From: Acidobacteriota bacterium
GTDB taxonomy: Bacteria; Acidobacteriota; UBA6911; RPQK01; JAJDTT01
Assembly (NCBI GenBank): GCA_965217775.1
Contig: CBDCJH010000002.1
Coordinates: 3,200,001-3,264,000 of the forward strand
DNA length: 64,000 bases
Direction: 5' to 3'
Part shown: positions 1 to 64,000 of the stretch, in pieces
Layout: each line of letters opens with the position of its first letter
How positions within the stretch are numbered: the first letter of the stretch is position 1
The notes under the pieces: generated by a model
The model's input: the letters and a program-made list of their open reading frames with translations, nothing else
The model's database searches: none
What the model was told of the DNA's origin: nothing
Position numbers and translations under genes: made by a program

Positions 1-873
1 TACCTGGGGTCTCGTTCCATCAACCGTCTGGAGACGATCTCTCTGAACGATGCGGTCCCCGGTCCGGGGGACCGGAGCCGGCGCCGCCCTTACTCCGAAC
101 TGCAAACCGTCGAGATGCCCTTCGCCGGTGCCGATGCCTGGTTCCACGGCATGCAGTTGCAGGTGGAGAAGAGGCCGGACCGCTACGGTCTCTCGGCCCT
201 GTTGGTTTTCGACTGGTCCCGGCAGATCGACAACGGGGGCGGATACCAGGGCCCGCCCTCGAGACGCCGATTCCGGTCCCGCAACATGCCGCCGGCCGTC
301 AACCGGGCCCTTTCGGAATCCCATGTGCCCAGAAGAATGATGGTGACCGCCGGTTACGATCTGCCCTTCGGCGCCGGACGCGCCTTTTTTTCCAGAGGGC
401 CGTCCGCGAAGATTCTCGGCGGCTGGTCGATCCGGGCCATCGCCAGCTTCCAGGACGGCGGTTGGTTTACGGTCTACCTGCCCGGCGACCCACTGGACAC
501 CGGCTCCTACCACTCGCAATGGCCGGACCGGATTCGGAATCCCAATCTCAGTGACTCGGAGCGAAGTCCTTCCCGGTGGTTCGACACCGGGGCGTTCATG
601 CGTCCGGGGGAGTTCCGTTACGGTAATGCGGGACGGAGTTCGGTCGAGGGACCGGGCGTCATCAATCTGGACCTCTCACTCCGGCGCACATTTCATCTCC
701 AGGACAACCAGCGGCTGGAGCTGCGCCTGGAGGCCTTCAACGCCACCAACCATCCCAATTTCCTGCTGACGGGCAGGTCCAGAACCGGCGAGTTCGGGAC
801 CTCGGAGTTCGGAGCTCTGGGGAGAGCCCAACCGGCTCGGCAGCTGCAGCTGGCGCTAAAGTTCTATTTTTGA
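1..873 (+). CDS. TonB-dependent (Oar-like) outer-membrane receptor, 3' part (truncated by window start)
   Basis: Frame is open from base 1 (YLGSRSINRLETISLNDA...). C-terminus 'RLELRLEAFNATNHPNF...RQLQLALKFYF' is typical of Oar-like receptors and aligns with the 25318..28551 paralogue. Confidence 0.85.
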   Translation, partial: YLGSRSINRLETISLNDAVPGPGDRSRRRPYSELQTVEMPFAGADAWFHGMQLQVEKRPDRYGLSALLVFDWSRQIDNGGGYQGPPSRRRFRSRNMPPAVNRALSESHVPRRMMVTAGYDLPFGAGRAFFSRGPSAKILGGWSIRAIASFQDGGWFTVYLPGDPLDTGSYHSQWPDRIRNPNLSDSERSPSRWFDTGAFMRPGEFRYGNAGRSSVEGPGVINLDLSLRRTFHLQDNQRLELRLEAFNATNHPNFLLTGRSRTGEFGTSEFGALGRAQPARQLQLALKFYF

Positions 874-1091
874 GTTCAGAAAAAAGAGAAATCCGGGGCG
901 GGTGAGGATTCCGAATGTAACGTGGTCGGGTGCGCTGGAATTCGAGTGATTTGTCCGGGGATTCCGGAGAGATGGTAAAGGTGGCTGAAAACGCCCGGAA
1001 TCGGACGAGGCACGACTGCCACCAACTCGGCTTGGCCCCCTTGTCACAGGCTCAGCCAAGTTGCTCGTCGCGCGCTATGAAGAGGCGAGAG

Positions 1092-1122
1092 GGAGAGGAG
1101 CGGCTGGAAACCGCTCCTCTCC
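1092..1122 (-). terminator. Intrinsic-terminator-like hairpin
   Basis: GGAGAGGAGCGG-7 nt-CCGCTCCTCTCC, a 12-bp perfect stem just after the stop of the 1130..1459 gene, between convergent genes. Confidence 0.6.
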
Positions 1123-1129
1123 GCGTGAT

Positions 1130-1459
1130 TTAGCCCTTGAGCCTGTTGACAATTCTCACCACGAGAACGGTGGCGGCGCCGGCATACAGCGCTACGACAA
1201 TCTGTCCGAGAATGGCGTTCAGATGTGAGCCAATCCCAGCGATAACGTCCAACCCGCCCAACGCGCCCGAGCTCACGGCAGCACCAGAGGCGATGACAAC
1301 GGCTAGCTCGGCAGTCGCATCTTCAGCATCGACCTCGGTTATGGCGTAGACGATACCCAGGACGACCAGGGCCAAGGCGAGTATGCCTCCCGTTTCCGGT
1401 TTGGCCACACCCTCGATGATTGCCACCAAGACGGTCAACGCAACGATAATTCTACCCAT
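1130..1459 (-). CDS. Small hydrophobic membrane protein (about 4 TM), unknown function
   Basis: MGRIIVALTVLVAII...; ATG at 1459 preceded by a GGAGG RBS; several hydrophobic stretches. Confidence 0.75.
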   Translation of the reverse strand: MGRIIVALTVLVAIIEGVAKPETGGILALALVVLGIVYAITEVDAEDATAELAVVIASGAAVSSGALGGLDVIAGIGSHLNAILGQIVVALYAGAATVLVVRIVNRLKG

Positions 1460-1797
1460 GGATGTTCCTCCCCCCAAAAGAAAGTTGTAGTGACACGCTA
1501 CATCGGCTTCGTTTTCGCTGTGGATAAGGAAGACAATGGCGCAAGGTTGCGAGGTTTATACCACGGCGGAAATGTAAAGAACAGCACCGATGCAAAAAAA
1601 TTTGCATAAAGAAACTATTTCACGAAAGCGGCCGCTACTGTGCCCAAGAGTGTGCGGATTTCCAGCCTGAATCGCTGTTCGTCCGGGTTCCAGCAAGAGC
1701 TTCGAATGAGCAGAGCGTCCTCACGGCCCTTGCCGCTCTCGCACATCGTTTCCGACGCCGACGGCGGCACCGATGTCAATGTGGGTCAGTCCGTCTC

Positions 1798-3660
1798 TTA
1801 CCCGAGCTGGGAAATGTCGCGGACGGCGCCCTGGGCGGCGCTGGTGGTCAGGGCGGCATAGGCGGCCAGGGCCTGGGATATGGGACGATGGCGGTCGCGG
1901 GGACGGTAAGCCTCCCGACCCCGGGCTTCCATCTGGCGGCGCCGGCGCGCCAACTCCCCTTCCGAGACGGCCAATTCCAGCGTGCGGTTGGGAATGTCGA
2001 TCCGGATGAGGTCTCCCTCTTCGACCAGGGCGATAGCTCCACCCTCGGCCGCCTCGGGGGAGACGTGCCCGATGGACAATCCGCTGGTCCCGCCGCTGAA
2101 GCGTCCATCCGTCAGCAACGCGCACTTGGCGCCCAATTGCCGGGCCTTGATGTAGGAGGTCGGATAGAGCATCTCCTGCATTCCCGGACCGCCCTTGGGC
2201 CCTTCGTACCGGATCACGACCACGTCGCCGGCCTGGACCCCTCCGCCCAGGATCCCGTCGCAGGCTTCCTCCTGCGACTCGAAGACCCGGGCCGGTCCTT
2301 GGAAGATCCAGATCGACTCGTCCACTCCGGCCGTCTTCACGATGCACCCGTCTTCGGCCAGATTGCCGTACAGGACCGCCAGCCCTCCGTCCTGGGTATA
2401 GGCGTGCTCGGCCGACCGGATACAGCCTTCCCTCGAGTCGAGGTCGGACACTTGATAGTAGTTCTCCTGAGAAAATGCCTCCCGGGTGCGAACCCCTCCG
2501 GGAGCCGCCAGCGCCCGGCGGCGGGCGAAATCAGATAGCGACCCGTTGCCGTCGCGCAGGTCATTCTTGCGAATCATGTCTCCCATGCCGTCCCCGGAGA
2601 CGGTTCCCACCCCGGAGTGGATCTTGCCGGCGCGCTGGAGCTCTCCCAGGATGGCGGGGATCCCGCCGGCCCGGGCCACGTCCTCCAGGTGAAATTTTCC
2701 CGTGGCCGGCGCCACCTTGCAGATGCAGGGCACCTGCCGCGACAGGCGGTCGATGTCGGCCATGGTGAAATCCACGCCCGCCTCCCGCGCCATGGCCAGG
2801 ATGTGCAGCACCGTGTTGGTGGAACCACCCATGGCGATGTCCAGACTCATGGCGTTCTCGAAGGCTTCGAAGGTGGCGATGCTCCGGGGCAACACCGACT
2901 CGTCCCCCTCCAGGTAATAGGCGCGGGCCATCCGGACGATGCGCTTGGCGGCCCGCTCGAAGAGCTGCCAGCGCAGTGCGTGGGTCGCGAGGATGGTCCC
3001 GTTGCCCGGCAGGGCCAATCCGATCGCTTCGTTGAGACAGTTCATGCTGTTGGCCGTGAACATGCCCGAGCAGGACCCGCAGGTGGGACAGGCCTCCTCC
3101 TCCATCTTCAGGACCTGGGCGTCGCTGATCCGGCTGTCCCCGGCCGCCACCATGGAATCCACCAGATCCAGCTTGGCCGGCCCGGAAGCCAGCAGGGCCC
3201 GGCCGGCCTCCATGGGGCCTCCCGAGACGAAAATCGTGGGCAGGTTCAGCCGCAGGGCGCCCAGGAGCATCCCCGGAGTGATCTTGTCGCAGTTGGAAAT
3301 GCAGACCAGGGCGTCCGCCTTGTGGCCATTCACCATGTACTCCACGCTGTCGGCGATCAACTCGCGGCTGGGGAGGGAATAGAGCATCCCGTCATGTCCC
3401 ATGGCGATGCCGTCGTCCAGGGCGATGGTGTTGAACTCCACTCCGTAGCCGCCGTTGGCGTCAATGACCTGTTTCACCCTCTGGCCGATGGGATGCAGGT
3501 GAACGTGGCCGGGAACGAACTGGGCGAACGAGTTGGCGATGGCGATGATGGGTTTCCGGAAGTCCTCCGTCTTCATGCCGGTGGCCCTCCAGAGAGCCCG
3601 GGCCCCGGCCATGCGCCTCCCCTGGGTGGTGATACTGCTACGGAATCCCCTCTGCTGCAT
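1798..3660 (-). CDS. ilvD: Dihydroxy-acid dehydratase
   Basis: Motifs [70 protein letters not shown]. Confidence 0.97.
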
Positions 3661-3731
3661 GACGCCCTCCTCCGACTACGATACTGACGGAACAAGACAG
3701 GCTGCAAGACGATAGGCGAGGAGCGACGACT

Positions 3732-5375
3732 TTATTGTCGACCTGGAGCGGGGACTTTTAGTCCCCGATTGGGGGGGCAGGGGGTGAACTGGAATGAATA
3801 CAGGCGAGCGTCGCGCATGACGAAGCGGAGGCGGACCGGTTGGCCCGCCAGCGAGCTCACGTCCGACCGGCCTCTCCAACTGGCGGCGACCCTCAGGTAG
3901 TTGCCATTGATCTCGTCGGCATCGGCCGCCTTGAATCCCGCCAACGGCCGGCCCGACTCGTCCTGGATCTCCACCTGTACGATGCCGCCGGCGCTGGTGT
4001 CCGTATTCAGTTGGAGCTTATTCCCATCGAAGACCAACGGCTTCGTGGTCAATTCTCCTCCCGTATAGGCGGCTTCGGCCACGATGAAGCCGTCGGTCCG
4101 GGTGACGGCCACGCCCCGCACCGGCTGCCCCGTCCGGGTCGGATCGTTGTGAACCTTCCGCCAACCGTCGAAGAAGACCTCCAGGCGCGGATCCGACGCC
4201 GAGGGGAGCGGGCGCTTGACGAAGAGCATTCCGGCCCAGAAACTCCCCTCCGGACCCAGCCGAATGAAGGGGGTCCGCCCTGGGGACCGGCTCCAGTGGA
4301 TACCGTCACGGCTGGTGGCCAACTGGATGTCGGCCCGGCCCGGGAACTGGCTCAGAGATCCGTCCTTCTTGACCCGGGCTTCCCAGTGACTGTAGATGGA
4401 GACGAAGGCGATGTAGACCCGGCTCGTGTACTGGATCACGGGCAGGCTGTAGAAGTCCACGCGGTTGGGCGCGATGGAATTGGCCTCGTCCACATCGTCG
4501 GGAGCCAGGACGATCTCCTCGGGGCTCCATTGGATGAAATCGTCCGACACCGACCGCCCCATGCGGAGAAGCCGGGCCCGCCAGTTCATTTTTCGCTTGC
4601 CGTAGACCCGGTGGTAGTAGGCCACCTGCCGCGGATCGTCGAAGGTCTTGACCCGGCTGTAGGCGACGTACTTGCCGATGCGACCGTCCCAGAAAGGCTC
4701 GAAGCCCCCATCCCCCGAGGTCCCCAGCTTGCCCGTGATCCGTTTCCAGTGAATGCCGTCGTCGGAGACAAAACCGTACTTCCCCTTTCCATCGGGAAGC
4801 GGTTCCATTGCATTGTCGGGATCGGTCTCCCGGGGCGGCGTGAGTTTGTAGCTGGCCTTGAGCCGATCCCCGGGACCGGAGGCGTTGGGGTCCACGAACA
4901 CGGTGTTGACGCCGACGGAGGCCACGGCATAGGGGAAATCGTCGTTGGGGAAAAGGATGTTGTTGTCGCGGGAGCCTTCCCACTCCACCAGATCCAGAGA
5001 CGGGTTCCTCCAGTTGACGCCGTCGTCCGACTCCGCGTAGCGCAGGAGATTGCAGTGGAGTTTCTGGTTCCAATAGTCGCATTCGACGCCCGGTGCGCCG
5101 TAATAGAGACGGTATATGGATCCGTCGCGAACCACGAACCCCGGCGCCGGAAGTGACACCTTCTTACCGGTGGCGATCGCCTCGCCCGTCCGCATGATGA
5201 CGTTGCGCATGGAGGCGACGAGATATCCGTCTCGCCCATCTTCGGTCCAGGGTCCGACAAAAAGTTGTTTCTCGCTGCCGACTTCGACCGGCTCGTTCGA
5301 GGCCGACGCGGCGAGGGTGTGCAGCAGCACAAACGCCACGCCCGTTAGACCGCAGGCCGCATGACGAAATTTCAT
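3732..5375 (-). CDS. Secreted glycoside-hydrolase-like beta-propeller protein
   Basis: Signal peptide after MKFRH (start re-assigned to 5375); Asp-box-like repeats (ESDDGVNW, SDDGIHW, SRDGIHW); C-terminal 'DGF...LTTKPL...W...L.G.PVRLRF' domain. Confidence 0.75.
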   Translation of the reverse strand: MKFRHAACGLTGVAFVLLHTLAASASNEPVEVGSEKQLFVGPWTEDGRDGYLVASMRNVIMRTGEAIATGKKVSLPAPGFVVRDGSIYRLYYGAPGVECDYWNQKLHCNLLRYAESDDGVNWRNPSLDLVEWEGSRDNNILFPNDDFPYAVASVGVNTVFVDPNASGPGDRLKASYKLTPPRETDPDNAMEPLPDGKGKYGFVSDDGIHWKRITGKLGTSGDGGFEPFWDGRIGKYVAYSRVKTFDDPRQVAYYHRVYGKRKMNWRARLLRMGRSVSDDFIQWSPEEIVLAPDDVDEANSIAPNRVDFYSLPVIQYTSRVYIAFVSIYSHWEARVKKDGSLSQFPGRADIQLATSRDGIHWSRSPGRTPFIRLGPEGSFWAGMLFVKRPLPSASDPRLEVFFDGWRKVHNDPTRTGQPVRGVAVTRTDGFIVAEAAYTGGELTTKPLVFDGNKLQLNTDTSAGGIVQVEIQDESGRPLAGFKAADADEINGNYLRVAASWRGRSDVSSLAGQPVRLRFVMRDARLYSFQFTPCPPNRGLKVPAPGRQ

Positions 5376-5403
5376 CCTGGATGAATTCCTTCCGCGCTTC
5401 GAA

Positions 5404-6948
5404 TTACCTGAAGCGAATCGAATAGAGATCAGCATCGTTCATCTCGAATACCAGGCGGACCTTCTTGCCGGCCCAGGCGCCCAGGTCGCCGTTTCCGTTC
5501 CAACGGACCACCCGCTCGATCTTGTCACCGTAGATTTCGGGGCATTCCTTCAGGCTCAGGCCCTGAACGGGTCGACCCAACTCATCCTGCAGACCGACCT
5601 TCACGTAGCCGACCGCCGACGTCGAGTAGTTGAGGACCAGCTCCTTGCCGTCGAAAGTGAGAGGATGAGTCAGGAGGCTGCCGCCCCCGAAGTCGGCGTG
5701 GACCGACGCGAAGCCGTCCGCTCTCAGGGTGTGGCGGCGGAGCCGGCAAGTGGGCAACTCATAGTGTTCCCCCAGATAGAGGGACACCTCTGCAGGGCCG
5801 GTCTGAAGAATTCCCCAGGCCGTCATGTTGTTTCGATGGCCCCAGTTGCCCTGGTCCAGGCCAGCCCGGACGAACCCCTCCCGAAACGTACGCTGGAAAC
5901 GAACCCCGTCACGGCTGCTGATGAGGACCGCATCCGAGACCCCGCCGAAGAGGGCGATTCGGTACCACTCCTCCAGCGGCTGACCCGCCGCCTGGGCCCG
6001 CTTCCGGTTCCGTTCGAGCCTTTCCTCGTTTCCAGGCTCGTTCAGTTTCTCCCAATAGTTCTGAAACAACGCCTCATCCGTTTCCCGGACGATTCGGGTC
6101 GGCACGAAGCGCTTGGGAAAACCCAGGTAGATGTGTGGCGCCCGGGGATAAGGGGTGATGGCGTTGGTGTAGAAATGCTCCAGGGGCGCGTCCTCATAGT
6201 CCAGGTACCTGCCCTCGGTCCAGTTGAGGAAATCGCTGGAGGTCGCCGTCTTGATGGCCCGCACACCCGAATACCTCCACGCGTCTCCAACGGGACGGAT
6301 GAAATCCCGGTAGAAGGCCACATACTTTTTTCGCCCCGGATCCCAGAACGCCAGGTTCTGCGAGTCGAAGGCGCCGTCACTGATGACCGGCTCCTCCCGG
6401 ATCCGGCTCCAGTTCAAACCGTCGCCGGAGACGAAGGCCAGCAGTGGCCCCCCGCCCAGCGCCTTGTAGCGCTGTTCGGCCGGAACCTCGGGGTTGGAGT
6501 CCTTGAAGGGAGCGAAGTTGTGCGATCCCTTGCCCGTCCAGATGATGTTGTTGTCCGTGGAGCCGTTGTGGGAGTGCAGGCCGAGAGAGGGGCGTGTCCA
6601 GTGGATGCCGTCGCGGCTCTCAGCGTAGCAATAAACCTGTTTGGCGTCTTCGGCCGTCCCCACTCCCCGGTAGTACATGCGGAACCGGTCGCCGTCCCGG
6701 AACACGGTCACGTAGGCCGAATACTCCCCTTCCCAGGGCTGGTCGAATTCGATGGCCACCTCGGCCGGGCGCGGCCGGTGCAGGGCCAGGCGAAGATTGT
6801 CCATACGCGCAATCAGCCAGTCGTCGACGAAGAGCTCCAGACGCGACCCGACGTTCCGAATGGCGTCGTGAGACCCGGCAGACAAGGAAGGCGAGAGCGG
6901 CCCCGCCAGCCAGATCGTCCCAAGTGTCCACAAAATCAACTTTCTCAC
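5404..6948 (-). CDS. Secreted glycoside-hydrolase-like beta-propeller protein (paralogue of neighbour)
   Basis: GTG at 6948 with AGGAGG RBS; signal peptide; 'ELFVDDWLI', ESRDGIHW, FDSQN; same C-terminal domain. Confidence 0.75.
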   Translation of the reverse strand: MRKLILWTLGTIWLAGPLSPSLSAGSHDAIRNVGSRLELFVDDWLIARMDNLRLALHRPRPAEVAIEFDQPWEGEYSAYVTVFRDGDRFRMYYRGVGTAEDAKQVYCYAESRDGIHWTRPSLGLHSHNGSTDNNIIWTGKGSHNFAPFKDSNPEVPAEQRYKALGGGPLLAFVSGDGLNWSRIREEPVISDGAFDSQNLAFWDPGRKKYVAFYRDFIRPVGDAWRYSGVRAIKTATSSDFLNWTEGRYLDYEDAPLEHFYTNAITPYPRAPHIYLGFPKRFVPTRIVRETDEALFQNYWEKLNEPGNEERLERNRKRAQAAGQPLEEWYRIALFGGVSDAVLISSRDGVRFQRTFREGFVRAGLDQGNWGHRNNMTAWGILQTGPAEVSLYLGEHYELPTCRLRRHTLRADGFASVHADFGGGSLLTHPLTFDGKELVLNYSTSAVGYVKVGLQDELGRPVQGLSLKECPEIYGDKIERVVRWNGNGDLGAWAGKKVRLVFEMNDADLYSIRFR

Positions 6949-7075
6949 GATCCCTCCTATTTGGTTCGCGCCGATTAAATCATCCGAGGGGCCAAAATAA
7001 CACGCGGGCGCCGATTCCCCCGGCTCCGGCGCCGGTGGTATAAACGGGACGAAATCATTAAGGAGAAGCAAGCCC

Positions 7076-8212
7076 ATGGATGCCCTCGACTATTTGCATG
7101 ACCTGGTTCCCATGAACACCACCAGCAGCCGTTCCAACCTGCCGGCGGCCGACTACGTGGAAAAGGCACTAAAGCGCCTGGATTTCGCAACCGAGCGGAT
7201 CGAATACGACGATGCCAACGGGGTCCGCAAAGCCAGCATCGTGGGCAAGCGGGGAGAAGGCCAGGGCGGCATGGCCTACTTCGGGCACACCGACACGGTT
7301 CCCGCCGACACCTGGTTCACCGACGAGCACGGACCCTTCGAGCCGACCGTCAAGGGGGACCGGCTCTATGGGCGCGGCTCCTGCGACATGAAGGGGTCCA
7401 TCTCCTGCATGCTCGCGGCCGCGGGCCGGCTCTCGGGCGCCCGCTTGCGTGAGCCGCTCTACATCACCCTGACATCCGACGAGGAGATCGGCTACGGCGG
7501 GGCGGCCGCCGTGGCCAGCGAGTCCCGATTCTTCCGCGAAATGGTCACCGGGGGGACCCGTGGCGTCATCGGCGAGCCGACCATGCTGGAAGTGGTCTAT
7601 GCCCACAAGGGCACCTACGGGTTCATCGCCACCTCCCATGGAAAGGCGGCCCACTCCAGCAGCCGCGAGGGGCTCAACGCCAACCTGGCCATGATTCCCT
7701 TCCTCTCCGAGATGAAGCGCATCCACGACGAGACGGAGGTGGATCCCGAGTGGCAGAACCACGAGTTCGACCCGCCGGGGATCAGCTGGAATATCGGAAT
7801 CAACGACCACACCCGGGTGGTGAACATGAAGGCGGCCCAGAGCATCTGCACCGTCTATTTCCGTCCCATGGCCGGCATGGACGCCGACGGCCTGATGCAG
7901 CGGGCTCACGACAAAGCCCTGGAGTGCGGGATCGAGTTCAACCCGCTCTGGACGGGCAAACCGATCTACATGGATCCCGGCTCGGACTACGTTCGGGAGG
8001 CGCTGGAGTTGGCTGGACGGCGGCACTCCCGGACCGTTGCCTTCGGCACCGACGGCGCCATGCTGACGGAGCTGGAGCGATTGGTGGTGATGGGCCCGGG
8101 GGACATCGCCCAGGCTCATACCCACGACGAGTGGATCCTGTTGGACCAGATCGAAAAGGGGACCCGGCTCTTCACACAGATGATCCGCCAATGGTGCAGT
8201 GTCCCCGATTGA
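7076..8212 (+). CDS. argE: M20 family acetylornithine deacetylase-like amidohydrolase
   Basis: GHTDTVP, GRGSCDMKG, DEEIG, GEPT, HKG, GPGDIAQAH motifs. Confidence 0.85.
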   Translation: MDALDYLHDLVPMNTTSSRSNLPAADYVEKALKRLDFATERIEYDDANGVRKASIVGKRGEGQGGMAYFGHTDTVPADTWFTDEHGPFEPTVKGDRLYGRGSCDMKGSISCMLAAAGRLSGARLREPLYITLTSDEEIGYGGAAAVASESRFFREMVTGGTRGVIGEPTMLEVVYAHKGTYGFIATSHGKAAHSSSREGLNANLAMIPFLSEMKRIHDETEVDPEWQNHEFDPPGISWNIGINDHTRVVNMKAAQSICTVYFRPMAGMDADGLMQRAHDKALECGIEFNPLWTGKPIYMDPGSDYVREALELAGRRHSRTVAFGTDGAMLTELERLVVMGPGDIAQAHTHDEWILLDQIEKGTRLFTQMIRQWCSVPD

Positions 8213-8238
8213 GACGAACACTACCTGGAGAACCTTTC

Positions 8239-9579
8239 ATGACGAGCACTAAGACTGAACTTCTGACGCGGGACCGAGCCCATCTGATCCATCCCCTGCA
8301 CGACCGCAACCTCCAGGAGCAGGGGCATGTCTGGATCAAGGGGGATGGGGCGGTTCTCACCGACGCCGACGGCCGGGAATACATCGACGGCCTGGCCGGG
8401 TTGTGGAACGTGGTCGCGGGTCACGGGCGGAGGGAATTGGCTCATGCCGCCTCGGGACAGATGGAGCAACTGGGTTACTGCTCAGGCTACGCCGGCAGCT
8501 CCAACCCGCCGGCCATCCGGCTGGCCCAGCGGATCTCGGATCTCACCTACCCGAGCATTTCCCGATTCTTCTTCACCTCCGGCGGCGGCGAGTCCACCGA
8601 GAGCTGCGTCAAGACGGCCCGTTACTACTGGAAGCTCCTGGGATATCCGCACAAGACCAAGGTGATCTCCCGGCAGTGGGGGTACCACGGGGTCACGCTG
8701 GCCGCCATGAGCGCCACCGGGATCACCGCCTATTGGCCCATGTTCGAGCCCCGCGTGCCCGGCTTCCTCCATATCCCGTCCCCCTATCCCTACCGCTATG
8801 AGGCCCCGTCCGGCGCCGACCCCGCCGTGGCCGCGGCCGATGAGCTGGAGCAGGCCATCCTCCGGGAGGGTCCGGACACGGTGGCCATGTTCCTGGCCGA
8901 ACCGGTCCAGGGCGCCGGCGGCGTCATCGTGCCGCCCGACGGCTATTTTCAGCGCATCCGGGAAATCTGCGACCAGTACGAAGTGCTTCTGGTCTCCGAC
9001 GAGGTGATCACCGGCTTCGGGCGGACCGGGCGCATGTTCGGCCTGGAGCACTGGGGCATCGAGCCGGACATGATCCAGTTCGCCAAGGCCGTGACCTCCG
9101 GTTACTTTCCTCTGGGAGGGATCGGCGTCAACGAGCGTATCGCCCAGGTCATGGACGAGGGCAAGGCGACCTGGATGCACGCCTACACCTACAGCGCCCA
9201 TCCCGTCGGCTGCGCCGTCGCTCTGGCCAACCTGGACATCATCGAGGGAGAGGACTTCCCGTCCCAGGCCGCCGAGAAGGGGCGCTACCTGCTGGACGGA
9301 CTCCAGTCGGCTCTGGGAGACCATCCCCACGTAGGAGAGGTCCGCGGGCTGGGTCTCATGATCGGAATCGAACTGGTCCAGGACAAGGAAACCAAAGCCG
9401 AGTTCCCCGCCGCCGAGAAGGTTGGGATAAGGATTCACCAGGCGGCCCAGGAGCGGGGGCTCTTCAGCCGCCTGAGGCAGGACGTCTTCTGCCTGGCGCC
9501 GCCCGTCATCATCAGCCGGTCTCAGATCGATCGTGTGGTCGAGATCATGACCGAGTCCGTGGGCGAGGTCCTGGGTTAG
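8239..9579 (+). CDS. Class III PLP-dependent aminotransferase
   Basis: DGLAGLWNV, GYHG, AEPVQGAGG, DEVITGFGRTG, FAKAVTSGY (PLP Lys). ATG at 8239 follows GGAG. Confidence 0.92.
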   Translation: MTSTKTELLTRDRAHLIHPLHDRNLQEQGHVWIKGDGAVLTDADGREYIDGLAGLWNVVAGHGRRELAHAASGQMEQLGYCSGYAGSSNPPAIRLAQRISDLTYPSISRFFFTSGGGESTESCVKTARYYWKLLGYPHKTKVISRQWGYHGVTLAAMSATGITAYWPMFEPRVPGFLHIPSPYPYRYEAPSGADPAVAAADELEQAILREGPDTVAMFLAEPVQGAGGVIVPPDGYFQRIREICDQYEVLLVSDEVITGFGRTGRMFGLEHWGIEPDMIQFAKAVTSGYFPLGGIGVNERIAQVMDEGKATWMHAYTYSAHPVGCAVALANLDIIEGEDFPSQAAEKGRYLLDGLQSALGDHPHVGEVRGLGLMIGIELVQDKETKAEFPAAEKVGIRIHQAAQERGLFSRLRQDVFCLAPPVIISRSQIDRVVEIMTESVGEVLG

Positions 9580-9611
9580 CCGACCTCCGACCTCATCTCC
9601 AGGAGGAAACC

Positions 9612-10895
9612 ATGAGAAGTGTCCTCGTGTGCCTTTTGCTGCTCTTTCCCCTGACCTGCCGGGCCGAGAACCGCCTCTTTGTGCTTCAGGGGGAAGAAGC
9701 CATCCTGGAGGTCGAAATCGACGACGAAGGAAACGCCCAGCGGGTCCGGACATATCGGGACCGTGACCTGCCCGGCGCCTTCCCGGCGCAGTCGCTGGAA
9801 ATGCGGGACGGAAACATCCTGGTCACTTACGACGGCCAAAAGCGGCAGACGGCTCGGCTTCTGTATCGCCGTTCACACAGTCTGACGAAATACGACGGCG
9901 GGCCGGGACAGGCCACCGATCCCGAGGGCCGGCGGCTGGAGAAGGCCGATACGGAGCAGAACTTCCGCCGCGGAAGTCGACTGTACGCCGAGACCGGCGG
10001 CAGTCATTACAGGGACCGTCAGCTTCTCGCCCAGGTGCAAGGGGTTGCCGGGAACCGCTACCGAGACGTCTTCGTCCTGGACGCCGCCGCTTTCGGAGTG
10101 GCTGCGGACCGGATCGACCTGCTCTCCGGGGTCGACGCGGGCACCCTCGAGGCAACGGAAGCGCTGGCCCTGCCGGGCAGCCGTTTGACGGCAGCCACCG
10201 TGAGCCCGTGGGGAGAGGTCTTCGTCTCCGACGACTCCCAACCCACGATTCATCGGCTTCAACTCGAGGACGGCACTCTGGTTGCCAATGGGACATTGAC
10301 CCACCCCGGCCTCCGGGTTCCCCGCGGACTGGAGTTCACCCGGGACGGGGAGCTGCTGGTGGCCAACGCGGGACCCGGACCCGACGGGGTGCTCCGCTTC
10401 GAATTCGTGATGGTCGACTTCGACTGGAGGGCAAAGCCCAAGGGGGGAATCGACCTGGACGGGAAGGGCGCGTCCGATCTGGTTTTGGCCCGGACCGTGG
10501 GCTACGTCCTCTCGGAGAAGCAGACTCCCCTGATCAAGTTGAGCCCGGAGCGGGCGGGAGGCCACTTCGGGATCTCCCAGGTGGGCTTCGTGCTTCCAGC
10601 CAAGAACTCGGAAGCCGCCATCATCGCCCTGGTCCAGTACGAGCCCGGCGGCTACACGCCGGTGCACTACCATCCCGACATGGAGCAGGCGGAGATCGTG
10701 GTCTCGGGCAGAGCCCTCTGGGAGGTGGGCGAGTTCGAGCGGGAGGTCGGCCCCGGAGACGTGATCTTCTGTCCCCGCTACGCCAAGCACGGCTACAAGG
10801 TCCTGGGAGACGAACCCTTCAAGTTCTTCCAGTTGGAGTGGCGGAACCTGGGCAACCGGTACCAGCCCGCGGACAAGACCATTCAGAATCGGTGA
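9612..10895 (+). CDS. Secreted protein: NHL/beta-propeller-like region plus C-terminal cupin domain
   Basis: AGGAGG RBS and signal peptide; 'PRGLEFTRDGELLVAN' propeller blade; cupin 'PVHYHPDMEQ...GPGDVIFCP...H'. Confidence 0.75.
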   Translation: MRSVLVCLLLLFPLTCRAENRLFVLQGEEAILEVEIDDEGNAQRVRTYRDRDLPGAFPAQSLEMRDGNILVTYDGQKRQTARLLYRRSHSLTKYDGGPGQATDPEGRRLEKADTEQNFRRGSRLYAETGGSHYRDRQLLAQVQGVAGNRYRDVFVLDAAAFGVAADRIDLLSGVDAGTLEATEALALPGSRLTAATVSPWGEVFVSDDSQPTIHRLQLEDGTLVANGTLTHPGLRVPRGLEFTRDGELLVANAGPGPDGVLRFEFVMVDFDWRAKPKGGIDLDGKGASDLVLARTVGYVLSEKQTPLIKLSPERAGGHFGISQVGFVLPAKNSEAAIIALVQYEPGGYTPVHYHPDMEQAEIVVSGRALWEVGEFEREVGPGDVIFCPRYAKHGYKVLGDEPFKFFQLEWRNLGNRYQPADKTIQNR

Positions 10896-10921
10896 CGGTC
10901 GCCGGAATCGTCCGTACCCGG

Positions 10922-12130
10922 TCAGTTCTCGAACAGTTGGAGTGGAAGCGAGGTCAGCATCTCGCAACCGGTGGCGGTGACCCGCACCGAGGCACTGGCC
11001 CCGCAGCCGAACTCGCCGGGAATGAGGACGCCGGCCACCAGGTGGAAGGTCATGTTCTCCTGGAGGCGCCGCTTTTCCCCTTGGCGAATGCTGATGATCT
11101 GGCCCTCACCCCAGTCGGGGGGATAGTTGATGCCGATGGAATAGCCCAGCCGGCTCACGTGCCACTTGCCGAACCCCGCCTTGGCGATGACGTCTCGTCC
11201 GATCTGGTCCACCTCTTCGGAGACGGCTCCCGGCCGAATGGCGTCGATCACTTCCCGGATGGCCTGGTTCTGGGCATCCGAGAGCCGGCGCAACCTGGGA
11301 TTCACCCGGCCCACGGTGGCGACCCGAAAAATCGCACCGCAGTAGCGACGCTTGGAGGCCGCGATTTCGAAACAGCAATGGTCGTCCTCCTCCAGCCGGC
11401 GGCCCCGCCAAGTGGCGTGGCAGGCGCCGGAACGGGGTCCCGAGACGATGAAGTTGGGCAGACCGGTGTACTCGGCGCCGGCTTCGCACCATTCCTTGTA
11501 GACCGCCGCCGCGATCCGGTCCTCGGTCGTGCCCGGCTGGGTGGCCCGGATCCCCGCCAGACAGGCCCGGTCGGCAATGGCCACGGCCTGACGGATCACC
11601 TCCACTTCCTCGGCGGACTTGATCATCCGCGCCTCCTCGATGACGCTGGAGCAGTCGGCCAGCGTGGCATGAGGCAACGCACCGGCAAGGGCCTGATGCT
11701 CGTTGACCGTCAGGAACCAGCTTTCCGATTCGATTCCAAGTCGCTTCCGGGCCAGACCCAGACGGGAAAGGGTGCGGATGGTGACCTCCACCGGCACCTC
11801 GTCGTCTTCCACCGGCGCCACCTCGGTCAACCAGGAGAATTCGGGGACGTTCGTCCCCACCTCCAACCGCCGGCCCACCAGGACCGGCGACTCTCCCGGG
11901 ACCAGGATCAGGCAGTGGTAGCCATAGTAGCCGGGGGTCTCGTAGCCGGTGAGGTAGGTGATGTTCTCCGGGCCTCGGACCAATAAGGCATCGACGCCCG
12001 CCTTGCGGATGCCGTCCATCACCAGCCGGTAGCGGCGCAAGTATTCGTCCTGGCTGAAACTCAACCCGGGATGGAGGTTCATCCTGGGATTCGGATCTCG
12101 TCCGGGTGTCATCTTCTCTTCTCGGTTCAC
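10922..12130 (-). CDS. M24 creatinase / ectoine hydrolase (DoeA/EutD)-like protein
   Basis: 'ENITYLTGY', 'RMIKSAEE', 'FEIAASKRRY', 'RLGYSIGINYPPDWGE'. Lacks the canonical metallo-prolidase Asp ligands. Confidence 0.8.
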   Translation of the reverse strand: MNREEKMTPGRDPNPRMNLHPGLSFSQDEYLRRYRLVMDGIRKAGVDALLVRGPENITYLTGYETPGYYGYHCLILVPGESPVLVGRRLEVGTNVPEFSWLTEVAPVEDDEVPVEVTIRTLSRLGLARKRLGIESESWFLTVNEHQALAGALPHATLADCSSVIEEARMIKSAEEVEVIRQAVAIADRACLAGIRATQPGTTEDRIAAAVYKEWCEAGAEYTGLPNFIVSGPRSGACHATWRGRRLEEDDHCCFEIAASKRRYCGAIFRVATVGRVNPRLRRLSDAQNQAIREVIDAIRPGAVSEEVDQIGRDVIAKAGFGKWHVSRLGYSIGINYPPDWGEGQIISIRQGEKRRLQENMTFHLVAGVLIPGEFGCGASASVRVTATGCEMLTSLPLQLFEN

Positions 12131-13701
12131 CGTTGCGTCCCGCTACGTCGCGTGCCGGCGACTCTCAACACGGGCCTTTGAATAGCCTCACATTCCCCAT
12201 ACGGTCACCGTGGCCCCACCCGCCGTTTCGTCGCGGCGATAGATCTTGTCTTCCCATGACCTCCCCTCGGAGCGGTCGAAGATCACGAGGTGTCCCTCCG
12301 ATGCGGCGCAGCGTTCCATGTAGGCGCGCGTTTGCGCCAAGCCTTCGCGAAGCGTTGCATCGAGGCCCCGATGCAGCACTTTGCATTCGACGACCACCTT
12401 CTGCATCTGCCGGTCCGTTCCGGATTGCGCCTCGCTGGCGCGCCCTGCAACTGGTGACAGGATCAACAGATCCGTCCGCCTCCGGCCCAGGCCGTACTCG
12501 CGCTCGATCCGCCCGCCGCTGTTGACGATGCGCTGCAGGAACGCTTGCAACAAAAGTTGTGGGCCAGCCTCCTTGTACTGGAAGCGCTCCACCCAGTGCT
12601 CCGAGTGCTCCCGGAAGAACTCCTGGAACGCGGCCATCAGCTTGACGGACCGCAACGCCCCGTTCTCATCGACGTACCACGCCGGATCGTGATGGATCGA
12701 CATCTCCTGAGTGGTATAGGTGAGACCGCGCGGGATCACTTCGCGGTAGATGGGATTGGCGATGGCCACGGGGCCGGTTCGCGTCACCAGGCCCAGGTCG
12801 CGCACATACGCCAGATCGTCGGCTGGGATCGGGTCAACCGCGCCGGACCCCTTCAGCAGCGGCTCGACGACCCGGCGCACCCGCTCCTCCTGCAGCTTGT
12901 CGGTGAGCTGGTCCAGATGGGTCTCGCGACGCAGGATCAATTGCTCGCGCGCGTCCTGGATGGCGTCGCCGGTGATCTCCCGGCTACGGTCCCGGCCTTC
13001 CTTGTTGTCGAAACAGGTTTCGTAGGCCAGGGCGTTCACCAGCCAGGGCTGGCCCTGCGTCAACCTCCAGATCTCGTCCCGCCCCTCGTCCGTGAACACT
13101 TGGTCCGTCTCCCCGGTATGTTGTGCCAACAGGGACTCGACCTCGCGTGGCAAGAAATCTCCGAGCCGCAGGGATTCGGCCCGAATGTTGAATGCGCTGC
13201 CACCGGCGACGATGGCGTTTTCGGCCCTGGACCGAATTCGGTAGTCGCGCACGTCGCGAACGCCGCACAGAATCACGCTCTGGGGAAACCGCCGGGGGCG
13301 GTCCGGATAACCGGCCCGGAGCTGACGCAATACCGACAGCAGCGTGTCGCCCATCAGCGCATCGATCTCGTCGATCATGAGCACGAGCGGCTTGGCGTCG
13401 GCTTCGCTCCATCGGGCCAGCGTCTCCCCCAGCGCGTCGTTGGGGCCCGCTGTTGCTAGAATCCCCGGCCAAACTTCAGCCACGAACAGGTCGTCCAGCG
13501 CGTGGCGCGCCGCCCGCGCCAGGGCGCTGAGGATCGCTCGCACACCCTCACGGACATTTTCCCGGGCCGCCGGGCCGCCGGGCCGCCTTCGACGTTGACG
13601 TACACGCACCGGAACTCGCCGCCGAGGTTCAACTCGTCCCTCAGCGCCAGCAGTGCCGAAGTCTTGCCCGTCTGACGCGGCGCGCGCAGGACGAAGTATT
13701 T

Positions 13702-13810
13702 GGGGCTTATATACCTAAGTGCCATTGGCATACAGTTCTGGCACCACGCTTTCCCCAACGAGATACGTTCCGGTACCCAGGGCAAGAACCCCAGCCCTGA
13801 GAATGTTCAG
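13702..13810 (-). ncRNA. Putative omega/reRNA scaffold overlapping the tnpB 3' end and the right TIR
   Basis: Minus-strand stems CAGGGC/GCCCTG, GGTACC/GGTGCC and TGTATGCC/GGTATATA; loop GGGGTT complementary to the terminal AGCCCC. The 5' boundary is uncertain. Confidence 0.55.
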
Positions 13811-14890
13811 GGCGGCATTGTGGTCCCTGTCCATTCTAAGTCCGCAGGCCCTGCACCGGAAGGTTTCGCTCCGCCCTGGATCGTGGCGGGCGCCGCACCG
13901 GTGGCAGTCCTGCGATGTAAATGCGGGATTCACGTCTACGAACTTCCGACCGGCCCATTCTGCCTTGTACTGGATTTGATTCCGCAGAAGCCCCCAGGAT
14001 TGCGTCAGTATTTCTCGATTCAGCCCCTTCTTCTTCGAGCCCTTCGTTACCATCCCTTGGATGTTCAGCTTCTCCACAGCGATCAGACCGTGCTCACGAA
14101 TGATGCTGCTGGAGAGACGATGGCAGGCATTACGGTTTCGGACCGATTCCCGGTGACGGAGCCGAGATAGCTGTACGATCCGCTTCCGTCTGGTCTTGGA
14201 AATCTTCTTGCACCTGGAGACCTTTCTCTGCTGCTTTCGGATCCCCGCCCAGTCCCGTCTATTCCGTTCGATCCTCTCACCCGTGGACAGCACCGCTCGC
14301 TGGCGGACTCCCAGGTCGATCCCCACCGAAGACTCGCATTTCGGCAGCGGCAGCTTCTCCACCTCGTACGTCAGGTCCACGGACACCCGGTTCGGCTTGC
14401 GGACGATCCGCAACGCCTTCAACGGGCATCCGTTCGGCAACGGCCGGGACGGAAAGATCCGGATCGTCGGAAAGCCCTTGGGCCGGATGGCGTAGCCCCG
14501 AGCCCGCTTCTTCACCAGGGTCGCCTTGGGGTCGACGACGTCCATGGTCTCCATCCTCGCCAGGGGCCGGAACCGAGGATACCCCGGCTTCTCCCCCGCC
14601 TTGCATCGACGGAAGAACGCCTGGAAGGCCCGATCCAATCGAACCAGCATCCCACGCTCCGCCTTGACCGCCACTGACCCGAGCCCCTCCGGATCTTCCT
14701 TCCTCATGGAGGTCAACCCCTTCATCTGATCGTACAGGGTCACACCGCGCTGCTCGGACTCCCATGCCATCCTCCGTTCCTCCAGTGCCGCGTTGTACAG
14801 CCGATTCAGGATGGACCTCACCCAGTCCAACCGCCGGATTCCACCCTTGGACAGCTTGGCTCTGCACTGGATAGTTGCGTGGCCTTTCAT
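13715..14890 (-). CDS. tnpB: TnpB RNA-guided endonuclease (RuvC intact)
   Basis: 'LYNAALEERR', 'KPGYPRF', RuvC-I VGIDLG, RuvC-II IAVEKL, Zn finger TSQDCHRCG...CRACG, RuvC-III DRDHNAALNI. Confidence 0.95.
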   Translation of the reverse strand: MKGHATIQCRAKLSKGGIRRLDWVRSILNRLYNAALEERRMAWESEQRGVTLYDQMKGLTSMRKEDPEGLGSVAVKAERGMLVRLDRAFQAFFRRCKAGEKPGYPRFRPLARMETMDVVDPKATLVKKRARGYAIRPKGFPTIRIFPSRPLPNGCPLKALRIVRKPNRVSVDLTYEVEKLPLPKCESSVGIDLGVRQRAVLSTGERIERNRRDWAGIRKQQRKVSRCKKISKTRRKRIVQLSRLRHRESVRNRNACHRLSSSIIREHGLIAVEKLNIQGMVTKGSKKKGLNREILTQSWGLLRNQIQYKAEWAGRKFVDVNPAFTSQDCHRCGARHDPGRSETFRCRACGLRMDRDHNAALNILRAGVLALGTGTYLVGESVVPELYANGT

Positions 14891-15199
14891 GGTAGGACTT
14901 GTAAACCATCAGCCTGAATTCTCGGCACTTAGGCATATAATCCCCAAGTATTTCCACTGCCGGATGAGCATCAGGAAATCGTCGACGTCGAGCCGCTCCA
15001 GGGGCGGGATACTGTAGTGCATTTCCGGGTTCACCGGGCCGGCGGTGTTGAAGAAACGCATAGTTTGAGTATCGCACGTTGTCTCGGGTCACGCAGTGCA
15101 CCGAGAGGAGGGGCGTCCTCGGAACAAGACGCGGCATCGCCTCAAGACGCTGTAGACAGCAGGGTCGGAAGAACTGAGACGTGAACCGGTACGAGCAGT

Positions 15200-17047
15200 T
15201 CAGCCCGACGGGAGTGCGTACCCCAGGGCATGGGCGGCTCGCCGAAAGGCGGTTTCGGATCTTGCGGGAACGACGAGCCCGCGCGGACCGGCGCGCACGC
15301 AGTACCTGGCCGCCCGCCGGTCGGCGGCAATCCGTTCGGCGATCTCCTTGTCCGCGCACTCGATCATCAGGGCCGGGCCCTTCCGCTTCAGGGCGCGCCC
15401 GCCGAGCTCGACGCTTCGGATGAAGCCTTCGACCTTCTGCGGCAGCGGCTGATCGTCACGCGCGTCAAGAAATTCCCTCAACTGCGCCACGTCCTGACCG
15501 CTCTCGACGGCCGTGAGAGCGCGCGTGAGATCCAGTCGCCAGACCCCGTCGGACTCGACCCGGGCATAGGTCTCCAGCACCACGAGTTCCTCGGGCGGCA
15601 GCGGTGCCGCCGATTCGACCCGCAGGTCGGTATACAGAGTCAGAGCGGTTCGAATCGGCGGACTGCCCGGCTCGTATTCGTCCGTCTGGCCGACACAATA
15701 GGCGCCCAAGGGATTGAGCCGGAAATACTCCAGACCGTCGTAACGGCTCAGGAATTCCAGATCGTCCGCACCCCACATGTGCCGGAAGTCCCGCCGTGCC
15801 CCGTGCGGGTCGGTGAACGCGACGTCCACCAAACCCAGGGTGGCCACGTACTCGAGCAACAAGCACAGGACATAGCGTCCCTGGAGCAGACTCCACTCGT
15901 GATTGCCGGCAAAGCCGAAGCTGCCGTGCCGCATCTCAACGAGGTAGAGGCGCCACGGATCCCGCGTGACACTGACGTCCAGTTCCGCCGCCTCCATGAA
16001 GCGGAAGAATTCGTCCACCTGCACCCACCCCCCCACGGGACACTCGGCGAGCGCCTCGTCGATCATGGGCCGGCGATTCCGCACGGCCGTCATCGTCCGT
16101 TTGCCCCGCCCCCGGTGCTGGCCCTTGATGTCCTCCATGCGGCTGAACTCATCCAACAACGTGCTCTTCAGCCACCACTGCCAGATCCGCCGCAGCGTCT
16201 CAGCGGGCGGGGTCGTGAAGGCCGCGCGCCCGGCCTTGGTCAACACCAGCTTGGAGCCGCGCCGTTGGACCAGCTTGCCGGCCTGCACCAGCCAGGGCCA
16301 AGCGAATGCCCGGATGGAGCCGATCGTCTGTTCCCAGCGCTTCCTCTTCTCGTTCGGGTCGAAGAAATCGCCGCCGTGCAGCACCTCCGCGATGCGGCGC
16401 ACGGAAACCGCCGACGCGCGCCGGGTCTTCACGCTGACGGAGATCTTGCCTTGATCGACCAGACGCAGCACTGCGAACAGGTCGTAAGCCGCAGGCTGCT
16501 CCATGTCGCGCCGAGTCAGGCGTACTCTGTCGAATTGCGGTTTCTGACCCTTGGGAACGAAGGCGATCCGGCGCCGATCGACGAATTCCGGAACTTCATC
16601 CACGGCAGAGACGGTCGGTTCCTCCGGCTCGGGCACGAACTCCAGGAGCTGATTTTCGAGGTCTCTGGGGATGGTCGTCGGTGCAAAATACCGGTAGCCG
16701 TCCGCAGGGTAGAGAAACAGGTGCAACAGGGTAGGCTCAATGGTATCGCCTTTGTCGATGCGCTTCGGCAACACTCCGTACTTGGCGCGAAACCGTTTGG
16801 CCTCGAATCGGCCCTCCAGGCCATAGAGCGCTTCCTTCACCGCCAACTGCTGAGTCTTGTCAAGCCGCTCCCACAGTTCTCGCAACGGCCTGCCAGTCAG
16901 ACGGAGCGAGATGGCCTCCACCATGTCCGCCTTCAGTCTCGGCCGCGGCTTGGGGATGGACAGCAGATTCATCATCGGTTTGAGGGTCGGAACCGACAGG
17001 GCCGACAGGGCCTTCTTCAGGGTGGCGGACGGTAGTTTGATTCTCAT
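15200..17047 (-). CDS. Helicase-associated domain protein (XPB/Ssl2-associated Helicase_C_3-like C-terminus), copy 2
   Basis: C-terminal 'WRLDLTRALTAVESGQDVAQLREFLDARDDQPLPQKVEGFI'; clearly paralogous to the 17114..18949 gene. Confidence 0.7.
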   Translation of the reverse strand: MRIKLPSATLKKALSALSVPTLKPMMNLLSIPKPRPRLKADMVEAISLRLTGRPLRELWERLDKTQQLAVKEALYGLEGRFEAKRFRAKYGVLPKRIDKGDTIEPTLLHLFLYPADGYRYFAPTTIPRDLENQLLEFVPEPEEPTVSAVDEVPEFVDRRRIAFVPKGQKPQFDRVRLTRRDMEQPAAYDLFAVLRLVDQGKISVSVKTRRASAVSVRRIAEVLHGGDFFDPNEKRKRWEQTIGSIRAFAWPWLVQAGKLVQRRGSKLVLTKAGRAAFTTPPAETLRRIWQWWLKSTLLDEFSRMEDIKGQHRGRGKRTMTAVRNRRPMIDEALAECPVGGWVQVDEFFRFMEAAELDVSVTRDPWRLYLVEMRHGSFGFAGNHEWSLLQGRYVLCLLLEYVATLGLVDVAFTDPHGARRDFRHMWGADDLEFLSRYDGLEYFRLNPLGAYCVGQTDEYEPGSPPIRTALTLYTDLRVESAAPLPPEELVVLETYARVESDGVWRLDLTRALTAVESGQDVAQLREFLDARDDQPLPQKVEGFIRSVELGGRALKRKGPALMIECADKEIAERIAADRRAARYCVRAGPRGLVVPARSETAFRRAAHALGYALPSG

Positions 17048-17113
17048 TGCTCAGGGTCTCCGAGATCGATGGCTCCCCGGCCTCAGGACGCATCGCGTTC
17101 AACCGCGAGAACT

Positions 17114-18949
17114 TCAACGCAAGGACAAAGCGTACCCCAAGGCGCGGGCCACTCGCCGAAACGCCGCTTCGGATCCTGCATGAACGACGAGGTGGCGGAG
17201 GCCGGCGCGCAGGCAGAGCTTGGCCGCCCGCCGGTCGGCAACGATCCGGTCGGCGACTTTCCGGTCCCGGCATTCAATCAACCAGGCCCTGCCCTTGGGC
17301 GTCAGAGCGCTCGCACCGCGCTCGACGCTGCGGAGGAATCCTTCGACCCTTTCCGGCAACGGCTGATCGTCGCGCACGGCGAGAAATCGCCTCAGTCTCG
17401 CCACGTCCTGACCGCTCTCGGCGGCCGTAAGTGCGCGTAAGAGATCCAGGCGCCAGACACCGTCGGACTCAGCCTGGGCATAGGCCTCCAGCATCAGACG
17501 TTCTTGAGGCGTCAGCGGCGCCGCCGAATGAACGCGAAGATCGGTCTGGAGAGTCAGGGCGGTGCGAATCGTAGGCGTGGTCGGCTCGTAGGCCTTGGTC
17601 TGGCCGAGGCAGTAGGCGCCGAGCGGATTGAGTCGAACATACTCCAGGCCGTCGTAGCGGCTCAAGAAATCAAGCTCATCGGCGCCCCACAGGTGCGTGT
17701 AGTCCAACCGCGCGCCCCGCGGGTCGGTGAAAGCGACGTCCACCATCCCCAGCGTGGCCGCGTACTCGAACAACAGACACCGGGCATAGCGACCCTCGAC
17801 GAAGTTCCAGAGCAGACCTGCGGCATGGCCGAGGCTCCCGTACTCCGGGTCGACGAGGTAGAGACTCCGAGGATCCCGGGTGACGCCGAAACCAAGACCC
17901 GTCGCGTGCATGAAGCGAAAGAGACCGTCCACCTGGACCCAGCCGCCCACGGGGCATTTCGCGAGCGCCTCGGCGATCACGGGTCGGCGCTTTCGCGGCG
18001 ACGTCATCAGCCGCCTGCCCCGTCCTCGAAACTGGCCCTTGATGCCGTCCACGCGGCTGAACTCGTCCAACAAGGTGCTCTTCAACCATCGCTCCCAGAG
18101 GCGTCGCAACGTCTTTTCGGGCGGAGCTGCGAATGTCGCGCGTCCGGCCTTGGTCAAAGTCAGCTTGGAGCCCCGCAATTCGGCGAGTTGGGCGGCTTGC
18201 ACCATCCAGGGCCAAGCGAATGCCCGGACGGGGCCGATCATCTGACCCTGTCGTTTCTTCGCGGTCGGGTCGAAGAAGTCGCCGCCGTGCAGCACCTCCG
18301 CGATGCGTCGGACGGAAACCGCCGTAGGCCTCCGCGTTTTCACGCTGACGGCGATCTTGCCCCCGTCGATCAGATGCAGCACGGCGAACAGGTCGGGCAC
18401 CGCAACCGGCTCCATGCGGCGTCGGATCACGGGCACCCGATCGAACTCCGGTTTCTCGGAACCGTGGGTGCGGCGACGCCGATCTAGGAAGTCCGGAACC
18501 TCATCCAGAGAATCGATGGCCGGTTCCGGCGGCCGGGGGACGAACTTCACCAGTTGGGGCTTGAGTTCCTTGGGGATGACGATCGGAAGATCCCGGTAAC
18601 TGAACGGCGGATAGAGAAAAAAATGCAGCAGCGAAAATTCGCGGTCATAGTACTGATTGATGCCCTCCGGCAGCGCACCGTATACAGCGTAAAAATGTTG
18701 GAGATGGAATCGATGCTCCGGGCTGTAGAGCGTTTCCGACACCGCGAGCTGCTGGGTTTCATCCAGATACCGCCATATCGTTCGTAACACATCTTCAGTC
18801 AGTCGGAGTCGGACGGCCGCTATGATGGCCGGCTTTCGGGTCGGCCGCGGCTCGGGGATGGACAGCACCTCCATCATCGGCTGGAGGTTCGCGATCGTCA
18901 TGTTGCCCAGAGCCTTTTCCAGGGTGGCCGGCCTCGGGTCGACACTCAT
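17114..18949 (-). CDS. Helicase-associated domain protein, copy 1
   Basis: Shares blocks such as RAFAWPW, WLKSTLLDEFSR and FLSRYDGLEY with its neighbour. Confidence 0.7.
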   Translation of the reverse strand: MSVDPRPATLEKALGNMTIANLQPMMEVLSIPEPRPTRKPAIIAAVRLRLTEDVLRTIWRYLDETQQLAVSETLYSPEHRFHLQHFYAVYGALPEGINQYYDREFSLLHFFLYPPFSYRDLPIVIPKELKPQLVKFVPRPPEPAIDSLDEVPDFLDRRRRTHGSEKPEFDRVPVIRRRMEPVAVPDLFAVLHLIDGGKIAVSVKTRRPTAVSVRRIAEVLHGGDFFDPTAKKRQGQMIGPVRAFAWPWMVQAAQLAELRGSKLTLTKAGRATFAAPPEKTLRRLWERWLKSTLLDEFSRVDGIKGQFRGRGRRLMTSPRKRRPVIAEALAKCPVGGWVQVDGLFRFMHATGLGFGVTRDPRSLYLVDPEYGSLGHAAGLLWNFVEGRYARCLLFEYAATLGMVDVAFTDPRGARLDYTHLWGADELDFLSRYDGLEYVRLNPLGAYCLGQTKAYEPTTPTIRTALTLQTDLRVHSAAPLTPQERLMLEAYAQAESDGVWRLDLLRALTAAESGQDVARLRRFLAVRDDQPLPERVEGFLRSVERGASALTPKGRAWLIECRDRKVADRIVADRRAAKLCLRAGLRHLVVHAGSEAAFRRVARALGYALSLR

Positions 18950-19321
18950 GGGTCAGGGTCTCCGCATTCGATGGTTTCCATAGGTCGGCCCACAGTGGGC
19001 TCGGAACGCAGACTCACGGAAATCCCTCAAATGATAGACGACGATACCTGGAATCCAAGGGGCGCTAAATCGATGGCGCCTCCGGATCACCCGGGACGGA
19101 CGGAACACCCCTTCAGGATGAAGAGTCGTCCGGTCCGGACATGTCGGATCGTGGCTGGATCGAGCATCGGAAGCGAATCCAACCCGCCACGTGCTGCGCC
19201 GGCCGAACTGAGCGGCCGGGAGAGATTCATCCTGGCGCTCTGCAGATCCCAAACCTTCCCTACGCCTTAACCCCAGCGCTACCTTGATACATAATTATGG
19301 TGATATTAAGATGTCGCTATA

Positions 19322-19582
19322 ATGATGGTTCGTACTCAGATTTCCCTCAGCGCGGAAGTTCACTCCCGAGTTCGTGCACGGGCAGCCGACCTTGGCATTT
19401 CACTCGCTGAATACATGCGCCGGCTGGTGAACCAGGACTTGTCCCAGCCCTCCAGGAACACCGATCATTCTCTGGTATTCGATCTCGGCTCTTCCGAGGG
19501 GACGGATATCGCATCCGAAAAGTCCCGCATGATTGCGGAAGCGATCGGCGCCCGCAAGCGCCGAGGGTCCGACTCGTCATGA
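19322..19582 (+). CDS. vapB: Ribbon-helix-helix antitoxin (VapB-like)
   Basis: 'MVRTQISL...RARAADLGISLAEYMRRLV'; ATGA overlap with the PIN gene. Confidence 0.8.
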   Translation: MMVRTQISLSAEVHSRVRARAADLGISLAEYMRRLVNQDLSQPSRNTDHSLVFDLGSSEGTDIASEKSRMIAEAIGARKRRGSDSS

Positions 19583-19992
19583 GTTTCTTCGTGGACACCT
19601 CGGCCTGGTATGCCGCCGCCGATCGGAGCGACCGATACAATGGCCGTGCGAAGCGACTGCTGTCGACGGATGAATCGCTCGTCACGAGTGACCACGTGCT
19701 GGCCGAAACTTGGCGACTTATCCACCACTACATCTCCGCTGATGCAGCGGAAACCTTCTGGGGGGCTCTGCGTGGTGGCGTCTCAACTGTTGAACAGACC
19801 ACCAATGCTGATCTCGAAGCCGCATGGGCGATCGGAGAACGCTTCCCGGATCAGGACTTCTCTCTCGTCGATCGCACTTCCTTCGCGCTCATGGAGCGAC
19901 TCGGCATCTCGCGTGTGATCACCTTCGATAGCGATTTCGCAATCTATCGTTACGGGCGTGGCCGCAGGTTCGCGTTTGAAGTGCTCAGATAG
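19579..19992 (+). CDS. vapC: PIN-domain toxin VapC
   Basis: FVDTSAW, VLAET, FSLVDRTSF, TFDSDF: the acidic PIN residues are present. Confidence 0.9.
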   Translation: MSFFVDTSAWYAAADRSDRYNGRAKRLLSTDESLVTSDHVLAETWRLIHHYISADAAETFWGALRGGVSTVEQTTNADLEAAWAIGERFPDQDFSLVDRTSFALMERLGISRVITFDSDFAIYRYGRGRRFAFEVLR

Positions 19993-20299
19993 ACAGGAGC
20001 TTCGGTGACTCCGGGCACAGGTCGAATTCCCCCAAAGGATGAACTCCCGTTCCCGGCGTCAGACCCGTGATGCCCCGGTTCGTCCGGGATTCGCGCGCGA
20101 TAGTCCCGGCCAAGACCCAACCCGGCATAGCCGGGACCAAAAATTCTTCGCCGGAGTGGCCGCTGTCAGCTACCAACTCTTCATCTGACCGGGTTTTGCT
20201 CCAATTTGCACCGAAGAGGGCGCCCACAAGGTGTTTGGTATCAAGACATCCTTTACAAGTTGTATCAGGACATCCTTTACAGCTGGTCCATGGCCGTTG

Positions 20300-21830
20300 T
20301 GTCAATGACCATCGAAAATTGCACACTTCGGGCCATCGAGAACTGCATACATCGCAGGAGCCCCGCCTTCTCGGTCCGGAGTCCTCTGGGCGAACCGCTC
20401 GCGCGGTCGTCGGATGGATCGTCCTGGAGCGTTCCGCGGGGCGGCGTCGCCGGTCGCTGTGGCCGCAGGACAAGTCTCGGTCCAGAAGGGCCGCCACCAC
20501 CCCCCAGGATCTGGTCCCAGGGCGCAAGACCCGGGTTCCAGGTCAGCTCCGTCGAGGTCGGCTCGTCACGCCGGTTCCCCCGTTGGACCAACCGAACCGC
20601 GCCGCTCGGGCGGACCGGTAGGTTGAAGGGATCGCGTTTGGGTGGACGGTTGGGTCATCTGGTTCAAGTGGGTCTCGGTGGTCATTCCGCTTCGGTCAGG
20701 GGGAGGCAGGGCGGCTGCCGGTTGCAGCCAAGGGCGGGATCACGTCCATGCAAAACAGAGCCGGCGGGGGTCTGCAACAGCGAGCCTGGGGCGCCGGGTG
20801 CACCCGGCGCCCCAGGCTCGCTCCGAATCGCACCGACGGCCGGCGTGACGGTTCCGGACGCTGGGGACAGGCCGGAATCCCGGCCCTGTCAATCGGCCGC
20901 AAAAATGGCATCCATCGCGGGAGACCCCGTAGCCGGCCGGGGTCCCGTCATGCCCCCCTCCTTCCCGCTCCCGCAGCCCTGGGCGGACCGTGTCCATGGC
21001 CATTGAGAAGGGACGGCCTTCAGGACACGGTTGCTCCGACGGCGAGAGCTTCACCCCATCTTCGGAGGGCGCCCGGATGGCGCCCCCTTGGAGAGCTCGG
21101 CGGCACGGCGCCGCCGGTCGCTGTGGCCGCAGGGCCGAACCCGGTTCACCAGCACCGCCATCACCTGCTCTCCCAGGATCTGGCCCCAGGGCTCAAGAGC
21201 CGGGTTCCAGGTCAACTCCGTCGAGGTCGGCTCGTCACGCCGGTTCCCCCGTTGGACCAACCGAACCGCGCCGCTCGGGCGGACCCTAAGGGTGCCGATC
21301 TCCTCCCCCTCCAGGGGTGCCGGACGGATCCGGGTCTTGGACGTTGGCCCCGCGGAGGGCTCGAGACGTTGGGCCCACCCCGGGCGGACCCCGCAAGACG
21401 AGGTTCTCCCTTCGCTCCACGAAGCCCAGCTCGTCGAGCGAGTCGATCGGCTCCCGCTGAATCGATCGCTGGAGGCTGAAGTCGAAGTCCGGGGACGGCG
21501 TTTCGCGTCCACCCTCCTCGGCCGCTTCGTCGCCGGTGACGGGAACGCCCTCGGCTCCGGCAGTGAAACGAACCTGAGTCCGGCCAAGATGCCCCAGCAG
21601 TTCGCCATTCCCGCTCCCGTTCGAACCGGCCCCCCGGCCGCTCCGCCACGCCGAGCTCTCCAGGGCGATCCATCCGACCGCCGCCCGAGCGGTCGGCGCA
21701 CAGGAATCCGGAGCCGAAAGGAGGGAGGCATGAAGGGACCAGATCCGGCCGCTGGAGACCCCGTGGCGGTCGCGGCCGCGACCGCCACGGGGTCTCCAGC
21801 GATGTGTGCAATGTTCAGTGGCCATTGACA
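20300..21830 (-). mobile_element. Degenerate IS21-family element (istB remnants) nested in IS481
   Basis: TIRs TGTCAATGACCATCGAAAATTGCACAC and TGTCAATGGCCACTGAACATTGCACAC (23/27). IstB-like peptides DFDFSLQRSI...GFVERRENLVLRGPPGVG (21372-21489) and EEIGTL...TWN..EPWGQILGEQVMA lie in different frames. Confidence 0.8.
20779..20822. repeat. 44-bp perfect palindrome
   Basis: AGCGAGCCTGGGGCGCCGGGTG|CACCCGGCGCCCCAGGCTCGCT, no loop. Confidence 0.9.
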
Positions 21831-22210
21831 TTCAGGTCCCCCATCACCTCCATGAGCACCGACGGCTGGCCCCACGGCAACCGGAAATCCGCTGCGGCCA
21901 CACCGGGCGGGTGACCCCCAGGCGGCTTGATCCAGTGACCGACCGGCCGGCGGCGGACTCCCCACGGCCATGCGATCGCGGCCTGGCGCCTCCCCCGTCC
22001 CCGATCGTCTCGCACCAGCCCCCTCTCGTCGCTCCCCAACCGGGCGTCTCCTGCGGGTCCTCCAGACGCTCCGCAGCCCCATCCCGGCCCCTCGGCGAAT
22101 CTCTCGAACCCCTCCTTGTGGCTCCCCCCCCGAACGGCCTCGCCAGGAACCGGAAGGGGACCGTTCTCGACGGCCACTTCGGTGCCCTCCTCCCGCGCCG
22201 CCCACACCCT

Positions 22211-23362
22211 TCAGTCCTGCCCCACCCGCCAGACCAGAGCTCGCGTCTGCCGGGTCTGCAAGTGGACTTCACGGATGTACAGGTGCCGGTAGCGGACCAG
22301 CAGCTTGTCTTCCAACTCTTCCACGCCCACCCACTCCTCCGCCAAGGACTCACACACAAAGTAACGGTCCCCGCCCGCGCTCAAACACCCCCGGCGATTG
22401 AGCCGTTTCACCTGCAGCCCCCGGGGATACTCCCAGGGAGCCGGGTCCCGATCGTAGCCACGCGTACTGCGACGGTAGTGTTGGGCCGGGACCTCCATCC
22501 GCAGCGACTCATGGGGTCGAACCTGATTGTATTCCTGGCGAAAGTCCTGCAGAAATCGCTCCCACTCCTGCCACCGTTGCGGTCGCCCCCGGTGCGCCAC
22601 CGAGTCGCTCAAAGTGCGATGAAATCGTTCCACCTTCCCCTGCGTCTGCGGGTGCCGGACTCGCCCGTAGATCAGGTCGATCCCTTGCTTGATCAATTCC
22701 ACGCTCAATCGCGTCAGCCCCCATCCATTGCTGGTACTCCACCAAGGGGCCCCATGGTCCATCAGCATGGCCTCCGGCACTCCGTAGCCCTCAAAGGTCC
22801 TTCGTAGACAGGTTTGCACCGGATCCATTTGCGTGGTCGGCAAACCATACAACCCCACCGAATACCGCGAGCAGTCGTCCAGGATCGAGAGCGGATGACA
22901 CGGCCCTTCGGGGCCCTGAAACGGCCCCTTGAAGTCCATTTGCCACAACTCGTTGGGCTGGGATCGTTCGAATCGTTGCGGTGCCGGCCGTTGCGCCTGG
23001 TATTCCCCCAACTCGCCCTGCCGCCGCAGAATCCGATTCACCGTCGGGACACTCAAGGACACGCCTTCGCGCTCCAGCAGCACCTGCAGCTTCTTGCCTC
23101 CCCACCCGTATTGCCGCCGCAGTTCCACCACCCGAGCTTCCACCGCCGCCGCCGTTCTCGCCGGACTGTGCCGGGGCCGCCGGGAGCGCTCCTCCAGTCC
23201 GGTCACGCTGTGGGCTTCCCGATACCTCTTCAGCCACTTGTAACCTGTCGGCCGACTGATCTGAAACTCCCGACACAGGGCGCTCATGTTGGCCCCAGGC
23301 TGCACGGCCCGAAGTACGAAACGGATCTTCTGATCCATCACATTCGTCACTTTCCAGGGCAT
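22211..23362 (-). CDS. IS481-family DDE transposase
   Basis: MPWKVT; HTH 'LCREFQISRPTGYKWLKRY'; 'PNELWQMDFKG', 'MDHGAPW', 'PQTQGKVERFHRT', 'YNQVRPHESL'. Confidence 0.93.
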   Translation of the reverse strand: MPWKVTNVMDQKIRFVLRAVQPGANMSALCREFQISRPTGYKWLKRYREAHSVTGLEERSRRPRHSPARTAAAVEARVVELRRQYGWGGKKLQVLLEREGVSLSVPTVNRILRRQGELGEYQAQRPAPQRFERSQPNELWQMDFKGPFQGPEGPCHPLSILDDCSRYSVGLYGLPTTQMDPVQTCLRRTFEGYGVPEAMLMDHGAPWWSTSNGWGLTRLSVELIKQGIDLIYGRVRHPQTQGKVERFHRTLSDSVAHRGRPQRWQEWERFLQDFRQEYNQVRPHESLRMEVPAQHYRRSTRGYDRDPAPWEYPRGLQVKRLNRRGCLSAGGDRYFVCESLAEEWVGVEELEDKLLVRYRHLYIREVHLQTRQTRALVWRVGQD

Positions 23363-23453
23363 CTTCACCTCCTACCCAAAGAAGGCTACTTCTCACCCTG
23401 ATGTGTAAAGGATGTCCTGATACAAACTGTAAACGATGTCCTGATACCGTACA

Positions 23454-23515
23454 CCTTGTGGTCGCCCTCGACCGGGTTGGCAACCGAGGTTCGGACAAAA
23501 GAGGGCACCCACAAG
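23454..23515. repeat. REP doublet remnant (two inverted GTAG-type REP halves)
   Basis: CCTTGTGGTCGCCCTC (23454-23469) and GAGGGCACCCACAAG (23501-23515) match the REP family at 59279/59366. Confidence 0.75.
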
Positions 23516-24157
23516 GTCGCGGTAGGGACGCCGGTTGCCCAGCGCCCCCCGCGCAGATCCGTGCGTGCCCGCTAAGGCACACGGCTCCTACCTCAGGTAA
23601 TGACGGCAGGTCGCGACGCCCGCCGTATCCGACCCCCGCCTGTGTCACGGCAGCCCGGCTCTGAGTCCGGTCCGTACTTTGGTGAGCCGAATTCCCCTTG
23701 GTTCCACCCCTTCGCTCCACCGACTCCGCAGAGAGTTTCCCCTCCTTGTTCGCCCGCTTCATCACTACTATGGATGAATCCGATTGCTTCCTCTCTCCCC
23801 TCATGGGTTACGGCTTTCTCCTTTCCCACAAGGCCCCGGATTTCGCCGGGGGAGAGCAAGCCCTCCCAGGTCCCGACACAAGACGTACGTGCGTGCTTGG
23901 GTTCCTCGACACCGCGGTGCCCGACTGTCCCTCACCTTCCCGGTCCAGCCGGTGTTGCCTTCGACCGCACCCACGGCCTCGGCACTTCCGGTCACGTAGG
24001 TTTCGATGCTCCATAGCCCCGCCCACACGCGCCGCTGCCGACGCTTCGCCGATACCCTCACGAGTGCCGACGCACGGCTTGCGGAGAAACGTGGATGGTT
24101 AGTCCTTCGTTTCAGCGGACTTTCACCACTTGTCTTGTGCCAGTTAGCCTGGCGCTC
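23516..24157 (-). ncRNA. ORF-less group II intron (642 nt, probably bacterial class E-like)
   Basis: Minus strand starts GAGCGCCAGG. Domain V is GAGCCGTGTGCC...GGCACGCACGGATC, and domain VI ends CCCTACCGCGAC. DII/DIII-like 'TCGGATTCATCCATAGTAG...GGAGCGAAGGG'. No RT ORF in DIV. Joined exons give an intact REP. Confidence 0.88.
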
Positions 24158-24249
24158 GGGTGCCCCTACGTCGCGATCCTCGTTCAAACCTGCTTTCCCT
24201 GTTCTCCCGGACCCCCAGAAAAATGGGGAAGGTCCTGCCCTCCCGACTC

Positions 24250-24278
24250 TTGACAACATTGGGGCGAATTCCTAAGAT
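24250..24278 (+). promoter_or_regulatory. Sigma70 promoter of tRNA-Gly
   Basis: TTGACA (24250-24255), 17-nt spacer, TAAGAT (24273-24278). Confidence 0.75.
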
Positions 24279-24293
24279 TCAAGCACATTTGGT

Positions 24294-24368
<75 letters not shown>

Positions 24369-24624
24369 TTTACCCCCAAGAAACGGAACCCATCTTCCAG
24401 ACCCAACATGAGGTCTGGAGAGGTTCGCGTTCCCGCGCATTATCCGTACCCGTCTCGTTTGGAATCTCCTCTCGGTCAAGGCGGCTCGGGGTGACTGCTG
24501 GCACCCTCCGTAACCTACCATCCTAGCGGTCCGGTCCGAGCCGACATCAGTGAGCCGGTTTAGTCAGGGAATTCACATTCGATTGTAGCCGCCGGTCATC
24601 AACGAATCCGCAGGGAGGAGGACT

Positions 24625-25188
24625 ATGAGGAATCTCTTTCGAAGCGACGGGAGTATCTTCAGAAAATGGACAGCGACTGGACTCATTCCCTCGCTCCTGC
24701 TGGCGTGTCTTCCGGGCTGCGCCATGCGGGACCTTACCGATTGGTCCAGAGTGCAATCCGCTGCATCCGGAATTGAGACCGAGGTACACCTGCACGAGAA
24801 TGACATTCTCCTGAGCCACACGGCCAAGGGAACCCTCGAGTCAGCAACGTCTGAATCCGTGACGCTGGAGTTCAAGGACCGGCAAGCGGAAACCTTTCAA
24901 AAGAAATATGTGCACAAGGTACGAACTTGGCGTCATCCGGACAAACGATGGACAGCATGGATCGCTCTCGGCGTTTCTGCCCTACTCGTGGCACAGCTGG
25001 GAAACTTGGACGGCCCCGAATCGAATCGCATCTATATTCAGCTGTTCACGACACTTCCGATCGCAGCCGGATTCTTTTATGGGTCGAGGATGGGAACGAT
25101 TTTCGATGTTCCCCCAGCGGAAAGAGATTCCTCTGGAGGGTCGGAGGCGCCGACAGCCGAGGCGATGACCAACAAGAATTCAAGATAG
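24625..25188 (+). CDS. Hypothetical lipoprotein/membrane protein
   Basis: GGAGGAGG RBS; lipobox-like LPGC; two hydrophobic segments near the C-terminus. Confidence 0.65.
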   Translation: MRNLFRSDGSIFRKWTATGLIPSLLLACLPGCAMRDLTDWSRVQSAASGIETEVHLHENDILLSHTAKGTLESATSESVTLEFKDRQAETFQKKYVHKVRTWRHPDKRWTAWIALGVSALLVAQLGNLDGPESNRIYIQLFTTLPIAAGFFYGSRMGTIFDVPPAERDSSGGSEAPTAEAMTNKNSR

Positions 25189-25317
25189 CTCCGAAACGTT
25201 GAGTCGGGAGCAATCCGGCTGAACGCGTGACAGCACATCGGAGCGCGTTTTTGGTAAACTCTCCCCGTCCCGAACCCTCTCGAAATACTGTTAACCTCAA
25301 TCATATCAGTGGATTGA

Positions 25318-28300
25318 GTGGATTCTGGATTTCTGGTGATGACTGGAAATCTCCCGAAACACACCGATTCAGGTCTGAAGAACCGCTTCGCGCCGTTGTT
25401 CACGGTCGGATGCCTCGTCTTCCTCCTCATGAGTCAGTGGGCCCAGGGACAGGCGGAGAGCGCCACGCTGCTGGGCACTGTCCAACTGGAAGACGGCGCC
25501 CCCGCCGGGAACGTGGAGATCACGATTCGGCGCCCGGACATCAATGAGACCTACTCCCTCTTGACCGGCTCCGGCGGCAACTACCGCCGGGACAGCCTGG
25601 CCGCCGGCGCCTACGAGATCCAGGTGGCGGCTCGCGGCCACGCCGGTCTGCTTCGGGTCGGAGTCCAACTCCTGGTGGGCCAGGTCCTCCGCGAGGACTT
25701 TGTCCTGATTCCGGGCGACGAGAACGAAGTTCGGGTTCAGGAGAGCGGGTGGGTCCCCAGCGGCTCGGACCGGGACGACCGGGGCCTGGTCATCGACCGG
25801 GAGAAACTGGAAACGCTACCGGTGGCCTCCCGCGACATCGGCCAATTGGTGGACATGGCTCCGGGCGCCTCCCGCACCAGCAGCGGGCGGCGCCGGGGCG
25901 TGAAGGTCATGGGCATGAGACGGAGGGACAACCTGCTCTATATCGACGGGACCCTCTTTACCCATGGCGACGGCGGAACCACCTTCCAGGCCAGTACCGA
26001 CGCGCTCCAGGAGTTCGACATCAAGAGCGGACTCTACTCGGCCGAGTACGGGATTCGTCCCGGGGCGCAGATCGTGGCGGTGACCAAGAGCGGAACCAAC
26101 GCCTATCACGGCAGCCTCTACTGGTTTCACCGAAACGACAATCTGGACGCCCGGAACTTCTTCGAGCAGGAGAAGAAGGAGTTCAAGCGGAATCAGATGG
26201 GCGCCACCCTGGGCGGCCCCATCCTCCTTCCGGGGTTGTTCAAGGGCACGGATCGAGCCTGGTTCTTCCTCTCCCACCAATACCGGTCCATACGGGAGAC
26301 CAAGCCGCTCACGGGCGTGGTCCCGACGCGAGACGAGAAGAAGGGACTCTTTTCGTCTCCGATTCCGGACCCCTCCACGGGTGCTCCTTTCCCCAACAAC
26401 CGCATTCCCGAAAACCGGTTCGACCCGGTGGCGCTGAAGCTGCTTCCCATTTGGCCGGATCCCAACACCGTGGGCCCCCTGAACTTCACCAGCCCCGACT
26501 CGGTTTCTCCCACCGACAACCCCCAGATCATCGCCCGCGTGGACCTGAAGACCTCCGACGTCAGCCGTTGGAGCGGCCGTTTCGTCTGGGACTCGCGGCC
26601 CATCACTTCGGCCCGGGCCGTCAGCATCTTTTCGTCCACCAGCCCCCTGGCCACCTATGGACAGTCCATCTCCTACAGCCGGAACCTGGGCTCCCGGGAC
26701 ATCAACGTGGCCAGCATTCACTTGTTCCGGCGGCCTTACGAGTCGGTTCCCTCCAACCCTCTGCCCAACCTCGCGGGCAGGCTGGGCATCGACGAACTGC
26801 TCCTGGCCGAGGTGGACCGTCACGGGGTCCCCAGGACCCGAATCACTGGGTTTACCGGCATCGGCGACCAGACTCTGGCCGGCAGGGCGGCGCTGGGAAA
26901 CTGGCAGGTGAAGGACGATCTGGTCCTTCCCCGGGGCAACCACACCCTGAAGCTGGGTCTGGAATACCGACAGCACTTCAACCAGTATGGCCAGCACCGC
27001 CGATCCGAATTCGACTTCTACAATCGGTACACGGGGAACGGCTGGGGGGACTTTCTCCTGGGACATCTGGCCCAGAGCCAATTGGGAGGCGAGATCAATA
27101 GGGGCCGTTTCCACCAGAACAGCATCTACGCCTACCTTTCCGACGAGTGGCGGGTGACTCCGGGGCTGGATCTGAACCTGGGTCTCCGGTACGAGCTCCG
27201 GTTGCCCTGGGTGGACCTGCGGGGCTTCATGGCCAACTTCGATCCGGCCACCGGCCGCCTTCATCCGGAATTGCTGGACCTGGATCTGGCGCCCGGTGAG
27301 ACGGGACGATTCAGGCCCCACATGCCCCTCATCCAGTGGAACCGCTTGGGTGGAATCCAGCCCCGACTGGGGCTGGCGCTACGGTTGGGCGAGCGCACGG
27401 TGCTGCACACCGGAGCTGGCCTGTATTCCAACGAACCGGACGTGGGCATGGTTTCCCGGCTGGGAAGAAACCCGCGGCCCGGGGCCGAGCGGCTGATCTT
27501 CGAATCCGATCTGGAAACACCTCTCCTGTCGCTGTCCGACCCCTTTCCCGAGACCGGCAGGGCTGCGGCCGTGCCGGATCACTATGGCGTCGAGACTCCC
27601 CTGCCCCTGGCCACGACCCAGTCGTGGGGTCTGAGCCTGCAGCACCGGCTCTTCAGAGAACTCATGATCAATGCGGGATATCACGGATCCCACACCATCC
27701 ACCGCCTGGAGACGGTCTCCTTGAACGACGCGGCTCCGGGCACCGGCGACCGGCAGCAGCGCCGGCCCTTCAGCGATCTGCAGAACGTCCAGATACCTCA
27801 GGCCGACGGCGGGGCCTGGTATCACGGCCTGCAACTGCAGGTGGAAAAAGCTCCCGGAGCGCACGGCCTATCCTTGCTGGCCTCATTCAGCTGGTCGCGG
27901 CTGATCGAGATCGGAGCCAGCGACGTCGGATCACACCACCCCACTTTCTTTCGCTCCCGAAACATGGACTTGGAAGCCACCCGGGGACTGGCCGACTTTC
28001 ACGTGCCGCGCAGACTCCTCATGAGCGTGGGCTACGATCTTCCCTTCGGGTCGGATGGAACGCTCTCCCGGCCGGAGTGGATCTCCAATCTGGTCCGCAA
28101 CTGGTCGCTACGGGTGATCTCCAGCGCTCAGGACGGCCCCTGGATCACCATCAATCTTCCTGGAGATCCGTTGGACGTGGGTTCGGTGGCCTCCCAGTGG
28201 CCCGACCGCATCCGCGACGCCAACCTGCCCGAGAGCCGACGCGTGCCGACCCGTTGGTTCGACACCGAGGCCTTCCGCCTGCCCCGGGCCTTCCACTATG

Positions 28301-28551
28301 GAGACGCAGGGAAGTCCACGGTGGAAGGCCCGGGCCTCGTCAATCTGGACGTCTCTCTGAGGCGGAGCTTCCGGTTGGAGGAGGAACGCCGCATCGAGCT
28401 ACGACTCGAAGTCTTCAATGCCGCCAACCGCGCCAATTTCGCCGTCGGCCGGAGTGACCCGGCCATCGAGTTCGGCACCACGGGCTTCGGAAGCATCGGC
28501 CGTGCGCTTCCTGGCCGTCAGATCCAACTGGGATTCAAGGCCTATTTCTGA
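25318..28551 (+). CDS. TonB-dependent (Oar-like) receptor with carboxypeptidase-regulatory-like N-domain
   Basis: 'ALQEFDIKSGLYSAEYG', 'TKSGTNAYHG', 'LDARNFF', 'LNLGLRYE', C-terminal 'RQIQLGFKAYF'. Exact start uncertain. Confidence 0.9.
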   Translation: MDSGFLVMTGNLPKHTDSGLKNRFAPLFTVGCLVFLLMSQWAQGQAESATLLGTVQLEDGAPAGNVEITIRRPDINETYSLLTGSGGNYRRDSLAAGAYEIQVAARGHAGLLRVGVQLLVGQVLREDFVLIPGDENEVRVQESGWVPSGSDRDDRGLVIDREKLETLPVASRDIGQLVDMAPGASRTSSGRRRGVKVMGMRRRDNLLYIDGTLFTHGDGGTTFQASTDALQEFDIKSGLYSAEYGIRPGAQIVAVTKSGTNAYHGSLYWFHRNDNLDARNFFEQEKKEFKRNQMGATLGGPILLPGLFKGTDRAWFFLSHQYRSIRETKPLTGVVPTRDEKKGLFSSPIPDPSTGAPFPNNRIPENRFDPVALKLLPIWPDPNTVGPLNFTSPDSVSPTDNPQIIARVDLKTSDVSRWSGRFVWDSRPITSARAVSIFSSTSPLATYGQSISYSRNLGSRDINVASIHLFRRPYESVPSNPLPNLAGRLGIDELLLAEVDRHGVPRTRITGFTGIGDQTLAGRAALGNWQVKDDLVLPRGNHTLKLGLEYRQHFNQYGQHRRSEFDFYNRYTGNGWGDFLLGHLAQSQLGGEINRGRFHQNSIYAYLSDEWRVTPGLDLNLGLRYELRLPWVDLRGFMANFDPATGRLHPELLDLDLAPGETGRFRPHMPLIQWNRLGGIQPRLGLALRLGERTVLHTGAGLYSNEPDVGMVSRLGRNPRPGAERLIFESDLETPLLSLSDPFPETGRAAAVPDHYGVETPLPLATTQSWGLSLQHRLFRELMINAGYHGSHTIHRLETVSLNDAAPGTGDRQQRRPFSDLQNVQIPQADGGAWYHGLQLQVEKAPGAHGLSLLASFSWSRLIEIGASDVGSHHPTFFRSRNMDLEATRGLADFHVPRRLLMSVGYDLPFGSDGTLSRPEWISNLVRNWSLRVISSAQDGPWITINLPGDPLDVGSVASQWPDRIRDANLPESRRVPTRWFDTEAFRLPRAFHYGDAGKSTVEGPGLVNLDVSLRRSFRLEEERRIELRLEVFNAANRANFAVGRSDPAIEFGTTGFGSIGRALPGRQIQLGFKAYF

Positions 28552-28746
28552 TCGCTGGAAGCAATCGCCGATCGTTATTGGCAATTACTGGTGGAAGTCT
28601 TTTTTCTCAAAACCGTTACGAGGGCATCAGCTGAATTGGTGCAGGAGAGCCCGACCCACGAAAATTGACGCGAAACGAGCGTTTTTCCTCGACCGGGGTG
28701 AGAGGCAATTGAGTCTTTCCCCCGCCACGGGCAGAATGGAGTTCCA

Positions 28747-30150
28747 TTGATTGATCTGGACCTGTTCGTCATCGGCACCGGACCCGCAGGTCAGAGGGCC
28801 GCCATCCAGGCGGCCAAGCTGGGCAAGAGAGTCGGGATCTGCGATCGGCGCGACGTGGTGGGCGGCGTCTGCGTGAACACCGGAACCATCCCCTCCAAGA
28901 CCTTCCGCGAGGCCCTCCTCTATCTGACAGGTTACCGGCAGCGGCCCATTTACGGAGAATCGTATACGCTCAAGGAAAACTTGGAGATGCAGGATCTCCT
29001 CTTCCGTTGCCAGCACGTCATCCAACAGCAGATTCACGTGATTCGGCAACAGATGCGCCGTAACGGGGTGACGATTCTTTCGGGCACGGCGTCATTCAGG
29101 AACCCGCATGAAGTGGAAGTCCGCGGGCACCGGGGGGTGACGCGGGTCCGTTCGAAATATTTTGTCATCGCCACCGGCAGCGAGCCGGCCGCTCCCGACG
29201 GCGTGGCGGTGGACGGAGCCACGGTGATCACGGCCGACGAGATCCTGAGCCTGGACTCCCTGCCCCGATCGATGACGGTCGTGGGAGCAGGTGTGATCGG
29301 TCTGGAGTACGCCTCCATGTTCGGTGCGCTCGACACCGAGGTGACCATCATCGACAAAAGACCGCGGCCTCTCGAGTTCGTCGACTCGGAAATCATCGAC
29401 TCCCTGCTGTATCAGATGCGGAACAAGAACTGCGTCTTCCGGCTGGGAGAGGAGGTGGAATCGATCCACCTGAGGAACGGCGGCGCCGAGGCCTGGCTCA
29501 AGTCCGGGAAACGGGTCCGGTCCGAGGTCCTGTTCTATTCCATCGGCCGGGTCGGCGCCACGGCATCCCTGAAACTGGAGGCCGCCGGCCTGGAGAGCGA
29601 CCACCGGGGACGCATCCCGGTCGGTGTCACCTTCCAGACCCAACAGCGTCACATCTACGCCGTGGGTGACGTCATCGGATTTCCGGCCCTCGCCTCCACC
29701 TCCATGGAACAGGGACGAATGGCGGCCTGCCATGCGTTCGACGTGCCCTGCGAATCGATCCCGGAACTCTTTCCTTACGGCATCTATTCCATTCCCGAGA
29801 TGTCCATGGTCGGAAACACCGAGCAGGAGCTGACCCGGAACAAGGTTCCCTACGAAGTGGGCACCGCCCGTTACCGGGAGATCGCGCGAGGCGTCATCCT
29901 GGGAGACGATTCGGGTCTGCTCAAGATCCTCTTCCACCGGGACACGCGAAAAATCCTGGGGGTCCACATCATCGGAACCGGCGCCGCGGAACTGATCCAC
30001 ATCGGCCAGGCCGTGTTCGCCCTGAACGGGACCATCGACTACTTCGTCGATACGGTGTTCAACTATCCGACTTTTGCCGAGTGCTACAAAGTGGCGGGAC
30101 TGGACGGCTTCAACAAGGTCGGCCCTCCGAAGACGTCGCAGTTTGGCTAG
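28747..30150 (+). CDS. sthA: Soluble pyridine nucleotide transhydrogenase
   Basis: GTGPAGQRAAIQAAK, GGVCVNTGTIPSKT (CXXXXT), GFPALASTSMEQGR, FNYPTFAECYKVA. Confidence 0.93.
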   Translation: MIDLDLFVIGTGPAGQRAAIQAAKLGKRVGICDRRDVVGGVCVNTGTIPSKTFREALLYLTGYRQRPIYGESYTLKENLEMQDLLFRCQHVIQQQIHVIRQQMRRNGVTILSGTASFRNPHEVEVRGHRGVTRVRSKYFVIATGSEPAAPDGVAVDGATVITADEILSLDSLPRSMTVVGAGVIGLEYASMFGALDTEVTIIDKRPRPLEFVDSEIIDSLLYQMRNKNCVFRLGEEVESIHLRNGGAEAWLKSGKRVRSEVLFYSIGRVGATASLKLEAAGLESDHRGRIPVGVTFQTQQRHIYAVGDVIGFPALASTSMEQGRMAACHAFDVPCESIPELFPYGIYSIPEMSMVGNTEQELTRNKVPYEVGTARYREIARGVILGDDSGLLKILFHRDTRKILGVHIIGTGAAELIHIGQAVFALNGTIDYFVDTVFNYPTFAECYKVAGLDGFNKVGPPKTSQFG

Positions 30151-30318
30151 GAGCCTGCGCCGCAGAAATTGATCTACTGCGAAAGCGGTAGAATCGGTCC
30201 AGATTTCCCCGATTTCTCGGCGAATAGAACAACTATGCACCTCCAAATCGAGAAAATCTGGCCTCGATTCCCCACTTTCTCGCTACGATCATTTCTACAG
30301 CGCAGACTCCTAGTAACC

Positions 30319-31056
30319 GTGACTCGTCTTCTCCTGCTCCCGGTCCCCTTGCTTTTACTCGCCGCCGCCTGGTCCTGCGGAGAACTGCATCTGCAGGGAC
30401 GCACCGACGAGGAACTGGTCGAGCTGCTCTCCGATGAGCAGTGGCGGACCCGGGAGGAAGCCCGGCAAGAGTTGGTCGCCCGGGGACCGGACCGGGTCGT
30501 CCGACTACTACTGGAGGAATGGGAGCGTACGGGGGATCCCCGGGTTCGGGACCGGATCGCCTTCATCCTGCATCCCTGGGGCGTCTTCGCCATCGGAGAC
30601 CGGTCGGTCCCGGTGCTGACGGAACTCGTCGTCTTCAACCGCCACTTGAGAGAGGCGCTCCCGGAGATCCGGTCCGCACCGGAGTCGGCCCTTCAGGAGA
30701 TCTCCGAGGGAATCGTCCGCCGCTTCGGAACCCTGATGGAGGCCTTGAGAATGGAGATCGACGCGGAGCTGGTCCGATATCGGGACAATCTCGTCTCTTC
30801 GGTCATTCACCTCCGACTGCTCCTGAAACGGGGAGACCGGGCACGGACCATCGGCGCCGTCGCCGAGATGAGCCGGAAGATCGCCCAACGCATCGAGGCC
30901 CACGGCGATCTGGACCAGGACGGCCTGCCCACGTCCTGGGAGCTGGAGCACGATCTGGACCCGCTCCTGGACGATTCGCAAGTCGACCCCGACGGCGACG
31001 GCCGGTCGAACCTGGAGGAGTACCGGCAGAATCGGGATCCTGGGGTTTCGGATTAG
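30319..31056 (+). CDS. Putative lipoprotein with HEAT-like repeat and Ca-binding DxDxDG (thrombospondin type 3-like) repeats
   Basis: 'LLLLAAAWSC' lipobox; 'LLSDEQWRTREEA'; 'DLDQDGLP...DPDGDGRSNLEEY'. Start uncertain. Confidence 0.6.
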   Translation: MTRLLLLPVPLLLLAAAWSCGELHLQGRTDEELVELLSDEQWRTREEARQELVARGPDRVVRLLLEEWERTGDPRVRDRIAFILHPWGVFAIGDRSVPVLTELVVFNRHLREALPEIRSAPESALQEISEGIVRRFGTLMEALRMEIDAELVRYRDNLVSSVIHLRLLLKRGDRARTIGAVAEMSRKIAQRIEAHGDLDQDGLPTSWELEHDLDPLLDDSQVDPDGDGRSNLEEYRQNRDPGVSD

Positions 31057-31108
31057 TGGGAACTGAGGCAAAGTGCGCCGCTGTCAACGCTTCGATACCA
31101 AATCCGTT

Positions 31109-31381
31109 TTACCGGTACACCTTGTCGCGGCCACCGACTCTCACCACCAGGACCCGCAAAACATCGTCCTGAATGTCGCAGATCACGCGGCAGTCCCCTA
31201 CCCGATAACGCCACAGCTCACCCAGTGGGCCGGTCAGTGCCTTTCCCAGGTTCCGTGGGTCCTCCAGTCCCGCAACCCGCTCGTTCATGTAATCGACAAT
31301 GCGTCGAGCCATCTGCTTATCGAGCTTGCGAAGCTGGGTCCGGGCGGACGCGGTGTACTCAATCGTCCAAATTAAGAGCAT
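31109..31381 (-). CDS. relE: RelE/StbE family toxin
   Basis: 'WTIEYTASARTQLRKLD...DPRNLGKALTGPLGELWRYRVGD'. Confidence 0.9.
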   Translation of the reverse strand: MLLIWTIEYTASARTQLRKLDKQMARRIVDYMNERVAGLEDPRNLGKALTGPLGELWRYRVGDCRVICDIQDDVLRVLVVRVGGRDKVYR

Positions 31382-31586
31382 TCATCACATCGGAGGAAGA
31401 GTACACCTTCTCTTTGCCTTGGCGAAGGCGCTCCAGTACGTCCGCGGCAAGGTAGTAGTCCTCCATATCCTCAAGGCCACGCTCGATCATCTCACGCAGG
31501 TAGAAAGCCTTGGTGCGCCCGGTCTGCGAGGCGAGAAAAGCAAGCCGTTGCTCGGTTTCAGGCGCCAGCCGAATCGAAGTTGCCAT
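31359..31586 (-). CDS. RelB-like RHH antitoxin
   Basis: 'SIRLAPETEQRL..LASQTGRTKAFYLRE..EDMEDYYLA'; overlaps relE. Confidence 0.85.
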   Translation of the reverse strand: MATSIRLAPETEQRLAFLASQTGRTKAFYLREMIERGLEDMEDYYLAADVLERLRQGKEKVYSSSDVMNALNLDD

Positions 31587-31630
31587 GTCGCCGGTCCTCC
31601 AGAAGCTTCTGCATACAAGTATTCATCGTA

Positions 31631-32248
31631 TCACATCATCGCGGGCGGCGCGCCCGGCGGCGGCGAGCGCCTTCGGTTGCCGCTGCTGCCGGGAGGAGAC
31701 CCCTCGATCCCCGTTGTCTGAAAAAGGACGAACATCTTGCGGGTCTGCACGGCGCAGTCTCCATTCTCCTGGAACACGAACCGAACCTCTCTCTCACCCG
31801 GACGAACCGACCTATATGCCCTCAACGTGGCCTTCCAATTGCGCTTCTCGTACTCGTACTGGGCCTGACCCGTCTCGCTGTAGTGGCGTTCTTCATCGGT
31901 CCCGATGGGATCTGCCCTAGAGCGTAGAAAAAGGGTTCCTAGCACCGGGACAACCCAGTTCTCGGTGGTCTGCTCGTCGTAGGGACGCCCGGTGACGACG
32001 GCGACCGGTCGTTCCTCCTTGAGAAACGTCAGAGAGGACTGCCCGTTCTCCGACCGCAGTTGAAGGTCGTAATTCCCTTTTTCGAGAACTGTCCCTTTCG
32101 CTGTGTAGAGAACTCCGGGGAGGTGAAGCTGGGTGACGTAGAAAACCGCCTCCTGTCCGGGTAGGGTCGAGGTGAACAAGGACGCCAATAGGAGCAGTAC
32201 CGGAATACTTGCCTGCATCGCGATGGCGCCGTTTCTCTCCTTCGTCAC
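31631..32248 (-). CDS. Secreted hypothetical protein, copy A
   Basis: Signal-like N-terminus; paralogous to 36031..36591 with a different C-terminal tail. Confidence 0.65.
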   Translation of the reverse strand: MTKERNGAIAMQASIPVLLLLASLFTSTLPGQEAVFYVTQLHLPGVLYTAKGTVLEKGNYDLQLRSENGQSSLTFLKEERPVAVVTGRPYDEQTTENWVVPVLGTLFLRSRADPIGTDEERHYSETGQAQYEYEKRNWKATLRAYRSVRPGEREVRFVFQENGDCAVQTRKMFVLFQTTGIEGSPPGSSGNRRRSPPPGAPPAMM

Positions 32249-32322
32249 GTCGGACCTTCGCCGTCAGGCCCGGGTGAAGCGCTCGGACAGGTCGTTGTAT
32301 CCGCCCACGTCCGTCAGCCGCA
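31720..32322. repeat. 603-bp direct repeat, copy A (pairs with 36063..36665)
   Basis: Contains the secreted gene plus the last ~19 codons of the DUF1501 gene (RLTDVGGYNDLSER.TRA*). Confidence 0.9.
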
Positions 32323-32439
32323 GGACCTTCACGCGACAGTTCGTTGTCGGGTAACACGCCAGAATCACATGGTCTTAATCGACCTTACATCGAACTGATG
32401 CAGAGATTTCGTCGGCCACTATCCCAATATGTCCAATAT

Positions 32440-34435
32440 CCCAGATTATTCATGGGACATGTTGATAGGTGCTTCCAACCCGGCGTTTTCGTGCGGTCGG
32501 AGCCCGGTTTCTCCTGAACCTCTGTCGATTCGACTGAATCGGCTCAAAAACAGGACGATTGAACCAGTCATAAACCGTTTTCCGGCTAGGGGGACCGTCA
32601 TCCGCCGACAGGTTGACTTTCCGGTGAGAAATTCCCACCGTTTCGGTCCCTTCCACGGGCCCGATTCCTCCTCCGTCCGCTATCCCGGCGCCCAGGACAC
32701 CCGCGCCAGTCTCTTCCACAACCGCTTCCAGTCCGTCGCCCCTTGACTGATGACGAAAACCAATCGCCTCCCCTGGCGTAGCGCCCGACTCGCCACTCGC
32801 AACACCCGCTCGCGAAAACGACGCAGACTCCAGCCCCGACGCGTCGCCTGCTCCATCAGCACCCGACCCAGGTGCAGGATCTCGTACCCCAGCAGATTCA
32901 GCAGGAACAAGACTTCGTTATGGGGGCGAACCCCGGCCTCGGTCCTCGCTTCCGGCTTGGCTCCCGGCTTCAGTGGTTTGCCCCGATAGTGCGTCTTGGG
33001 CCGGCTCGCGGAGGACAAGGCCGGATCGAGCACGTCCATCAACTCCCCCATGTGCCCTTCCGCCTTCCCCCGCTTTCGATACTGAGCCAGCAACTCCCGA
33101 GCCTCGTATCGTTTCCGACTCAGGCTCGTCAGCAACCAGAAATGATCCGGATACAACTCCCCCGGTCGCTCCCGCACCACCAGCACCACCCGGCGCGCCC
33201 GATCCCACGTCCCCGCCTGATAGGTCAGCTCATGGAACCAGAGCCTCGGTGGTGCTTTTGGGGATCGCCCCGCCGGCTGGGTCAAGTAGGGCTTCGCCAT
33301 CCGGTTCAGGACCTCATTCTTGCGGATTCGAGCGATATAGGGCACGCTTCTCGACTCCAGCCCCTTCAGCAGCCCCGGCTCCGGGAACCCCGCATCCATC
33401 CGCACGATCATCGAGCCGCACAGACGCCCCCGACAGCGGTCCACCACCCGCAGCGTCAACTTCAGCGCCTTTTTCCCCAGGTAGCTGGCTCCCGGAAAAA
33501 TCTCCCCGTCGATCAGGTCCCCCGTCTCGGCACAACTCGCCACCAACCCGTGGTACATCCGCTGGCGATAGTATCCGTTCCATTCGCTTCCCGGGGGATG
33601 CCCATGGACCTCCACCGGGAGACCGTCCACGTCCAGGACCATCGTCTTTTTCCGTCTCTTCTTCCGTGGGGTCTTTTTCCCCCGTTTTCGCCGCCGGCCT
33701 GCGATCATCTCGATCCGACGGCACGCCAGCTCCGTCACCGCCTGGTGCAGGACCGGAAGGTTCTCCTCCCGGCTGAGCGTGTCCAACAGTCGGGACAAGG
33801 TCGGCTGTGAGGCCAGCCCATGACCCTCCTCCAAGGCCGCCGTGCCCCGACGGGCCCGGCTCGCCACCCGCAAGCTCGGATCCTGACGCAGGCGGTCGGC
33901 GTCGGACTGGTCGCGCCAGCCCTGCCCCAACAGCAGGAGTCGAGTCCGCAGCAGATCCGACAGCGGATAGCGGATCGAACTCGGGTGTCGCGGATCGTGC
34001 AACCGCTCGGTCAACCAGTCGATGAGGCCGCTACGATCCATCATCTCCCGTTGCACCAGGGCGCCCGTGTCCGCACTCAGCAACTCGGGGCGGGTCTCGA
34101 GGCGGAGGGATCGGTTGAATGAGGGCCGGATCTGCGGTATCGTCTCAGGCATGGCGTGCTCCGTTTATTGTGGTTGTTTCTTAACACCATAATCATACCA
34201 CAAATGACGGGCATGCCACCTCTTTTTACCGCCCTTGGAGGGGACGAAAACCGTGGAAATACTTGGGTTTCGGACCCACTTGAATCCTGGGGTTAAACCG
34301 ACGTTGAAAACAAATATAGCGTTTCACCCAGGTTGGCTCCCAGCCGTTTTCTTCGGGTATCCGGTAACCCTCTGATTCGACTCGACCTGACGGGCACGCT
34401 TGCTCATTTTATGTTTGCGTGATGAATAATCTGGG
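32440..34435 (-). mobile_element. IS1380-family insertion sequence
   Basis: TIR CCCAGATTATTCAT (32440-32453) and ATGAATAATCTGGG (34422-34435); flanking ATAT 4-bp duplication. Confidence 0.9.
32680..34152 (-). CDS. IS1380-family DDE transposase
   Basis: 'LSADTGAL', 'LASQPTLSRL', 'LDVDG..VHG', 'VRMDAGF', 'YRKRGKAEGHMGE'. Confidence 0.9.
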   Translation of the reverse strand: MPETIPQIRPSFNRSLRLETRPELLSADTGALVQREMMDRSGLIDWLTERLHDPRHPSSIRYPLSDLLRTRLLLLGQGWRDQSDADRLRQDPSLRVASRARRGTAALEEGHGLASQPTLSRLLDTLSREENLPVLHQAVTELACRRIEMIAGRRRKRGKKTPRKKRRKKTMVLDVDGLPVEVHGHPPGSEWNGYYRQRMYHGLVASCAETGDLIDGEIFPGASYLGKKALKLTLRVVDRCRGRLCGSMIVRMDAGFPEPGLLKGLESRSVPYIARIRKNEVLNRMAKPYLTQPAGRSPKAPPRLWFHELTYQAGTWDRARRVVLVVRERPGELYPDHFWLLTSLSRKRYEARELLAQYRKRGKAEGHMGELMDVLDPALSSASRPKTHYRGKPLKPGAKPEARTEAGVRPHNEVLFLLNLLGYEILHLGRVLMEQATRRGWSLRRFRERVLRVASRALRQGRRLVFVISQGATDWKRLWKRLARVSWAPG

Positions 34436-34745
34436 ATATGGCATTACCTAGATAGTTTCCATCGTGGAATGACCTCTGTGGAACTGCGCCTCAGTGTCAG
34501 AACACTAATCTTGGAGCCTGTACGCTATAACTGCTTTCCAGTGTGTCACCCAAATGAACTATAATAATAGTTCGTAATTGCAACTAGCTGAAGACGGTGA
34601 TCGGAACCCGCGAACGGAAGAATCCTTGTCCTATTTCCTGAACCGGACTCGTGGATGTCTTTTGGTTAAAATGCACGAGAAATGTTACGATCTGAGAATC
34701 AAGAAATTCACTGCATAGGATTACCTTATTACTGGAGGAACTCAC

Positions 34746-35252
34746 ATGGATGACACTAGTATCAAAATCAGATTAAAGATCGGAGAGGTCGAGATCGAGT
34801 ATGAGGGGAATAAAACCTATTTGGAACAAGAATTAGTTCAATTAATGGAGAAGGTCGCTAGTTGTTCCAATAAGTTAGTTAATGGAATTCTTGCTGATCA
34901 GCCAAAATTTGCCACGAAAGGCGACGATACACCGTCGGGGAAACCTGTCGTCCAAATGACGGTTGATACAATAGCAGCGCGTCTGGACGCAAAAACGGCC
35001 GCTGACGTGACAATGGCGGCCATCGCGTATTTAGCCCTTGTTGAGGGGAGAGCACAATTTTCGCGATCAGAACTGCTCAGCTGCATGAAGACGGCTAAGA
35101 ATTATTACAAGTTATCCATGTCCAAAAACCTTTCTGGCACTATTTCACGCCTTCTAAAAGCTAAGCGTATAAATGAAATTACCAATGGGAGCTATGCACT
35201 GCCCGCCGCAGAAAAGAAGGTTCTGGAGAAAAAGCTTGCTAACAATATCTGA
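34746..35252 (+). CDS. Low-GC hypothetical protein with C-terminal winged-helix-like region
   Basis: GGAGG RBS; N-terminal beta hairpin 'KIRLKIGEVEIEYEG'; 'FSRSELL..MK...NLSGTISRLLKAKRI...GSYAL'. Confidence 0.7.
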   Translation: MDDTSIKIRLKIGEVEIEYEGNKTYLEQELVQLMEKVASCSNKLVNGILADQPKFATKGDDTPSGKPVVQMTVDTIAARLDAKTAADVTMAAIAYLALVEGRAQFSRSELLSCMKTAKNYYKLSMSKNLSGTISRLLKAKRINEITNGSYALPAAEKKVLEKKLANNI

Positions 35253-35961
35253 TTTGAAGACATGGATTCATCGTGATTTTTCGCGATTAGACAAACTACT
35301 CCTTATTCTTGCATCCATGGATCGTCCGTGCCAAGTAAGAGAGTTAAAACGTCGTGCCCAGGAGGCTGGATTCTCAATTCCGAGTAAATGGAACCTGTCC
35401 TCCTCTTTAGGCCGGAGCGGAGGATTGGCCATCAGAACCACGTCGGGATGGGAGTTAACAACTTCCGGTGCCGAGCATCTGAGACAGCTTAGCATAACCA
35501 AGTTGAGGCCATCGATAATGCAGGTCGCTCATGATCTTCGGGCAGGACTTTCGACGATAAAGGACGATAATACATATTCCTTTGTAGAAGAGGCGATCAA
35601 ATGCTACGAGGCTGAACTATATCGGTCGGCAATCGTCATGTCATGGATCGGCGCCGTTTCCGTGCTATACAGCTATATTCATGCAAATTACCTAAAGGAG
35701 TTTAACCAAACAGCCAGGCAGTTTAATGCTCGGTGGAAACATGCACAATCGAAGGATGATCTTAGTAGGATGAGAGAGTCAGAATTCCTCGACCGTATTG
35801 CCAGTATTTCCGTCATTGGCAAGGATGTGAAGCGAGAGCTACAGAATTGTCTAGCTCGCCGTAACAGTTGCGGTCATCCCAACTCGTTACAGATCGGTGC
35901 CAACACTGTCGCGCACCATGTCGAGGTCCTACTTCTAAATGTGTTTAATCGGTTCCAATAG
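35236..35961 (+). CDS. Low-GC protein: N-terminal wHTH-like region plus HEPN-like domain (RxxxxH)
   Basis: TTG start at 35236 after GGAG, overlapping the upstream gene; 'EEAIKCYEAELYRSAIVMSW' and 'RNSCGH'. Confidence 0.7.
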   Translation: MLTISDLKTWIHRDFSRLDKLLLILASMDRPCQVRELKRRAQEAGFSIPSKWNLSSSLGRSGGLAIRTTSGWELTTSGAEHLRQLSITKLRPSIMQVAHDLRAGLSTIKDDNTYSFVEEAIKCYEAELYRSAIVMSWIGAVSVLYSYIHANYLKEFNQTARQFNARWKHAQSKDDLSRMRESEFLDRIASISVIGKDVKRELQNCLARRNSCGHPNSLQIGANTVAHHVEVLLLNVFNRFQ

Positions 35962-36030
35962 TACAATTCTTTTGTCCGAGCCACGTTGTTTACCATTCTC
36001 GGCCCGACCCAGCACTTACAATAGGAACTG

Positions 36031-36591
36031 CTAGAACAGTCGCTTGCTGCCTCCTTTGTTTAGAAAAAGGACGAACATCTTGCGGGTCTGCACGGCGCAG
36101 TCTCCATTCTCCTGGAACACGAACCGAACCTCTCTCTCACCCGGACGAACCGACCTATATGCCCTCAACGTGGCCTTCCAATTGCGCTTCTCGTACTCGT
36201 ACTGGGCCTGACCCGTCTCGCTGTAGTGGCGTTCTTCATCGGTCCCGATGGGATCTGCCCTAGAGCGTAGAAAAAGGGTTCCTAGCACCGGGACAACCCA
36301 GTTCTCGGTGGTCTGCTCGTCGCAGGGACGCCCGGCGACGACGGCAACCGGTCGTTCCTCCTTGAGAAACGCCAGCGAGGACTGCCCGTTCTCCAACCGC
36401 AGTTGCAGGTCGTAATTCCCTTTTTCGAGCACTGCCCCTTTCGCAGTGTAGAGTTTTCTGGGGAGGTGAAGCCGGGTGACGTAGGAGGCCGCCTCTTGGC
36501 CGGGTAGGATCGAGGTGAGCAGGGACGCCAACAGAAGCAGTACCGGAATCCTTGCCCGCATCACGAGGGTGCTGTTTCTTCCCTTCGGCAC
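36031..36591 (-). CDS. Secreted hypothetical protein, copy B
   Basis: Directly downstream of the DUF1501 gene; paralogue of 31631..32248. Confidence 0.7.
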   Translation of the reverse strand: MPKGRNSTLVMRARIPVLLLLASLLTSILPGQEAASYVTRLHLPRKLYTAKGAVLEKGNYDLQLRLENGQSSLAFLKEERPVAVVAGRPCDEQTTENWVVPVLGTLFLRSRADPIGTDEERHYSETGQAQYEYEKRNWKATLRAYRSVRPGEREVRFVFQENGDCAVQTRKMFVLFLNKGGSKRLF

Positions 36592-36665
36592 GTCGACCTT
36601 TCGCCGTCAGGCCCGGGTGAGGCGCTCGGACAGGTCGTTGTATCCGCCCACGTCCGTCAGCCGCA
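36063..36665. repeat. 603-bp direct repeat, copy B
   Basis: First ~260 bp read as identical to copy A; the remainder is diverged. Confidence 0.9.
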
Positions 36666-38064
36666 TGTCCCGGCCCTGGGTGAGATAGGTCAGCTTCGTA
36701 TGGTCGAGTCCCAGCAACGACAGCATGGTGGCGTGCAGATCGTGCACGTGGACCCGGTCCTCGATGGCCCGGCAGCCAAGTTCGTCGGTGGCTCCGATGA
36801 CCTTTCCGCCCCGGATGCCGCCTCCCGCCATCCAACAACTGAAGCCGTGGGGATTGTGGTCCCGGCCGCCGTCGCCCTGGACCACCGCAGTCCGCCCGAA
36901 CTCTCCGATCCAGACGACAAGGGTGCTCTCCAGCAACCCCCGCAGCTTGAGGTCCGTCAAGAGTCCCGCGATCGGCTTGTCGATGGCGCCGGCGTTGTCG
37001 ACGTGGTTCCGGTCGCACTGGGCGTGCCCGTCCCAGTTCCCCTTGTAGAGCTGGACGAATCGAACGCCGCGTTCCACCATGCGCCTCGCCAGTAGACAGA
37101 CCCGGCCGAACTTGGCGGTCCGTTCCTCGTCCAGGCCGTACATTCTCCGGATCGATCCGGGCTCACCGGCCAGGTCGGTCAATTCCGGCGCCGCCGCCTG
37201 CATGCGGAAGGCCAGTTCGTAGTTTGCGATGCGGGCAGCCAGACGGCTGTCGTCCCGCCGCGTTTCGAAATGCCGGCGGTTCCACGACTCGAGCTGTTCC
37301 AACATTCGGGATTGGGCTCCATGACTGATGGCCGGGGGCGGATCGAGATTCTCGAACGCGGTCCCCTGGTGGCGGGCTCGGGTGGCCTGGTACACGGCGG
37401 GCAGGAACCCCGAGCCGTGCAGGGACTCGTCGCTTGCGGTCACGTTCCCCTCGGACATGGCGATGAAGCCGGGGAAATTCTCACTCTCGCTTCCCAGTCC
37501 GTAGACCACCCAGGATCCGAGTGTCGGATGACCCAGGCGCACCGAACCGCTGAAGAGCAGATTGATGGCGGGCCCGTGAATGAGGGAATCGTGATAGCAG
37601 GAGCGGATGACCGCCAGGTCATCGGCGCATCCGCCCAGGTTCTGGAAAAGATCCGAGATCTCGATGCCCGACTGCCCGTATCTCGTGAACTTTCGGGGAG
37701 AGGCCATCAACTTCGCTTCATGGGCCTTGACGAACTGTAGACTCAAGTCCTCGGGCCGGAAGCTGGGCGGCAGGAGCTGCCCGTCGAGGCGGGCCAGTGC
37801 CGGCTTGGGATCGAACGTGTCGATATGGGAGGGGCCTCCCTTCATAAACATGAAGATGACGTTTCTGGCCTTGCCCGGGAAGTGGGGTGTTCCGGGTGCG
37901 AGCGGGTTGGGGATGCTTGTCCCCTTCCGGGCAGCAGCAAATGCGGCTTCCTCCTCGTGGAGGCACCCCAGGGCCACGGCTCCAAAGCCAAAACCGGATC
38001 GGGCCAGGAATTCCCGCCGGGAATAGACCTGTTCGTTCAAGTTACAGGATTGGAAATCCATCAT
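36607..38064 (-). CDS. DUF1501 domain protein (Tat-exported)
   Basis: SRREFL Tat motif; 'GGPSHIDTFDPKP', 'LARRMVERGVRFVQ', 'GEFGRT', 'GRDHNP', 'HVHDLHAT'. Confidence 0.92.
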   Translation of the reverse strand: MMDFQSCNLNEQVYSRREFLARSGFGFGAVALGCLHEEEAAFAAARKGTSIPNPLAPGTPHFPGKARNVIFMFMKGGPSHIDTFDPKPALARLDGQLLPPSFRPEDLSLQFVKAHEAKLMASPRKFTRYGQSGIEISDLFQNLGGCADDLAVIRSCYHDSLIHGPAINLLFSGSVRLGHPTLGSWVVYGLGSESENFPGFIAMSEGNVTASDESLHGSGFLPAVYQATRARHQGTAFENLDPPPAISHGAQSRMLEQLESWNRRHFETRRDDSRLAARIANYELAFRMQAAAPELTDLAGEPGSIRRMYGLDEERTAKFGRVCLLARRMVERGVRFVQLYKGNWDGHAQCDRNHVDNAGAIDKPIAGLLTDLKLRGLLESTLVVWIGEFGRTAVVQGDGGRDHNPHGFSCWMAGGGIRGGKVIGATDELGCRAIEDRVHVHDLHATMLSLLGLDHTKLTYLTQGRDMRLTDVGGYNDLSERLTRA

Positions 38065-38190
38065 GAACCATGACCCTTTCCACGACGCCTCTCCGAAGAA
38101 ACTTTAATAAAATAAGGATACGTCATTATTACATTGATATATTGTTATGAGTGCATCTTCATAATAAGTATATCAATATGTGGCGTCCTG

Positions 38191-40911
38191 CTAGTCAATA
38201 TATACGAACTCGTTCAAATTGAATATGGTCAGACACAGTTGCGTCAATGCCGCGGCCCGGGCCCGGCCGATCGACGAGAGCCGGGCCGGAATCTCCGTTT
38301 CCTCCGTTGCCGCGGCCCCCTCCCGGGACAGAGAATCCAGCAGGCCCAGGGCTTCACGCTTTTCCTCCGGCGAGGGGGGACGGCTCAATGTGATCCGCCA
38401 AGCGTTCTCCACCCAGGCGGACGGATCGTCTCCGTGGCCGGTCACCAGACGGTCGGCCAGTTTTCGGGCCTGCTGCAGGCCGACCCTGTGGTTGAGAAAC
38501 CAGAGGGCCTGGGGCGCCACCGTGGTCACTTGGCGGCGGGGACAGCTCAGGGAGGAGTCGGGCCGGTCGAAGGTGCGGAACATGGGAAAGGTGAAGCTTC
38601 TCCGGGACAGGATGTAGATCCCCCGGCGCGTGTGCTCGGCCGGATCGGCCGAAACCGGCCAGAGGAAAGGGGCCGGCAACACGTCCAGCTCCTCGTCGGT
38701 CAAGGGGGGCACCGCGGGGCGCCCGCCCATTTTCAGGTTCAGCGTTCCCGCCACCGAGTGCAGGGTGTCCCACATGACCTCCGCCTCCAGGCGGCGCCGG
38801 TTCATGCGCCAGAGATTGCGGTTGTCCGGGTCGAGTTCGCTGTTTCGCGGGTTGGAATAGCGGCTGGCCATCCGGTAGGTGCTGGAGGACATGATCAACC
38901 GGTGCATCGACTTGATGTCCCAGCCCCGAGCCACGAACTCGAGGGCCAGCCAATCGAGTAGTTCCGGATGAGTGGGAGGCTCTCCCTGGGCGCCGTAGTC
39001 GTTGGAGGTGCGGACGATTCCCTGCCCGAAGTGCCATTGCCAGAGCCGGTTGACCATCACTCGTGCCGTGAGGGGATGATCGGGACGGCTCAGCCAGAGG
39101 GCCAGTTGCCTGCGCGTCCGCGGAATCGGGCTCTCGGAGGATGCCGGCTCCCAACTGTCCCATTCCCCAAGGTAGTCGAATACGGCGGGGACTCCGGGAG
39201 TCACCCGCTCCAGTCGGCGGCCCAGCTCCCCTCGGTCCAAGACGTGGACTTCGGGGATCAACTCGACCTCCCGGTGACCGAGTACGGAAGCCTTGGGCAC
39301 GTCGTAGAGACCGTCGAATTTCACCAGGTGCGAAGCGTCCGCTTCGGGCAGGAGCACGACCAGCTTTCCCATTTCCTCCAGGAGCCGCTTCTTCTCCTCC
39401 TTCTCTTCGGGAGTCATCCGATCTTCCCAATCCTTGTTCAGGGCTCTCAGCGCCTCGATCAAGGGTGCGGCGAGCTCCGCCTGCTGAGGAGTCTTCTTCT
39501 CGTCCGGAAGCTCATGGGCCGACACCACTTCGGGTGGGAACTCGGATTTGACGGCCGCAATCATCCGCTTCTTGGTGCCGTCCAAGTACAGCTTGTAGGC
39601 CCTTCTGGCTTCGTCCACGGCGATCATCCGGGAATAAGTCTCATTCCGGTGGAACCTGGACATCCGGGTCACGACCGGGACCTCCATGGCATCGCTGGCG
39701 GCAAAGACCGCCTGCAGGCGGAAGTAGTCCCGCTGCGAGACGGGATCGAACTTGTGGTCGTGGCAGCGGGCGCAGGCCAAGGTCAGCCCCATGAAGACGG
39801 CGCCCGTGGTGTCGACCCAGTCGGTCATCCTCTCGTAGGCCAGCTTGGGTGCGTCGAGCAGGGATTCGACGATCTCAGGGCCGAAGGTGTAGAGGCCGGT
39901 GCCGATCCGGGCCTCCAAGTGCTCCAGCTTCTCCGGGGAGATGCCGTAGTAGTTGTCGTGGAGTTCCAGATCGTCGGGCCAGAGCTCGTCCCCGGCGATC
40001 TGCTCTTGCAGGAACCGGTCGTAGGGCTTGTTCTCGTTCAGGGACTTGATGACGTAGTCGCGATAACGCCAGGAGTTGGGGAAATACTCGTCGGTCTCGT
40101 AGCCGCCGCTGTCAGCGTAGCGCACCAGGTCCAGCCAGTGTCTGGCCCAGCGCTCTCCGTAACGGGGCGAGGCCAGCAGGTCGCGGATGAGTTTGTCGTA
40201 GACGTTGGGGGAGGCGTCCTGCAGAAAGCGGTCCACTTGCCCGGGAGTGGGCGGCAGACCGGTCAGGTCGAAAGCGGCTCTGCGGATCAGGGTCCGCTTG
40301 TCCGCCTCCGGAGCCGGTTCCAACCCCTGACTTTCCAATTCAGCCAGGATGAAGGCGTCGATAGGATTTCTCACCCGACCCTGGTTGCTGACCGTGGGGA
40401 CGGGGGTTCGCCGGGGTCTTCGGAGCGACCACCAAGCCGGTTCGGCAGAACCGCCAGCGGCGGCCGTCGAGTCCCAGGGAGCGCCTCCGTCGATCCAGTC
40501 TCGCAAGGCGTCCAGGTCCTGGGAGGGAAGCGGCGGTTTCCCCGGGGGCATTTTCAGTTCCCCCCCATGAGAGGCCGCCAGGAAGAGGAGGCTCTCTTCC
40601 GCCTTACCGGGGACCAGAGCGGGACCCTTACCGCCGCCCTCCAGCATCGTCTCTCGATGCCGCAGGTCCAAGCCGGACATCCGCTGCTCCCCGTGGCAGG
40701 AAACACAGTTGCGCTGCAGGATTCTCTTGGCCGTTTCCTGGAGTTCAGAGGCCGACTGCGCCAAGGCCGCGGACAATGCCAGGAATAGAATGGGTATCGA
40801 TGCCAATGGTCTGGTCAACACTGCCGAACGCGTAATTGTATCCCGATCCAAAGAATAAATCGGGTTGCCTGCATTTGAATCCGGTGTTGCCGAAAAGGGG
40901 GCCAAGTACAT
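38191..40911 (-). CDS. Planctomycete cytochrome c / DUF1549 / DUF1553 protein
   Basis: CVSCH and CARCHDH haem motifs; 'YGERWARHWLD', 'ARVMVNRLW', 'HPELLDWLA', 'RRLEAE'. True start probably a little downstream. Confidence 0.92.
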   Translation of the reverse strand: MYLAPFSATPDSNAGNPIYSLDRDTITRSAVLTRPLASIPILFLALSAALAQSASELQETAKRILQRNCVSCHGEQRMSGLDLRHRETMLEGGGKGPALVPGKAEESLLFLAASHGGELKMPPGKPPLPSQDLDALRDWIDGGAPWDSTAAAGGSAEPAWWSLRRPRRTPVPTVSNQGRVRNPIDAFILAELESQGLEPAPEADKRTLIRRAAFDLTGLPPTPGQVDRFLQDASPNVYDKLIRDLLASPRYGERWARHWLDLVRYADSGGYETDEYFPNSWRYRDYVIKSLNENKPYDRFLQEQIAGDELWPDDLELHDNYYGISPEKLEHLEARIGTGLYTFGPEIVESLLDAPKLAYERMTDWVDTTGAVFMGLTLACARCHDHKFDPVSQRDYFRLQAVFAASDAMEVPVVTRMSRFHRNETYSRMIAVDEARRAYKLYLDGTKKRMIAAVKSEFPPEVVSAHELPDEKKTPQQAELAAPLIEALRALNKDWEDRMTPEEKEEKKRLLEEMGKLVVLLPEADASHLVKFDGLYDVPKASVLGHREVELIPEVHVLDRGELGRRLERVTPGVPAVFDYLGEWDSWEPASSESPIPRTRRQLALWLSRPDHPLTARVMVNRLWQWHFGQGIVRTSNDYGAQGEPPTHPELLDWLALEFVARGWDIKSMHRLIMSSSTYRMASRYSNPRNSELDPDNRNLWRMNRRRLEAEVMWDTLHSVAGTLNLKMGGRPAVPPLTDEELDVLPAPFLWPVSADPAEHTRRGIYILSRRSFTFPMFRTFDRPDSSLSCPRRQVTTVAPQALWFLNHRVGLQQARKLADRLVTGHGDDPSAWVENAWRITLSRPPSPEEKREALGLLDSLSREGAAATEETEIPARLSSIGRARAAALTQLCLTIFNLNEFVYID

Positions 40912-40963
40912 TACGGGAACGACCTAAGAGGGCATTGTAGCGGCAGGGTTGATCATGTCGAGG

Positions 40964-41071
40964 TCACCCGTCCCTCAACTGGACCCAGACGATTCCGCCG
41001 ATGTGCTCAAAGGGCCGGTCATGGTCTCGCATCAACTGAGAATTGGCGCTGGAATCCAGAAGAACTCTCAT
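40964..41071 (-). pseudogene. vapC-like PIN toxin with a large internal deletion
   Basis: MRVLLDSSANSQLMR fused directly to DRPFEHIGGIVWVQL (PIN N- and C-terminal motifs); 35 aa; ATGA overlap with the antitoxin. Confidence 0.75.
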
Positions 41072-41493
41072 TCCCAAACCGATCCGTCGATTTTCTCAAA
41101 CTCCTCAAGTGCGGAATCCACCTCATCCGCCTCGGCCCGAGTCCAAGTCCCGATGAGATGATCCAGTGAAGACCCCACCGTGTCAGCATCTCCCGGACCT
41201 TCCCTTAGCAGTCCGTGGTGAAAGTCCCGCGAGCACCGAGACCGTTCCTGCGCCCGCCGGACAAGGCGCGATTCGGGTGCATACCGGGAGTATGTGCCCG
41301 AATCGCAACGCCGTCCGCCGGGATGCAGGGACGGTCGAATGCCGTGATGACTTTTGCCACGGGCTGTTAGACCGGCACCCTTCCTGAGCAGCTTCAGTAC
41401 AGTCTGATTCAGAGACTTCCCCTCTCGAATTGCGAGTCTTTGGATCCTTTCCGCCAAGTCGTCCCCGAAACCTCGAACCGTGAGCTGCTCCAT
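41068..41493 (-). CDS. FitA-like RHH antitoxin with an in-frame MITE insertion
   Basis: MEQLTVRGF...GKSLNQTVLKLL...[54-aa insert]...LDHLIGTWT. Confidence 0.75.
   Translation of the reverse strand: MEQLTVRGFGDDLAERIQRLAIREGKSLNQTVLKLLRKGAGLTARGKSHHGIRPSLHPGGRRCDSGTYSRYAPESRLVRRAQERSRCSRDFHHGLLREGPGDADTVGSSLDHLIGTWTRAEADEVDSALEEFEKIDGSVWE
41209..41366. mobile_element. 158-bp MITE (IS5-like ends)
   Basis: TIR CAGTCCGTGGTGAAAGTC / CAGCCCGTGGCAAAAGTC (15/18); TSD TTAG at 41205-41208 and 41367-41370. Confidence 0.85.
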
Positions 41494-41649
41494 ACCCCAT
41501 GACCTCCTATGACTCACTTTCTGAGTCCGTATGACTCATCTTACGGTCCATCGTCTACCGGTGGAAGGGAGAGGCGACTGCTTACCGTAGGTGACTCCGG
41601 TTTCACGGCATCGGACAGCCGGTAATGGCCCGGAGAATTCGAGCGAAGG

Positions 41650-41925
41650 TCAGGTGCCGCCGGTACCGCCTCTCCGCGATTCGTTGAGGACATCCAGGTG
41701 CGGCTGCCAATCCGGTTCCACCTTGGGCCCTTCCAATGCGTCGCACTCACGGAAGAAACGTTGCAGGTCCGCTGCCGACTCGAAGGGGACGGAACGCGGT
41801 TTGTCCGCGAGCCGCTGGCGCGCGGCGGCTATCAGCCAAGCACTCAACGACATGCCCTCGATTCGCGCCTCCTGGACGAAACGGTCGCGGTCTTCATCGG
41901 GGATCAGGAGCTGAACTCTGGCCAT
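41650..41925 (-). CDS. Orphan RHH-type antitoxin
   Basis: MARVQLLIPDEDRDRF..EARIEGMSLSAWL; no toxin ORF downstream; upstream operator-like GTGTAT-N5-ATACAC (41947-41963). Confidence 0.7.
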   Translation of the reverse strand: MARVQLLIPDEDRDRFVQEARIEGMSLSAWLIAAARQRLADKPRSVPFESAADLQRFFRECDALEGPKVEPDWQPHLDVLNESRRGGTGGT

Positions 41926-42159
41926 GGCACCAACCTGTAGCAGAATGTGTATGAAATATACACCTCCTGTTCCCGGGCGAAGAGTGTCCGGCCAAGCTGC
42001 AATCGGTGACTGGTTTTGCCCGGAATGAGCGGCAACCCTCCCTCCGAAAGCCAAAACGGCAAGCCCGCATTTCAAGCCAGGAGCTACGAATCTCCCAGTG
42101 CTATCCCCCATACCGATCGGATGTCCCGGAGTCGGTTTTGATCCGTAGTCCGGGGTTCG

Positions 42160-42564
42160 TCAGAACAATTCGCTGAGCGCCTCTTCGGGGCAGATCGCCG
42201 GGATCGGCGAGCGCCGGAAGGCCTTCATGTTCCTCGTCACAATGTACCGGGCCCCGCAGGCATCCGCGGCGGCGACCTGCATGGCGTCCTCGAAATCGGT
42301 CATTGGAAGTGCGGCTGCGTAACGAATCGCTTCAGTGCCAGTTTCTGCGACCTCCACGAAGCGGGTCATTTCCAGGATGAAATCGCGCGCCGTACTCTCC
42401 CCGCGTGTGGGAGCCACCATGTAGAAGAAGTTCGACACCGAATGCCATGCGATAAACGCTTTCCGGTAGCCATGCTCGAGCCGGTCGAGAATCTCCGAGG
42501 CCAAGTCCGAGTGGGGACGCTTGTCGAGCGCGACGTCGATGAGGACATCGGTACCAAGAAGCAT
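42160..42564 (-). CDS. PIN-domain toxin, probably inactive
   Basis: 'LLGTDVLID' where LLDT is expected; 'DFEDAMQ'; 'TRNMKAF' where TRN..DF is expected. Confidence 0.8.
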   Translation of the reverse strand: MLLGTDVLIDVALDKRPHSDLASEILDRLEHGYRKAFIAWHSVSNFFYMVAPTRGESTARDFILEMTRFVEVAETGTEAIRYAAALPMTDFEDAMQVAAADACGARYIVTRNMKAFRRSPIPAICPEEALSELF

Positions 42565-42785
42565 CAGAGATACTTTCTGGCCAGCTTGTCATAGCGCAGG
42601 TCGTCATGGTGTGCCGCCCGAAGCCGACCCCGCCACCGCGAGGAGAAGGAGGGTGTGTCCTCTCCTGCCATATCTCGGAGCGATTGTTCGATGAGCGACG
42701 ACAGCGACACCCGGCGAGACCGCGCATAAAGCTTGGCCCTGGGGATCAACTCGGCATCCACCGTGATCGTCAGCTTCTTCTTCAT
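42564..42785 (-). CDS. DUF6364-like RHH antitoxin
   Basis: MKKKLTITVDAELIPRAKLYARSRRVSLSSLIE...KYL; upstream ATACGTAT repeats (42816-42844). Confidence 0.8.
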   Translation of the reverse strand: MKKKLTITVDAELIPRAKLYARSRRVSLSSLIEQSLRDMAGEDTPSFSSRWRGRLRAAHHDDLRYDKLARKYL

Positions 42786-42970
42786 CTCTGATCATCGTCC
42801 TCCCCGAAAATGAAGATACGTATAGTATCCACCAGTATACGTATTAGCCTCTTGTGTTCAAATTCTGACGAATCAGCGTCTTGCCCACTCGCCCCGAAGT
42901 TTGACGTACACGGAGCTGGGGGTTGACCAGCTACTCCATATAACGAAAATTACAGAAGAAGGACGATCCA

Positions 42971-43198
42971 ATGCTTTCATTCAAGGTAACCACCGTCGGC
43001 ACCTCGTCCGGCATCATTCTGACCAAGGCGGCAATGGCAAGGCTCAGAGTGAAGAAGGGCGACACTCTCTATCTCACTGAAGCCCCGGACGGGGCTTGGC
43101 GAATAACACCTTACAACCCCGAATTCGCCCGCCAGATGAAAATGGCCGATGAGATCATGCATGACGATCGTGAGGTTTTGAGGGCTCTGGCAAAGTGA
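42971..43198 (+). CDS. AbrB/MazE/SpoVT-type antitoxin (Doc-associated)
   Basis: 'KVTTVGTSSGIILTK..RLRVKKGDTLYLTE...PYNPEFARQM...VLRALAK'. Confidence 0.85.
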   Translation: MLSFKVTTVGTSSGIILTKAAMARLRVKKGDTLYLTEAPDGAWRITPYNPEFARQMKMADEIMHDDREVLRALAK

Positions 43199-43350
43199 GC
43201 ATCCAGAAAACTACGGGGCGCGACAAGTGGCGCTCGAATGCCCCGAGTGTCGGCCTTGGGATCCATGACCGGCAACTCACAGAGCACCGCGGGGCGGACG
43301 CATCTGTGATTGAGGAGTAATCGAATCGGCGCTGTCCCGCTCGAAACTTC
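43195..43350 (+). pseudogene. Degenerate death-on-curing (Doc/Fic) toxin fragment
   Basis: 'GIHDRQLTEHRGAD', then frameshifted 'ICD*GVIESALSR'; no HPFxDGNKR motif follows. Confidence 0.7.
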
Positions 43351-43731
43351 TCGAGCAAGGACGCATCCCCGGCGGAGCCCAACCTGTTACACCCTACGTT
43401 TTGGAAATGCCGGGGACCATGGTTTTGCTGTTCGGCGACTCATTTCCGATGAGTGGTTCCCGGCAATGCATCGTGCCTGTTTCGCGTTGGATCCACTGAT
43501 CCGGCCCACTTCGGGAGGAGCCTGAGCCTGCCAGGACGAGTGACCTATGCGTGTCCATCCGTGGTGTCCATACTCAGTTGATGACAATGTCAGATTATTT
43601 AGTGGTATACTCTGACATCATGAGTGACGGGCCACACAGAAGCCGTGGCATGCGTCCGGCATGGAAGAGCTTCTTGGATTCGTTGGGTCCAAAATCTTTC
43701 GTGGTGAAATGGGCTATGGGGGTGCAATGGC

Positions 43732-44910
43732 ATGCTACTAACAGATTTGATTCCTGCTGATATCGGCGCACGTCTTCGGCTGGCTCGGGAGGTCGCTGGA
43801 ATCACCCAAGCCAATGCGGCGATGAAGATTGCTGTCGCACGTACAACGTTGATCGCGATAGAAAAGGGCCAGCGACGCATTCGCACGGAAGAATTACAGA
43901 AATTAGCAATATTGTACGACACTTCTGTAAACGCGCTCCTGCGGCGCGAAGCCGTACACATCGATCTCGTTCCCCGTTTTAGAAAACACATTGGAACCGG
44001 CAATGAGGCATTGAACGCTGCAGCTCAATTGCTGGAAAACCTGGTAAAAGCTGAAGTCGAACTTGAGAACATTCTAGGAATCAAGCGCACTCGCAACTAC
44101 CCGCCTGAGCGGCCTCTGCTGCGAGGCAATGTTCGTGCGCAAGCCGAGAATGATGCAATTGAACTCCGGCATTGGTTGGGGTTGGGACTGGCTCCGGTTC
44201 GTGAACCGGTAACGCTGCTAGAGTTGGAGCTTGGAGTCCGAGTCTACATTCGGCCGCTGAAAGGTATGGTGTCCGGGTTGTTCGCGTATGACGAGGACGT
44301 AGGAGCATGCATGCTCTTGAACGCCAACCACCCGCGTGAACGTCGAAATCAAAGCTGTGTACATGAACTGGGACATCTCGTATCCACCCGTCGGACACCC
44401 GAAGTGCTGCGTACTGATAGATCGGGGACCTCACGTGCGGAACGTTATGCGGATGAGTTCGGTCGGGCCTTTATAACGCCCGCGCGGGCCGTGATGCGAA
44501 AATTCCAAGAAATCACGGCAGGATCATCGAAACTTACCCGTCGACACGTGATCGTGCTGGCTCATGCGTTCGTAGTGTCGCGTGAAGCCATAGTACGGCG
44601 TCTTGAAGAACTTGGACTCACCAAGCAAGGTACGTGGGATTGGTTTCAGGCAAACGGAGGGATTTCGAATGATCAGGCACGGCGGGTTCTGGGCGACCTG
44701 ATCACTGCTGACACTCACGAGCTCGAAAAGCGCCGACCAACGGCACTGAGGTTGATTCTGTTGGCCGAAGAAGCATGGAGGCAAGCACTGCTTAGCGAAG
44801 GACAGCTCTCTAGTCTTCTTCATCTTGATCGTGTCTCACTACGTAAAATCCTGGACGACGCAGAGACCGAAGGGATCGAGATGAATGCAGGGGCTCAGCT
44901 GCGTTACTGA
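43732..44910 (+). CDS. XRE-HTH fused ImmA/IrrE (Peptidase_M78) metallopeptidase
   Basis: 'IGARLRLAREVAGITQ...IEKGQR' HTH; 'RRNQSCVHELGH' HExxH; 'ERYADEF'. Confidence 0.9.
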   Translation: MLLTDLIPADIGARLRLAREVAGITQANAAMKIAVARTTLIAIEKGQRRIRTEELQKLAILYDTSVNALLRREAVHIDLVPRFRKHIGTGNEALNAAAQLLENLVKAEVELENILGIKRTRNYPPERPLLRGNVRAQAENDAIELRHWLGLGLAPVREPVTLLELELGVRVYIRPLKGMVSGLFAYDEDVGACMLLNANHPRERRNQSCVHELGHLVSTRRTPEVLRTDRSGTSRAERYADEFGRAFITPARAVMRKFQEITAGSSKLTRRHVIVLAHAFVVSREAIVRRLEELGLTKQGTWDWFQANGGISNDQARRVLGDLITADTHELEKRRPTALRLILLAEEAWRQALLSEGQLSSLLHLDRVSLRKILDDAETEGIEMNAGAQLRY

Positions 44911-45514
44911 TCCCTCCGGTCTCTTGGTCGCCGACACAAGCGTCATCATCAATCTGAACGCATCGCAGTGTGCTAAAGACATACTCGACGCCTTGCCAAA
45001 CCAAGTTTTTGTCGTTGAAGAAGTCTCGCAGGAGCTTGAGCGTGGACGGCAATTTGGGTGGACCCACGCAGACGCCCTATTGGCTCTCATCAAATCCCAG
45101 CGTATTGCAATCGTACGGTTAGGCGAGATAGGGCAGCATTATTTCGAGAGGCTCGTAGCTGGCGCTGCTTCTCAGACACTAGATGACGGCGAGGCCGCGA
45201 CAATCGCGTACGCGCTTGAGACCGGCGCCACGCCCCTCATTGACGAACGAAAAGCCCACAGGATCTGTGCGGAACGTTTTCCGGCGATGGCGGTTGGATG
45301 CACCGGCGATCTTCTCGCCCACGACAAAGTCCAGCAAGTCCTTGGTCGTGAGATCCTCGCCGAAGCCGTCTACAACGCTCTTCAAGGTGGTCGCATGCGA
45401 GTCATGGCAGATTTTCTCGCTTGGACGGTAGAATTGATTGGTCCTGATCGGGCGGCAAATTGCCCGTCCCTCCCAAGATCAGTCCGTAGCCAGTTCTCAT
45501 CCGGAAAGCTGTAA
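44885..45514 (+). CDS. PIN-like nuclease (DUF3368/COG2405-like)
   Basis: 'VADTSVIINL', 'EEVSQEL', 'LDDGEAATIA', 'IDERKA'; overlaps the upstream gene. Confidence 0.8.
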   Translation: MQGLSCVTDPSGLLVADTSVIINLNASQCAKDILDALPNQVFVVEEVSQELERGRQFGWTHADALLALIKSQRIAIVRLGEIGQHYFERLVAGAASQTLDDGEAATIAYALETGATPLIDERKAHRICAERFPAMAVGCTGDLLAHDKVQQVLGREILAEAVYNALQGGRMRVMADFLAWTVELIGPDRAANCPSLPRSVRSQFSSGKL

Positions 45515-45676
45515 GTTATTGGGAAATATTGTTCGGCACCGGCCCAATACCCAGACGCGCCCTGGCGAAGCGAGTGCGACTGAAGTTTCTCCCCAAACGG
45601 CGCCGGCAAGCGGAAGGTCGTATGCGCTGAACCCCCTTCAAGACTTCCACCAATATTTGGTTTAGACTACGCGCCA

Positions 45677-46612
45677 ATGTGCGGTATTGTCGGGTACCTG
45701 AACCGTAGCGGCTCCGGCGCCGGCGCCCCCATCGGGTCGATCCTCCTGGGGATGCTCAAGAGCCTGGACTGCCGGGGACCCGACTCGGCCGGCGTCGCCA
45801 TCTTCGGCCCGACCCGGACGCCGAACCTCAAGCTGCGGATCAAGTTGAACGGCGCGAGCGACCTCCGCGACTCGGCCGACCGGGTGCGCACCATCATCTC
45901 TCGCCGGCTTCCCGTCCTGGACGCGGCCGTCGTCCACGAATACCTGCAACTGCTCGTGGGACCGGTGGAAGACGCCGAGTCCGTTCTGCCCCGGCTGGAG
46001 CGGGACCTGGAGGATTACGAGTTGGTCAGCGGCGGCCGTCAGTTGGAGATCGTCAAGCAGGTCGGGTCGCCCACCCATCTGGACACCGGCTACGGGGTCT
46101 CCGGACTGACCGGGACCCACGGCATCGGGCACACCCGCCTTTCCACCGAGAGCCGCGTCGACCTGAGCCACTCCCAGCCCTTCGGAGTCCACGGCGTCGC
46201 CGACCTGGCCACGGTCCACAACGGACACATCACCAACTACCACAAGCTGCGGGGCCGCTATGAACAGATGGGCGTCCGCTTCTTCACCGAGAACGACTCG
46301 GAAGTCATTGGCGTCTATCTCGCCCACCAGATGTCCCTGGGCCGGACTTTCCGGGAGGCGCTGGAGTCCTCCCTGGACGACTTCGACGGCTCCTTCTCCT
46401 ATCTGGCCGCCTCCGGCACCGAGTTGGCCTACGCCAAGGACCGGTTCGGATTCAAGCCCCTGCTGGTGGCCGAGTCGGAGGACTGGGTTGCCATCGCCAC
46501 CGAAGAGATCGCCCTCCGGTCCACTCTGACCGGGGATTTCGACGCCCTGGAGCCAGGAGTGAACCAGGTCCGGATCTGGTCCCTGCCCCAGCCGGTCGCG
46601 GAGACGGCGTGA
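45677..46612 (+). CDS. mgsA: Class II glutamine amidotransferase-like; N-methylglutamate synthase subunit A (GlxB)
   Basis: MCGIVG N-terminal Cys; RGPDSAG, GHTRLSTES, VHNG, ENDSE. Confidence 0.85.
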   Translation: MCGIVGYLNRSGSGAGAPIGSILLGMLKSLDCRGPDSAGVAIFGPTRTPNLKLRIKLNGASDLRDSADRVRTIISRRLPVLDAAVVHEYLQLLVGPVEDAESVLPRLERDLEDYELVSGGRQLEIVKQVGSPTHLDTGYGVSGLTGTHGIGHTRLSTESRVDLSHSQPFGVHGVADLATVHNGHITNYHKLRGRYEQMGVRFFTENDSEVIGVYLAHQMSLGRTFREALESSLDDFDGSFSYLAASGTELAYAKDRFGFKPLLVAESEDWVAIATEEIALRSTLTGDFDALEPGVNQVRIWSLPQPVAETA

Positions 46613-47304
46613 TGGGAGCCGACGTGAGGGCCGGTGACCGGAGTTCCCGGGAGATCAACCAACAGATCAAGGATCTGATCCGATCGGGGGAGACCCGAAT
46701 CCGGGTCCGCCAGACTCAGGCCCAGCACAACCTGGCCGTGGGGATTCTCTCTCCCGTCTCCATCTCCTTCGAAGGCAGCGTGGGCTACTATTGCGGCGGC
46801 CTCATGGACGGGCCCGACCTGCAGATCCTGGGCAGCGCGGGATGGGGCCTGGGGGAATCCATGGCCGCGGGCACCATCCAGGTGCTCGGAAACGCCGGCA
46901 ACGGGTGCGCCGCCACCATCCGCGGCGGCACCGTCGTGGTCCGCGGCAGCACGGCGGCCCGGGCGGGCATCAGCATGAAGGGGGGGCTCCTCATCATCGG
47001 CGGCAACTGCGGCTACATGACCGGATTCATGAGTCAGAAGGGGACGGTTATCGTCTGCGGAAACGCGGGCCCCGGCCTGGGCGACTCCATGTACGAGGGC
47101 CGGCTCTTCATCGGGGGCGAGATCCAGGAACTGGGCAACGACGCCGTGGTCGAAGAACCGGACCAGGAGGAATGGGACTTCCTGACCCGGAATCTGGCGC
47201 CCCGGGGCTTCCCGGTTCCCGCCTCCTTCAAGAAGGTCGTTTCCGGGCGGCGCCTCTGGAACTTCAACCGCAAGGAGCGGGATCTCTGGAAGGAGGTCTT
47301 GTGA
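46609..47304 (+). CDS. mgsB: GXGXG domain; N-methylglutamate synthase subunit B (GlxC)
   Basis: HNLAVG, GSVGYYCGG, AARAGISMKG, GLGDSMYE, RRLWNF. Confidence 0.87.
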   Translation: MMGADVRAGDRSSREINQQIKDLIRSGETRIRVRQTQAQHNLAVGILSPVSISFEGSVGYYCGGLMDGPDLQILGSAGWGLGESMAAGTIQVLGNAGNGCAATIRGGTVVVRGSTAARAGISMKGGLLIIGGNCGYMTGFMSQKGTVIVCGNAGPGLGDSMYEGRLFIGGEIQELGNDAVVEEPDQEEWDFLTRNLAPRGFPVPASFKKVVSGRRLWNFNRKERDLWKEVL

Positions 47305-48641
47305 CGGAACCGAGAACGACCCGGCAGAGCGGAATCTACAGCCCCGACGTGATCGAGGACATCCAGACCAAGGCGGAGCTGGGACGCTACCGGATACGCG
47401 GTTTCGGAACCTTGCGGACCCGTCCCATGCCCACCCTGGACGACCTGGTGTTCATCCCCTGCACCCTGACCCGGATCCCGCTGGAGGGATACCGGGAGAG
47501 GTGCAGCACCCGCACCGTGCTGGGGACGCGCCACGCCCGCAAGCCCATCGTCCTGGACACCCCGGTCATGGTGACGGGGATGAGCTACGGCGCCCTCTCC
47601 TACAACGCCAAGGTGGCCCTGGCCCAGGGAGCGTCCCGGGTCGGCTCCTCCACCACCACCGGAGACGGGGGCATGCTTCCGGCCGAACGGGAGCACTCCA
47701 AGATCCTGATCTACGAGGTCCTCCCCAGCCGTTACGGCATCGACGTCCATCACATGAAGATGGCCGACGGCATCGAGCTGACCATCGGCCAGGGTGCCAA
47801 GCCGGGCACCGGCGGAATGCTGCTGGGCTCCAAGGTTTCCAGCGAGATCGCCGGCATGCGGGACCTTCCCGACGGAGTCGATCAGCGGAGCCCCTGCCGG
47901 CACCCCGACTTCCTGGGTCCCGACGACATGATCATCAAGATCGAGGAACTGCGGGAGGCCACCGACTGGCAAGTGCCCATCTTCGTCAAGATGGGGGCCA
48001 CGCGGGTCTACGACGACGTCAAGCTGGCGGCCAAGGCGGGGGCCGACGTGGTGGTGGTCGACGGCATGGAGGGAGGGACCGGCGCCTCACCCGACATGCT
48101 CATGGACCACACCGGCATCCCCACGCTGGCGGCGGTCTGCGAGGCCCGCGCCGCCCTGGAGGACCTGGGCCTCTTCGGGGAGGTGCAGTTGATCATGGCG
48201 GGAGGCATCCGCAGCGGCACCGACGTGGCCAAGGCCCTGGCCCTGGGCGCCGACGCCATCTACATGGGGACGGCCTTCCTGATCGCCCTCAACTGCAACA
48301 AGCCCATCTACGTGGAGGACTACCACGAGCTGGGGACCGAGCCCTACTCCTGCCACCACTGCCACACCGGGCTCTGTCCCGTGGGGATCACCACCCAGGA
48401 TCCGGAGCTCGTCGCCCGTTTGCCCATCGACGAAGCGGCCGACCGGGTGGCCAACTTCTTCCAGGCCATGAACTCGGAGATCCAGATGCTGGCCCGGGCC
48501 TGCGGCAAGTCCGACATCCACGATCTGGACCCGGAGGACCTCCGGGCGCTGACCCTGGAGTCCTCCATGATCGCCGGAGTGCCTCTGGTGGGAACCCGCC
48601 GGGTCTTCGGAGGCGGAGCCGGTTGGAAGGAATCCCATTGA
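47301..48641 (+). CDS. mgsC: FMN-binding glutamate synthase domain; N-methylglutamate synthase subunit C (GlxD)
   Basis: GTG start after AGGAGG; GMSYGALS, TTTGDGGM, GQGAKPG, RHPDFLGPDD, CHHCHTGLCPVG. Confidence 0.9.
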   Translation: MTEPRTTRQSGIYSPDVIEDIQTKAELGRYRIRGFGTLRTRPMPTLDDLVFIPCTLTRIPLEGYRERCSTRTVLGTRHARKPIVLDTPVMVTGMSYGALSYNAKVALAQGASRVGSSTTTGDGGMLPAEREHSKILIYEVLPSRYGIDVHHMKMADGIELTIGQGAKPGTGGMLLGSKVSSEIAGMRDLPDGVDQRSPCRHPDFLGPDDMIIKIEELREATDWQVPIFVKMGATRVYDDVKLAAKAGADVVVVDGMEGGTGASPDMLMDHTGIPTLAAVCEARAALEDLGLFGEVQLIMAGGIRSGTDVAKALALGADAIYMGTAFLIALNCNKPIYVEDYHELGTEPYSCHHCHTGLCPVGITTQDPELVARLPIDEAADRVANFFQAMNSEIQMLARACGKSDIHDLDPEDLRALTLESSMIAGVPLVGTRRVFGGGAGWKESH

Positions 48642-48714
48642 GCGGCCACTCCCGCATACGATTCGGCCACACCGTCCCGGAGCCACACCACCATTTCTCT
48701 GCCGGGAGTCTTCC

Positions 48715-49014
48715 GTGTCCTTTCTGATGACCTGTCCCAACTGCGGACCCCGTTCCGCCTACGAGTTCCACTGCGCCGGCGAGTACCAGAAGCGACCCGC
48801 GCAAGGGGCGCCGGAGCGGGATTGGGCCCGCTACCGCTATTTCCGGAAGAACCATCCCGGGGAGCAACTGGAGTGGTGGCTCCACTCCACGGGCTGCCGC
48901 TGCTGGTTCCTGGCCCGGCGCGTCGTCGCCACCAACCAAGTGATCTCCAGTTTCTGGCCCCACGAGCTGGGCGAGTCCGGGACCGGACCCGGCGGAGGTG
49001 GACAGGCGTCATGA
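48715..49014 (+). CDS. soxD: Sarcosine oxidase / NMG dehydrogenase delta subunit
   Basis: CPNCGPR...EF, WLHSTGCRCWF Zn motif. Confidence 0.88.
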   Translation: MSFLMTCPNCGPRSAYEFHCAGEYQKRPAQGAPERDWARYRYFRKNHPGEQLEWWLHSTGCRCWFLARRVVATNQVISSFWPHELGESGTGPGGGGQAS

Positions 49015-51932
49015 AGCGACTGGGTCCGAAACCGGGAGAGATCCTGGACCGCAGCCGGACGCTCTCCTTCCGCTTCGACGGCAAGACCTGCGAAGCTCAT
49101 CCGGGGGACACGGTGGCCTCCGGCCTGCTGGCATCGGGGGTGAGGATCTTTTCCCGCAGCTTCAAGTACCATCGGCCCCGCGGACTGCTCTGCGTCTCGG
49201 GCAACTGTCCCAACTGCCTCATGAACGTCAACGGGACGCCCAACGTGCGCACCTGCATGCAACCCGTCCAGGACGGGGACGAGGTCAAGTCCCAGCACTG
49301 CTGGCCGTCGCCGCGCTGGGACCTGCTCTCCCTGATCGAGCGGCTGGATGCCCTGATGCCGGTGGGCTTCTACTACAAGACCCTGATCCGGCCCCGGCTC
49401 ATGTGGCGGCTGGCGGAACCCATCATCCGGCGCCTCGCCGGGCTGGGCAGCCTCAAGCACTCGACGGGCAAGCCGCCTCATTACGAGCACCAGCACCTCC
49501 ATACCGAAGTCGCCGTCGTGGGAGCAGGAGCCACCGGAATGGCGGCCGCCCTGGCCGCCGCCGAAGCCGGCGCCCAGGTGGTCCTGGTGGAGAGCGAATC
49601 CGACCTGGGTGGCCGACTCAGGTCCCAATCCGGTCCGGTCCTCGATCCGGACACCGGCGCCTCAATTGCCGGTTTCGAGTTGGCCCTTAGCTGGAGCCGG
49701 AAGGTCCTGGACCATCCCGGAATCCAGGTTCTGACCGGGTCGCTGGCCTTCGGCGCCTACGAGGGCCGGCTCCTGAGCATCGCCCGGGGGAACCGGCTCA
49801 TCCATCTCCGGTACGACCAACTGATAGCGGCGACGGGCAATCATGAATATCCCCTGGTGTTCGCTGGAAACGACCTGCCGGGCGTGATGCTCGGTTCCGG
49901 GGTGCGGAAGCTCTTGAACCTGTACCGGATTCGGCCCGGGACACGGGCCGCCGTAGTGGTCTCGGACGACGAAGGTCTGGAGTTGGCGCTGGAGCTCCAC
50001 GACTCGGGCGTCGAGCTCTCGGTGGTGGCGGACCGGCGCTCCGACCCGCCCGGGAGCCGCGCCGCCCGCCGCCTGGATGATCTGGGCGTGGCCCATCTCC
50101 GCTCGTCGTACCCCGTCGCTGCCCAGGGAAGCCGGAGAGTCGAGACGTTGAGAGTGGGCTCCGGCCCGGCTGACGGGGCTTCGAACCGGCAGCGGCTGTC
50201 CACCTACATCTGCGACCTGGTGTGCCTCTGCTCCCCCTGGTCGCCGGCCATCGAGCTCCCAAGGCAGGAAGGGGGCAAGGCCCGCTTCGACACCGTCATC
50301 AACCAGCACGTCTGCGAGTCCCTTCCGGAGCACGTCCAGGCGGCGGGCCACCTGGAGGGCGTCCAGGATCTGGCCTCCCGTCTCCGCCAGGGACGGACCG
50401 CCGGGCTGAGGGCCGCTGCGGCCGTCCGTCCGCTGGAAGGGGAGGCGGCCCGGCGACTGGATCAGCTCGACCGGATGGACCGGCAACGGCGGGAGGAGGC
50501 TCGGTCCGGGAAGGCCCGGGAGGAGATCCCATTCCTCCGCCAGAGCCCGGGAGGCGAAAAGGCCTTCGTCTGCCTCTGCGAGGACGTGACGGACAAGGAC
50601 GTGGCCAACGCGGTCCAAGAAGGGTTCCGCGAGATGGAGCTCCTCAAGCGCTACACCACCGCCACCATGGGCCCTTGTCAGGGCAAGATGTGCCAGATGC
50701 TGTTGGCCGGCGCCTGTGCCCGGGAGACCGGCCGCACGCTGCACGAGACCGGCCGAACCACGTCCCGGCCACCGGTGGCTCCCGTTTCCCTCGGGGTCCT
50801 GGCGGGTCCCCACCACCACCCGGTCAAGTTGACGCCGCTTCACGAGCGGCACCAGGCCGCCGGCGCCAAACAGATGGCCATGGGGGAGTGGATGCGTCCC
50901 TTCAGCTACGGGAAACCGGAGGAGGAATGGAGGGCGGTCCGGGAGCGGGTGGGAGTCATCGACGTGAGCACCCTGGGGAAACTGGAGGTCCAGGGCCGCG
51001 ACGCCGGCAAGCTGTTGGACCTGGTCTACACCCACCACTTCTCCAACCTGAAGCCGGGTCGAATCCGCTACGGCGTCCTCTGCGGTGAGGACGGCATCAT
51101 CCTGGACGACGGCACCGTCAGCCGCTTGGCCGAGGACCACTTCTACATCACCACCACCACCGGCAACATCTCCTTCGTGGAGCAGTGGCTGGACTGGTGG
51201 GCCGTGGTGTCCCGTTTCTGCGCCCACGTCACCGAAATCACCGCAAACTTCGCGGCCGTGAACCTGGCCGGCCCCAAGGCCCGGCAAGTCCTTTCACGGC
51301 TGACCGACCTGGATCTCTCCAACGAGTCGTTCCGCTACATGCGCTGCCGCACGGCGACGGTGGCCGGGGTTCCCGCGCGGCTGCTCCGGATCGGGTTCGT
51401 GGGGGAGACGGGCTGGGAGATTCACGTCCCCGCCTCCTGCGGCGTCTACCTGTGGGACACGCTGCTGGAAGCGGGAGCCGATCAAGGGATCGCTCCCTTC
51501 GGCGTCGAGGCTCAGCGGATCCTGCGGCTGGAGAAGAAGCATTTCATCGTGGGGCAGGATACGGACGCCCTGAGCAATCCCATCGAGTCGAGCATGGGCT
51601 GGGTGTTGAAAATGGAGAAGCCGGACTTCATCGGCCGGCAGGCGCTCCAGAAGGCCCGGGAGGAGGGCGCTCACAACCGGCTGGTCGGTTTCGTGACTTC
51701 CCGGCGGGTTCAGGAGGGGACCGCCGTGGTCCGGGACCAGCAGCCGGTGGGGCGCGTCACCAGCGCCCGCTGGATCCCTCATCAGAACCGCTGCATCGGA
51801 CTGGCGTGGGTCCCGGAAGAAGATTCCGCCGACGGCTCGCCGATCCGGATCAGTCACGAGGGGTCGTTGCTTCCGGGACGGGTGCACGCCGCGCCGTTCT
51901 ACGATCCGAAAGGCTCGCGGTTGAGAGGTTGA
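49011..51932 (+). CDS. soxA: Sarcosine oxidase / NMG dehydrogenase alpha subunit
   Basis: RSFKYHRPRG, NDLPGVML, CLCEDVT, KRYTT..MGPCQG, GcvT-like DVSTLGK, GETGWEI. Confidence 0.92.
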   Translation: MKRLGPKPGEILDRSRTLSFRFDGKTCEAHPGDTVASGLLASGVRIFSRSFKYHRPRGLLCVSGNCPNCLMNVNGTPNVRTCMQPVQDGDEVKSQHCWPSPRWDLLSLIERLDALMPVGFYYKTLIRPRLMWRLAEPIIRRLAGLGSLKHSTGKPPHYEHQHLHTEVAVVGAGATGMAAALAAAEAGAQVVLVESESDLGGRLRSQSGPVLDPDTGASIAGFELALSWSRKVLDHPGIQVLTGSLAFGAYEGRLLSIARGNRLIHLRYDQLIAATGNHEYPLVFAGNDLPGVMLGSGVRKLLNLYRIRPGTRAAVVVSDDEGLELALELHDSGVELSVVADRRSDPPGSRAARRLDDLGVAHLRSSYPVAAQGSRRVETLRVGSGPADGASNRQRLSTYICDLVCLCSPWSPAIELPRQEGGKARFDTVINQHVCESLPEHVQAAGHLEGVQDLASRLRQGRTAGLRAAAAVRPLEGEAARRLDQLDRMDRQRREEARSGKAREEIPFLRQSPGGEKAFVCLCEDVTDKDVANAVQEGFREMELLKRYTTATMGPCQGKMCQMLLAGACARETGRTLHETGRTTSRPPVAPVSLGVLAGPHHHPVKLTPLHERHQAAGAKQMAMGEWMRPFSYGKPEEEWRAVRERVGVIDVSTLGKLEVQGRDAGKLLDLVYTHHFSNLKPGRIRYGVLCGEDGIILDDGTVSRLAEDHFYITTTTGNISFVEQWLDWWAVVSRFCAHVTEITANFAAVNLAGPKARQVLSRLTDLDLSNESFRYMRCRTATVAGVPARLLRIGFVGETGWEIHVPASCGVYLWDTLLEAGADQGIAPFGVEAQRILRLEKKHFIVGQDTDALSNPIESSMGWVLKMEKPDFIGRQALQKAREEGAHNRLVGFVTSRRVQEGTAVVRDQQPVGRVTSARWIPHQNRCIGLAWVPEEDSADGSPIRISHEGSLLPGRVHAAPFYDPKGSRLRG

Positions 51933-51934
51933 CC

Positions 51935-52615
51935 ATGCCGGACGTTTGGACTCCGCTCCGCCGATCCCCCTTGCATGCCCGGCTCCAGGCGGCCGGAGCC
52001 GTTTTCGAAACCGAGTCGGGTTGGCCCCTGGCCCGGAATTTCGGGGACCCGGAAGCGGAGTTTCAGGCCGGCAGCACGGGTGTCGCCCTCTCGGACCTGA
52101 GCTGGAGCGGGAAGTGGCAGGCCAAGGGCCGGCATCTGGACCAGGATCTCGGACCCAGCGTTTCCGGGGAAGTCCCGGCGCCCGGCCGCGTGGCCGGCAC
52201 CCGAACCGGTTGCCTCTGCCGGCTCACCCCAGGCGAGGCTCTGTTCCTCTTCCAACCCACGGCGCCGGAACACCTCTCGGAATCTCAGGACGGCGACGGG
52301 TGCCTTCACTTGCTGGATCGAACCGACGGACTCGCCCTGATGGTGCTGTGGGGGCCCGAATCCCGGCGGGTTCTGGCCAAGCTCACCACCCTCGACCTGA
52401 GAGAGGCGTCCCGTCCCCACGGGACCTGCGCCGCGGCGCCCATGGCGGGTGTCCGGGTTCTGCTGGTCCGTTGGGACCGGGGCCGAGTTCCCGCCTACCA
52501 GATCGTGGTGGGCGCCGAGTACGGCGCCTATCTGTGGGACATGCTCCTGGACGCGGGGCGGGAGTACGGCCTCCGGCTCTGCGGTCTGGACGCCTGGGAA
52601 CGATTGGAGGAATAG
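51935..52615 (+). CDS. soxG: Sarcosine oxidase / NMG dehydrogenase gamma subunit (GcvT-like)
   Basis: 'RRSPLH', 'GPESRRVLAKLTTLDL', 'YLWDMLLDAGREYG'. Confidence 0.8.
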   Translation: MPDVWTPLRRSPLHARLQAAGAVFETESGWPLARNFGDPEAEFQAGSTGVALSDLSWSGKWQAKGRHLDQDLGPSVSGEVPAPGRVAGTRTGCLCRLTPGEALFLFQPTAPEHLSESQDGDGCLHLLDRTDGLALMVLWGPESRRVLAKLTTLDLREASRPHGTCAAAPMAGVRVLLVRWDRGRVPAYQIVVGAEYGAYLWDMLLDAGREYGLRLCGLDAWERLEE

Positions 52616-52618
52616 CGA

Positions 52619-53830
52619 GTGTCACGACTGTTTCGTTTCGATCCCATGTGGGAGAGCCACCCCCTGCGGGACCGCTACGACGTGGTGGTGATCGGCGCCG
52701 GCGTCCACGGACTGGCCACCGCCTACTACCTGGCCCGCCGGGGGATCACCGATGTCGCCATCCTGGAGAAGGGCTACCTGGGATCGGGAAACAGCGGGCG
52801 CAACACGGCCATCCTCAGGGCCAACTACCGGACCCCGGAAGCCATTCCCTTCTACGCCGAGAGCCTGGCCCTCTACGAGGAACTCTCCGACGACCTGGAC
52901 TACAACCTGCTGTTCTCCCAGCAGGGCCACCTGACCCTGGCCCACACGGAAGCCGCCATAAACGGCCTCTGGGTGCGGGCCGAGGCCAACCGCATCATGG
53001 GGGTCAAGAGCCGAATCATCGGTCCGGATGAGATCCGGCGCATGGTCCCGGCCCTTGACACCTCTACCGCCCCCCGGTATCCGATCATGGCTGCCCTCTA
53101 CCACGCTCCGGGCGGGATCATCCGCCACGACGCCGTCGTCTGGGGGTACGCCCACCAGGCCAGCCAACTGGGCGTCGAGGTCCATCCCCATACCGAGGTC
53201 CTGGACCTGGGCCTCCAGGAAGGTAGCATCGCCACCGTCCACACCAACCGGGGAACGATCAAAACCGGCGCCGTGGTCAACGCCACCTCCGGCTGGTGCT
53301 CCCTGATCGCGGCCATGGCCGGCGTGGAACTTCCCGTGGTCAGCCATCCGCTTCAGGCCTGTGTGACCGAACCCATGGAACCCATCCTGGACAAGGTCAT
53401 CGTTTCGGCCAACCTCCATGTCTACGTGAACCAGACCCCCCGGGGAGAGTTCGTGATCGGGGCCGAGATCGACCCTTATCCCTCCTATCACCTGGGTTCC
53501 ACCCTGCCGACGCTCAAGTCGATGGCGTTCCACACCCTTGAATTGTTTCCGGACCTGCACCAGGTCAAGGTCCTGCGCCAATGGGGCGGGATCTGCGACA
53601 TGACGCCCGACTACAGTCCCATCATCGACGAACATCCGGAAGTCGGGGGGTTCTACATGGACGTGGGATGGGGAACGTACGGGTTCAAGGCCGGTCCGGC
53701 GGGCGGCAAATGCCTGGCGGAGCTGATCGCCACGGGAAGGACGCCCGATCTGATCCAGCCCTTCCGCCTGAGCCGGTTCCACGAGAATAGGCTGGTGGGA
53801 GAGAAGGCCTCGGCCGCCGTCTCACACTAG
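52619..53830 (+). CDS. soxB: Sarcosine oxidase / NMG dehydrogenase beta subunit (FAD)
   Basis: GAGVHGLATAYYLA, GNSGRNTAILRANY, RHDAVVWGY, GWGTYGFKA. Confidence 0.92.
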   Translation: MSRLFRFDPMWESHPLRDRYDVVVIGAGVHGLATAYYLARRGITDVAILEKGYLGSGNSGRNTAILRANYRTPEAIPFYAESLALYEELSDDLDYNLLFSQQGHLTLAHTEAAINGLWVRAEANRIMGVKSRIIGPDEIRRMVPALDTSTAPRYPIMAALYHAPGGIIRHDAVVWGYAHQASQLGVEVHPHTEVLDLGLQEGSIATVHTNRGTIKTGAVVNATSGWCSLIAAMAGVELPVVSHPLQACVTEPMEPILDKVIVSANLHVYVNQTPRGEFVIGAEIDPYPSYHLGSTLPTLKSMAFHTLELFPDLHQVKVLRQWGGICDMTPDYSPIIDEHPEVGGFYMDVGWGTYGFKAGPAGGKCLAELIATGRTPDLIQPFRLSRFHENRLVGEKASAAVSH

Positions 53831-53995
53831 TTGTCGCCGTCGGCACAGCTCGACCGGCAGTGCTGGAGGGCTTGAAACCGGAGCCCCAGCGCGCGTACTC
53901 TCCGCACTACGCTGGGGGCTTCGACGAACTCGCAGAGACCCGGACACCCCGGCACGATTGAGGTCCGAAACACAACTGAATTCAGGGGAGAAGTC

Positions 53996-55333
53996 ATGAG
54001 CGGACTGGACGAGACTCGAAGACTGGTGGACGAGGGCGAACTCGAATTCTTTCTCTGTTCCTTCGTGGAGATGGGGGGCATGCCCAAGGCCAAGCTGGTC
54101 CCGGCCAAGTGCATCGAAGACATGGCCGTCGGCAGCGCCGGATTCGCCGGGTTCGCGGCCGGCAACATGGGCCAGGGTCCGCACGACACCGACATGATCG
54201 CCATCCCCGACTTCTCCAGCGTGACCCGGATTCCCTGGCGCCCCAACCTGGCCTGGGTCGCTTCCAACATCGAAGTGGACGAGAAACCGTGGCCCTACTG
54301 TCCCAGAACCATCCTGCAGGACAACCTGGAGCGGGCGCGCCAAAAGGGATACGTCCTCAAGATGGGAGTCGAGCCCGAGTTCATGCTGCTCCGGAGGGGT
54401 GAGGATGGCGGCTACGCCCCCTTCGATCCCCTGGACCGCTTGGACAAGCCCTGTTACGACCTGACGGCGCTCAACCGGAGCCTGGACCTGATGACGACCC
54501 TGGTCCGGTACCTGGACCAGTTGGGCTGGGGCCCCTACGCCAACGACCACGAGGACGCCAACTGCCAGTTCGAAATCAACTGGACCTACTCCACGGCCCT
54601 CCGCACCGCCGACCGCCATACCTTCTATCGCTGGATGGTCAAGGCTCTGGCCGAGGAACGGGGGTTGACGGCCACCTTCATGCCCAAGCCCTTCTCCCAT
54701 CTGACCGGCAACGGCGCCCATTTTCACATCAGCCTGTGGGATGCCGAGACCGACGAGAACCTGTTTCTGGACGAATCCGACGAGAACGGGCTCTCCCAGC
54801 TCGCCTACCACTTCATCGGGGGAATCAAGAAGCACGCCCGGGCCATGACGGCGGTGACCGCCCCCACGGTCAACTCCTACAAGCGGCTGATCCGGGGCGC
54901 TCCGCGCTCGGGAGCGACCTGGGCTCCCGTGTTCGTCACCTACGGGGCCAGCAACCGGACGCAGATGATCCGGATCCCGGGTCCGGGACGAATCGAAAAC
55001 CGGACCGTGGACGGTGCCGTGAACCCCTACCTGGCCGCGTCCGCCACGCTGGCCGCCGGCCTGGACGGGATCGAGAACCAGCTACCGGCCGGCACCCGAA
55101 ACGATCGCAACCTGTATGAGGTCCCCCGGGAACAGTTGAGGGCCGAAGGGATCGACCTGTTGCCCGAAAACCTGTCGGATGCCATCGACGCCCTGGAACA
55201 GGATCCGGTGGTCCTTGGGGCCCTGGGGTCTCCCTACGGCGAATACTACGTCCAGATGAAGCGGGAGGAGTGGAAGGCCTACCACGACTCGGTCTCGCAG
55301 TGGGAGGTCGACCGATACCTGGGGCAGTTCTGA
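53996..55333 (+). CDS. gmaS: Gamma-glutamylmethylamide synthetase (GlnT-like)
   Basis: KAKLVPA, GAGFAGFA-like motif, KPCYD, NDHEDANCQFE, FMPKPF, NSYKRL, SGATWAP; located in the mgs/sox operon. Confidence 0.88.
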   Translation: MSGLDETRRLVDEGELEFFLCSFVEMGGMPKAKLVPAKCIEDMAVGSAGFAGFAAGNMGQGPHDTDMIAIPDFSSVTRIPWRPNLAWVASNIEVDEKPWPYCPRTILQDNLERARQKGYVLKMGVEPEFMLLRRGEDGGYAPFDPLDRLDKPCYDLTALNRSLDLMTTLVRYLDQLGWGPYANDHEDANCQFEINWTYSTALRTADRHTFYRWMVKALAEERGLTATFMPKPFSHLTGNGAHFHISLWDAETDENLFLDESDENGLSQLAYHFIGGIKKHARAMTAVTAPTVNSYKRLIRGAPRSGATWAPVFVTYGASNRTQMIRIPGPGRIENRTVDGAVNPYLAASATLAAGLDGIENQLPAGTRNDRNLYEVPREQLRAEGIDLLPENLSDAIDALEQDPVVLGALGSPYGEYYVQMKREEWKAYHDSVSQWEVDRYLGQF

Positions 55334-55418
55334 ACCTCGTCTCCCGCTCAGGGCCTTCGAAATCTCAATTCAGGATTAACTTGGCGGCGCCCGGCCGTCT
55401 ACGGAACCAGAAATTCTC

Positions 55419-56303
55419 ATGCAGGGTCTGACGCTGTCGCTGTTGGCCTGCCTGTGCGTCTCGGTCAACTACATCACCGGGAAGTTCGGCGTCACCGGCT
55501 TCGGTCCGGACAGCTTCAGCCTGGTCTGGATCACGGCGGCCACCGTCTACACGCTGGCGGCCGTCCTGGCGACGGGGCGCGCCAGCCAGTTGCGGCTCCC
55601 TCGAGCGGTCCGGGGGCGGATTCTGGCCATGGGCATTCTCACCGGGCTGCAGATGCTCCTGTTCTGGTGGAGCCTGGACCTGCTCGACGCCCCGTTCGCA
55701 GCGTTCCTCGGGCGCTTCGAACCGGCCCTGACCATCCTGCTGGCCGGCCTCCTGTTGGGCGAGCGGCTCCGGTTCCGCGAGGGACTGGCCATAGGCGTCA
55801 TGATCGTGGGCGGGTGTTTCAGCACTGCCGGCGTTTGGCAGGAGGTGGGATTGGGCGTCCTGCTGGTGATGCTGGCCTGTTTGACCATGTCATTGCAGTT
55901 CGTCCTGGGCAAGAACCTGGCGGGAACGGTCCATCCCGGCATCATGGTCTTCTACCGTGCGGCCTGCGCGTCGGCGATGATGTTCCTGTGGGTCGCGGGA
56001 CCGGGAGAAGCCCGCTTCGACGTCGCTCCCTTCTACTGGGTGATGACCCTGGCCGGGGCGTTTCTGGGTCCCTTCGTCGGATACACGCTGCTGTTTCACT
56101 CCTACCGCTTCTGGGACCTGACCCGCACGTCCATGGCCATGACCCTTCAGCCCCTCTTCGTACTCCCCCTGGGGCTGATTTTTCTTCCGGAGCAGGGACT
56201 GTCCCCGCAGCAACTGCTGGGAGGGCTCCTGATTCTGGCCGGGGCGCTCTGGCTGATCGCGATTCACCGGGGCCACAGGAGTCCGGCCGCCGAGTCCCGG
56301 TGA
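55419..56303 (+). CDS. EamA/DMT family transporter
   Basis: About 10 TM in two repeats; 'LLLGERL', 'QLLGGLLILAG'. Confidence 0.85.
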   Translation: MQGLTLSLLACLCVSVNYITGKFGVTGFGPDSFSLVWITAATVYTLAAVLATGRASQLRLPRAVRGRILAMGILTGLQMLLFWWSLDLLDAPFAAFLGRFEPALTILLAGLLLGERLRFREGLAIGVMIVGGCFSTAGVWQEVGLGVLLVMLACLTMSLQFVLGKNLAGTVHPGIMVFYRAACASAMMFLWVAGPGEARFDVAPFYWVMTLAGAFLGPFVGYTLLFHSYRFWDLTRTSMAMTLQPLFVLPLGLIFLPEQGLSPQQLLGGLLILAGALWLIAIHRGHRSPAAESR

Positions 56304-56379
56304 CGGTCCCGGAAGATTGACTCTCTCAGGTCCTTTGGATAGTTTCGACTCAACTGGAAAACTGGAAAGGAGCCATGTC

Positions 56380-57984
56380 ATGACCTCAAACAGTGCGGCG
56401 TTCCCGACGATTCGAGCCTACGGAATTGCCCTTTTTCTCTGCTTGCTCGCAGGGCCTCAGCTGCAGGCCGCTCCGCCCGGAGACAGTGCCGGCCTCACCC
56501 ATATCGGTAGTAACAAGCAGTTGTTCATCGACGACTACATCATCCACCGGATGGACCACGTCAAGCGGGTCCTGAACCCGGCGGTCAAGGCGCCCAACAA
56601 TCCCATCATCGAAGCCGACCGGCCCTGGGAGAGCAACTACCTGCGGTGCAACCAGGTGGTCTACGACCCCAAGGACGGGCTGTTCAAGATGTGGTACACC
56701 TCCTACCGGGAATTCCGGGGCACCAAGGACGCGGGAGACGGCTACCGGACCGAATGGAGCCGGGACGGAGACGGCTACGCGAGGGAAAGAGTTCCGGACC
56801 CCTACCACTATTTCAACGATCCCAACGGCTCCCACCAGGCCTTTTGCTTCGCCACCTCCAAGGACGGATTCAACTGGGAGAAACCCAACCTGGGCCAGGT
56901 GGAGTTCCAGGGCTCCCGGGACAACAACATCCTGCCTCCGGGAACCCGCTTTCCCAACATGCTGGATCCCAACGAGAAAGACCCCTCCCGCCGCTACAAG
57001 TCCGCGGCCGACGACTACAAGTACCACGGTTACCATTTCGGACGGATCAACCTCTACCACTCACCCGACGGGATCGAGTGGACCACGGCGCCCGAGAACC
57101 GGGAGATGGACATCTCCGACAAGCAGGGCCGCTGGGGACCCAACAGCTTCATGGGCTGGGATCCCATCAAGGGGGTCTACGTGACCCACATCGAGAGCTG
57201 TCTGCACCGGCGCTGCCCCCTGGGAAAACGGATCACGGGACGGTCCGAGAGCCCGGACTTCATCCGCTGGTCGGAGGTGGAGACCATCATGATCCCCGAT
57301 GACCGGGATGCGCCGGACGTCGAGTTCTACGCCTTCCCGGCCTTTACCTATGAGGGCGTCTACATCGGCGTCCCCTGGATCTTCCAGACCACCGAGGGGC
57401 TTCACTATCCCCAACTGGCGTTCAGCCGCGACGGCATCACCTACGAGCGCCCCTTCCGAGAAGCCTTCGTCAAGCTCGGCGACACGGGCGATTTCGACGA
57501 GACCACCCTCTACCTGAGAAACCCGTTTTTCCAGAATGGGCGGATCTGGTTCTACTATTCGGGTGGCAACTGGAGAGGTCCCGAGCCGCTGTACGAACGG
57601 GGCGACACGCAACTTTTCGCCATCGGTCTGGCCACCCTTCCCGAGGACGGCTTCGTCTCCCTGATCGCCGGCAAGCTCGATCCCGGCAAGGTGTTGACGC
57701 GGGTCATCACCTTTACCGGGAACAGCCTCTACGTGAGCATGCAGGCCGCCAAGCATACCTGGGGATCGGGGCCGGCCCAGGTCAAGGTGGAGATCCTGAA
57801 CTCGGCTCACACTCCCGTCTCGGGATTCACACTCCAGGATGCCGACAACCTGGATTCCACGGGTAAGCACCTGGTGACCTGGGGCGGCAATAGCGACGTG
57901 GGACACTTGGCAGGGAAACCGGTGCAGCTTCGATTCACCGTGCGCAACGCCAAGCTCAACGCCTTCCAGTTCCTGGAGAAGTGA
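56380..57984 (+). CDS. Secreted glycoside-hydrolase-like beta-propeller protein
   Basis: Signal peptide; 'KQLFIDD', SKDGFNWEKP, SPDGIEW, SRDGI; C-terminal 'LAGKPVQLRF'. Confidence 0.75.
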   Translation: MTSNSAAFPTIRAYGIALFLCLLAGPQLQAAPPGDSAGLTHIGSNKQLFIDDYIIHRMDHVKRVLNPAVKAPNNPIIEADRPWESNYLRCNQVVYDPKDGLFKMWYTSYREFRGTKDAGDGYRTEWSRDGDGYARERVPDPYHYFNDPNGSHQAFCFATSKDGFNWEKPNLGQVEFQGSRDNNILPPGTRFPNMLDPNEKDPSRRYKSAADDYKYHGYHFGRINLYHSPDGIEWTTAPENREMDISDKQGRWGPNSFMGWDPIKGVYVTHIESCLHRRCPLGKRITGRSESPDFIRWSEVETIMIPDDRDAPDVEFYAFPAFTYEGVYIGVPWIFQTTEGLHYPQLAFSRDGITYERPFREAFVKLGDTGDFDETTLYLRNPFFQNGRIWFYYSGGNWRGPEPLYERGDTQLFAIGLATLPEDGFVSLIAGKLDPGKVLTRVITFTGNSLYVSMQAAKHTWGSGPAQVKVEILNSAHTPVSGFTLQDADNLDSTGKHLVTWGGNSDVGHLAGKPVQLRFTVRNAKLNAFQFLEK

Positions 57985-59234
57985 TGCGGGTGAAGAGCAC
58001 GACTCTCCGAACGCCCACGTTGTTGGCTGCAGCCGTGTTTCTGCTGGTGGCGGCATCGGGACAGGCCCAGCAGAGCGAGGCCCCGAAGGGACCGGCCGCG
58101 GTCATTGACGCCTCCAAATACGAGTCTCTCCAAGAGGCTTTGGACGCGGTCCCCGAGGCCGGCGGGCTCGTTCAACTGCCGCCAGGAGACTTCCCATTGG
58201 AGCAGCCGTTGACCCTGGCCCGGGAGAATACCCGGGTCGTGGGTTCGGGCGCCGCGACTCACCTGATCAACAAGAACACCCAGGGCAAGCCCGCCTTCAT
58301 CGTCCGCAATCCGAAGCGGGATCTGGAACCCAAGGCGCGACTCTGGAGAGTGCAATTGGCCGACTTCCGTATCAGCGGCAACCCCGAAAGCGGCGACGGC
58401 CTGCAGGTGGAGGGGGCCAACGAGATCTACATCGACGGGCTCTCCATCGACCGCAACGGCGGCCACGGCATGAACCTCATCGACTGTTACGAGGATCCCC
58501 GGATCGTCAACTCCATCGTCACCTACAACGGCAAGGCGGGGATGAACGTGCTGGGAGCCCACGACATGCTGGTGAACGCCAACCAGTTCGAGGAGAACCA
58601 GGACGGCCTGCGCTACATCAACGGCTTCAACCTCTGCATGACCGGGAACGTCCTGGACGATCACCTGGGCGACGGCGTCGTCATCGAACGGACCTACGGG
58701 TCGGTGGTCTCGGGCAACATGATCGAGGAGTGCCGGGGCACGGCCATCATTCTGGACCGGGACTGCTACGGCATCACCTTGAGCTCCAACGTGATCGCCC
58801 ACAACCAGAAGGGGGGCATCGACCTGCGGGACGCGTGGGGCTGCGCCGTCTCGGCCAACACCTTCACCCTGATTCCGAAACAGGCCGTGCGGGTGGGTCC
58901 CAATGCCGGCCGGATCGCCATCACCGGCAACGCCTTCTCCAACAGCTACCTGGGCGGGAAGACCAAGTACCACGAGCGGCTGGACGGCGAGTGGCCCAAC
59001 GTCACTCTGGGAAGCGGGATCCTGCTGGAAGGAACGTCGGACATCGCCATCACCGGCAATTCCTTCACCGGCCTCCAGGAAAACGCGGTCCGGACCCTGG
59101 GTGAATGCCAGCGAATCACCGTCACCGGCAACGTGGCCACCGACCTGGGACGTTCCGGATCTCAGAAGGTCCGGGCCTTCGACCTGCAGAACGTGCGTGG
59201 ACTCGTCCGTGGCAACAACGCCGTCGACGACTGA
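57981..59234 (+). CDS. Secreted right-handed parallel beta-helix protein
   Basis: 'SLQEALDA...VQLPPG'; repeated ITGN/VSGN beta-helix rungs. Confidence 0.8.
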   Translation: MMRVKSTTLRTPTLLAAAVFLLVAASGQAQQSEAPKGPAAVIDASKYESLQEALDAVPEAGGLVQLPPGDFPLEQPLTLARENTRVVGSGAATHLINKNTQGKPAFIVRNPKRDLEPKARLWRVQLADFRISGNPESGDGLQVEGANEIYIDGLSIDRNGGHGMNLIDCYEDPRIVNSIVTYNGKAGMNVLGAHDMLVNANQFEENQDGLRYINGFNLCMTGNVLDDHLGDGVVIERTYGSVVSGNMIEECRGTAIILDRDCYGITLSSNVIAHNQKGGIDLRDAWGCAVSANTFTLIPKQAVRVGPNAGRIAITGNAFSNSYLGGKTKYHERLDGEWPNVTLGSGILLEGTSDIAITGNSFTGLQENAVRTLGECQRITVTGNVATDLGRSGSQKVRAFDLQNVRGLVRGNNAVDD

Positions 59235-59273
59235 GCCCGGACACCGGTCCTGGCATGATGACGTTGGGCACTA

Positions 59274-59412
59274 TTTCCGTAGGGGCGGCCCTTGTGGCCG
59301 CCTTCCCCGACCGGTCGCAGGGTGCGGGAAGGGTCAAACGACGTGACGGCTGCGGACACGTTTCCGTAGGGGCGGCCCTTGTGGCCGCCCTCCCCGACCG
59401 GTCGCCAGGGTG
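59274..59412 (+). repeat. Two tandem GTAG-type REP units (87-bp period)
   Basis: GTAGGGGCGGCCCTTGTGGCCGCCYTC at 59279 and 59366, each followed by CCCGACCGGTCGC. Confidence 0.85.
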
Positions 59413-59486
59413 CAGGAACGATCGAATGCCGTGACGGCTCGGGTCACGGGCCGACAATTACAACAAGACACCCGGAGGAAAACAGT

Positions 59487-61133
59487 ATGGGTGGATTCCA
59501 ATACCAGGAGATTTTCGAGCACGCCGGTCAGAACGTGGAATACCGGAAGCTCGGCGACCAGGTCTCCACGGTGGAGTTCGAGGGCCGCCAAATGCTCAAG
59601 GTCGGACCCGAGGCGCTGCCGCTCCTGGCCCAATCCGCCATCGACGACGTCTCCCACCTGCTGCGGACGAGCCACCTGGAGCAGCTCGCTCGCATCCTGG
59701 AGGACCCCGAGGCCTCCGAGAACGACCGGTTCGTGGCGCTGGAGCTGCTGAAGAACGCCAACATCGCGGCGGGGCGCGTCCTGCCCGGCTGCCAGGACAC
59801 GGGAACCGCCATCGTCATCGGCCACAAGGGCCAGAACGTCTGGACCGATGGGGACGACGGCGAGGCCCTGTCTCTGGGCATCTACAGCGCCTACCAGGAG
59901 GGGAACCTGCGCTACTCCCAGTTGGCTCCGCTGAGCATGTACAAGGAGAAGAACACCCGGACCAACCTCCCGGCCCAGATCGAGCTCTACGCCGAACCGG
60001 GAGACGAATACCACCTCCTCTTCATCGCCAAGGGCGGAGGCTCGGCCAACAAGATGTTCCTCTACCAGCAGACCAAGGCCCTGCTGAATCCCGATTCCCT
60101 CATGCGCTTCGTGGAAGAGAAGCTCCATTCCCTGGGGACGGCCGCCTGCCCTCCCTATCACCTGGCCCTGGTGATCGGAGGCATGTCGGCCGAGTTCACC
60201 ATGAAGACCCTGAAGCTGGCCAGCGCGCACTACCTGGACGATCTGCCCACTAAAGGCAACGAGTTGGGCCGGGCTTTCCGGGACCGGGAACTGGAGCATC
60301 AGATCTTCGACTTGTCCACGCGAATCGGCATCGGCGCCCAGTTCGGCGGCAAGTACTTCGCCCACGACGTCCGGGTCATTCGGCTGCCCCGCCACGGCGC
60401 CTCCTGCCCGGTGGGCCTGGGAGTCTCTTGCTCGGCGGACCGCCAGGCGCTGGGCAAGATCACCCGCGACGGGATCTTCCTGGAGCAGTTGGAGACCAAT
60501 CCGGCCCGCTTCCTGCCCGAAGTGACCGAAGACGACCTGGACGACGACGTGGCGCAGATCGATCTGAACCGGCCTATGCCTGTAATCCTCGACGACCTGC
60601 GGCAATACCCGGTGGCCTCGCGCCTCTCGCTGACCGGACCCGTGATCGTGGCCCGGGACATCGCCCACGCCCGGTTGAAGAAGGATCTGGACAACGGCCG
60701 GGCGCTGCCGCAGTACTTCAAGGACCACGTGGTCTACTACGCCGGTCCGGCCAAGACGCCCCAGGGGTACGCCTCAGGCTCCTTCGGCCCCACCACCGCC
60801 GGCCGCATGGATCCTTACGTGGACCTCTTCCAGAGCCAGGGCGCCAGCATGGTCATGCTGGCCAAGGGCAACCGTTCCCGTCAGGTGAGCCAGGCCTGCG
60901 CCCGTCACGGAGGCTTCTATCTGGGCTCCATCGGGGGCCCCGCCGCGGTCCTGGCCGAGCACAGCATCAAGAAGGTGGAGGTGGTGGATTACGAGGATCT
61001 GGGGATGGAGGCCATCTGGAAGATCCAGGTGGAAGACTTCCCCGCCTTCGTCATCATCAACCACGAGGGCCGAGACTTCTACACCGAACTCCCCGGCGGC
61101 AAGAGCGGCGGGTTGATCTCGTTGAAGTCGTGA
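59487..61133 (+). CDS. fumA: Class I (Fe-S) fumarate hydratase
   Basis: [52 protein letters not shown]. Confidence 0.93.
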
Positions 61134-61140
61134 CGGCCAG

Positions 61141-61165
61141 GAGCGGCGACTTCCAGTCGCCGCTC
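61141..61165. terminator. Hairpin after fumarase (terminator or REP-like)
   Basis: GAGCGGCGACT-TCC-AGTCGCCGCTC, 11-bp stem; no U-tract. Confidence 0.5.
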
Positions 61166-61537
61166 GGGAGGGTTAGGGGGGACGGCAGTCCCCCCTCGTG
61201 TTCTTCCCCTCCTGTTCTTCCGCTTCCAGTTTCAAGTGCTCCTCCGCCGATTCCTTCTTGCAGCCACCAGATCTCCCATCGTCCTCGTACCCGTCATCCT
61301 GGCATCGTCGTCACCGGCCTGTGCGCGTACCTGGCACGCGCCGCGAACAGTTTCCGGCGACAAACGTCGATGTTAAGCTGAGAGGTATGCCTGCATTATC
61401 CGGCCCGCAGCGAGGGTTCCCATGATGACCTCGAGAAAGGTCGTCAATTCACCCGTGAAGAAGCCGAACTACTCGAGGAGAAACTGAAAAACAACCCCCA
61501 TGATGTTTCTTCCCGGACGCAGCTTCTCGGATATTAC

Positions 61538-62434
61538 ATGCAGCTTCCGCCTGTGAACGATCCATCGGATTTAGAGGCAAAACGCAAACACATACTATGG
61601 CTTGTACAAAACTCGCCGGAAGCCGAAGTCTTGGGAGCTCTCGAGGTAACGACTATCGGAATCTTCGACCCGATAGGCTATTCCAAGGTCAAGAAAGCTT
61701 GGAGGACTCAACTCGAAAGGAACCCCAAGAACGTGACGATATTGGGGAACGCGGCAAAGATGTTGGGGAACCCCGCAAATGTTATGGCGTTGAACGAACG
61801 TGAATCCGCGATCAAATTGCTCCAGCGGGCCCAATCGCTTGATCCGTCCAATGCGAAGTGGGCAACGGAGCTTGGGCACCAGTATGCAATGGAAGCACTA
61901 TGGAATGCATTGGAAACACCATGGGGATCGCCTGAGGCCGTCAAGGTGGCCAACGACAGGGCGTTGACGCAGTTCGAAAACGCGTACGCACTTGAGGATG
62001 AACACGGAAAAGACGCTCTACTGCCGGATCTTGCAAAAGCCGCATTCGGAGCGGGCCAACTGGTCAAGGCTCGAAAGTATGCGGAGAACACGTTGCAAGT
62101 TTCGAAATCCGATTGGGACTACGGTCACCGTATCCACCACGGCAACCTCGTTCTTGGTCGAATCGCTTTACGAGAGGACAATATCGACGAAGCCAAAACT
62201 CGTCTGATTGCGGCCGGCAACACGCCAGGATCACCACAACTCGATTCCTCCGGTCCGAATATGACGTTCGCCAAAGAGCTCCTCGAGAGGGGCGAGCGTG
62301 ACATCGTACTGGAGTATTTCCGACTTTGTTCGAAGTTCTGGGCATCGGAAGATGCGCAAGACCAATTCGATAAATGGGCTGTTCTGGTCAATGGAGGCAG
62401 GGTCCCGGATTTTGGCGCAAATCTCCACTACTGA
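61538..62434 (+). CDS. TPR-like helical repeat protein, possibly 5'-truncated
   Basis: 'AIKLLQRAQSLDPSN', 'HHGNLVLGRIAL', 'GSPQLDSSGPNM'; lower GC than the flanks. Confidence 0.7.
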   Translation: MQLPPVNDPSDLEAKRKHILWLVQNSPEAEVLGALEVTTIGIFDPIGYSKVKKAWRTQLERNPKNVTILGNAAKMLGNPANVMALNERESAIKLLQRAQSLDPSNAKWATELGHQYAMEALWNALETPWGSPEAVKVANDRALTQFENAYALEDEHGKDALLPDLAKAAFGAGQLVKARKYAENTLQVSKSDWDYGHRIHHGNLVLGRIALREDNIDEAKTRLIAAGNTPGSPQLDSSGPNMTFAKELLERGERDIVLEYFRLCSKFWASEDAQDQFDKWAVLVNGGRVPDFGANLHY

Positions 62435-62483
62435 GTGTTCCACGGCACCGACTCTTTCGGCTGGACAGGGCCAAAGAATCCGG

Positions 62484-62786
62484 TCACGGTGTGTGCATCG
62501 TCGACGGATACCCCTCTTGCCCGGAAGACAACTGCAAAATGGGCCGAAGAGACAATGCGGAAGCAATGTCCGACAGGGTCCTGAGAGTCAGGTTTCTACC
62601 GCCGCCGAGCACCTGGGAGACGAATCCCGGGCTCTTTCCCAGACGCCTGGCCAACTCTGCCCGCGTCACTCCGGCGTCGTCGAGCGCTTGCGTCAGCGTC
62701 TCGGTAACCTGAAGGATCAATTCTTCCTGACGTACGAGTCGAACAAATTCCTTGTCAGGCCGAATCGAAATGTCACTTGTAGCCAT
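62484..62786 (-). CDS. XRE/HigA-like HTH regulator (orphan antitoxin-like)
   Basis: 'GVTRAELARRLGKSPGFVSQVLGGGRNLTLRTL'; GGAGG RBS before ATG 62786. Confidence 0.8.
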   Translation of the reverse strand: MATSDISIRPDKEFVRLVRQEELILQVTETLTQALDDAGVTRAELARRLGKSPGFVSQVLGGGRNLTLRTLSDIASALSLRPILQLSSGQEGYPSTMHTP

Positions 62787-63133
62787 TGATCCCTCCGATT
62801 TTTGCGGAACGTCATCCAACCAACGTCGCTGGAATTACCCTCGCAACCCAATATTTATATATATGTAAACTCCAGTCAAGTGACCTGACTCCTGGTGAAG
62901 TCGATGGAGAAACAGGGCTATTCTGCAAGCGGCGGCTTTCCAGCCCCCGAACATCCGGAGTGGGTTGGGCCAACAACGAATGGGCGACTGGAAAGTCGCT
63001 CCCAGCCCAGACTTTCCCACGATCTCCCCGGCTGCTAGAATCCCTCCCCGGCGGGGCGGTTGTTCCGCGACCCGCCTAATCCGGCAGGGACGAGCGGTTC
63101 GTCCCCTCGAGTTCTAACGAAAGTGACTTCCTG

Positions 63134-63913
63134 ATGGGCAAAGTCGATCTTAACTTCAAGCCTGCGGTTCCCGTGTTTGACGCCAACGCGGAGCTGGGGC
63201 GCCGGCACGACCGGCGCAATCTCATGGACACTCCGGAGCAGCTCTTCGAGGAGATGACCCGCGCCGGCGTGGACCGGGCGCTGGTCTGGCATCCCAACGG
63301 CGCCGCCTACGATTCCATGGAGGGGAATCTGATCCTCCAGGAGTTGATCCACGGGGACTCGAGACTGGTTCCCCAGTTCTTCTGCAATCCTTCTTTTGAC
63401 GACTTCGACGTCTTCACCCGAAGCGTGAAGGACGCGGCCGTCCGGTCCATCCGCATGGTCCCCCAATACCAGCACTACCCCTTCCGGGAGTGGATCGTGG
63501 GACCCTGGCTCGATTGGATGGAGCGGGAAGGATTGGCGCTCTGGCTGCCCGCGACCTACACGGTCTTCGGCGACACGACCGAGCTCGACGCCGCGGACGT
63601 GTACGACACCGTCCGGGAGCATCCACATCTCAACGTGGTCCTGAGCGAGATCCACTACTCCAACATCTCCTGGGCCGTTCCTCTGCTCAAGAGCCTCCCC
63701 AACGTCCACGTGGAGACCTCCAAGCTCACCATCGCAGATCCCATCAACCGCTTCCTGGAGTTCATGGACGACTCGCGCATCCTCTTCGGCTCCCGCTACC
63801 CCAACTCCGCCATGGGCGTCCACATCTATGCCCTGCATCACATGGGGCTGCCCGAGTCCACTGTTCGCGCCATCTGCGCCGGCAATCTGGAACGTCTCCT
63901 GGGAATGGGATAG
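63134..63913 (+). CDS. Amidohydrolase_2 family protein lacking the N-terminal HxH
   Basis: 'VFDANAELG', 'PNVHVETS', 'RILFGSRYP', 'GNLERLL'. Confidence 0.8.
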   Translation: MGKVDLNFKPAVPVFDANAELGRRHDRRNLMDTPEQLFEEMTRAGVDRALVWHPNGAAYDSMEGNLILQELIHGDSRLVPQFFCNPSFDDFDVFTRSVKDAAVRSIRMVPQYQHYPFREWIVGPWLDWMEREGLALWLPATYTVFGDTTELDAADVYDTVREHPHLNVVLSEIHYSNISWAVPLLKSLPNVHVETSKLTIADPINRFLEFMDDSRILFGSRYPNSAMGVHIYALHHMGLPESTVRAICAGNLERLLGMG

Positions 63914-63924
63914 AGGTCGAAGAA

Positions 63925-64000
63925 ATGCAAGACTTTCCCGTCGTCGATTTTCACGCACACCTGGGAAACTGGGGCCGCTTCGGCATGCTGGACACGCCCG
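63925..64000 (+). CDS. Amidohydrolase family protein, 5' end (truncated by window)
   Basis: MQDFPVVDFHAHLG with DxHxH motif; GAGG RBS. Confidence 0.7.
   Translation, partial: MQDFPVVDFHAHLGNWGRFGMLDTP

What the first reader, a model, noticed from the sequence alone, without database searches (positions are those of the whole stretch)
13680..13810. Predicted omega-RNA appears co-adapted to the TIR, so the guide would begin at the TSD
Seen on the minus strand: the tnpB stop codon lies inside the right TIR. Upstream hairpins CAGGGC-TGGGGTTCTT-GCCCTG and GGTACC..ACG..CGT..GGTGCC-AGAA resemble TnpB scaffolds. TGTATGCC can pair with GGTATATA in the TIR, and loop GGGGTT (13792-13787) is complementary to the terminal AGCCCC (13707-13702). 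The right end reads GGGGCT where the left reads GGGGAT, which favours this pairing. No IS605-type subterminal hairpin is left. Established: TnpB reRNAs form a pseudoknot with the last element nucleotides just before a flank-derived guide. Inference: the guide is AAAUACUUCGUCCUGC.... Because DDE insertion gives no fixed upstream motif, the TAM must be relaxed, be supplied by a duplicated AT-rich TSD footprint, or self/non-self discrimination works differently.
Basis: inference. Interest (0 to 1): 0.85.

Follow-up and report, generated by a model that had tools for sequence, protein, structure and literature searches.

The report
TnpB guide-RNA element moved by IS1595
A small jumping-gene cassette carries only an RNA-guided nuclease gene (tnpB), borrows a cut-and-paste transposase from a neighbouring insertion sequence, and has a guide-RNA fold that has co-evolved with the cassette's terminal repeat.

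Summary
Window 13702-14945 (minus strand) is a 1244-bp element. It has 22-nt imperfect terminal inverted repeats (TIRs) and an 8-bp target-site duplication (TSD), AAATACTT. Its only gene is an intact tnpB, whose stop codon lies inside the right TIR. An uninterrupted copy of the target site exists in six related genomes.

The genome holds 12 copies. It also holds a 1762-bp IS1595-family insertion sequence whose TIRs are almost the same, so that element is the likely transposase donor in trans.

Across 21 relatives the 3' end of tnpB plus the right TIR keeps a TnpB-type guide-RNA (omegaRNA) fold. 97.1% of base-pair cells are paired, and 14 of 32 pairs show changes on both sides. This puts the start of the guide at the TSD, or one base into it.

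Among 22 insertions, the base before the left TSD is G in 21 and the first TSD base is A in 22. The transposase-bearing elements show G|A in only 7 of 22. I read this A-N-R-G-G motif as the candidate target-adjacent motif (TAM).

TnpB linked to DDE transposons is already in print, so this is a new variant of a known kind.

The parts
14954..14958 (-). Candidate TAM in the left flank (AGTGG; family consensus A-N-R-G-G). It sits directly 5' of the left TSD.
   Evidence: 22 tnpB-element sites: G(-1) 21/22, G(-2) 15/22, A(-5) 13/22. In 22 autonomous IS1595 sites the same counts are 9/22, 5/22 and 3/22. That it acts as a TAM is inferred, not tested.
14946..14953 (-). Left copy of the 8-bp target-site duplication AAATACTT.
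   Evidence: The empty site with a single copy is seen in 6 related genomes.
14924..14945 (-). Left terminal inverted repeat GGGGATTATATGCCTAAGTGCC.
   Evidence: It matches the TIR of the 1762-bp IS1595 element at 21 of 24 positions; the commoner copy type matches at 23 of 24.
13715..14890 (-). tnpB, 391 aa, intact.
   Evidence: Pfam OrfB_IS605 6.3e-17 and Cas12f1-like_TNB 2.1e-25. NCBIfam guided_TnpB 2.8e-60. Aligns with ISDra2 TnpB over residues 31-376, E 4.8e-32, with the D/E/D and CxxC..CxxC columns conserved.
13702..13799 (-). Predicted omegaRNA scaffold; this is the minimum extent and the 5' end is unknown. Hairpin 1: 13799-13794 with 13783-13778. Hairpin 2: 13777-13772 with 13745-13740. 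Inner helices: 13768-13766 with 13748-13746, and 13763-13760 with 13755-13752. Hairpin 3: 13734-13728 with 13714-13708.
13787..13792 (-). 5' strand of the pseudoknot (GGGGUU, in the loop of hairpin 1). It pairs with 13707-13702.
   Evidence: helix 2: 96% of cells paired. Pair 43-139 reads GC 19, AU 2. Pair 44-138 reads UG 15, AU 2, CG 1, unpaired 3. A second, distant lineage (L180) has loop GGGAAU and terminus AUUCCC.
13702..13723 (-). Right terminal inverted repeat. It contains the tnpB stop codon (13717-13715), the 3' strand of hairpin 3 and the 3' strand of the pseudoknot (AGCCCC, 13707-13702).
13686..13701 (-). Predicted guide AAAUACUUCGUCCUGC: the right TSD copy (13701-13694) plus 8 flank bases.
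   Evidence: Inferred from the position of the pseudoknot and from the ISDra2 architecture (PMC10097598). The empty allele in a sister genome reads CAGTGG-AAATACTTCGTCCTGC.

Best explanation
This is a non-autonomous insertion sequence of the IS1595 (DDE) family in which tnpB stands in place of the transposase gene.

Shown here:
- It has TIRs and an 8-bp TSD, and it sits inside an AAA-ATPase gene that is intact in sister genomes.
- The genome holds 12 copies. 11 of them keep an open tnpB frame, and dN/dS is about 0.3.
- An IS1595 element in the same genome has near-identical TIRs, and none of the transposase-bearing elements I fetched carries tnpB.
- The last roughly 100 nt of the element keep a conserved fold, supported by covariation. 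It consists of three hairpins plus a pseudoknot between the hairpin-1 loop and the terminal six bases of the TIR.

Inferred:
- A transcript that reads out of tnpB through the right TIR is the omegaRNA. The TIR terminus closes the pseudoknot.
- The 16 or so nt that follow (the TSD plus the flank) are the guide.
- TnpB with this RNA cuts DNA that carries the uninterrupted target preceded by the left-flank motif A-N-R-G-G. That is the empty allele, on a sister chromosome copy or on incoming DNA.
- Homologous repair of that cut copies the element in, or keeps it there.
- The occupied site is spared because CCCC of the TIR occupies the TAM position.
- Only insertions that landed next to this motif, and in the right orientation, gain the benefit. 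This would explain why nearly all surviving copies have it.
For: Element anatomy:
- TIRs, the TSD and the stop codon inside the TIR.
- 12 copies: 10 with a perfect 8-bp TSD, 1 with a 7/8 match, 1 with none.
- An empty site with a single TSD copy in 6 of 6 related loci examined.
- An RNA-library contig that joins 13693 to 14946, which is the empty allele.

Transposase partner:
- The 316-aa protein of the 1762-bp element matches DDE_Tnp_IS1595 at 1.6e-38 and NCBIfam transpos_IS1595 at 4e-52. Its TIR matches at 23 of 24 positions.
- tblastn with TnpB gave 0 hits on the 50 loci fetched around IS1595 transposases.

TnpB is probably active:
- Family matches.
- D192, E273, D356 and the zinc-finger cysteines are invariant in 8 subfamily proteins and align with ISDra2 TnpB.
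- 10 of 12 copies have a 391-aa frame, and an eleventh has a 393-aa frame. Median dN/dS is 0.33 over 45 pairs.

RNA fold:
- 97.1% paired, 14 of 32 pairs changed on both sides, 0 of 500 shuffles reach the observed value, slid controls 32-47%.
- RNAalifold independently finds hairpins 1 and 2.
- The pseudoknot covaries. In L024 and L029 the loop GGGG becomes GGGA and the terminus CCCC becomes UCCC. That loop change also alters the protein, V to N.
- L180, at 42% protein identity, shows the same GGGAAU/AUUCCC pairing.
- Identity of synonymous codons is 70.6% (337 comparisons) in codons 353-385 against 54.5% (3834 comparisons) upstream.
- In ISDra2, bases -5 to -3 pair with -103 to -105 (PMC10097598, passage). 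Here -1 to -6 pair with -91 to -86.

Flank motif:
- G|A at the left TSD boundary in 21 of 22 tnpB elements against 7 of 22 autonomous elements (Fisher p = 1.8e-5).
- The base after the right end is A in 31 of 31 distinct junctions, and in 33 of 34 when L174 and L176 (A) and L168 (G) are added.

Read-through:
- No terminator-like site between the stop codon and the flank (0 found in 13600-15060).
- One contig from an RNA library (run X17, 334 nt) runs from inside tnpB across the right end and 48 nt into the flank of another copy.
Against: - No RNA ends, no strand information and no cleavage data. The RNA runs are kept as contigs, they may contain DNA, and only one contig qualifies as bridging the right end.
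- The pseudoknot's covariation rests on few independent events: L024 and L029 are one lineage and L180 a second. Three of its six pairs never vary. Three sequences have U-U at pair 44-138.
- RNAalifold offers another partner for the terminal CCC, namely GGG at columns 5-7 of the alignment.
- The single-sequence minimum-free-energy fold uses a different pairing around hairpin 1, and its z-score is only -1.95.
- The flank motif could come from target choice by the transposase. The autonomous elements have an orientation-linked bias of their own: C at -2 in 14 of 22 sites.
- The sites come from six genomes of one genus. Two of them (L024 and L040) lie in the same orthologous spacer.
- A cut-and-paste DDE excision already leaves a double-strand break, so the benefit from TnpB is less obvious than it is for IS605 (argument in PMC13565253, section 6.2).
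Confidence: 0.6

Rival explanations
1. The flank motif reflects target choice by the transposase that moves these particular elements. It is not a TAM, and the real TAM of this TnpB is something else or is relaxed.
For: All IS1595 elements here insert at S|W...W|S sites. The autonomous ones show an orientation-linked C at -2 in 14 of 22 sites, so asymmetric target choice is possible. Several different IS1595 transposases exist in these genomes, and which one moves which tnpB subfamily has not been shown.
Against: The G|A signature holds across tnpB subfamilies whose inner TIRs differ and resemble different autonomous elements. It also holds in subfamilies whose two termini are identical (L023, L024, L027). 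The constraint spans -5 to +1, which is the length and position of a TnpB TAM. The autonomous elements with the closest TIRs show G|A in 4 of 15 sites (read).
Confidence: 0.2
2. A Fanzor-like arrangement: the 3' TSD copy belongs to the RNA scaffold, the guide starts after the TSD, and the 5' TSD copy serves as the TAM.
For: This is how Fanzor RNAs in TSD-making eukaryotic transposons are described (PMC13565253 section 6.2; PMC10711439 figure 5 legend). The first TSD base is always A, and bases 2-3 are A or T. At least one flank base could therefore be scaffold, like the right-flank nucleotide of IS607.
Against: TSD bases 4-8 vary freely. Bases 7-8 are no more constrained than in autonomous elements. 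The extra constraint lies upstream of the TSD, where a TAM inside the TSD would not need it. With a TAM inside the TSD, the occupied site would keep both TAM and target, so the element would cut itself.
Confidence: 0.12
3. TnpB here is a passenger or an exapted regulator and does no RNA-guided cutting. The conserved 3' structure serves transposase binding or translation control.
For: No biochemical data exist. Exapted and inactivated TnpBs are described (PMC10691335).
Against: The catalytic and zinc-finger columns are invariant. There is purifying selection among mobile copies. The fold matches TnpB omegaRNA architecture, including the pseudoknot next to the flank. The left TIR binds the same transposase but lacks the partner sequences.
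Confidence: 0.05

Closest known systems
DDE-transposase-associated TnpB branches (Altae-Tran et al. 2023, PNAS, PMC10691335; section 9 read)
   Same: TnpB lies inside elements with inverted terminal repeats. The 3' end of tnpB is close to the element end. Solo tnpB copies are flanked by ends like those of transposase-bearing elements, which implies mobilisation in trans.
   Different: The readable text names only IS630. A later review (PMC13565253) adds ISL2 and IS1031. IS1595 is not named in any text I could search. Figure 4 and the supplements were not visible, so this family may be one of their six branches. I saw no description there of a pseudoknot made with the TIR terminus, or of a flank motif.
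ISDra2 TnpB-omegaRNA (IS200/IS605; PMC10097598, passages)
   Same: The protein aligns over residues 31-376. The RNA overlaps the 3' end of the gene. A pseudoknot joins the bases just before the guide to a site about 90-105 nt upstream. The guide comes from the right flank and the TAM from the left flank.
   Different: ISDra2 has no TIRs and no TSD, is moved by a Y1 transposase as single-stranded DNA, and inserts 3' of TTGAT. Here the ends are DDE-type TIRs, the first 8 guide bases are a duplicated target sequence, and the terminal scaffold bases must also serve as the transposase's recognition end.
Fanzor / Fanzor2* in eukaryotic TIR-TSD transposons (PMC10711439; PMC13565253)
   Same: A TnpB-type nuclease captured by cut-and-paste transposons. 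The RNA runs through the TIR into the TSD and flank. The RNA boundaries are re-set to suit the transposase.
   Different: Fanzor TSDs are short and fixed; they are read as TAM on the 5' side and as scaffold on the 3' side, and Fanzor1 has lost the pseudoknot. Here the TSD is 8 bp and mostly variable, the pseudoknot is kept, and the conserved motif lies outside the TSD.
IS1595 family insertion sequences
   Same: 8-bp TSD, and a partner transposase with the zinc ribbon and the DDE_Tnp_IS1595 domain. From memory of ISfinder, not from any call: the TIR start GGnnATTAT is that of the ISNwi1 group, and some members carry passenger genes.
   Different: This element has no transposase of its own. Its passenger is an RNA-guided nuclease whose RNA uses the TIR.

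Membership tests
TnpB (RNA-guided nuclease, OMEGA system) | OrfB_IS605 / RuvC core and C-terminal zinc-ribbon domain | tested here: met
   Pfam PF01385 6.3e-17 and PF07282 2.1e-25. NCBIfam guided_TnpB 2.8e-60, above its cut-off.
TnpB (RNA-guided nuclease, OMEGA system) | Intact RuvC D-E-D triad and CxxC..CxxC zinc finger | tested here: met
   D192, E273, D356, C329, C332 and C349 are invariant in 8 proteins and align with the GVDVG, GTEHL and DRDEN motifs of ISDra2. Which ISDra2 residues are catalytic is recalled from memory, not taken from a call.
TnpB (RNA-guided nuclease, OMEGA system) | Structured RNA overlapping the 3' end of the gene, with a pseudoknot next to a flank-derived guide | tested here: met
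   Covariation counts, RNAalifold, L180. That the RNA exists has not been shown.
TnpB (RNA-guided nuclease, OMEGA system) | RNA-guided, TAM-dependent DNA cleavage | not testable with these tools
   Only an indirect signature: the flank motif.
IS200/IS605 (IS1341-type solo tnpB) | No TIRs, no TSD, subterminal hairpins, insertion 3' of a fixed 4-5-nt site, Y1 transposase partner | tested here: not met
   The ends match at 20 of 22 positions as inverted repeats, and the 8-bp TSD is proven by empty sites. The genome has only 3 weak Y1_Tnp matches, none beside an element.
IS1595 family (as a non-autonomous derivative) | TIRs shared with an element encoding a DDE_Tnp_IS1595 transposase | tested here: met
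   23 of 24 TIR positions match the 1762-bp element. Transposase family assignment.
IS1595 family (as a non-autonomous derivative) | 8-bp target-site duplication | tested here: met
   22 tnpB-element sites and 22 autonomous sites have 8-bp TSDs.
IS1595 family (as a non-autonomous derivative) | Own transposase gene | tested here: not met
   The only ORF with a family match is tnpB. Mobilisation in trans is inferred and has not been demonstrated.
Fanzor-type RNA boundary (TSD inside the scaffold) | The 3' TSD is a constant part of the scaffold and the 5' TSD is the TAM | tested here: inconclusive
   Only TSD base 1 is fixed, and bases 2-3 are restricted to A or T; the rest vary.

The most novel reading that the evidence does not exclude
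TnpB, or its recognition of the TAM, takes part in choosing or fixing the insertion site of a DDE transposon. Either TAM-bound TnpB steers the IS1595 transpososome to G|A sites in one orientation, or it works as a drive: it cuts every empty chromosome copy, so that only TAM-adjacent insertions ever reach fixation. On either reading a DDE element would have become dependent on an RNA-guided nuclease, with the TIR terminus serving both as the transposase's end and as a strand of the guide-RNA pseudoknot.
Probability: 0.15. Interest if true: 0.85.

Novelty: new variant of a known kind. Interest (0 to 1): 0.66.

Why it matters
How TnpB-type nucleases work inside transposons that make target-site duplications is known mainly from eukaryotic Fanzors. 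For bacterial DDE elements, the text I could read reports only the association.

This family offers a compact, multi-copy bacterial case with concrete predictions that can be tested:
- a roughly 100-nt scaffold that ends at the TIR terminus;
- a pseudoknot whose two strands have changed together with the transposase's recognition end;
- a guide that begins with the duplicated target;
- a candidate 5-nt TAM, read from the flanks of the surviving copies.

If the TAM reading holds, the near-complete flank bias shows that the nuclease determines which insertions of a DDE element persist. It also yields a small TnpB with a G-rich TAM.

Tried and rejected
- Rfam gave nothing for 13500-15100. There were two sub-threshold chance matches, E 0.69 and 8.8.
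- The metagenome scan found 172 relatives. Of the 80 loci kept, only three (L179-L181) reach 42-47% identity, and the rest are 39% or lower. L181 showed no recognisable end. L180 would not align with the others in MAFFT, so I left it out of the counted alignment (A3) and described it separately.
- A possible upstream stem in the DRDHNAA codons was dropped, because its register differs between subfamilies (read).
- Promoter scan: no sigma-70-like site on the tnpB strand inside the element. The promoter is unknown.
- RNA-library contigs:
  - No contig covered 14621-14926 in any of the 4 runs. Because the runs were found with words from 13600-14100, this says nothing.
  - Depth figures were not interpreted.
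  - X1 record 3 has only 30 letters on the flank side, below the 31 required, so it is not counted as bridging.
- The Y1 transposase search found only three weak, distant matches.
- I did not test which IS1595 transposase moves which tnpB subfamily. I also did not test whether the genomes carry NHEJ genes or are polyploid.
- Rows dropped before the flank counts:
  - tnpB elements without a TSD match of at least 7/8: L007, L027, L030, L014.
  - Loci where only one end was found: L021, L022, L033, L058, L168, L172, L174, L176, L179, L180.
  - Autonomous elements without a perfect TSD: L101, L105, L107.
  - L006 and L024 were added by hand after the pattern had missed one of their ends.
- The supplements and figures of PMC10691335 were not visible. 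They may already list this family, its ends or its TAM.
- The nine papers were seen only as a search listing.
Full report
**What is there.**

On the minus strand, window 13702-14945 is a 1244-bp element.
- The two 22-nt ends match as inverted repeats at 20 of 22 positions. The left end is GGGGATTATATGCCTAAGTGCC and the reverse complement of the right end is GGGGCTTATATACCTAAGTGCC.
- The element is flanked by a direct 8-bp repeat, AAATACTT, at 14953-14946 and 13701-13694.
- Its only gene with a family match is tnpB (14890..13715, 391 aa). Matches are Pfam OrfB_IS605 and Cas12f1-like_TNB and NCBIfam guided_TnpB at 2.8e-60.

The element interrupts a gene for an AAA-ATPase-domain protein.
- In a sister genome that gene is an intact 537-aa frame (AAA_22, 2.3e-09).
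- In 6 of 6 related loci examined, the left and right flanks overlap by exactly the 8 bp. The closest one reads CAGTGG-AAATACTT-CGTCCTGC.
- The duplication is therefore a real target-site duplication, and the element inserted by a mechanism that makes staggered cuts. That is not how IS200/IS605 elements move.

**Copies and partner.**

The window's genome is 6.43 Mb in 2 contigs.
- It holds 11 full-length copies at 92-100% identity to this one, one at 84%, and fragments.
- Of the 12 copies, 10 have perfect 8-bp duplications, one has a 7/8 match and one has none.
- Ten have an open 391-aa frame and an eleventh a 393-aa frame.
- Among the ten, pairwise identity is 95.2-98.7% and median dN/dS is 0.33 over 45 pairs.

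A search for the terminal motif turned up a 1762-bp element in five copies.
- Its TIR is GGGGATTATATACGAAAGTGCCGA. It matches the commoner tnpB-element left end at 23 of 24 positions and this copy's left end at 21 of 24.
- It has 8-bp duplications.
- It encodes a 316-aa protein with the zinc ribbon and DDE domain of IS1595 transposases (DDE_Tnp_IS1595 1.6e-38; NCBIfam transpos_IS1595 4e-52).

Distribution:
- The transposase is found in 14 of 15 genomes of the taxonomic family.
- tnpB of this type is found in 6 of 15, all in one genus.
- In a sample of 401 genomes of the phylum it is found in 3, at E <= 1e-70.
- None of the 50 loci fetched around IS1595 transposases gave a tblastn hit to TnpB.

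The tnpB elements are therefore solo cassettes, most simply moved in trans. The tnpB subfamilies differ in their inner TIRs, and some resemble other autonomous IS1595 elements. For example, L023/L025 resemble L122.

**The RNA.**

I aligned the last 128-142 nt of 21 distinct family members (alignment A3).
- 97.1% of 657 cells are standard pairs, against a shuffle mean of 87.5% (0 of 500 shuffles reach the observed value).
- When the 3' partners are slid by 1-3 columns, only 32-47% of cells pair.
- 14 of 32 pairs have changes on both sides. Hairpin 1 has 3 such pairs out of 6, hairpin 2 has 4 of 6, and the inner helix has 3 of 4.
- RNAalifold, run without my structure, recovers hairpins 1 and 2 and the inner helices.

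The pseudoknot (columns 40-45 with 137-142; window 13792-13787 with 13707-13702) is 96% paired.
- Three pairs never vary.
- Pair 43-139 reads GC in 19 sequences and AU in 2.
- Pair 44-138 reads UG 15, AU 2, CG 1 and unpaired 3.
- Pair 45-137 reads UA 17, UG 2 and unpaired 2.

The two AU sequences (L024, L029) belong to a subfamily in which both TIR termini read GGGAATT. In them the loop reads GGGAAU, a change that also turns a valine codon into asparagine. A distant relative left out of the count (L180, 42% protein identity) has TIR terminus GGGAATT and a hairpin loop CGGGAAUCC. This is a second, independent instance.

Pair 102-132 reads UA 12, AU 3, GU 3, and pair 104-130 reads CG 6, GC 3.

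Synonymous codons are more conserved in the part of the gene that overlaps the RNA: 70.6% of 337 comparisons against 54.5% of 3834.

The architecture parallels the solved ISDra2 RNA, where bases -5 to -3 pair with -103 to -105 (PMC10097598, passage). Here bases -1 to -6 pair with -91 to -86.

Caveats:
- There are few independent changes in the pseudoknot.
- RNAalifold finds an alternative 3-bp partner for the terminal CCC.
- The single-sequence fold is weak, z = -1.95.

**Where the guide starts, and the TAM.**

If the pseudoknot's 3' strand is the element's last six bases, the guide starts at the flank.

I compared 22 distinct tnpB-element insertions that have a TSD with 22 insertions of transposase-bearing IS1595 elements, the latter oriented by their transposase gene.

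| Position | tnpB elements (n = 22) | Autonomous elements (n = 22) |
|---|---|---|
| Base before the left TSD (-1) | G 21 | G 9, C 9 |
| First TSD base (+1) | A 22 | A 11, T 10 |
| -2 | G 15 | G 5 (C 14) |
| -5 | A 13 | A 3 |
| G\|A at the left boundary | 21 | 7 (Fisher p = 1.8e-5) |

- In the opposite orientation the autonomous elements show G|A in 5 of 22.
- The 3' end of the TSD and the right flank are no more constrained than in the autonomous set.
- The base after the right end is A in 31 of 31 distinct junctions found by pattern. Adding L174, L176 and L168 gives 33 of 34. The exception, L168, abuts a fragment that resembles a left end.
- The signature holds in subfamilies whose two termini are identical, so it does not come from asymmetry between the TIRs.

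A constraint that spans -5 to +1, on the side that never enters the RNA, is what a 5-nt TAM next to a guide starting at the TSD would leave. It requires only that TAM-adjacent insertions persist. In the occupied site the same positions read GCCCC, which would protect the element from its own RNA.

I cannot tell whether the invariant A is the last TAM or scaffold base or the first guide base. In IS607 one right-flank nucleotide belongs to the scaffold (PMC10711439, figure 3 legend).

The main rival is a target preference of the transposase. The autonomous elements' own C at -2 shows that such asymmetries do exist.

**Mechanism proposed.**

Shown:
- The anatomy, the copies and the empty sites.
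- A partner transposase with matching ends.
- A conserved, covarying fold.
- A flank signature.

Inferred:
1. The transposase inserts the cassette.
2. Transcription reads through the right TIR. No terminator-like site was found there.
3. TnpB binds the RNA.
4. The complex cuts the uninterrupted target when A-N-R-G-G precedes it.
5. Recombination with an occupied copy restores or spreads the cassette.

RNA-library contigs give weak support only.
- One 334-nt contig from one study runs from inside tnpB 48 nt into the flank of another copy.
- One 173-nt contig from another study carries the empty allele of this very site. Empty and occupied alleles therefore occur in such communities.
- Contigs show no ends and no strand, and DNA carry-over is possible.

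**Comparison with what is known.**

TnpB inside DDE transposons with inverted repeats is already published, including solo tnpB flanked by ends like those of transposase-bearing elements (PMC10691335, section 9).
- That text names IS630. A 2026 review adds ISL2 and IS1031 and notes that such associations are rare in prokaryotes (PMC13565253, section 6.2).
- Full-text searches for TnpB with IS1595 gave 9 papers, none on this topic by title or abstract. TnpB with ISXO2 gave 0 papers.
- The figures and supplements of the PNAS paper were not visible.
- For eukaryotic Fanzors, the TSD is described as TAM on the 5' side and scaffold on the 3' side. The present element differs: its TSD is long and mostly variable, it keeps the pseudoknot, and its motif lies outside the TSD.

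I file it as TnpB, with the family features met. It is not IS200/IS605, because the TIR and TSD features were tested and fail. I treat it as a non-autonomous IS1595 derivative. The resemblance of the TIR start to the ISNwi1 group of ISfinder is recalled from memory and was not tested.

**Verdict.**

- The premise about a missing upstream motif is contradicted by the flanks.
- This is a new variant of a known kind.
- Interest is moderate to high, because it turns an open question into specific assays: how TnpB works with a DDE transposon in bacteria.

Noticed in passing
window 13558-13589: The interrupted AAA-ATPase gene also carries an 8-bp tandem insertion (a GGCGGCCC-type repeat) relative to the intact gene of a sister genome. 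This shifts the frame downstream of the insertion, so the gene has decayed further since it was interrupted.
   Followed up: partly
own genome C2:836929-838690 (L099:201-1962) and four further copies: The 1762-bp IS1595 element has about 700 bp beyond its transposase gene, including a 107-aa ORF of unknown function. Its insertions, oriented by the transposase gene, show C at -2 in 14 of 22 sites with no mirror-image G on the other side. This asymmetry is unexplained.
   Followed up: partly
L024 (1435-2684) and L040: Two different tnpB subfamilies, one with terminus GGGAATT and one a 649-bp deletion derivative with GGGGCT, sit in what looks like the same orthologous intergenic spacer of two genomes. 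The left flank is identical (CAGATAGG), and both TSDs begin AAAC. This could be a hot spot, or one element replacing another.
   Followed up: no
own genome C2:1186777-1188025 (copy c6); L027; L030: Three full-length copies have no matching TSD. Recombination between copies would produce this, leaving each end with the flank of a different insertion.
   Followed up: no
window 13693/14946 in run X1: A 173-nt contig in a metatranscriptome library joins the two flanks with a single TSD copy. This is the empty allele of this site, and the same library holds contigs of the element.
   Followed up: partly
L168:2557-2700: The single right end not followed by A abuts a sequence that resembles a truncated left TIR of the c1-type element. 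This may be a nested or abutting insertion.
   Followed up: no
L023/L025 versus L122; L024 versus L110: The inner TIR sequences of different tnpB subfamilies resemble those of different autonomous IS1595 elements. Some of those autonomous elements are in another genus. This hints that tnpB cassettes have switched transposase partners more than once.
   Followed up: no

Follow-up and report, generated by a model that had tools for sequence, protein, structure and literature searches.

A TnpB-only element with IS1595-type inverted ends and 8-bp target-site duplications in an Acidobacteriota genome

A 1244 bp element in an Acidobacteriota bacterium, at positions 13702–14945 of the window (the whole 64,000 nt stretch of contig CBDCJH010000002.1 that was analysed), encodes TnpB alone, is bounded by terminal inverted repeats (TIRs) and is flanked by a target-site duplication (TSD). 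Judged from its sequence and copies, it is very probably a non-autonomous member of an IS1595-type cut-and-paste lineage that carries nothing but tnpB, active-looking and accompanied by its guide-RNA scaffold. The basic observation, predicted from the window, is confirmed: the 22 bp TIRs match at 20 of 22 positions, the 8 bp TSD is exact and tnpB, which occupies 1176 of the 1244 bp, is the only long open reading frame. The degenerate TIR 22-mer, with up to three mismatches allowed, occurs exactly twice in the window versus 0.00 times expected from 100 shuffles, and the TIR at the tnpB 3′ end is found on 12 copies in the genome. The element ends read GGGGATTAT and GGGGCTTAT and may be of the ISNwi1-like type, a subgroup of IS1595. 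Features are listed in Table 1.

Table 1. Features of the TnpB-only element and the interrupted gene (window positions)
Feature	Position	Strand	Remarks
TIR at tnpB 3′ end	13702..13723		GGGGCTTATATACCTAAGTGCC; holds the tnpB stop codon (13715–13717)
TIR at tnpB 5′ end	14924..14945		Reverse complement GGGGATTATATGCCTAAGTGCC
TSD, copy downstream of tnpB	13694..13701		AAGTATTT; single copy at the empty site of congeners
TSD, copy upstream of tnpB	14946..14953		AAGTATTT; exact 8-bp match to downstream copy
tnpB	13715..14890	-	391 aa; RuvC D192/E273/D356 and zinc finger intact
omegaRNA-like structured region	13708..13799	-	Four helices; RNAalifold and pair counts
Proposed guide portion of omegaRNA (duplication and flank)	13682..13701	-	Putative, by analogy with IS200/IS605 TnpB
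Proposed TAM	14954..14955	-	GG in tnpB sense, directly 5′ of upstream duplication; putative
Interrupted AAA_22 ATPase gene, 3′ part	12188..13693	-	Second lesion at about 13563–13588
Interrupted ATPase gene, 5′ part	14954..15061	-	36 codons

The insertion and its duplication are proven by the empty sites of congeners, because these carry one copy of the 8-mer. An empty site was found in five of six congeners searched (G006, G001, G002, G003 and G005), where one AAGTATTT or AAGTACTT marks the junction of the two flanks; G004 gave no match. The gene is uninterrupted in these five, which bears out the claim that the element disrupts an ATPase gene, and the intact G006 orthologue is a 537 aa AAA_22 ATPase (2.3e-9). 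The 3′ part of the interrupted gene displays a second lesion, an extra 8 nt unit at about 13563–13588 that shifts the frame. An excision footprint was considered for this unit and rejected, slippage in the existing GC-rich tandem repeat being simpler.

The genome contains 12 full-length copies of the cassette at different AT-rich sites. The TSDs are perfect in 10 of these, match at 7 of 8 bases in another and are mismatched in the remaining one; an intact tnpB reading frame of 391 aa is present in 10 of the 12. Thus the further copies with different 8 bp duplications that the original prediction proposed to look for do exist, and so does an IS1595 transposase gene between near-identical ends. 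The latter is found in ISa, a 1762 bp IS1595 element with five copies in the same genome (four intact). The ISa transposase (334 aa, zinc ribbon and DDE domain; gene at G000:C2:446103–447104, G000 being this genome) matches Pfam DDE_Tnp_IS1595 at 1.8e-38 and NCBIfam transpos_IS1595 with 177 bits (cut-off 75). The ISa TIR, GGGGATTATATACGAAAGTGCCGAAA, and the cassette upstream end, GGGGATTATATACGTAAGTGCCGAGA, are identical at 24 of 26 bases, and the ends are all that cassette and ISa have in common. Perfect 8 bp TSDs flank all 11 ISa copies examined and one ISc copy; an 8 bp duplication is the norm of the IS1595 family. ISa also carries a passenger of its own, a Mrr_cat-like frame.

Mobilisation of the cassette in trans, with the transposase supplied from another locus of the genome, is well supported and probable. 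As to the predicted capture of TnpB by a DDE lineage and its movement in trans, both are supported; the autonomous version with tnp and tnpB together was not seen among the loci read, and the capture step is undocumented for that reason. Co-occurrence of cassette and IS1595 transposase is loose, since G005 has five cassettes although the one IS1595 transposase that its better matches include is broken, and G002 has ISa and no cassette. With tnpB as sole open reading frame and no DDE transposase of its own, the element is a cassette or derivative rather than an autonomous IS1595. There is no second open reading frame inside it that could be a serine recombinase TnpA, and Y1_Tnp gave only three weak matches in the genome, all at least 18 kb from any copy.

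The same design recurs beyond this genome. Subfamilies with other TIR variants and 8 bp TSDs are found in five of eight congeners, and in a second Acidobacteriota order the design is present in 13 of 251 genomes, with TnpBs 45–55% identical lying between the same kind of ends. IS1595 transposases are present in all five of the second-order genomes with the cassette design that were searched. The pairing of these TIRs with tnpB is seen throughout: all 12 copies have it, as do at least five TIR subfamilies in the genus and the elements from the second order, so that the co-occurrence expected by the original prediction holds always across this clade. A quick tree groups the TIR-bearing TnpBs into a single clade (SH-aLRT 99), Bryo_L349 being disregarded there for its 8.9-unit branch, probably the result of a wrongly cut open reading frame. 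That clade and end type have stayed together across 45–55% protein divergence is the ground on which the TIR/tnpB design is judged to be old. Close homologues linked to IS605, which would have spoken against the prediction, were not seen: Y1/IS605 linkage appears only among relatives at 30–39% identity, where 7 of 33 have an upstream Y1_Tnp and none an IS1595 transposase. The contig and metagenome scans used very conserved peptide patterns and found, outside the genus, only relatives of 40% identity or less; those at 45–57% came from a protein search, their loci were reached by genome search, and the peptide-pattern scans missed them. The TIR finder depends on an exact 10-mer seed, and its negatives for distant loci are weak because it missed degenerate ends even within the genus (L074, L075 and L079, later recognised by eye).

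The TnpB sequence shows the expected domains, with matches to Pfam OrfB_IS605 (PF01385; 6.3e-17, 62.3 bits, cut-off 30.5), Cas12f1-like_TNB (PF07282; 2.1e-25, 89.1 bits, cut-off 26.3) and NCBIfam guided_TnpB (NF040570; 204.6 bits, cut-off 100). Among natural proteins of solved structure, the IS605-family ISDra2 TnpB (8bf8, E = 4.8e-32) is the closest relative. D192, E273 and D356 align with its catalytic GVDVG, TEHL and DRDENAA stretches, and a CxxC...CxxC zinc-finger motif is formed by C329, C332, C346 and C349. No aligned subfamily (alignments A1 and A2) has lost the RuvC D/E/D triad or the zinc finger, so the description of these motifs as intact was correct. Among the 10 intact copies of the genome the dN/dS of tnpB is 0.32, which shows the gene to be under purifying selection. 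The dS of these copies declines toward the 3′ end, from 0.083 to 0.052 to 0.024. A promoter and terminator scan found no sigma-70-like promoter and no terminator on the tnpB strand.

A conserved RNA fold covers the 3′ end of the element; in its last helix, bases of the stop-codon region are paired with the inner TIR half. In a 13-sequence alignment the fold has 28 pairs, 98.4% paired compared with 33–50.5% when slid. With 26 sequences from the two orders there are 27 pairs, 98.3% paired versus 29–48% when slid, and 14 pairs show double changes; 0 of 500 shuffles scored as high. The element's final ~100 nt, among them the inner TIR half, are read as a probable omegaRNA scaffold. For IS200/IS605 TnpB the scaffold ends at the element boundary, according to the text of Yoon et al. 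(2023; PMC10711439). With the same arrangement here, the guide, read in tnpB sense, would open with the 8 nt of the downstream TSD copy. An Rfam search of the element gave nothing above threshold and a 16.8-bit chance match only. Contigs from RNA libraries cover the element, but strand and ends are not readable from them, gaps in their coverage carry no meaning and they may derive from DNA.

The base next to the upstream duplication is nearly invariant. G is at position −1 in 40 of 41 cassette sites (genus, 20 of 21; second order, 20 of 20), against 5 of 12 sites of the transposase-bearing IS1595 elements, and it is proposed that this G may be the TAM. A single-base TAM would be unusually short for a TnpB, which counts against this. 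A plausible minority explanation is that the G (or GG) reflects a target preference of the IS1595 transposase or of the asymmetric ends, and that TnpB uses another motif, for example in the AT-rich 8-mer. In DDE strand transfer the transposon end is joined to the base at −1, which brings this base into contact with the transposase, and ISa sites display a weak G|A...T|C tendency, with G at −1 in 5 of 12 sites of the IS1595 elements themselves and C at +1 in 4 of 12; this comparison depends on only 12 autonomous sites. The Fanzors offer a precedent, as their 5′ TSD is part of the TAM and their 3′ TSD part of the scaffold, according to the texts of PMC13565253 and PMC10711439. However, if the transpososome were symmetric, C at +1 and G at −1 would be expected equally often. 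Cassettes have C at +1 in only 9 of 21 sites in the genus and in 3 of 15 from the second order, so that the bias goes with the orientation of tnpB. Nor does the AT-rich 3′ half of the 8-mer carry a specific motif at the genus sites. A further idea, that the G belongs to a hybrid promoter, was rejected, since a G located 9 nt upstream of the TIR would belong to a spacer rather than to a −35 box.

The following mechanism may be proposed, in which the G acts as TAM. An ISa-type transposase would bind the shared ends and move the cassette in trans. Transcription of tnpB would run through the downstream TIR into the flank and give an omegaRNA; the TIR would close its scaffold, and the duplication and flank would serve as its guide. 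TnpB would then cut the matching unoccupied site, recognised by the G (often GG) just 5′ of the 8-mer, while at the occupied site the terminal C of the element would be at the TAM position and the element's own locus would be spared. TnpB of IS605 makes a cut that favours copying the element back by recombination, and the cut here would favour recombinational copying in the same way. That the lineage has fused the two systems in this manner, as an old and still active union in which the IS1595 TIR is the 3′ end of the omegaRNA scaffold and the flanking G versus the terminal C distinguishes non-self from self, is offered as a tentative and rather doubtful proposal.

Nuclease-dead TnpB derivatives with new roles exist, and this counts in favour of tnpB being a passive or re-purposed cargo here (a regulator or transposition helper) that no longer acts as an RNA-guided homing nuclease. 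So does a point made in the text of a 2026 review (PMC13565253): since a break is produced by excision anyway, a cut-and-paste element would gain little from a homing nuclease. The same point counts against the homing model above. Such a loss of function nevertheless appears improbable, given that the RuvC residues and zinc finger persist in all aligned subfamilies, that dN/dS is low and that the omegaRNA-like fold is conserved by covariation.

Least probable by far is that TIRs and tnpB form no functional unit and result from a one-off nested insertion of an IS605/IS1341-type tnpB into an IS1595-derived MITE, an objection raised with the original prediction itself; the kinship with ISDra2 TnpB and the Y1-linked distant relatives agree with it, and nested insertion of some such kind is the likeliest origin of the lineage, but for the present element it is contradicted by the recurrent association with tnpB, by the reading frame filling the element with its stop inside the TIR, by TIR bases pairing in the conserved fold, and by the lack of room for IS605 ends or of any Y1_Tnp match nearby.

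The cassette shares features with several known systems. As in the IS1595 family, it has GGGG(A/C)TTATA... inverted ends and AT-rich 8 bp duplications, and the partner element encodes a zinc-ribbon and DDE_Tnp_IS1595 transposase; unlike that family, it is without transposase and carries an RNA-guided nuclease together with the RNA of this nuclease. The family and length of the protein (alignable with 8bf8 over residues 31–376) and the structured RNA overlapping the 3′ end of the gene are as in the tnpB-only IS1341 group of IS200/IS605, a family served by a Y1 TnpA in cis or in trans. IS607 elements have a serine recombinase TnpA and neither TIRs nor duplications; the present element has both TIRs and TSDs, and no second open reading frame. 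IS200/IS605 elements have hairpin ends and likewise lack TIRs and duplications, as stated in the text of PMC13565253, and here too the element differs. The assignment to neither of these types thus stands. In Fanzors, TIR and TSD form part of the guide-RNA scaffold, according to the text of Yoon et al. (2023; PMC10711439). The 8 bp duplication of the cassette is variable, and so not a fixed part of a scaffold, and the conserved flank base is outside the duplication. The host is bacterial and the TnpB an ordinary short one, in contrast to Fanzor1 and Fanzor2*.

The implied novelty of a TnpB in a DDE transposon is overstated. The text of Altae-Tran et al. (2023; PMC10691335) describes six DDE-associated TnpB branches (DDE-1 to DDE-6) with inverted terminal repeats, as well as solo TnpBs with the same ends, presumably mobilised in trans. 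The cassette resembles the former in having tnpB between inverted repeats with its 3′ end near the transposon end, and the latter in having ends nearly identical to those of transposase-bearing elements, from which mobilisation in trans follows as the probable reading in both cases. IS630 (DDE-6) is the only family named in the text of that paper, and the text of the 2026 review (PMC13565253) lists ISL2, IS630 and IS1031. IS1595 is not named as TnpB-linked in the searchable text of PMC10691335, and its supplement has it only among transposase profiles. One of the six branches could be this lineage, the comparison being with the text, outside of which lie Figure 4 and Additional Files 10 and 11. 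Unlike those branches, no copy here holds a transposase within the element, nor a DDE gene within 1000 bp, the operational rule in the supplement of PMC10691335.

One practical consequence concerns annotation: tnpB-only genes can be misfiled as IS200/IS605 by annotation pipelines, and one close database relative is so named. To our knowledge, the help that a bacterial TnpB gives to its transposon is understood almost entirely from IS605 and IS607, elements with scarless excision that make no duplications, and the fit of a TnpB with a target-duplicating DDE element has been worked out only for the eukaryotic Fanzors. The cassettes offer a natural test system, with 10 intact copies, a candidate transposase that is intact and has matching ends, empty sites known from sister genomes and a concrete prediction of TAM and guide. 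If the proposed mechanism is true, a bacterial cut-and-paste transposon that duplicates its target would be driven in its spread or retention by an RNA-guided nuclease. The lineage would then be a functioning prokaryotic equivalent of Fanzor1, and it would contradict the opinion that DDE elements have little use for homing nucleases.

The tnpB-only cassette is an insertion into an ATPase gene, as the original prediction had it, and this is proven by empty sites. In five congeneric genomes (G001, G002, G003, G005 and G006) the cassette flanks match adjoining DNA with an overlap of exactly 8 bases, and the empty sites display a single AAGTATTT or AAGTACTT. A sixth congener searched with the cassette flanks, G004, gave no match. 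The G006 orthologue of the interrupted gene is an intact 537 aa AAA_22 ATPase, and two RNA libraries contain contigs of the empty form, with position 13693 joined directly to 14946.

Features of the cassette and its insertion site (window positions)
Feature	Position	Strand	Description
Cassette	13702-14945		1244 bp, bounded by 22-bp inverted repeats
Terminal inverted repeat (TIR), tnpB 3′ end	13702-13723		GGGGCTTATATACCTAAGTGCC
TIR, tnpB 5′ end	14924-14945	other strand	GGGGATTATATGCCTAAGTGCC
Target duplication (TSD)	13694-13701 and 14946-14953		AAGTATTT, both sides of cassette
tnpB ORF	13715-14890	minus	391 aa, sole long ORF of cassette
Four helices of predicted RNA fold	13708-13799	minus	alignment-based pair counts

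The window ATPase gene carries a second lesion at about 13563-13588, where three tandem 8-nt GC-rich units are present and the gene's own frame requires two; the extra unit results in a frameshift. At this repeat the G006 orthologue lacks 8 nt and also shows two base differences. Although the length equals that of an IS1595 duplication, slippage is the simpler reading because the unit is GC-rich and lies within a pre-existing repeat. Adjoining the ATPase gene are two adjacent paralogous ORFs (15200-17047 and 17114-18949, minus strand; 615 and 611 aa), alike across their full length.

The tnpB ORF occupies 1176 of the 1244 bp, with its stop codon within the TIR. Its product matches Pfam OrfB_IS605 and Cas12f1-like_TNB as well as NCBIfam guided_TnpB (204.6 bits, cut-off 100). 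It aligns with ISDra2 TnpB (8bf8) at residues 31-376 (E = 4.8e-32), with D192, E273, D356 and the CxxC...CxxC motif in register. Judged by these matches, the ORF encodes TnpB. The two TIRs agree at 20 of 22 positions and are the sole occurrences in the window of the degenerate 22-mer (≤3 mismatches; 0.00 expected from 100 shuffles). Passages of a 2026 review (PMC13565253) describe IS200/IS605 and IS607 elements as having neither TIRs nor duplications. The cassette has both; thus the protein belongs with these families but the element does not.

A search of the genome, which comprises two contigs totalling 6.43 Mb at 62% GC, shows 12 full-length cassettes with pairwise identities of 95.1-98.8%, so that the further copies anticipated at other sites are present. 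Ten have perfect 8-bp TSDs, AT-rich and all different from each other; one TSD matches at 7/8 and one pair is unmatched. The 391 aa ORF is kept in 10 of the 12. These ten intact tnpB copies have a dN/dS of 0.32. Their dS declines along the gene (0.083, 0.052 and then 0.024 at the 3′ end), as would be expected if the last third were under an additional constraint. Y1_Tnp, the IS605-type transposase, gave only three weak matches in the genome, none less than 18 kb from a cassette.

Three copies on contig C2 of this genome (G000) are irregular. The cassette at C2:1186780-1188023 is flanked by unlike 8-mers, ATATGTTT and AATCCATT (window orientation), suggesting that two copies have recombined and so rearranged the genome. 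Those at C2:4647309-4648714 (1406 bp) and C2:2358592-2359856 (1265 bp) are over-length with broken ORFs, the former carrying an insert of about 160 bp near element position 220.

The same 22-mer search also finds the IS1595 transposase element that had been sought, here termed ISa, as four copies of 1762 bp and a frameshifted one of 1760 bp. Both ends read GGGGATTATATACGAAAGTGCCGAAA, and all five copies have perfect 8-bp TSDs. The 334 aa product contains Zn_ribbon_IS1595 and DDE_Tnp_IS1595 (1.8e-38) and gives 177 bits with NCBIfam transpos_IS1595 (cut-off 75). The ISa end and the upstream end of the cassette, GGGGATTATATACGTAAGTGCCGAGA, have 24 of 26 bases in common, and no common sequence was found between the two elements beyond the 22-27 nt ends. 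The transposases of other IS1595 lineages in the genus are 52-67% identical, and every one of these lineages starts GGGGATTATA. ISa is the likely driver of the cassette.

In the ISa copy at G000:C2:445385-447146 the transposase is followed by some 700 bp of passenger DNA, including a 146-codon open frame (locus L040:1714-2154, minus strand) with an Mrr_cat/inactive-restriction-endonuclease fold (PF04471, 2.8e-6; PF22722, 7.8e-8). Therefore this IS lineage has cargo in autonomous form too.

Cassettes are found in 5 of 8 congeners, including subfamilies 72-84% identical in DNA. The subfamily TIRs diverge internally (e.g. GGGGCTTATATATCTAACTTGA, GGGGATTATAAAGAGTGTTTGACA and GGGGCTTATATACTTGGCTAGCC) and retain the GGGG(A/C)TTATA start and 8-bp TSDs. 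Outside the genus, the rest of the class gave no hit in 128 genomes (E ≤ 1e-90); a phylum sample gave 3 of 301 (E ≤ 1e-60), all within the genus. TnpB relatives at 45-57% identity in the protein database are found in 13 of 251 genomes of a second order, Bryobacterales, often in multiple copies. These are also flanked by TIR-type ends such as GGGGATTATATACCAAAGTGCCCA and 8-bp TSDs: of 25 loci, a script scored 10 perfect and 5 with one or two mismatches, inspection by eye added 4 perfect and one at 7/8, and 5 are unresolved or unmatched. All five cassette-bearing genomes searched in this order contain IS1595 transposases, encoded on elements with GGGG(A/C)TTAT... ends and 8-bp TSDs.

In a quick maximum-likelihood tree (one mis-cut row to be disregarded), 30 TIR-linked TnpBs form one clade (SH-aLRT 99) whose sister consists of three TnpBs without such ends, as judged by eye. 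Close homologues of IS605 type would have spoken against capture; Y1-linked tnpB loci were found only among 33 distant ones (30-39% identity), with Y1_Tnp immediately upstream in 7, and an IS1595 transposase was found at none of the 33. Since the TIR-linked TnpBs are monophyletic, the association is old and some distant relatives are Y1-linked, the simplest history is that an IS1595 lineage captured an IS605-type TnpB once and that the two have long coexisted since. The proposed capture by a DDE lineage with mobilisation in trans is thus supported by the co-resident ISa, the single clade and the diverged subfamilies.

The 3′ end of the cassette forms a predicted RNA structure. Aligning the last 200 nt of 13 genus cassettes (tnpB sense) yields a fold of four helices and 28 pairs, in which 98.4% of cells are paired versus 33-50.5% when partners are slid, and 10 pairs show both-side changes versus 2-3. 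With the second order added (26 sequences, 130 nt) the fold is unchanged: 27 pairs, 98.3% paired versus 29-48%, and double changes at 14 pairs versus 4-6, values reached by none of 500 shuffles. In the last helix the stop-codon surroundings pair with positions ~8-14 from the element end, i.e. the inner half of the TIR, leaving the terminal AAGCCCC single-stranded. An Rfam search of the element gave no match. We read this conserved fold, predicted from sequence alignments, as a putative omegaRNA scaffold; the RNA-library data are contigs only. The same arrangement, a TIR inside the scaffold, is predicted in passages of Yoon et al. 2023 (PMC10711439) for Fanzors of TIR/TSD transposons.

The base directly 5′ of the upstream TSD (−1, sites oriented by tnpB) is G at 20 of 21 genus sites and 20 of 20 second-order sites. 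The genus sites are those with ≤1 TSD mismatch among 38 motif pairs from a loose script; of the 17 excluded, three are true copies whose flanks do not match and the others are pairings by chance. In the genus G also occupies −2 at 15/21 sites, and the first TSD base is A, and the second A or T, at 21/21. The mirror position 3′ of the downstream TSD is C in only 9/21 (genus) and 3/15 (second order), and the autonomous sites of ISa and another IS1595 element, ISc, show G at −1 in 5/12 and C at +1 in 4/12. A bias that follows the direction of tnpB is expected of a TAM, the motif beside a TnpB target, but not of a symmetric transpososome, and this favours the TAM reading. Alternatively, as in Fanzors, the TAM may lie within the 5′ duplication. 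A one-base TAM would be unusual. From these sequence biases G at −1 is nevertheless the candidate TAM. As in IS200/IS605, the guide would start where the element ends. An unoccupied site would then read G, 8-mer, flank and an occupied one ...CCCC, 8-mer, flank, making −1 the exact position that separates target from self.

The concept of a DDE-linked TnpB is already in print, since the portions of Altae-Tran et al. 2023 (PMC10691335) consulted describe six branches of DDE-associated TnpB. Each branch has inverted terminal repeats, the TnpB 3′ ends lie ≤250 bp from the transposon end, and solo TnpBs with the same ends are presumed to move in trans. Inverted ends are thus common to these and the cassette. 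IS630 is the only DDE family named in that text, and passages of PMC13565253 name ISL2, IS630 and IS1031; in the PMC10691335 material consulted, IS1595 appears only within a list of profiles. Full-text searches, with subscription journals mostly outside coverage, found no TnpB-IS1595 link, nor did those for TnpB with DDE/TIR/TSD, ISNwi1, or Fanzor with Merlin. The novelty is less than hoped. The cassette is an IS1595 addition to the kind described in 2023. This case contributes an intact multi-copy system that shares its genome with a candidate transposase, empty sites that prove the insertion, and two specific, testable proposals: that the TIR belongs to the RNA scaffold and that the G at −1 is the TAM.
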